A DNA stretch of 14,483 nucleotides, from the NCBI GenBank assembly GCA_000388065.2, contig KB932206.1; one strand, written 5' to 3'. Source of the stretch: Fonticula alba ATCC 38817. Taxonomy: Eukaryota; Protista; Nucleariida. Both the position numbers and the translations under genes were made by a program. Below the pieces are notes generated by a model, which made no database searches, was not told the DNA's origin, and saw nothing but the letters and a program-made list of their open reading frames with translations. This document shows positions 1 to 14,483 of the stretch, piece by piece (the first letter of the stretch is position 1; each line of letters begins with the position of its first letter).

Positions 1-511
1 CCCCGTCGCATGTGAATATGGGCGGTCTTTGCGCGGTGGCTTGCGCACATGGGGGGCGATCGCGCGGACTGGACGTTGTCCATGCCCTGGCTGTTATCTG
101 GCCTGGCTCTGCGTTTTTGCGCGCGCGCGCGCGCACGGACATACCCGTCCCCCGGAGACGGTGTTGGCCGCTCGCCTGCTGTCCGCGCCTGCGCCTGCCC
201 CGGGCTGCTCCCGTTTGCCCACTGCCAGCCCCGGGCCGGCGCGGATGACAGCCCGAGCCCCAGGAGGCCCCGGCTGCCGGGGCGATTCATGGCCCGGCGG
301 GCCGGGCGCCGGCCGCCACCCGGTCGACGCATGCTGGCCCTCCTGCGATCCCCTCCCCGACCGCGTCCCCCCCCGCCCCCCCCCCCTCGCTCCTTTTTCC
401 CTCCATCCTCCCTCCCCCATCGCTCCCCCTCCCCCACTCGCTCCCGCTCCTCGCGTGCCCCCACCCCACCCCCACCCCCACCCCTCCGCCAGCAACGGAT
501 CGCCCTCTGCC

Positions 512-2986
512 ATGGGCATCGTCAATCTCAGCAGCCGCGGCGCGGCGCCAGAGCCGGAAGACAACGACCCGGCCTACGCCTACAGCATGCTGACCGACCC
601 GCTGGCCACGCCGGCGCCCTACACAAGCGGCGACACCGATGCCACGTCGCACACGGCCAGCCTGGTCCGGCACTGGACGCAGTCCCGGGCATCTGGCGGC
701 CGGGCCCTCGGGTCGGCCACCAGCGCGGCCGAGGTGGTGGCGGCCCTGGGCGGCCGTGGTCTGGCGGTGTGCGATTGCGGCCGGTCGGCCGGGGCCGGTG
801 CGCCGAGCGGCGCGGCCGGCACGCCGGAGGTGCTGGTGACCCGGCGAACGGCCCTGGTGACCGGTGTGTCGCTGCAGTCCGGCATCGGGGCGGACACGGC
901 CGTGGCCCTGGCCCTGGCCGGGTATGTGACCGTGTGCACCTCGTATGAGACCCTGTCGGTGGCCGGGGGCGAGGTGGCCACCGCGGCCGCGGCGGCCGCC
1001 ATCGACACGGCGGCCCTGGACAGCGCGTCCCCCTCGCCGAGTGTGTCGCCTCGGCTTCGGCCGGTGGCCGGCCCCGAGCCGGTGGACCCGGTGGCCGGGG
1101 CCGCCGATGGGTTTGGCCCGGTGGCGGCCGAAATGGCCCCCGGGTCCGAGGCGGCCCCATCGCCGGCGCCGGGCGACGACCAGCTGCCGGACCATGTCCG
1201 CCTGCAGATCCCCCCCCGGTCGGTGACGCACATGCGCCGGCTGGTGGCGGCGCTGGCCGAGAGGACCGGCACCGAGGCGGCCGGTGTCCTGGCAACCGTG
1301 GCCGCGGGGGCCGGCGTGGATGCCGGGCGCGCCGCGGGCTTCCGCTTTGCCGGGCTCGGGTCGGCCTCCGGGGCGCCGTGCGATTGCGCCTCGCTGACGC
1401 ACCGCCATGAGGCCTGGCTGCGGTATTTGACGCTGCTGGCCGATCCCGGGGCCGGGGACTGGCTGCGGGCCCCGGCGGCCCGGTGCTTCGAGTTGCTGCC
1501 GCTGAATCTCGGCTCGCTGGCCAGTGTCACCGCCTGCGTGGGGCTCTTCCTGACCCGGGTCTTGAGCCCGCTGCCCCTGGGGCCGGGGTTGGCCGCGCCC
1601 GGGCCCACCGATCCCGATGGCAGCCAGCTGCCGGAGCACCTGTCCCGGCGGGACCCGATTGTCCCGGTGCCGCGGAGCGCCGGCGGCCCGGCGGCCATGA
1701 CCGCGGCGCCGCCCCGGCCGCTGCATGTGCTTGTGCTGAATGCCGGCATGATGAACATCCCCTACAGCACGACGGTCGATGGGATCGAGCGCCAGATGGG
1801 CGTCAACCATGTTGGCCATACGTACCTGACGCACCTGCTCCACCGGTCGCTGCTGGCCGGGGCGGAGGAGCTCCGATCGCCGGTGCACTCGTCCTCGGCC
1901 GCCGATGCCGGCGTGGCCGGGCCCGCCGGGGGCCACTCGGCCGGGCTCGACACCGCCGCCGGGGATGCCCCCGGGGCCGGGGCCGGGGCCGGGGCCGGGG
2001 CCACCCCGCGGCATGACTACGCCCGCGTGGTGACCCTGTCGTCCATCGCCCACCGCCTGGCCCCGCTTGGCATCGATGTCGACACGCTGGCCATGCGCTC
2101 GCATCCCTGGAAGTATGTGCGCTACATCCGGTACTCCGAGTCCAAGCTGGCGCAGCTGCTCTTCGCCAAGGTGCGCTCTGGCGGTGTCCTCCGCCTGTCG
2201 GTTGCCCCCGGCATCGACTTCCGCCGCCGCCTTTTTCCCTTTCCGTGCTCTCCTCCGCCCTCCGCCCGCCCTCCCTCGCCCGCAGTCTGCCCATGGTGGT
2301 GCTGACATTCGTGCATGACCCCCCCCCCTCCCCCCCGTTCGCAGGAGATCACCAACCGCTACCTGGCAGATGGGATTGTCGGCCTGGCGGTGCATCCCGG
2401 CGTGGTACACAGCACCGGGCTCGGGGCCTTCGACCCGCTGTCGCGCATGCTCTACCTCTTTGGCTGGCCCTTCATGAAGACCCCGGCCCAGGGGGCAGCT
2501 ACCAGTGTCTTCTGCTCGCTGGCCCCGGTCCGGGGGAGCCTGCTGGCGGCGCAGCTGGCCACGGCCACTTCCTGGCACACGGGGACCCCGCTGCAAGTGC
2601 GCCCCCTCCGGCCGGGGGGGTACTTCGCGGACTGCGCCCAGGAGGAGCCCAGCGGAGCCGGGCGCGACCCGCTGGCCGGGCGATCCCTCTGGCGTGCCAC
2701 CAACCAGCTGATCCTGGAGATCCTTGAAGGCCTGCAGCGGGCCGAGGCCGAGGAGCAGGAGGAGCCCGCCGACGGGGGGCAGCACCAGGCCGTCAAGCTC
2801 GAGCCCGGGGAGGAGGACGAGCAGGCCGATCGCCCTGCCTCGCCGGGGGCCGGCGGGTCTGGCAGCCGGCCGACCAAGCCCGGGGCCCACCCGACACGTG
2901 AGTCGCTCTTCTCGCTGTTTTCCGTGTCGCGGATCTTCAAGATGGACCTGGAGAGCCTGCAGCTCCCCTTCGTCGAGAGCCAGTAG
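512..2986 (+). CDS. Short-chain dehydrogenase/reductase, WWOX / retinol dehydrogenase 11-14-like; 2 exons (512-2170, 2345-2986), 766 aa with large low-complexity insertions
   Basis: SDR motifs appear in order: TALVTGVSLQSGIG (Gly-rich, 860-889), LLPLNLGSLASV, LHVLVLNAG, DGIERQMGVNHVGHTYLTHLL, RVVTLSSIAH, catalytic YSESK (2132-2146), HPGVV, KTPAQGAATSV. The phase-0 intron 2171-2344 (GTGCGC...GCTGAC...GCAG) joins LLFAK to EITNRY. The start at ATG 512 follows a pyrimidine-rich leader; upstream in-frame starts are possible but look non-coding. Confidence 0.88.
1973..2002 (+). repeat. (GGGGCC)5 hexamer repeat inside the SDR coding exon, encoding (Gly-Ala)5
   Basis: Read directly: five perfect GGGGCC units translating as GAGAGAGAGA. 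Confidence 0.95.
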
Positions 2987-3354
2987 GCCGGCCGATCTGC
3001 TGCCGCTCTGGCGGAATGTCATTCAATAGACCAACACGCACATGCTGGAGCGCGTGCTGGCATGGCAGATTCGCCGGGTTGTGTGCTCCCATGTCCCCGC
3101 GCAGGGGCGGAGAACTCCGGCGGGCGGCGGTGCGGGCGGCGGTCGGGGGCCTTTGGCGCGGGCACACCACACGCGCAGGCGACGGCATGCCCTCCGGCCT
3201 CGGCCATCGGGCCGCTCCTGCGTGTATATGTGGGCAGATTAATATTTTTACACCCATATCCTGAGGGGGATGGTGCGTGAGGGGGACGGCCGGGAGCACA
3301 TGGACGGGGGCCGGGCGTCGCAGATAACACGCGAGTGTGGCTGTGTGTGCGCGA

Positions 3355-3380
3355 GGGGGGGGGGGGGGGGGGGGGGGGGG
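3355..3380 (+). repeat. Poly-G homopolymer (26 nt); one of many G/C runs in non-coding DNA
   Basis: Read directly; similar runs occur near 3589-3605, 5917-5931, 6788-6804, 7385-7401, 10965-10977 and 14055-14066. Confidence 0.9.
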
Positions 3381-3697
3381 ATCCTGGGGGCCCTCTCCCG
3401 CGGGTTCGAGGGCTCTCTTGGGCTGCCTGCCCGGGGGGTCGGTCCGGGGGACCCGCATGCAGCCTTCCCTCCGTCCCCTCGCGTCCTTCTCCCCCTCCCG
3501 CCTCGCTCTCCTCCCCTCCCTCCCCCGGCCCCCGCGTTCCCCTTCCCGCTCCCTCCCCGCCGTCCTCCTGCGCCCGTCCCCCGAGGGGGCCCCCCCCCCC
3601 CCCCCAAATGGGCCCGGAGAACACGCCGCAATGCGTGGCAAGGGTCGGAACCGCCAGCCAGCTGGTGCGCGTCCGGATTCGGTCGCGCGCGCGGGAG

Positions 3698-3727
3698 NNN
3701 NNNNNNNNNNNNNNNNNNNNNNNNNNN
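3698..3727. other. Assembly gap (30 N) flanked by an identical 36-nt sequence on both sides
   Basis: CTGGTGCGCGTCCGGATTCGGTCGCGCGCGCGGGAG occurs at 3662-3697 and at 3728-3763, typical of an unmerged contig overlap. Confidence 0.9.
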
Positions 3728-3847
3728 CTGGTGCGCGTCCGGATTCGGTCGCGCGCGCGGGAGGGACATCTGCGCAAGGGCGCTCCCACGGCGCGCCGTC
3801 CAGACGCACAGATGAGCTCCCTCCCCCCCCCCCCTCGCCATTGCACC

Positions 3848-4117
3848 ATGATTTCCCTCAGCGCCCTGTGCCGGATGACCGCCTCGGCGTCGCTCCGCTC
3901 CGCCGGGGGTGCCCCGTCGGCGGCCTTCTCCTCGGCCGCCCGCCAGGCCACCCTGGCCGGGACCATCTCCCTGAACAACATCGCCGACAACCCGGGCTCC
4001 TCGCGCGCGGTGCGTGATCGCCACCTGGCTGCCTTGTGGCTCCCTTGCTCTTTTGCCCCCGGTCCCTGACGCCGTCCGCCCTGTGTCTCTCTTCCCCGTC
4101 CCCCCTCCTCTCTCTCT

Positions 4118-4149
<32 letters not shown>

Positions 4150-5187
4150 TCCCGGGGTGGGGACCTGCAGTTCAAGCGTGTCGGTCGTGGTCACGGTTCC
4201 GGCCTCGGTAAGACCTCCGGTCGCGGTCACAAGGGTCAGAATGCCCGCTCGGGCAATGGCAAGACCAGCCCCTGGTTCGAGGGTGGTCAGTCGACCATCA
4301 TCGCCAAGACCCCGAAGACCGGCTTCAACAATGCGGCGTACGTCACCCGCCCCCGGGACCTGCCGGCATGCGGGGCCGGGGGGGGCCATGTGTTGCTGGC
4401 AGCCTGGCGCCGGACGCGAGGCAGGCCGGAAGCCGGCCCGGCCACTGGCCCCGCCCTGCGCCCCGACTGACGATGTGCCGGCCACTGACGCGCCTTTGGC
4501 CCTTCCTCCCCCTACCCCCCTACCCCCCTGATGCGTGGTCCTTGTGCCGACCCCTTTCCCCAGCTTCCGGAAGGACTTTGTCGAGCTGAACCTGGCCCAG
4601 CTGCAGCACTTCATCAACATCGGCCGCATCAACCCGCATGAGCCGATCACCATCAAGACCCTGTACGAGTCGGGTGTTGTTCATGGTGTCAAGGATGGCG
4701 TGAAGCTCCTGGCCGACGTGCGTCCCTTTTCCTCCGCCTCGCCTCCCTGTGGCGGGTGTTTGCCCGGGTGGGCAGCCAGCAGTCTGACCGTCCTGTGCCC
4801 TCCTTGCCGTCGCACCTTGTCATCCGCCTGGGCGGCCTGTCGCGTGGATGCTTGCGCACACAGGGTCGCGATCTTTTCTACTCCAAGGTCGACATCCAGG
4901 TGTCTAAGGGTGCGCATTTGGCGCGGCGGCCTTGCTGGGTGGCTTTTTTTTTGTTGTCCTTTCCTCCTCCTCCTCCCCCGGGGGTGGCTACCCGCCTGAC
5001 CCTCCCTTCTCTCCTCCTCTCGTCCCCTTTTTTCGGTGACCGGGCCGGCCGCTCATCGTGCAGCCTCCGCGCTGGCCATTGACTGCATTGAGAGCCGCGG
5101 CGGCAAGCTGACGTGCGTTGTTGGGTTTTTCTTTTGTCGGGCTTCTCTGGCTGCTCTTTTTTTCCCGCCCCTCGCCCCTTTGATGTT

Positions 5188-5220
<33 letters not shown>

Positions 5221-5452
5221 GCCCCTCGCTGACGACGCCCATGTGCCTCCCGGTCGCGCCAGTACTGTCTACCACAACAAGCTCGGTCTGCGGGCCCACA
5301 TCAAGCCCCAGTCCTTCCTGGCCAAGAGCCGTCCGCTTCCCCGCCAGGCCCTGCCCACCCGTCGCGCGGACCTCGAGTATTACCGCGACCCGGCGCGCCG
5401 TGGCTACCTGGTCCCGACCGCGGCGACGGACGCCTCTTCGGAGGTCGACTAA
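3848..5452 (+). CDS. MRPL15: Mitochondrial large-subunit ribosomal protein uL15m; 6 exons (3848-4009, 4171-4337, 4564-4717, 4864-4909, 5064-5112, 5263-5452), 255 aa
   Basis: The uL15 signature [43 protein letters not shown] is present, followed by [31 protein letters not shown] and the uL15m-type C-terminus [12 protein letters not shown]. The Ser/Ala/Arg-rich, acid-free N-terminus resembles a mitochondrial presequence. All five GT-AG introns keep the frame (phases 0,2,0,1,2); the CDS is 768 nt. Confidence 0.93.
4121..4148 (+). repeat. (CCTG)7 microsatellite in uL15m intron 1, preceded by a (TC)n tract
   Basis: Read directly. Confidence 0.95.
5188..5217 (+). repeat. (GCC)10 microsatellite in uL15m intron 5
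   Basis: Read directly; it lies just upstream of the GCTGAC branch point (5228-5233). Confidence 0.95.
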
Positions 5453-5931
5453 GTGGCAGATGTCCGACTGGCGGGAGCTCCCTTCCCCTGCCTCTTCCTC
5501 TCCTCCCCTTCCCCTCTTGACCTTGTTCCCTTTTTTTCCTCCCCCCCCCCCATTCCGCCCATTTCCGCTGCTCTCGTGCGCGTCTTCCGTTTGTCCGGCG
5601 GGCCGCGGGTCGGCGGCAGTGTGACATGGTGTGCTGCGTGCAGAGGGGGCCCCCTGTCCCCTTTGCCCGGTGCGCGCGAGCCCGCGCTCCGGCGCCCGAG
5701 CCGCCGAGGGCGTGGCCGAGGCGCACCCCAATAGAATTCCACATGATGAAATGCAAGAGGCCCCTGCTACGGGCCGGCCTCCGCGGCCGTAAGAGGACCG
5801 GGGGGCCACCCCGGTATCCGAAGGGGGCAGGTGCCCTTTCATGTCCCCCCCGGACGTGCCGGCCTCTTGCACGGTATGTGTTCGGCCCCTGGCGGGCTCT
5901 GACCGCGCGACAGGGAGGGGGGGGGGGGGGG

Positions 5932-6398
5932 NNNNNNNNNNNNNNNNNNNNNNNNNNNNNNNNNNNNNNNNNNNNNNNNNNNNNNNNNNNNNNNNNNNNN
6001 NNNNNNNNNNNNNNNNNNNNNNNNNNNNNNNNNNNNNNNNNNNNNNNNNNNNNNNNNNNNNNNNNNNNNNNNNNNNNNNNNNNNNNNNNNNNNNNNNNNN
6101 NNNNNNNNNNNNNNNNNNNNNNNNNNNNNNNNNNNNNNNNNNNNNNNNNNNNNNNNNNNNNNNNNNNNNNNNNNNNNNNNNNNNNNNNNNNNNNNNNNNN
6201 NNNNNNNNNNNNNNNNNNNNNNNNNNNNNNNNNNNNNNNNNNNNNNNNNNNNNNNNNNNNNNNNNNNNNNNNNNNNNNNNNNNNNNNNNNNNNNNNNNNN
6301 NNNNNNNNNNNNNNNNNNNNNNNNNNNNNNNNNNNNNNNNNNNNNNNNNNNNNNNNNNNNNNNNNNNNNNNNNNNNNNNNNNNNNNNNNNNNNNNNNN
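5932..6398. other. Assembly gap (467 N) beginning at a poly-G run
   Basis: Run of N; its content is unknown. Confidence 0.98.
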
Positions 6399-7580
6399 GG
6401 GGCGTGCCAGCCGGCAGGGGTGTGATTTGCCGCCCGGCCACTGGCTGCTGGCAGATGGCGGTCTGGCGCCGGGGCGGTCGATGGGTGAATGGCTCGCGCG
6501 AGGCAGCCCCTCGAGATCGGGGTCAAAGCGCCGGCTAGCGGGGCCTGGCTGTGGCCATAACCGGGTGGGAGGTGCTCCTGCTGCTTGTGCGGCGGGCGCA
6601 CCGGGGCCGGTGCATCCCGAAGCATGGCCGCATGCGGGGGGGTGTCTTTTTCCTATATTTTTTCGCGTGCCTCAGCGGCCATCACATTGGCGCGGACCAG
6701 GCGCGCGGGGCCGTGCCGCTGTCGAGTGGACATGCCTCGGCCGGCGTGAGCGGGTGCTCGGCGCAGGCGGGCCTCTGATCGGCAACCGGGGGGGGGGGGG
6801 GGGGACAAGGCCCACATCGACTGGCGACCGGGAGGGCAGTCCGGACAGGCCCGGCTCCGGGATGGTGTCGGGCATGGTGGCGTCATCTGGGTCCGGGCGA
6901 CTGACGCACGGTCCCCACCCGGACGGGCGGGGGGCCCCTCCTTCGAGAGCCGGCGAGCCGTCCTCCGGAGTGTGTCTGTCCCTCGGGAAGCCGGTCCCGT
7001 GCGGGCGGCGTCTCGGGGCCGAGCGCGCCGCCGGCGGGAATCCTTGCCGCTGCGCCGGATCCAGTGCAGCGGCATGCGGCTCGGCAGGCAGCCGGTCTGT
7101 GTAGATAACCCTCCCTTCCTGTGGGGCCTGACCGGAGCCGGGACAGGGCCGGCAGCCGGCCAGGCCGGGGGTGCACGTTTGCCGGGCCGAGGCCGGCCCA
7201 GTTGGCGGGACCCCACGCGGGGGGCCATGCCAGGGCCCAACACCGACGCCGGGTCCTCCCGAGAGGCAGGCACCGGGGTCCGGTGGCCGCGCCGAGATGT
7301 CCTCTTCCGTCTGGGGGGGGGGGCCCGCCGGGGGCCCCGGGCCTTGGTGGGGGCCCCCCCGGGGGGGGCGGCGGCCGGATGTGCCCCCCCCCCCCCCCCC
7401 CGGGTGGGAGTGCCTTGTCGTGGGCCACGCCATATGGCCAGAGTGGCTGCCCTGTCGCTCGGTGCGGCAGGCTCCCGCCCGGGCGTGTGGGCGATGGGCC
7501 GGGGGGCGAGGCTGAAGCCGACCCGCCGCGGCAAGAGCGCAACGAACAAAAGCCGCGGCGGGGACCCTCCCAGCAAGCGT

Positions 7581-7652
7581 GGGAAATTAGTCTAGTGGTA
7601 TGATTCTCGCTTAGGGTGCGAGAGGTCCCGGGTTCGATTCCCGGATTTCCCC
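7581..7652 (+). tRNA. tRNA-Pro, anticodon AGG
   Basis: The cloverleaf has acceptor stem GGGAAAT/ATTTCCC, anticodon arm CTCGC-TT AGG GT-GCGAG and T arm CCGGG-TTCGATT-CCCGG. C73 discriminator is as in eukaryotic tRNA-Pro. An oligo-T terminator follows. Confidence 0.97.
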
Positions 7653-7654
7653 GG

Positions 7655-7662
7655 TTTCTTTT
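7655..7662 (+). terminator. RNA polymerase III oligo-T terminator of tRNA-Pro
   Basis: TTTCTTTT starts 3 nt after the tRNA end; a second TCTTTT lies at about 7682-7687. Confidence 0.7.
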
Positions 7663-7774
7663 GCCGCCCGGCCGCGCGGCCTCTTTTGCGCCCTGCCTGG
7701 GACGCGCCCGGGCGTGCGCCGCGACCGAGCGCGGTCGATCAAATTGCCGGGCCAGGCTGGGTGCATCATAGCCG

Positions 7775-7848
7775 GGCCCCATAGCTCAGTTGGTTAGAGC
7801 GTCGTGCTAATAACGCGAAGGTCGTCAGTTCGATCCTGGCTGGGGCCA
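7775..7848 (+). tRNA. tRNA-Ile, anticodon AAT
   Basis: Acceptor GGCCCCA/TGGGGCC, D arm GCTC-AGTTGGTTA-GAGC, anticodon arm TCGTG-CT AAT AA-CGCGA, T loop TTCGATC. T5 terminator at 7856-7860. Confidence 0.97.
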
Positions 7849-7855
7849 GCTTGCC

Positions 7856-7860
7856 TTTTT
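7856..7860 (+). terminator. RNA polymerase III oligo-T terminator of tRNA-Ile
   Basis: TTTTT starts 8 nt after the tRNA end. Confidence 0.75.
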
Positions 7861-8235
7861 GCGCGGCCTGGTTAGGCCACTTTCCCTGTCGCTTCCCGGA
7901 GAGGCTGCCCTTGGCTTGCCGAGCGGCGGGCGGGGGAGGGGCAGATTGTTTTATTGCTCCCCCCACCGGGCGGGGCGTGGGGCTCTCCGCTTGCCCGGGG
8001 CCCGGGGCCCGGGGGGGGGGGTGCACACGGTGGGGCTCCCGTGGCGACCACGGTCCGCCCCAGCCCGACCGGGCTGCTGGGCCGAGGGGACAAAAGAGCA
8101 GGCCGCGCGTGCACACAGATGGGCTTTTTTCTCCCCCCACCCCCCCCTGTGCCTGCCTGGTGGTGCCGCGGGTGGGCATACACACAGAAGGGCCTGCCGA
8201 GTCGCCCCTCTCCCTCCCGCGCTGGAGGGGGCGGC

Positions 8236-8240
8236 AAAAA
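8236..8240 (-). terminator. RNA polymerase III oligo-T terminator of tRNA-Arg
   Basis: AAAAA on the plus strand gives TTTTT 5 nt downstream of the minus-strand tRNA. Confidence 0.75.
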
Positions 8241-8244
8241 GAAT

Positions 8245-8318
8245 TGACCACGATGCGGCTCGAACACACAACCTCCTGATCCGTAGTCAGGTGCTCTATC
8301 CAATTGAGCTACGCGGCC
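8245..8318 (-). tRNA. tRNA-Arg, anticodon ACG
   Basis: The minus strand reads GGCCGCGTAGCTCAATTGGATAGAGCACCTGACT ACG GATCAGGAGGTTGTGTGTTCGAGCCGCATCGTGGTCA. The anticodon stem is CCTGA/TCAGG, and there are several G-U pairs in the acceptor and T stems. A T5 terminator lies at 8240-8236. Confidence 0.95.
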
Positions 8319-8520
8319 ATGGGAAGCAGGCGGGACTGCGGGCATAAATGGCCGCGGATGTCGGCAGCTCCACCGGTTATGGTTCACGCCTGTCCCCGCC
8401 ACCGGGCCCCCGCCCGGGGCGCAGCCCCAGCCCGAGGCGCGGGCCGCTGGCCGGCCAACCAGCGGAGGAGCCCCCCTGGCCGGGCCTGGGTGCCGGGGCT
8501 TGTCGGCGGGCATGAGCGTG

Positions 8521-8566
8521 TGCATGCGTGCATGCGTGCATGCGTGCATGCGTGCATGCGTGCATG
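8521..8566. repeat. (TGCATGCG)5 plus partial unit, 8-bp tandem repeat
   Basis: Five perfect 8-nt units plus TGCATG, part of a strictly alternating purine/pyrimidine tract at 8516-8569. Confidence 0.95.
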
Positions 8567-9018
8567 TGTCCTGCTGCTGCCCATGCGGAGCGGGCCGGCC
8601 AAAGGCGTCCCGGGGGCGTGGCGGCCGGCGAGGGCGCGCGCGCGCAGAGGCATGGCCATGGGGCGCCGCATTCCCGGCGGTTGACCAGTTGCCAGCCCGG
8701 TGGGTGGCCAGCCGGGCCGGGGGGAATGCGGCGCACTGGGCACCGTGTGTCGGGGGATTTCGTGGGGGTGCTTGGACGTGCACAGTTTCCCCGGGCGGGC
8801 CTCGCCGGAAATCGGCCATGCCGGTGGCCGAAGCCCAGTGCGCTGCACACGGGGTCACGCCTGCGCCTCCCAGGAGAGCAGCCGCCCCCGCCCTGCTGAC
8901 AGCACGCGCTATTTCCCAGGAAGAAAAAAAAAGGACCATCTGACACCGGCCCACCATCCACAAGGCGCATGTGTATTGTCGCGAGCCCGGGCGGCGCCCG
9001 GCAGCGGCCGCCCCGCTG

Positions 9019-12000
9019 CTACGGCGGCAGGGCCACCCCCTTGAGGCGGAAGTTGAAGCGCGTGCGGCCCGGCCGGAAGAGCCCGCAGGCGACCGGGGCG
9101 CTATACTCGTCGAAGAGGAGCTCCGGCGAGAAGACCAGCGCCCCGCCGGGGGCCGCGAAGGCACGCCGCTCCAAGAGGACCATGCTGCCGTCCGGGAAGG
9201 CGGTCTCCAGGGCGGCCTGCAGGTCGCGCTGTGACAGGGCCACGCTGGCCGGCGGCGCGCGGGTGCCTGCCGGCGGGGCACCGGGCTCGGCCGGCGATGC
9301 GGCCGGTGGCCCGGCTGCAGGGGGCGGGTCGGCCTCGCCGGCGCCGGCCTCGCTTCCGGCCGGGTCGAGGCTCACCCGCATGTGGACCACGTCCAGCTGG
9401 GTGGGCGCCTCCGAAAAGTACAGGCTGGTCATGAGGGTGTCCTCGGCCCGGATGAACTGGCCGAAGTCCGCGCACACGCGGATGACCCTCGGCGTGTCGT
9501 GCGCATCGGCCAGCCGGGCAACGAACAGCCGGCCGCGGCAATCGAAGAACAGGCACTCGGCCTCGAGCTGGCAGCGGGACGTCTCGCGCAGCGACTGGAA
9601 GAGGTCGCGCGGGAGCATGAGCCCGGCGTACAGGGGGCTGGGCGTCGGCACGAAGTCCGTGTCCAGCACCATCGTCGAGCACCGTCGGGACAGGGCCAGG
9701 CCGAAGGGCCGCGGCACCAGGGTCAGCCCGTAGTCCGAGGTGTCGAAGTGGATGCGCGTCACCCCGGGGACCACGACACCGGCCTTGACCGGCTCCCGGT
9801 TGCCGCCGGTCATGTGCGATGCCGTGAAGTTGATGAAGAAGGGCCCGAGCGTCGAGGAGACAAACTGCCAGCGGCGATTGGAGGGGGTTTCCCGGTCAGC
9901 CGGCCGGCAGCGGCCGCGGGCCACCGGGCGCCGATCGGCCACGGGGATCCCCACGGGTTAGGGCATGTTTCCGGGCGGCGCCGACAGGGGCCAGGGAGGG
10001 GGCCGGGGCAAAGGGCAGCATCGACGGCGCCCGGGGCGCACCTGCATCAGTGGGATGGCGCCTCCCTTGGGGAGCTTCGCGAAGAACATGCGCTCGAGCA
10101 GCCCCGGCTCCAGGTCCGGAAGCCGGTACTCCCCATCCGAGGTGATGTGGCATGTGAGGGTCGAGAGCACCGGCGTCTGGGTCGGCGCCAGGTGGAGGAC
10201 GGTCATGTAGCGCTGGAGGAAGTTCATCCCCACCAGCACGTGGTTCGGCAGGAGGTCCAGTCTCGGGTTCTTCTGGGGCCTGGTTCGGGACCGATGGAGC
10301 GGACGTGTCCGGGCGCGCGGGGAGGGGCGTGTTACAGGGAGGTGCGGCTGGGTGGCGGGGCGCAGCAGGCGGGGGGCGGGGTGGAGGGCGGGCTCCGGGC
10401 GGTGGGGTGCACGCGAGGGGAGGCTGCCCGCCAGGGAGGCACGCGCTCGCGGCCCGACGCAGCGGGACCCCGGCCACACGGGGGCCCACCCCGAGGGACG
10501 TACACAATGCTGCCCTTGTCGTTGACCAGGATCTCCGGCCCGGGCTCCAGAAAGTAGGTCTCCAGCGAGATGAATGTCTCTTCCGGCACCATGAGCGAGT
10601 TGTGGGACACCTTGCTGGGGCTGATGTTGGTGGACACCGGCAGGCGCAGGTCCCGGCCCAGCAGCGGCAGCTGCAGCAGCACCGTGTGCGGCGGTTCCAT
10701 GATTCGGAAGCCCTCCTTGATGGCGGCATCGACAAATGTGAAGGCCGGGGTCTCGCGTGTGAGCAGGTGCCCGGACTTCAGCGGCTGCAGGTAGGCATTC
10801 ATCAGCCGGTCCACGCGCATGCTCATCAGCACGCCCGTCACCGAGATGTCGAACTCCTGCAAGGGGGCATACCCCCGCGGGCCGGGTACACCATGCCCCG
10901 GGCCGGGTGGCGGCGGGCTTCCATGCGTCAGTCGGGGCTCCCCGCTGGCCGAGGCCGCTCGACCCCCCCCCCCCCCCTTCTCCTGGCCCGCGCTCCTTAC
11001 GCACCTGTCCCACGGTCAGCACGGAGTCGTCCAGCTTCTGCAGGAACTCCCGCACCAAGTCCCCGTGCTTGGCGTAGTGCGAGAAGGACGTCTTCTTGAA
11101 GAGGACCAGCTCGATCAGGCCCACCTGCGCCGGCGAGGCGGTGGCCGCCGCCCAGAAGCAGGTCTGCTGGCTGAATATCCGCTCGAAGTCCCGCCGGTTG
11201 AGGATGATCTGCTCGTCCGACAGCGGCCTCTTCGGGTTCGGATCCGGGCTGGGGGTGGCGTGGGCGCGGCCGCACCCGCGGCGGGGAGGCGCATGTCAGA
11301 CACGGTAAGCCACATGGAAGCCACACACATGCACACATTCAGCACCCCCACGCACTAGATCATCAGCAGGTGCCCGCCCCACTGGAGGAAGGCGTCGGTC
11401 CCGTCCGGCAACCGGTGGCGCAGGCGTCGATAGACCCCCGGGCTGACGGCCGCCCAGCCGGCCCGGAAACTGGCCAGCTCGCTGGCGACCGCCGCCAGGG
11501 ACAGATGGCCGCCGTCCTCCTCGGCCCCCGCCACCGCGGGGAGCTGGACAAGCAGCCAGTGGCCGCCAGGGGCCGAGGGGTCTGCCCGGCCGGCGGTCGC
11601 TGGCCCTGACAAGTTGGCGGCCGCCGGCGGTGGGGGATCGAGCGCGGCAGCCAGGGGGGCCTCGTCGGTGGAGACCGTCAGCGCCTCGACTCGGCCGCCG
11701 CCCGGCGGCAGGCGCCCAGCCGGCCGCGGCACGTCCGGCTCCCCGAGCCAGCATATCCGCCGGACGATGCAGCACACGTCGACGCCTTGGGAGCTGAAGG
11801 AGAGCGGCTGCGAGAGAAAAGAAAAGGGGCCAGGCGACATGTCAGAAGGCGGGCGCCGCATGGCGGATCGGGGGCCCGGGTCATGCCCGCCCGGACACGC
11901 ACCCGGTCCAGTCGCATGGTGGCGTCGCCGTGCGCCTGCAGGAAGTCCAGCTTCAGGCGCTCCAGCGGGATGTCCACCGGCTGGCCTGAGGCACCCTCCC

Positions 12001-14404
12001 GGACGAAGGACACCTCGACGGACTCGGCCACCGGCAGGTCCGGCGCCGGGGACAGGACCATCGGCTCCAGGCCGAAGCCGCCCAGCATGTCCAGGTCCCG
12101 GGGATGGATCGCGGCCCCGAACCGCGTCACTCGGTCGCTGGCACTGGGGCGGGGGGTCAGTTCACGCGCATGCGTCTCTTTGGAAGGGCCACGGGCGAGG
12201 AGTACGCACCGGATGTCGAGGTGCGCCCCGCCGCTGGTGAAGCGCACGACATCGACCGGGCAGCCGCTCGGGCTGGCGATGCGCCGGAAGGCCGCCGGCG
12301 ACACGAGGACCGTGCGCTCGGTGCCGGGCGTGCCCGGGGGCAGGGGCTCCGGGGCCAGCATGACCACGCCCGGGTCCTCCGCATCCGGCCAGATGGCCAC
12401 CAGGTGGTTCTGGTCGGCCGGCAGGCCGCGCGGCGTCTGGACATAGAGGACGGTCGCCGCGGGCATGGATGTGCGCTCAGGAGCGCCATGGCTCTCGAGC
12501 GTGGGGGCAATTCGGGCTGCAGCCGCGCTGCCGAGCTGAGCGGGGCCGGGTGGGAGGCCGCGCGTCCCCAGTCGAGCCGGCCTGGGGCAACTCAGCTCGG
12601 ACGCATGGCGGCCCGGGACACCCGGATGGGCCTTGCTGTGGCGGCTAGACTCGCCACAGCCTCGCCCGCCCGGGCCTGGCCTCGTGGCATCCTCCGCAGG
12701 CAGCCGGCCACTTGGCGCCTTTCGGGCATGGAGATGAGCCGGCGTCGGGGCGATGCACACGGGCCGCGGCTTCGGGGGCTCGGGCGGCAGTGGCACCGGG
12801 GCGGACGGCGGGGCAACCCGGCGGCGTTCGTCCGCAGATGCCACCCCCACGAGGACATCGCGGAAGTCCCGGTCCATGAGCCGCTTCACCCGGATCGAGG
12901 CATGCGGCTCCTCGAGGTGGACGATCTGTCGTGGCGGGGGGTCAGGGCGGGATCGCACGAGAGCAGGCCGGTGGGGCTGTCGGGACGCACGTCGCCCACG
13001 CGCAACGGCGCGCCGGCCAGCTGGCTGAGTATCCGCTGGCGCTCATGCGGACGAAGCCCCTGGGGGCTGTCGACCCACGCGACGGCCAGGGCGGGCGGGG
13101 CGTCGCACAGGGTCAAGCGGGCCGGGCGCCCGTGCAGCTCCATCCCCAGCGACGCGAGCAGGCGCCGGTCCGCCCGCAGATATATCCCAGGTGGGGTCTT
13201 GCGCTGGCAAATACTGATGAGAGGATGTCAGTCCATGCCGGGGGAACGGCCGCATCCGGAAGACCGGCCCCCCCCGAAGCGCGGGCTCACAGCGCACCGG
13301 ATCTGGAAAACGCGCTTCTCATGCGCCGCGTAGAAGGGGCCGTCCGGGGCGCCCGGGCGCCATGCCGCCAGCAGCCGGGCCACCGGGCCGCCGGCCGGGG
13401 CGAGCAGCACATCCAGGTTGGGACCCGGCGCGAACATCGCATGGACCATGTGGTGCTGCTCCGGGAGGGGCGACGCGCCCGGGGCCAGGACCGTCGGGCC
13501 GCCCGGTGGTGCCAGGGCCACGACCACCGGCGCGTCCAGCAGGTCCATGCTCGGCCCGGCGGTCAGCACGATCCGCGTCGACGGGCCGATCAGGCCGCAT
13601 GGGGAGACGCCCCCGCGGCCGCCGGCGACGGCGGCGTCCGTACGGAGCTCAACCACCGCCAGCTCCAGCGCGGGGGCCCCCTCGGTCGGCAGGGTCAGCG
13701 CCAGTGGCAGAACCTGCCAACGGCCAACCCGGCGGGGAACATGGTCAGACACATGTGCAACATAGAGGATAAAGACACCCGGCGTCCTGGTCGCACCTCC
13801 GACGCGTGCAGCAGCAGCCCGTGGCCGGCGAGAGCCGCCTTGGCCGCGGCCTCCAGCGCCGAGAACGGGATCTGGTGCGGTCGATCATCCACGGAGGCGG
13901 CCACACCCACCGGGCGCACGGCGAAGCAGGCCGCCTCCAGCGCCGGCGGCAGGAACCGCTGCACTTCCAGCACGCCCGCCCTCCCGAAAGGAAAGAGCCG
14001 ATAGAATTCGTCGCCGGGGAGAACGCAAAAGTCGGCGGCCCGGGGATCCGGGCTGGGGGGGGGGGGAGAGAGAGAAAAAGAGCAGGTCGCGCCCGAGTGT
14101 GAGCGGCCCCCGGAAAGGGACGGCAGCAGCGGCGGAGGAGGCACACGTACCGCGCCCGGAAGAGCCGGTCATTGGCAGTCAGGAAGATGTGCTCGCCGGG
14201 GTGAGCCCCGGCCGCGGCGGCCAGCTCGTCAAAGAGCCCAGGGGCGATGAGCAGCTGGCTCGGCGAGGTGTAGCCGCCCTCGAAGAACCGGGCCCCCGGG
14301 CACACCGGCCAGGCCGCCGTGTCCAGGGGCAGATCCACCCCGCCGAGGCGGAGCAGTCGCCGGGGCGGGGCCGATGTGGGGGAGCCCGCCGCGCGGAAGG
14401 CCAT
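9019..14404 (-). CDS. Uncharacterised 1434-aa protein made of six tandem CDC48/p97/NSF N-domain-like modules, no ATPase domain; 10 exons (14404-14151, 14052-13797, 13713-13298, 13213-12991, 12925-11903, 11807-11356, 11248-11005, 10856-10504, 10279-10042, 9864-9019)
   Basis: Nine introns have GTGCG/GTACGT donors and YAG acceptors, several with a visible CTGAC branch point. They join the ORF-track fragments into one 4305-nt frame ending at TAG 9021-9019. The gene model is well supported. The product call rests on recurring motifs that resemble p97 N-domain segments (by eye). The start at 14404 is near the window edge, so further upstream exons cannot be excluded. Confidence 0.72.
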
Positions 14405-14483
14405 CGTGCCAGGCGACGACGCAGGGTAGTTGAGGCAGAGGCAAGGGACGGGGGAGGAGAGAGTGGGGGTGGGACCTCCCCCC

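Follow-up and report, generated by a model that had tools for sequence, protein, structure and literature searches.

N-domains of the Cdc48/NSF type, in which a double-psi beta-barrel is followed by a beta-clam, usually lie ahead of the NSF and p97 ATPase motors, where they bind cofactors. They act as ligand-docking modules: the ligand is alpha-SNAP for NSF, a UBX, VIM or SHP partner for p97, ubiquitin for Ufd1 and Pex15 for Pex6 N1. NSF, a hexamer, carries one N-domain followed by D1 and D2 AAA rings, and p97/Cdc48 similarly joins a single N-domain to its D1/D2 ATPase. UFD1 has the N-domain fold (its UT3 domain) without an ATPase of its own, in one copy that precedes Npl4- and Cdc48-binding motifs. 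One earlier case of consecutive N-domains was found, the N1-N2 pair of PEX1 and PEX6; a survey of the Cdc48 family records two such domains in Pex1 and in Pex6, in each case with AAA domains behind them, and no protein with more than two (PMC5070193). No description of a six-N-domain chain without an ATPase was found in the literature, in agreement with a preliminary description of the locus reported here, which knew of no protein with this architecture. This locus, in Fonticula alba, encodes a chain of six tandem modules, which are predicted to be diverged N-domains of this type.

The gene and its modules

The window, meaning the whole stretch of 14,483 nucleotides that was analysed, is G+C-rich (the genome is 73% G+C) and contains many spurious long open reading frames. 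H696_04152 runs on its minus strand from 14404 to 9019, with a coding sequence of 11 exons and 10 introns whose spliced translation is identical to H696_04152 / XP_009496311.1, a 1412-residue product annotated as "hypothetical protein"; the 10 exons and 1434 residues given in the preliminary description are thus corrected. All ten introns have the form GT[AG]CG...CAG, most with a CTGAC branch site, and the frame, joined at ten canonical splice sites, is open from exon 1 to exon 11. For exon 6 the acceptor at 12144 was picked because the paralogues have 'RPSDRV' at that place. Beyond the stop codon, the tRNA-Arg previously noted some 700 bp past the gene end was located by ARAGORN. The gene is laid out as follows.

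9019..14404 (-): whole gene H696_04152; ATG at 14404, stop at 9021-9019
14151..14404 (-): exon 1, aa 1-84 plus 2 nt, first psi-loop half of M1; then intron 1 (14150-14053, phase 2)
13797..14052 (-): exon 2, second psi-loop half of M1 and start of its beta-clam; then intron 2 (13796-13714, phase 0)
13298..13713 (-): exon 3, remainder of M1, then the opening half of the M2 barrel; then intron 3 (13297-13214, phase 2)
12991..13212 (-): exon 4, middle exon of M2, its first base, 13213, completing the codon that intron 3 splits; then intron 4 (12990-12926, phase 0)
12210..12925 (-): exon 5, remainder of M2, then the low-complexity linker of 123 aa and the opening half of the M3 barrel; then intron 5 (12209-12144, phase 2)
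11903..12143 (-): exon 6, middle exon of M3; then intron 6 (11902-11808, phase 0)
11356..11807 (-): exon 7, remainder of M3, then the opening half of the M4 barrel; then intron 7 (11355-11249, phase 2)
11005..11248 (-): exon 8, middle exon of M4 (PDPNPKRPLSDEQIILNRRDFERIF...TVGQ); then intron 8 (11004-10857, phase 0)
10504..10856 (-): exon 9, remainder of M4, then the opening half of the M5 barrel; then intron 9 (10503-10280, phase 2)
10042..10279 (-): exon 10, middle exon of M5; then intron 10 (10041-9865, phase 0)
9019..9864 (-): exon 11, remainder of M5, the entire intron-free M6 and the stop codon; modelled directly, with matches to N-domains
8244..8319 (-): tRNA-Arg(ACG), the downstream gene boundary, 700 bp beyond the H696_04152 stop

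The product divides into six modules, M1 to M6, at coordinates that agree within about 70 bp with those first proposed, and all 17 peptides quoted at that time are present in the order claimed. The modules, their hhalign P values and the segments that lie between or within them are listed below.

13528..14404 (-): M1, aa 1-232, boundaries approximate; in register with M3, M4 and M6 at P 1e-4 to 4e-4 (M6 1.2e-4, M4 2.9e-4); introns coincide with those of M3 and M4
12833..13527 (-): M2, aa 233-414; aligns to M4 at 1e-5; in paralogue P0022 the equivalent stretch has a CDC48_2 match below threshold, E 0.049
12464..12832 (-): basic Pro/Arg/Gly/Ala-rich linker, aa 415-537, pI 11.2; absent from all aligned paralogues and unique to H696_04152
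11583..12463 (-): M3, aa 538-777; aligns to M4 at 1.7e-6 over 191 columns; both introns coincide with M4 introns
10698..11564 (-): M4, aa 784-987; aligns to M5 at 6e-9 and, in register, to the NSF-N sequence at P 0.0014
9736..10697 (-): M5, aa 988-1174; aligns to M4 at 6e-9 and to M6 at 8e-8
9022..9735 (-): M6, aa 1175-1412, without introns; AlphaFold2 core pLDDT 80-92; best 50 Foldseek PDB matches all NSF, Sec18 or p97 N-domains
9232..9366 (-): low-complexity loop of M6 between barrel and beta-clam, about aa 1298-1342; pLDDT mostly 42-57, no predicted secondary structure

The linker contains no GT[AG]CG donor and is thus not an obvious missed intron. The low-complexity loop of M6 is shorter or absent in the paralogues.

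The internal repeat and the gene family

The six-module repeat is real. Comparison by hhalign of profiles built from 12 family members links all six modules in register, over 130-190 aligned columns and at P values between 6e-9 and 4e-4, against a best cross-module value of 0.07 among the reversed-profile controls (n=36). Identity between modules is only about 15%; self-BLASTP of H696_04152 detects no repeat, and profiles of only four sequences gave weak inter-module signals, whilst a common pattern is visible in a stacked alignment of 49 modules. Gene structure supplies a second line of evidence, as M1 to M5 each have two introns, in phase 2 and then phase 0, five times over. These intron columns coincide in the M1-M4, M3-M4, M5-M4 and M1-M3 alignments; in the M2-M4, M3-M5 and M1-M5 alignments the second intron coincides and the first lies a few columns off. 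M6 lacks both. Together, the in-register links and the shared intron positions and phases bear out the six modules of about 200 residues that had been proposed from the sequence, and the two intron positions and phases common to M1-M5 imply that the array grew via tandem duplication of a three-exon unit.

H696_04152 is one of about 12 related proteins (H696_04152/3/4, 05766/7, 06118, 06122-4, 05299, 05952 and 06295) whose genes lie in tandem head-to-tail clusters, membership of the family being defined by collinear alignment across M1-M6 with E far below 1e-30, as H696_04152 itself displays. The search for orthologues that the preliminary description had proposed was carried out exhaustively with HMMER against 1.84 billion proteins and found the family in F. 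alba only: there were 11 matches with E < 1e-30, every one looked up being an F. alba protein, and the weaker matches were short fragments, several of them from Logan contigs. The paralogues are 24-43% identical to H696_04152 and have the six-module plan and exon structure in common with it, from which it follows that the architecture predates the gene duplications and has since been retained. Several paralogue models are truncated, at points that coincide with assembly gaps, and the count of six appears to be kept in those with complete assembly.

Fold of the modules and absence of an ATPase

Two predicted structures bear directly on the fold. The AlphaFold2 model of M6, made from exon 11 of the window itself, has a mean pLDDT of 67, a core at 80-92 and a pTM of 0.61, and its order of elements by DSSP (beta-beta-alpha-beta-beta-beta-alpha-beta, then beta-alpha-beta-beta-beta-beta-beta) fits that of an N-domain. 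Its best 50 Foldseek matches in the PDB have E values of 2e-7 to 6e-5 and a probability of 1.00, and the model superposes on isolated N-domains with a TM-score of about 0.5. In the AlphaFold model of the paralogue H696_05766, module 4 is at pLDDT 70-89 and the PDB matches are NSF, Sec18 and SPATA5 N-domains; these matches are given for the model as a whole, and the module responsible is probably M4. Across both models, E values run from 2e-7 to 1e-4 at probability 1.0. The best match of both is the N-domain of NSF/Sec18 (PDB 1QCS, 1QDN, 1CR5), which has the same strand/helix order and gives a TM-score of about 0.45-0.52 with the isolated domain as the reference, and which ranks ahead of that of p97. 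The p97/Cdc48/VAT N-domain has the same fold, and 5KIW and 3QQ8 are among the matches. A viral structure library returned the N-termini of giant-virus AAA ATPases and UFD1, although no specific similarity to Ufd1 over NSF was seen in the PDB matches. The alignments behind these models are shallow (9 and 13 rows), and the TM-scores are moderate, at about 0.5, with rmsd values of 6-8 Å. At least M6 of H696_04152 and one paralogue module are thus predicted to adopt the N-domain fold; M6 is the directly modelled part of H696_04152, and for M1, M2, M3 and M5 the assignment follows from transitive homology with M4 and M6, through in-register profiles and introns.

H696_04152 itself has no Pfam match, and no module reaches a curated gathering threshold. 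The best score in the gene family is for CDC48_2 (PF02933), at 13.7 bits against a cut-off of 22.4 (M2 of P0022), followed by the M4 consensus at 13.1 bits (E 0.077), likewise sub-threshold; both weak matches fall at the expected place in their modules. CDC48_N (PF02359) was never matched in the gene family, the UFD1 family had no match in H696_04152 or the aligned family proteins, and HMMER against PDB sequences found nothing. M4 is the module nearest to NSF and p97 in sequence, its profile showing a faint in-register similarity to NSF-N that includes REFLQKLDDSVLTVGQEFDI against a 20-residue stretch, with FSVGQ in NSF opposite LTVGQ; overall identity between NSF and the modules is only 8-15%. 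The four p97 segments first proposed to correspond to motifs in the modules do occur in the p97 N-domain, as checked against the PDB, and their counterparts occur in H696_04152. The N-domain fold proposed in the preliminary description is supported by the predicted structures of M6 and of the paralogue, and extends to M1, M2, M3 and M5 by homology. By family profile, no module belongs to CDC48_N, CDC48_2 or UFD1 at Pfam thresholds. The assignment is supported by predicted structures, with a sequence link to known N-domains that is sub-threshold.

The absence of an AAA ATPase, asserted at the outset, is upheld by several observations. There is no Walker A motif (G-x4-GK[ST]) in any frame of the whole window, nor within 10 kb of a second gene cluster; none of the 12 family proteins that were aligned has a Pfam AAA match; and the stop codon follows directly after M6, at a position conserved in the paralogues. 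With neither D1/D2 nor Walker A, H696_04152 lies outside the Cdc48-family AAA+ ATPases (NSF, p97, PEX1/6, SPATA5). In contrast to NSF and p97 it has six N-domain-like modules per chain, in contrast to PEX1/PEX6 six rather than two and no AAA domains to follow, with no sequence link found to those proteins, and in contrast to UFD1 six rather than one. No transmembrane-like segment, signal peptide or membrane anchor was seen in H696_04152, which is predicted to be soluble.

Possible roles of the chain

Since N-domains elsewhere dock ligands, H696_04152 is probably a soluble, multivalent docking scaffold built from six diverged tandem Cdc48/NSF-type N-domains without an AAA ATPase. By analogy with known N-domains, each module would be a putative ligand-docking unit, and the single chain would act as an ATP-independent scaffold, either binding with greater avidity or assembling several partners. 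Residues that the modules have in common seem to belong to the core and not to a common ligand site, and the alignments to NSF and p97 are too weak for ligand-contact residues in the cleft between the subdomains, such as the basic alpha-SNAP-binding ones of NSF, to be mapped onto the modules. Modules and paralogues may differ in specificity after their divergence.

A less probable reading keeps the fold and changes the ligand class to ubiquitin or ubiquitin-like proteins, phospholipids or glycans, the family then forming a set of lineage-specific receptors or recognition proteins, possibly linked with the aggregative life cycle of Fonticula. Phospholipid binding has been reported for the PEX1 N-domain, and other double-psi barrels (expansin, barwin) bind glycans. 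The presence of UFD1 N-domains among the viral-library matches is consistent with this, and a lineage-restricted, tandemly clustered, fast-diverging family is typical of recognition or conflict genes; however, the lack of a visible signal peptide or membrane anchor argues against extracellular recognition, Ufd1 is not favoured over NSF, and the proposal overlaps with the docking scaffold, differing in ligand only.

More doubtful still is a pseudo-hexameric decoy or regulator, as suggested in the preliminary description, in which six N-domains would imitate the N-domain crown of NSF or p97 and soak up or pre-assemble SNAPs, UBX proteins or Ufd1-Npl4, so tuning those ATPases. The number of modules, exactly six and apparently kept, the precedence of NSF-N over p97-N among structural matches and the faint NSF-like signal in M4 all point this way. 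Yet modules so dissimilar are unlikely to offer six equivalent sites, about 12 fast-diverging paralogues would be unexpected if the family regulated conserved housekeeping ATPases, and the full-length model of H696_05766, at pTM 0.34, says nothing on module arrangement and gives no sign of a ring.

It is very improbable that the architecture is an artefact of G+C-driven compositional bias mimicking repeats, of gene fusion or of a decaying pseudogene family, for although the silent self-BLASTP, the weak four-sequence profiles, the spurious reading frames and the truncated paralogue models could be so construed, the in-register matches far exceed the reversed controls, introns coincide in position and phase across five modules, the spliced frame is open throughout, paralogues about 40% identical retain the collinear six-module plan, two models have confident cores and the truncations fall at assembly gaps.

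As a docking scaffold, H696_04152 would represent a known domain in a new arrangement, six N-domains in one chain without a motor. Were it instead, as seems unlikely, an ATPase-free platform whose one-polypeptide crown captures or pre-organises SNAP-SNARE or UBX/Ufd1-Npl4 assemblies, with specificities diverged among about 12 paralogues, it would constitute a new means by which AAA+ unfoldases are regulated or bypassed.

The gene and its surroundings

Within the G+C-rich window (about 73%), the gene H696_04152 occupies the minus strand, where splicing out ten introns leaves a single frame open between an ATG at 14404 and a stop codon at 9021-9019. These introns carry uniform GT[AG]CG...CAG signals, with a CTGAC branch site in most, and use of the acceptor at 12144 gives 11 exons and a 1412-aa product, slightly different from the 10 exons and 1434 aa of the preliminary description. 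The spliced translation is identical to the F. alba ‘hypothetical protein’ XP_009496311.1 (P0021). The module coordinates first proposed, together with all 17 peptides quoted in support of them, proved accurate, and the p97 segments quoted for comparison are present in the p97 N-domain, whose sequence was checked against PDB entries (100% identity).

Features of the window
5933-6398, assembly gap (N run), edged by long G-runs
7581-7652, plus strand, tRNA Pro-AGG
7775-7848, plus strand, tRNA Ile-AAT
8244-8319, minus strand, tRNA Arg-ACG
9022-9735, minus strand, module M6
9736-10697, minus strand, module M5
10698-11564, minus strand, module M4
11583-12463, minus strand, module M3
12464-12832, minus strand, in-frame linker insert between M2 and M3 (aa 415-537; 123 aa), basic and Pro/Arg/Gly/Ala-rich
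12833-13527, minus strand, module M2
13528-14404, minus strand, module M1

Neither end of the model is missing exons, since only about 320 bp separate the ATG from the upstream paralogue's stop codon, M1 opens with the first strand that the other modules also have, every paralogue ends a few residues past M6 and, 3' of the stop, a pyrimidine-rich tail is followed by tRNA-Arg. The M2-M3 linker is found in H696_04152 alone among the paralogues; a GT[AG]CG donor was sought there and none was found. The probable explanation is a linker without ordered structure or a recently acquired insertion, in preference to an overlooked intron.

Several other features of the locus were recorded. The three tRNA genes are clustered in about 740 bp immediately 3' of H696_04152, whilst a composition-profile ‘island’ of apparently 38% G+C (about 5500-6700) was rejected, being the assembly gap. 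A plus-strand coding region at about 300-2990 has very high third-position G+C (about 90%), and residues 566-605 of the ORF at 29-2305 (+) resemble short-chain dehydrogenases (PDB 3RD5, E 1.6e-11; Pfam adh_short sub-threshold). A 125-aa fragment from the Logan read assemblies, P0012, shares its 90% cluster with exon 7 (11358-11807, minus strand) but has a few residues changed (NSSG for NLSG, AKFPAGRAAV for ASFRAGWAAV), and it fits the family consensus (F.PGRA.V) better than exon 7 does. Its contig runs into the intron and is therefore genomic DNA, not mRNA; the differences suggest polymorphism between strains, a further copy of very recent origin or mistakes in the reference.

Evidence for a six-fold repeat

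The modules are mutually only about 15% identical. Self-BLASTP of H696_04152 did not detect the repeat, and hhalign comparison of four-sequence module profiles was marginal (P only about 1e-4). When the profiles were rebuilt with 12 family members each, drawn from an exhaustive HMMER search, profile-profile alignment connected all six modules in register and over most of their length.

Profile-profile alignments between modules (12 members per profile)
M4-M5: P 6e-9, 175 aligned columns
M5-M6: P 8e-8, 159 aligned columns
M3-M4: P 1.7e-6, 191 aligned columns
M2-M4: P 1e-5, 146 aligned columns
M1-M6: P 1.2e-4, 194 aligned columns
M1-M4: P 2.9e-4, 172 aligned columns
M1-M3: P 3.7e-4, 165 aligned columns

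M4-M6 (P 0.01) was the least sequence-similar pair among those tested. In 36 reversed-profile controls, the best cross-module P was 0.07 and the best overall 0.0019, the latter from a self-reversed pair. A stacked alignment of 49 modules displays a common pattern comprising, in order, LL[VI][AS]P..[FY]..L, PG..[IV]FL, L...PDP.P, [IV].L...[DF]..[LI]F, VE[VL], [FL]L..L....L.VGQ, R[VL]..L and G.[LV].PG.TR..F, and the residues common to the modules look like core positions.

The introns are independent evidence for the repeat. Their phases, in order 2,0,2,0,2,0,2,0,2,0, give each of M1-M5 a phase-2 intron followed, about 75-86 codons further on, by a phase-0 one. In the M1-M4, M3-M4, M4-M5 and M1-M3 pairs the two positions share their profile-alignment columns exactly; for M2-M4, M3-M5 and M1-M5 this is true of the second intron, the first being shifted by a few columns. 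M6 is intronless, and contiguous last HSPs show the same for the paralogues H696_04153 and H696_04154. From the matching phases and columns across M1-M5, it follows that a three-exon unit was duplicated in tandem to build up the array, and the coinciding positions offer a clear example of repeat growth via exon-unit duplication. The six-fold repeat of the preliminary description is thus borne out both by the in-register profiles, judged against reversed controls, and by the intron positions.

N-domain identity and the absence of a motor

At the sequence level, the signal of N-domain identity is faint. A Pfam scan of H696_04152 at E up to 10 returned zero matches, and searches of PDB sequences with phmmer and a four-sequence family profile gave noise only. 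CDC48_2 provided the only relevant Pfam echoes, both sub-threshold: one (E 0.049) in M2 of the paralogue P0022, over the stretch equivalent to ‘...SQLAGAPLRVGDIVHL’, and one (E 0.077) at the equivalent place in the M4 consensus. The M4 profile aligned in register with the NSF-N sequence, itself verified against 1QCS (P 0.0014; reversed controls 0.08 or worse), an alignment that takes in REFLQKLDDSVLTVGQEFDI opposite a 20-residue NSF-N stretch. The other module profiles had no significant similarity to NSF-N or p97-N sequences, and the 49-module stacked profile brought no gain in the match to NSF-N (P 0.079) or p97-N. At curated thresholds, H696_04152 is not a member of Pfam CDC48_N, CDC48_2 or UFD1, and it stands outside the Cdc48 AAA family because AAA domains are absent.

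Predicted structure is decisive for the Cdc48/NSF-type identity of the modelled domains, and fold prediction followed by Foldseek, the check first proposed, favoured it in both cases. Exon 11, which encodes the M5 tail and the whole of M6, was modelled from a shallow alignment of nine rows (mean pLDDT 67, core 80-92, pTM 0.61), M6 being the only module of H696_04152 modelled directly. Its best 50 Foldseek matches in the PDB were all N-domains of NSF, Sec18 or p97 (E 2e-7 to 6e-5), with moderate TM-scores of 0.49-0.52 against isolated N-domains. The paralogue H696_05766, modelled from a similarly shallow 13-row alignment, was poor overall (mean pLDDT 48), with module 4 at 70-89; its best 50 matches were all N-domain-bearing chains of NSF, Sec18 or SPATA5 (E from 2e-6, about 195 columns, probability 1.00), again with moderate TM-scores (0.44-0.48) against the isolated domains 1QDN, 1QCS and 1CR5. 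Module 4 has the element order beta-beta-alpha-beta-beta-beta-alpha-beta, then beta-alpha-beta-beta-beta-beta-beta, and the exon 11 model shares this order. The predicted fold is that of the N-domains of NSF, Sec18, p97, SPATA5 and UFD1. Its occurrence in both M4 (from the paralogue model) and M6, despite the weakest pairing between these two, supports, with transitive homology, the assignment for all six modules. Against a viral structure library, the exon 11 model matched UFD1 and the N-termini of giant-virus AAA ATPases. These are ordinary N-domains of such proteins, and the introns and composition of the gene are host-type, which makes a viral origin unlikely.

The absence of an ATPase, also part of the preliminary description, held up: the G-x4-GK[ST] motif is missing from all frames of the window, no AAA Pfam match was obtained in the family members scanned, and the paralogues likewise stop just past M6. 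No N-less AAA gene was found adjoining the two clusters examined (04154-04152 and 05766/05767), and neither a transmembrane-like segment nor an obvious signal peptide was seen in the family proteins. H696_04152 is soluble and motorless, with six modules of N-domain fold in one chain; confidence in this architecture is high.

A Fonticula family and its possible role

Fonticula alba is a nucleariid, of a lineage sister to fungi. Searched with the HMMER profile, 1.84 billion representative proteins (E up to 1e-3) yielded 19 matches, comprising 11 named F. alba proteins (H696_04153, 04154, 05766, 05767, 06118, 06122, 06123, 06124, 05299, 05952 and 06295) and short fragments, several of them from Logan read assemblies; no relatives beyond this Fonticula family were found at that threshold. 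Head-to-tail order is seen in two groups of genes (04154, 04153, 04152; and 05766, 05767). The paralogues are 24-43% identical to H696_04152 and collinear with it module by module; the six-module plan is therefore older than the gene duplications and has been kept, and its retention in these sequences argues for function.

Truncations of the paralogue models fall at assembly gaps, so assembly or annotation, not biology, shortens several of them. On the DNA carrying H696_04153 (L001), an M1-like coding sequence at 9743-10276 lies just 5' of the annotated start, the annotation being without module 1, and N runs at 11116-11483 and 13159-13836 break up the gene. The UniRef name of H696_06122, ‘Cleavage/polyadenylation specificity factor A subunit C-terminal domain-containing’, looks unsupported, since scanning with Pfam at E up to 5 did not reveal such a domain. 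The H696_05766/05767 cluster adjoins a very large protein kinase (2166 aa, Pkinase domain; 23689-24519 of L002), and the roughly 10 kb upstream of the cluster, which include assembly gaps, are empty of both called genes and family copies.

In the NSF/p97/PEX AAA+ machines, adaptors and substrates dock on the N-domains. That of NSF receives alpha-SNAP, that of p97 accepts UBX, VIM and SHP partners in its inter-subdomain cleft, and Ufd1 is a ubiquitin binder. Pex6 N1 is reported to bind Pex15. Given these docking roles, the most probable, if still tentative, function by analogy is that of an ATP-independent multivalent docking scaffold, in which the six modules would dock ligands as N-domains do elsewhere, and the chain would do so with no motor. 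The low inter-module identity and the core-like character of the common residues suggest that the six putative binding sites are probably non-equivalent, and specificity may vary among the roughly 12 paralogues. That six N-domains in one chain instead imitate those of an AAA hexamer, as mimic or decoy, matches the module number, but no result supports this reading, the full-length model (pTM 0.34) does not give the inter-module arrangement, and we consider it improbable.

To our knowledge, N-domains have so far been found as one or two per chain ahead of an ATPase, or singly in Ufd1. The most consecutive N-domains found described are the two of Pex1 and Pex6 (PMC5070193), whereas H696_04152 has six. 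The preliminary description knew of no such protein, and a literature search likewise found no paper with the family locus tags or a six-N-domain, ATPase-less architecture. With a known fold, a described maximum of two copies and uncited locus tags, the family is classed as a new architectural variant: a known domain in a hexa-tandem, ATPase-less, lineage-specific arrangement.

The practical weight of this finding is limited, as the only known source of the family is one little-studied organism and the function is predicted only; the finding nevertheless supplies the first structural annotation for a dozen ‘hypothetical’ Fonticula proteins. Such chains would be a natural tool for studying what N-domains can do without a motor, including avidity, the sequestration of cofactors and, possibly, the handling of ubiquitin-like folds independently of ATP. 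A conserved, ATPase-less chain of six N-domains, multiplied into a gene family, indicates that the N-domain is usable as a free-standing repeat scaffold.

What the first reader, a model, noticed from the sequence alone, without database searches (positions are those of the whole stretch)
9865..14150. Introns recur at equivalent positions and phases in the repeat modules
Seen: intron phases in gene order are 2,0,2,0,0,2,0,2,0. The four phase-2 introns (14150-14053, 13297-13214, 11355-11249, 10503-10280) all interrupt the residue ending the strand before the second barrel helix: LFRAR|PDP, VFQIR|ICQ, LLMIY|PDP, KGSIV|PQK. The five phase-0 introns (13796-13714, 12990-12926, 11902-11808, 11004-10857, 10041-9865) all fall at the same place in the second subdomain: LHASE|VLPL, LRVGD|IVHL, MRLDR|PLSF, LTVGQ|EFDI, IPLMQ|FVSS. 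Inference: the gene arose by DNA-level tandem duplication of a two-intron ancestral module. This supports the repeat model independently of the weak protein similarity.
Basis: partly seen in the sequence, partly recalled or inferred. Interest (0 to 1): 0.7.

Follow-up and report, generated by a model that had tools for sequence, protein, structure and literature searches.

The report
Six-repeat gene keeps two ancestral introns
A Fonticula alba gene encodes six look-alike domains, and each repeat carries the same two introns at the same spots, so the gene grew by repeatedly copying one stretch of intron-containing DNA; this is a clean example of a well-known process.

Summary
All nine listed introns are GT..AG, and their phases and junction peptides are as stated. 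With it the phases alternate strictly 2,0 five times, and the spliced protein is identical to the public annotation, Fonticula alba H696_04152 (1412 aa).

Profile-profile alignments made without intron information link all six modules. They place the intron sites on the very same residue in 22 of 25 pair comparisons. AlphaFold2 models show the same secondary-structure context at every site. Foldseek matches the modules to the NSF/Sec18/p97 N-terminal domain, at fold level only, with no Pfam or PDB sequence hit.

Paralogues share the intron positions. A divergent paralogue, H696_05952, still has both introns in module 6, at the sites that are intronless here. The ancestor therefore had 6 x 2 introns, and this clade lost the last two.

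The mechanism is classical. The case is a new instance in an orphan, F. alba-only gene family. No RNA evidence was available.

The parts
9019..14404 (-). Gene H696_04152 of Fonticula alba: ATG at 14404, stop at 9021-9019, 11 exons, 1412-aa product
   Evidence: Spliced ORF. Product is identical to P0021 / XP_009496311.1.
14053..14150 (-). Intron 1, 98 nt, phase 2, module 1 (LFRAR|PDP)
   Evidence: Same site in paralogue H696_06123.
13714..13796 (-). Intron 2, 83 nt, phase 0, module 1 (LHASE|VLPL)
13214..13297 (-). Intron 3, 84 nt, phase 2, module 2 (VFQIR|ICQ)
   Evidence: It carries an in-frame stop if retained.
12926..12990 (-). Intron 4, 65 nt, phase 0, module 2 (LRVGD|IVHL)
12144..12209 (-). 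Intron 5, 66 nt, phase 2, module 3 (HLDIR|ASD). It is in frame and has no stop.
   Evidence: donor score 12.1, above the family median. It is present in the public annotation and at the same site in paralogues (DVR|PSD, DVR|PGD).
11808..11902 (-). Intron 6, 95 nt, phase 0, module 3 (MRLDR|PLSF)
11249..11355 (-). Intron 7, 107 nt, phase 2, module 4 (LLMIY|PDP)
10857..11004 (-). Intron 8, 148 nt, phase 0, module 4 (LTVGQ|EFDI)
10280..10503 (-). Intron 9, 224 nt, phase 2, module 5 (KGSIV|PQK)
9865..10041 (-). Intron 10, 177 nt, phase 0, module 5 (IPLMQ|FVSS)
13579..14404 (-). Module 1 (aa 1-215), predicted NSF-N/Cdc48-N-like two-subdomain fold
   Evidence: hhalign; AF2 and DSSP; Foldseek.
12836..13578 (-). 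Module 2 (aa 216-413)
12464..12835 (-). Insert of 124 aa (aa 414-537) between modules 2 and 3. It is absent from all paralogues and is not part of the repeat.
   Evidence: Alignment. No codon periodicity. Predicted disordered, pLDDT about 28. No convincing splice sites.
11679..12463 (-). Module 3 (aa 538-745)
10734..11678 (-). Module 4 (aa 746-975)
9733..10733 (-). Module 5 (aa 976-1175)
9022..9732 (-). Module 6 (aa 1176-1412), intronless in this gene
9514..9516 (-). Codon R1248 (RLFVAR|LADA): the module-6 equivalent of the phase-2 intron site, with no intron here
   Evidence: It aligns to the phase-2 site of each of modules 1-5. Paralogue H696_05952 has a phase-2 intron at this very site (KFFLVR|LSDV).
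9169..9171 (-). Codon E1363 (MVLLE|RRAF): the module-6 equivalent of the phase-0 intron site, with no intron here
   Evidence: It aligns to the phase-0 sites of modules 3 and 4 exactly and of module 5 within one residue. Paralogue H696_05952 has a phase-0 intron here (VVQYE|KREF).

Best explanation
The window holds Fonticula alba gene H696_04152. Its 1412-aa product consists of six tandem modules of about 200-240 aa (plus one 124-aa insert). Each module is predicted to fold like the N-terminal domain of NSF/Sec18/p97, that is, a double-psi beta-barrel followed by a second alpha/beta subdomain.

An ancestral one-module coding segment already carried two introns. One was phase 2, at the end of the barrel strand that precedes the second helix. 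The other was phase 0, just before the two closing strands of the second subdomain. Serial tandem duplication of genomic DNA, most simply by unequal recombination, copied the exons together with both introns until there were six modules and 12 introns. The two-exon unit bounded by phase-0 introns is frame-symmetric, so breakpoints inside those introns would keep the reading frame. Whether that was the actual unit is inferred, not shown.

The whole six-module gene then multiplied into at least 12 paralogues, several of them in tandem clusters in F. alba. In the clade that contains this gene, the two 3'-most introns (module 6) were lost together. That is what recombination with a partial cDNA would produce (inferred).

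Shown here: the junctions, the phases, the homology of the modules, the identity of intron positions across modules and paralogues, and the retention of both module-6 introns in H696_05952.

Inferred: the recombination mechanism, the duplication unit and order, and the biochemical role. The likeliest role is a multivalent protein-binding scaffold, because this fold is the adaptor/substrate-binding part of AAA+ ATPases and no ATPase domain is present.
For: - **Gene model.** Nine of 10 introns are required to keep the ORF, and all 10 have GTRCG...CAG signals. The product is identical to the annotated XP_009496311.1.
- **Module homology.** hhalign probabilities reach 95.7% (E = 9e-9). All six modules are linked, and 11 of 15 pairs score above every one of 60 reversed or shuffled controls.
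- **Intron register.** Intron sites fall on the same residue in 22 of 25 comparisons, with identical phases. A blind MAFFT alignment puts them in the same columns.
- **Structural register.** The DSSP context is the same in all six modules (from the models).
- **Fold.** Foldseek top hits are NSF-N (1qcs/1qdn), Sec18p-N (1cr5) and p97-N, with TM 0.52-0.60 over about 200 columns and E of 2e-7 to 1e-5.
- **Paralogues.** Exact exon mapping shows the same sites and phases in H696_05766, 04153, 06123 and 05299. H696_05952 has both introns in module 6.
- **No other introns.** Every intron mapped in the family lies at one of the 12 canonical sites.
Against: - No transcript evidence was available, so the junctions rest on signals, ORF continuity, the public annotation and paralogue conservation.
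- Single-sequence similarity between modules is weak; only M4-M5 is significant by Smith-Waterman.
- Four of 15 profile pairs (M1-M2, M2-M3, M2-M5, M2-M6) do not exceed the controls, although they align in the correct register.
- The AF2 models have moderate confidence (mean pLDDT 72 and 59).
- The resemblance to NSF-N is structural only, with no Pfam or PDB sequence hit.
- Equivalent introns share no sequence. Given the divergence, this neither supports nor contradicts inheritance.
- The duplication order and the unit boundaries are unresolved.
Confidence: 0.9

Rival explanations
1. The modules duplicated first, for example from an intronless or one-intron unit. Introns were then inserted independently at the same two sites in each module, because those sites attract insertion (proto-splice sites, or a targeted introner-like element).
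For: All introns share strong signals: GTGCGT, a CTGAC branch-like motif in 8 of 10, and CAG. Introns 2 and 7 share a CATGTGTCTGAC stretch. Equivalent introns have no detectable sequence homology.
Against: It needs 12 insertions landing on only two alignment positions with exact phase. The exon nucleotides flanking the sites are not conserved between modules. Intron interiors are not copies of one element, and the only similar pair (introns 2 and 7) belongs to different classes. All mapped introns of the family lie at these sites and none elsewhere.
Confidence: 0.04
2. The array was not built by duplication within the gene. It was built by repeated exon shuffling or recombination, in which modules from separate paralogous genes that already had the two-intron structure were brought in.
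For: The family has many paralogues in tandem clusters, so unequal exchange between neighbouring genes is plausible. The order of duplications could not be resolved from the hhalign scores.
Against: Every paralogue examined has the same modules in the same order, and module i of one gene is closest to module i of another (alignments). The six-module array therefore predates the gene family. Neighbouring modules tend to be the most similar (M4-M5, M3-M4, M5-M6), as tandem duplication predicts. No one-module or two-module relatives were found among 1.84 billion representatives.
Confidence: 0.05
3. The periodicity is an artefact of gene modelling or of chance, and the 'introns' are not spliced as drawn.
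For: No RNA data were examined. One intron (12209-12144) and the 372-nt insert can both be read through without breaking the frame.
Against: Nine of 10 introns break the frame or carry stops if retained. The splice signals are canonical, and the model equals the independent public annotation. Paralogues have conserved exon flanks with introns of different length and sequence at the same sites. Codon-position GC periodicity is present in the exons and absent in the introns. The chance expectation is 0.04 matches against 22 observed.
Confidence: 0.01

Closest known systems
N-terminal domains of NSF/Sec18p and p97/VCP/Cdc48 (PDB 1QCS, 1QDN, 1CR5, 3QQ7; double-psi beta-barrel plus second subdomain)
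   Same: Each module is predicted to have the same two-subdomain fold. Foldseek gives probability 1.00, E down to 2.6e-7 and TM 0.52-0.60 on the target over about 200 columns.
   Different: There is no detectable sequence or profile similarity to Pfam or to PDB sequences. No AAA+ ATPase domain follows. There are six copies in a row instead of one. Relatedness by descent is not shown.
PEX1/PEX6 tandem N1-N2 domains and Ufd1 (Cdc48-N-like folds that are duplicated, or occur outside the usual N-D1-D2 arrangement); from my own knowledge, not tested here
   Same: The same fold is used in two tandem copies (PEX1/PEX6) or without an ATPase (Ufd1).
   Different: Those proteins have one or two copies and are conserved across eukaryotes. 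This protein has six copies, no ATPase, and is confined to an F. alba-only family.
Classical internally duplicated genes whose repeats keep intron positions, such as serum albumin/alpha-fetoprotein (three domains) and ovomucoid (three Kazal domains); from my own knowledge
   Same: Periodic intron positions and phases record duplication of genomic DNA that already carried introns.
   Different: In those genes the repeats are obvious from sequence. Here pairwise sequence similarity is almost erased, and the intron pattern is the sharper signal.
Gene-structure-based homology detection for rapidly evolving families (bicycle genes of aphids, PMC9168663; abstract seen)
   Same: Exon-intron structure is used as a homology marker when sequences have diverged beyond recognition.
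   Different: That work compares separate genes. Here the comparison is between repeats inside one gene.

Membership tests
Cdc48/NSF N-terminal domain (Pfam CDC48_N + CDC48_2, NSF-N) | Two-subdomain fold: double-psi beta-barrel followed by an alpha/beta second subdomain | tested here: met
   AF2 models and Foldseek against PDB. Top hits are NSF-N, Sec18p-N and p97-N, with TM 0.52-0.60 over about 200 columns. This rests on predicted structure only.
Cdc48/NSF N-terminal domain (Pfam CDC48_N + CDC48_2, NSF-N) | Sequence-profile match to the family models or to solved members | tested here: not met
   Pfam gave 0 families at E <= 10. phmmer and profile hmmsearch against PDB sequences gave no NSF/p97 hit. 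The exhaustive HMMER scan found only the F. alba family.
Cdc48/NSF N-terminal domain (Pfam CDC48_N + CDC48_2, NSF-N) | Placed N-terminal to AAA+ D1/D2 ATPase domains | tested here: not met
   The protein is fully accounted for by six modules plus linkers. There is no AAA domain hit, and the models show no such domain.
Cdc48/NSF N-terminal domain (Pfam CDC48_N + CDC48_2, NSF-N) | Binds adaptors or substrates (UBX/SHP/ubiquitin, SNAP-SNARE) in the inter-subdomain groove | not testable with these tools
   This needs binding assays or complex structures.
Internally repeated gene made by tandem genomic duplication with inherited introns | The repeat units are homologous | tested here: met
   hhalign reaches 95.7% and links all six modules; 11 of 15 pairs score above all 60 controls.
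Internally repeated gene made by tandem genomic duplication with inherited introns | Introns lie at the same alignment position and phase in the repeats | tested here: met
   22 of 25 comparisons are exact and the rest are off by +1, +4 and -6 residues at an indel; phases are identical. Blind MAFFT alignment agrees, and the DSSP context is the same.
Internally repeated gene made by tandem genomic duplication with inherited introns | The pattern is ancestral, that is, shared by paralogues, with exceptions explained by loss | tested here: met
   Five paralogues share the sites. H696_05952 retains both module-6 introns that are missing here.
Internally repeated gene made by tandem genomic duplication with inherited introns | The duplicated unit is frame-compatible | tested here: met
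   Phases alternate 2,0, so the two-exon unit bounded by phase-0 introns is symmetric (0-0). The actual breakpoints are unknown.
Internally repeated gene made by tandem genomic duplication with inherited introns | The junctions are used in mature mRNA | not testable with these tools
   No RNA-seq or cDNA was accessible. The Logan ORF fragments read into introns, so they are genomic.
Introner-like or other copy-and-paste intron families | The introns are sequence copies of one element | tested here: not met
   Pairwise alignment of intron interiors finds only one short shared motif (introns 2 and 7, which belong to different classes) and nothing between equivalent introns.

The most novel reading that the evidence does not exclude
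H696_04152 and its 11 or more paralogues may be a previously undescribed protein architecture: six tandem NSF/Cdc48-N-like adaptor-binding domains with no ATPase. The family is confined to Fonticula alba and diverges fast (about 35-40% identity even between neighbouring genes). Such proteins could act as multivalent scaffolds or decoys for ligands that normally dock on AAA+ N-domains. In this family the intron pattern is a better record of the origin than the sequence is.
Probability: 0.3. Interest if true: 0.5.

Novelty: new member of a known kind. Interest (0 to 1): 0.35.

Why it matters
- It is an unusually clean case of gene structure outliving sequence similarity. Twelve introns in the family trace back to two ancestral ones, and the intron sites align to the residue although most module pairs are unrecognisable by pairwise sequence comparison.
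- It gives a concrete, datable series of events: module duplication, then gene-family expansion, then loss of the two 3' introns. The organism sits near the base of the fungal side of the opisthokonts.
- It assigns a fold and a domain architecture to a family of "hypothetical proteins".
- It does not reveal a new mechanism.

Tried and rejected
- **Sequence searches.** Pfam on the whole protein and phmmer or profile searches against PDB sequences gave no hits. The NSF-N assignment therefore rests on predicted structure only.
- **Single-sequence comparison of modules.** Smith-Waterman with shuffles made only M4-M5 clearly significant. Paralogue profiles were needed.
- **Intron homology.** I looked for sequence homology between equivalent introns and found none. 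The only notable pair, introns 2 and 7, is non-equivalent and shares a branch-site-like motif.
- **The 124-aa insert.** I tried to explain aa 414-537 as an unannotated intron. Its composition looks non-coding, but no in-frame GT/GC-AG pair scores within the range of known family introns. It is left open.
- I used exon-wise fragments aligned to paralogues instead. A first fragment alignment was partly misaligned across repeats and was discarded.
- **H696_06122.** Exon mapping in L004 was confounded by matches to neighbouring paralogues and was not used.
- **Donor gene.** The intron positions of F. alba NSF, CDC48, PEX1/6 and UFD1 were not examined. I had no way to fetch those genes without spending a very large search on a secondary question.
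- **Transcript data.** A literature search found no F. alba transcript data for this locus.


Full report
**What is in the window.**
The region is about 73% G+C. It carries a minus-strand gene that starts at ATG 14404 and stops at 9021-9019. All nine begin GTRCG and end CAG, and their phases and junction peptides are exactly as quoted.

**A tenth intron.**
I found a tenth intron at 12209-12144 (GTGCGT...CTGAC...CAG). It is 66 nt long, in frame and free of stops, which is why reading by eye passed through it. It is phase 2 and splits HLDIR|ASD.

With it, the phases alternate strictly 2,0,2,0,2,0,2,0,2,0. The five exons that run from a phase-2 to a phase-0 intron are 256, 223, 241, 244 and 238 nt.

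The 10-intron product (1412 aa) is identical to the annotated protein XP_009496311.1, hypothetical protein H696_04152 of Fonticula alba. Nine of the ten introns break the frame or introduce a stop if retained. Exons show strong codon-position GC periodicity (0.73/0.51/0.91), and introns do not.

**Are the modules really repeats?**
Single-sequence Smith-Waterman comparison finds only M4-M5 clearly significant (z = 8.5). The protein has no Pfam hit and no PDB sequence hit.

A word-indexed search found three F. alba paralogues at about 35% identity. An exhaustive HMMER profile scan of 1.84 billion representatives found 19 proteins. The ten I traced to a source are annotated F. alba proteins or unnamed Logan ORF fragments that cluster with them, and nothing outside the family was found.

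I built a profile for each module from 5-11 paralogues and compared them with hhalign:

| Module pair | Probability | E-value |
|---|---|---|
| M4-M5 | 95.7% | 9e-9 |
| M3-M4 | 93% | 3.1e-7 |
| M5-M6 | 92% | 5.2e-7 |
| M2-M4 | 81% | 1.3e-5 |
| M3-M6 | 65% | 5.9e-5 |
| M1-M6 | 57% | 1.1e-4 |
| M1-M3 | 48% | 1.8e-4 |

Reversed-column and column-shuffled controls never score above 21.4 in 60 comparisons. The real pairs score from 61 down to 17.9, and 11 of 15 exceed every control. All six modules are therefore linked.

**Do the introns fall in the same columns?**
The alignments were made from protein sequence alone. In the hhalign alignments, the residue carrying (phase 2) or preceding (phase 0) an intron in one module aligns to the corresponding residue of the other module in 22 of 25 covered comparisons. 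The three exceptions are +1, +4 and -6 residues, and all involve a small indel next to the phase-2 site of module 5.

Random placement would give roughly 25/600 = 0.04 exact matches.

A blind MAFFT L-INS-i alignment of 20 module sequences agrees. It puts the phase-0 intron in one column for M2-M5, with M1 two columns away. It puts the phase-2 intron in one column for M1, M2 and M4, with M3 and M5 shifted by gap placement.

**Structure.**
AlphaFold2 was run with paralogue alignments. It gave mean pLDDT 72 for aa 784-1412 (M4-M6) and 59 for aa 1-751 (M1-M3). The folded parts mostly score 70-90, and the 124-aa insert is disordered.

Foldseek against the PDB returns, for both models, the N-terminal domains of NSF (1qcs, 1qdn), Sec18p (1cr5), p97/VCP and SPATA5. 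These hits have probability 1.00, E of 2.6e-7 to about 1e-5, about 200 aligned columns, and TM 0.52-0.60 normalised on the isolated N-domain.

It is not supported at sequence level, and no ATPase domain is present.

The DSSP strings show one and the same pattern around the intron sites in all six modules:
- strand, helix, strand, strand, with the phase-2 site 0-2 residues from the end of that last strand;
- then loop, short strand, helix, strand, strand, long helix, short strand;
- then the phase-0 site, followed by two long strands.

**Paralogues and the sixth module.**
Exact exon mapping of the annotated paralogues shows introns only at the same sites and phases:
- H696_05766: nine introns.
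- H696_04153: eight introns.
- H696_06123: both module-1 sites and both module-2 sites.
- H696_05299 and H696_06124: module 6 is intronless, as it is in the window gene.

The most divergent paralogue is H696_05952. It also has a phase-2 intron at KFFLVR|LSDV and a phase-0 intron at VVQYE|KREF in its last module. These are exactly the positions that hhalign identifies in the window gene as the module-6 equivalents: R1248 in RLFVAR|LADA (window 9516-9514) and E1363 in MVLLE|RRAF (window 9171-9169).

The family ancestor therefore had two introns in each of six modules. The lineage leading to this gene lost the last two. Joint loss of adjacent 3' introns is what recombination with a partial reverse transcript would give; this is an inference from general knowledge.

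**Interpretation.**
The simplest account is serial tandem duplication of genomic DNA that already held both introns. The whole six-module gene was then duplicated into tandem clusters:
- H696_04152/3/4 at this locus, with a scaffold gap between 04153 and 04152;
- H696_05766/7;
- H696_06118/22/23/24.

The two-exon unit bounded by phase-0 introns is frame-symmetric. Breakpoints in those introns would be neutral to the frame, but I could not determine the real unit or the order of events.

Independent insertion at 12 sites is very unlikely. The exon flanks are not conserved, and the introns are not copies of one element. A modelling artefact is very unlikely for the reasons given under the gene model above. 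What is missing is transcript evidence.

**Comparison and novelty.**
Periodic introns in internally duplicated genes are textbook material (serum albumin/alpha-fetoprotein, ovomucoid; my own knowledge). Gene structure has also been used as a homology marker for fast-evolving families (PMC9168663, seen).

This is a new instance, not a new kind. Three things are new here:
- the corrected and extended pattern (10 introns here, 12 ancestrally);
- the fold assignment for a family of hypothetical proteins;
- the unusual architecture of six NSF-N-like domains without an ATPase, apparently confined to F. alba.

The function is unknown. By analogy with the fold's role in AAA+ ATPases, I consider a multivalent protein-binding scaffold most likely, with low confidence.

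Noticed in passing
window 12464-12835 (-), aa 414-537 of the product: A 124-aa Pro/Ala/Gly/Arg-rich insert lies between modules 2 and 3 and is absent from all paralogues. It has no codon-position GC periodicity (0.79/0.73/0.75 against 0.73/0.51/0.91 for the rest) and is predicted disordered (pLDDT about 28). It looks non-coding, but it has no splice-site pair in the range of known family introns, and it is part of the public protein. It could be a young exonised insertion or a mis-annotated intron with weak sites.
   Followed up: partly
window 3698-3727 and 5932-6398; L002 from about 9485 to its end: There are runs of N (assembly gaps) inside the window. A long N run lies between the neighbouring paralogue H696_04153 and this gene, so the true spacing of the tandem paralogues is unknown.
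   Followed up: no
window about 4440-4700 and 5160-5400 (+): A ribosomal protein L27a/L15-type gene. ORF 4535-4999 matches Pfam PF00828 at E = 6e-8. Codon periodicity on the + strand appears in two blocks, which suggests at least one intron.
   Followed up: no
window about 720-2900 (+): About 2.2 kb shows strong coding periodicity in one + frame. ORF 29-2305 has only a sub-threshold adh_short match (E = 0.002, 18 bits against a cut-off of 26.6). This neighbouring gene is unidentified.
   Followed up: no
window about 6500-8900: About 2.4 kb downstream of the gene's stop has no codon periodicity on either strand despite many long ORFs. It is probably UTR or intergenic sequence. Long ORFs here are a by-product of 70-78% G+C.
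   Followed up: no
introns of the gene, e.g. window 13744-13748, 11295-11299: Eight of the ten introns contain a CTGAC branch-site-like motif, 13-71 nt from the 3' end. Introns 2 and 7, which are non-equivalent positions, share CATGTGTCTGAC (z = 6.9 in a shuffle test). This may be an extended branch-site consensus in F. alba.
   Followed up: partly
L002 2749-2952 (upstream of the annotated start of H696_04153); L001 7973 onward (H696_05767): The annotated paralogues look truncated or partly mis-modelled. An unannotated module-1 exon (ARPDPRAA...) lies upstream of the start of H696_04153. The protein of H696_05767 (P0006) contains stretches that do not align with the family and look like frame errors or intron read-through.
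   Followed up: partly
P0012 (Logan ORF, 125 aa) against window 11358-11807 (-): An ORF from an independent public read assembly matches exon 7 but differs at 4 internal residues (NSSGP against NLSGP; AKFPAGRAAV against ASFRAGWAAV). It stops where the intron begins, so it comes from genomic DNA. This is either a second F. alba isolate or sequence errors in one assembly.
   Followed up: no
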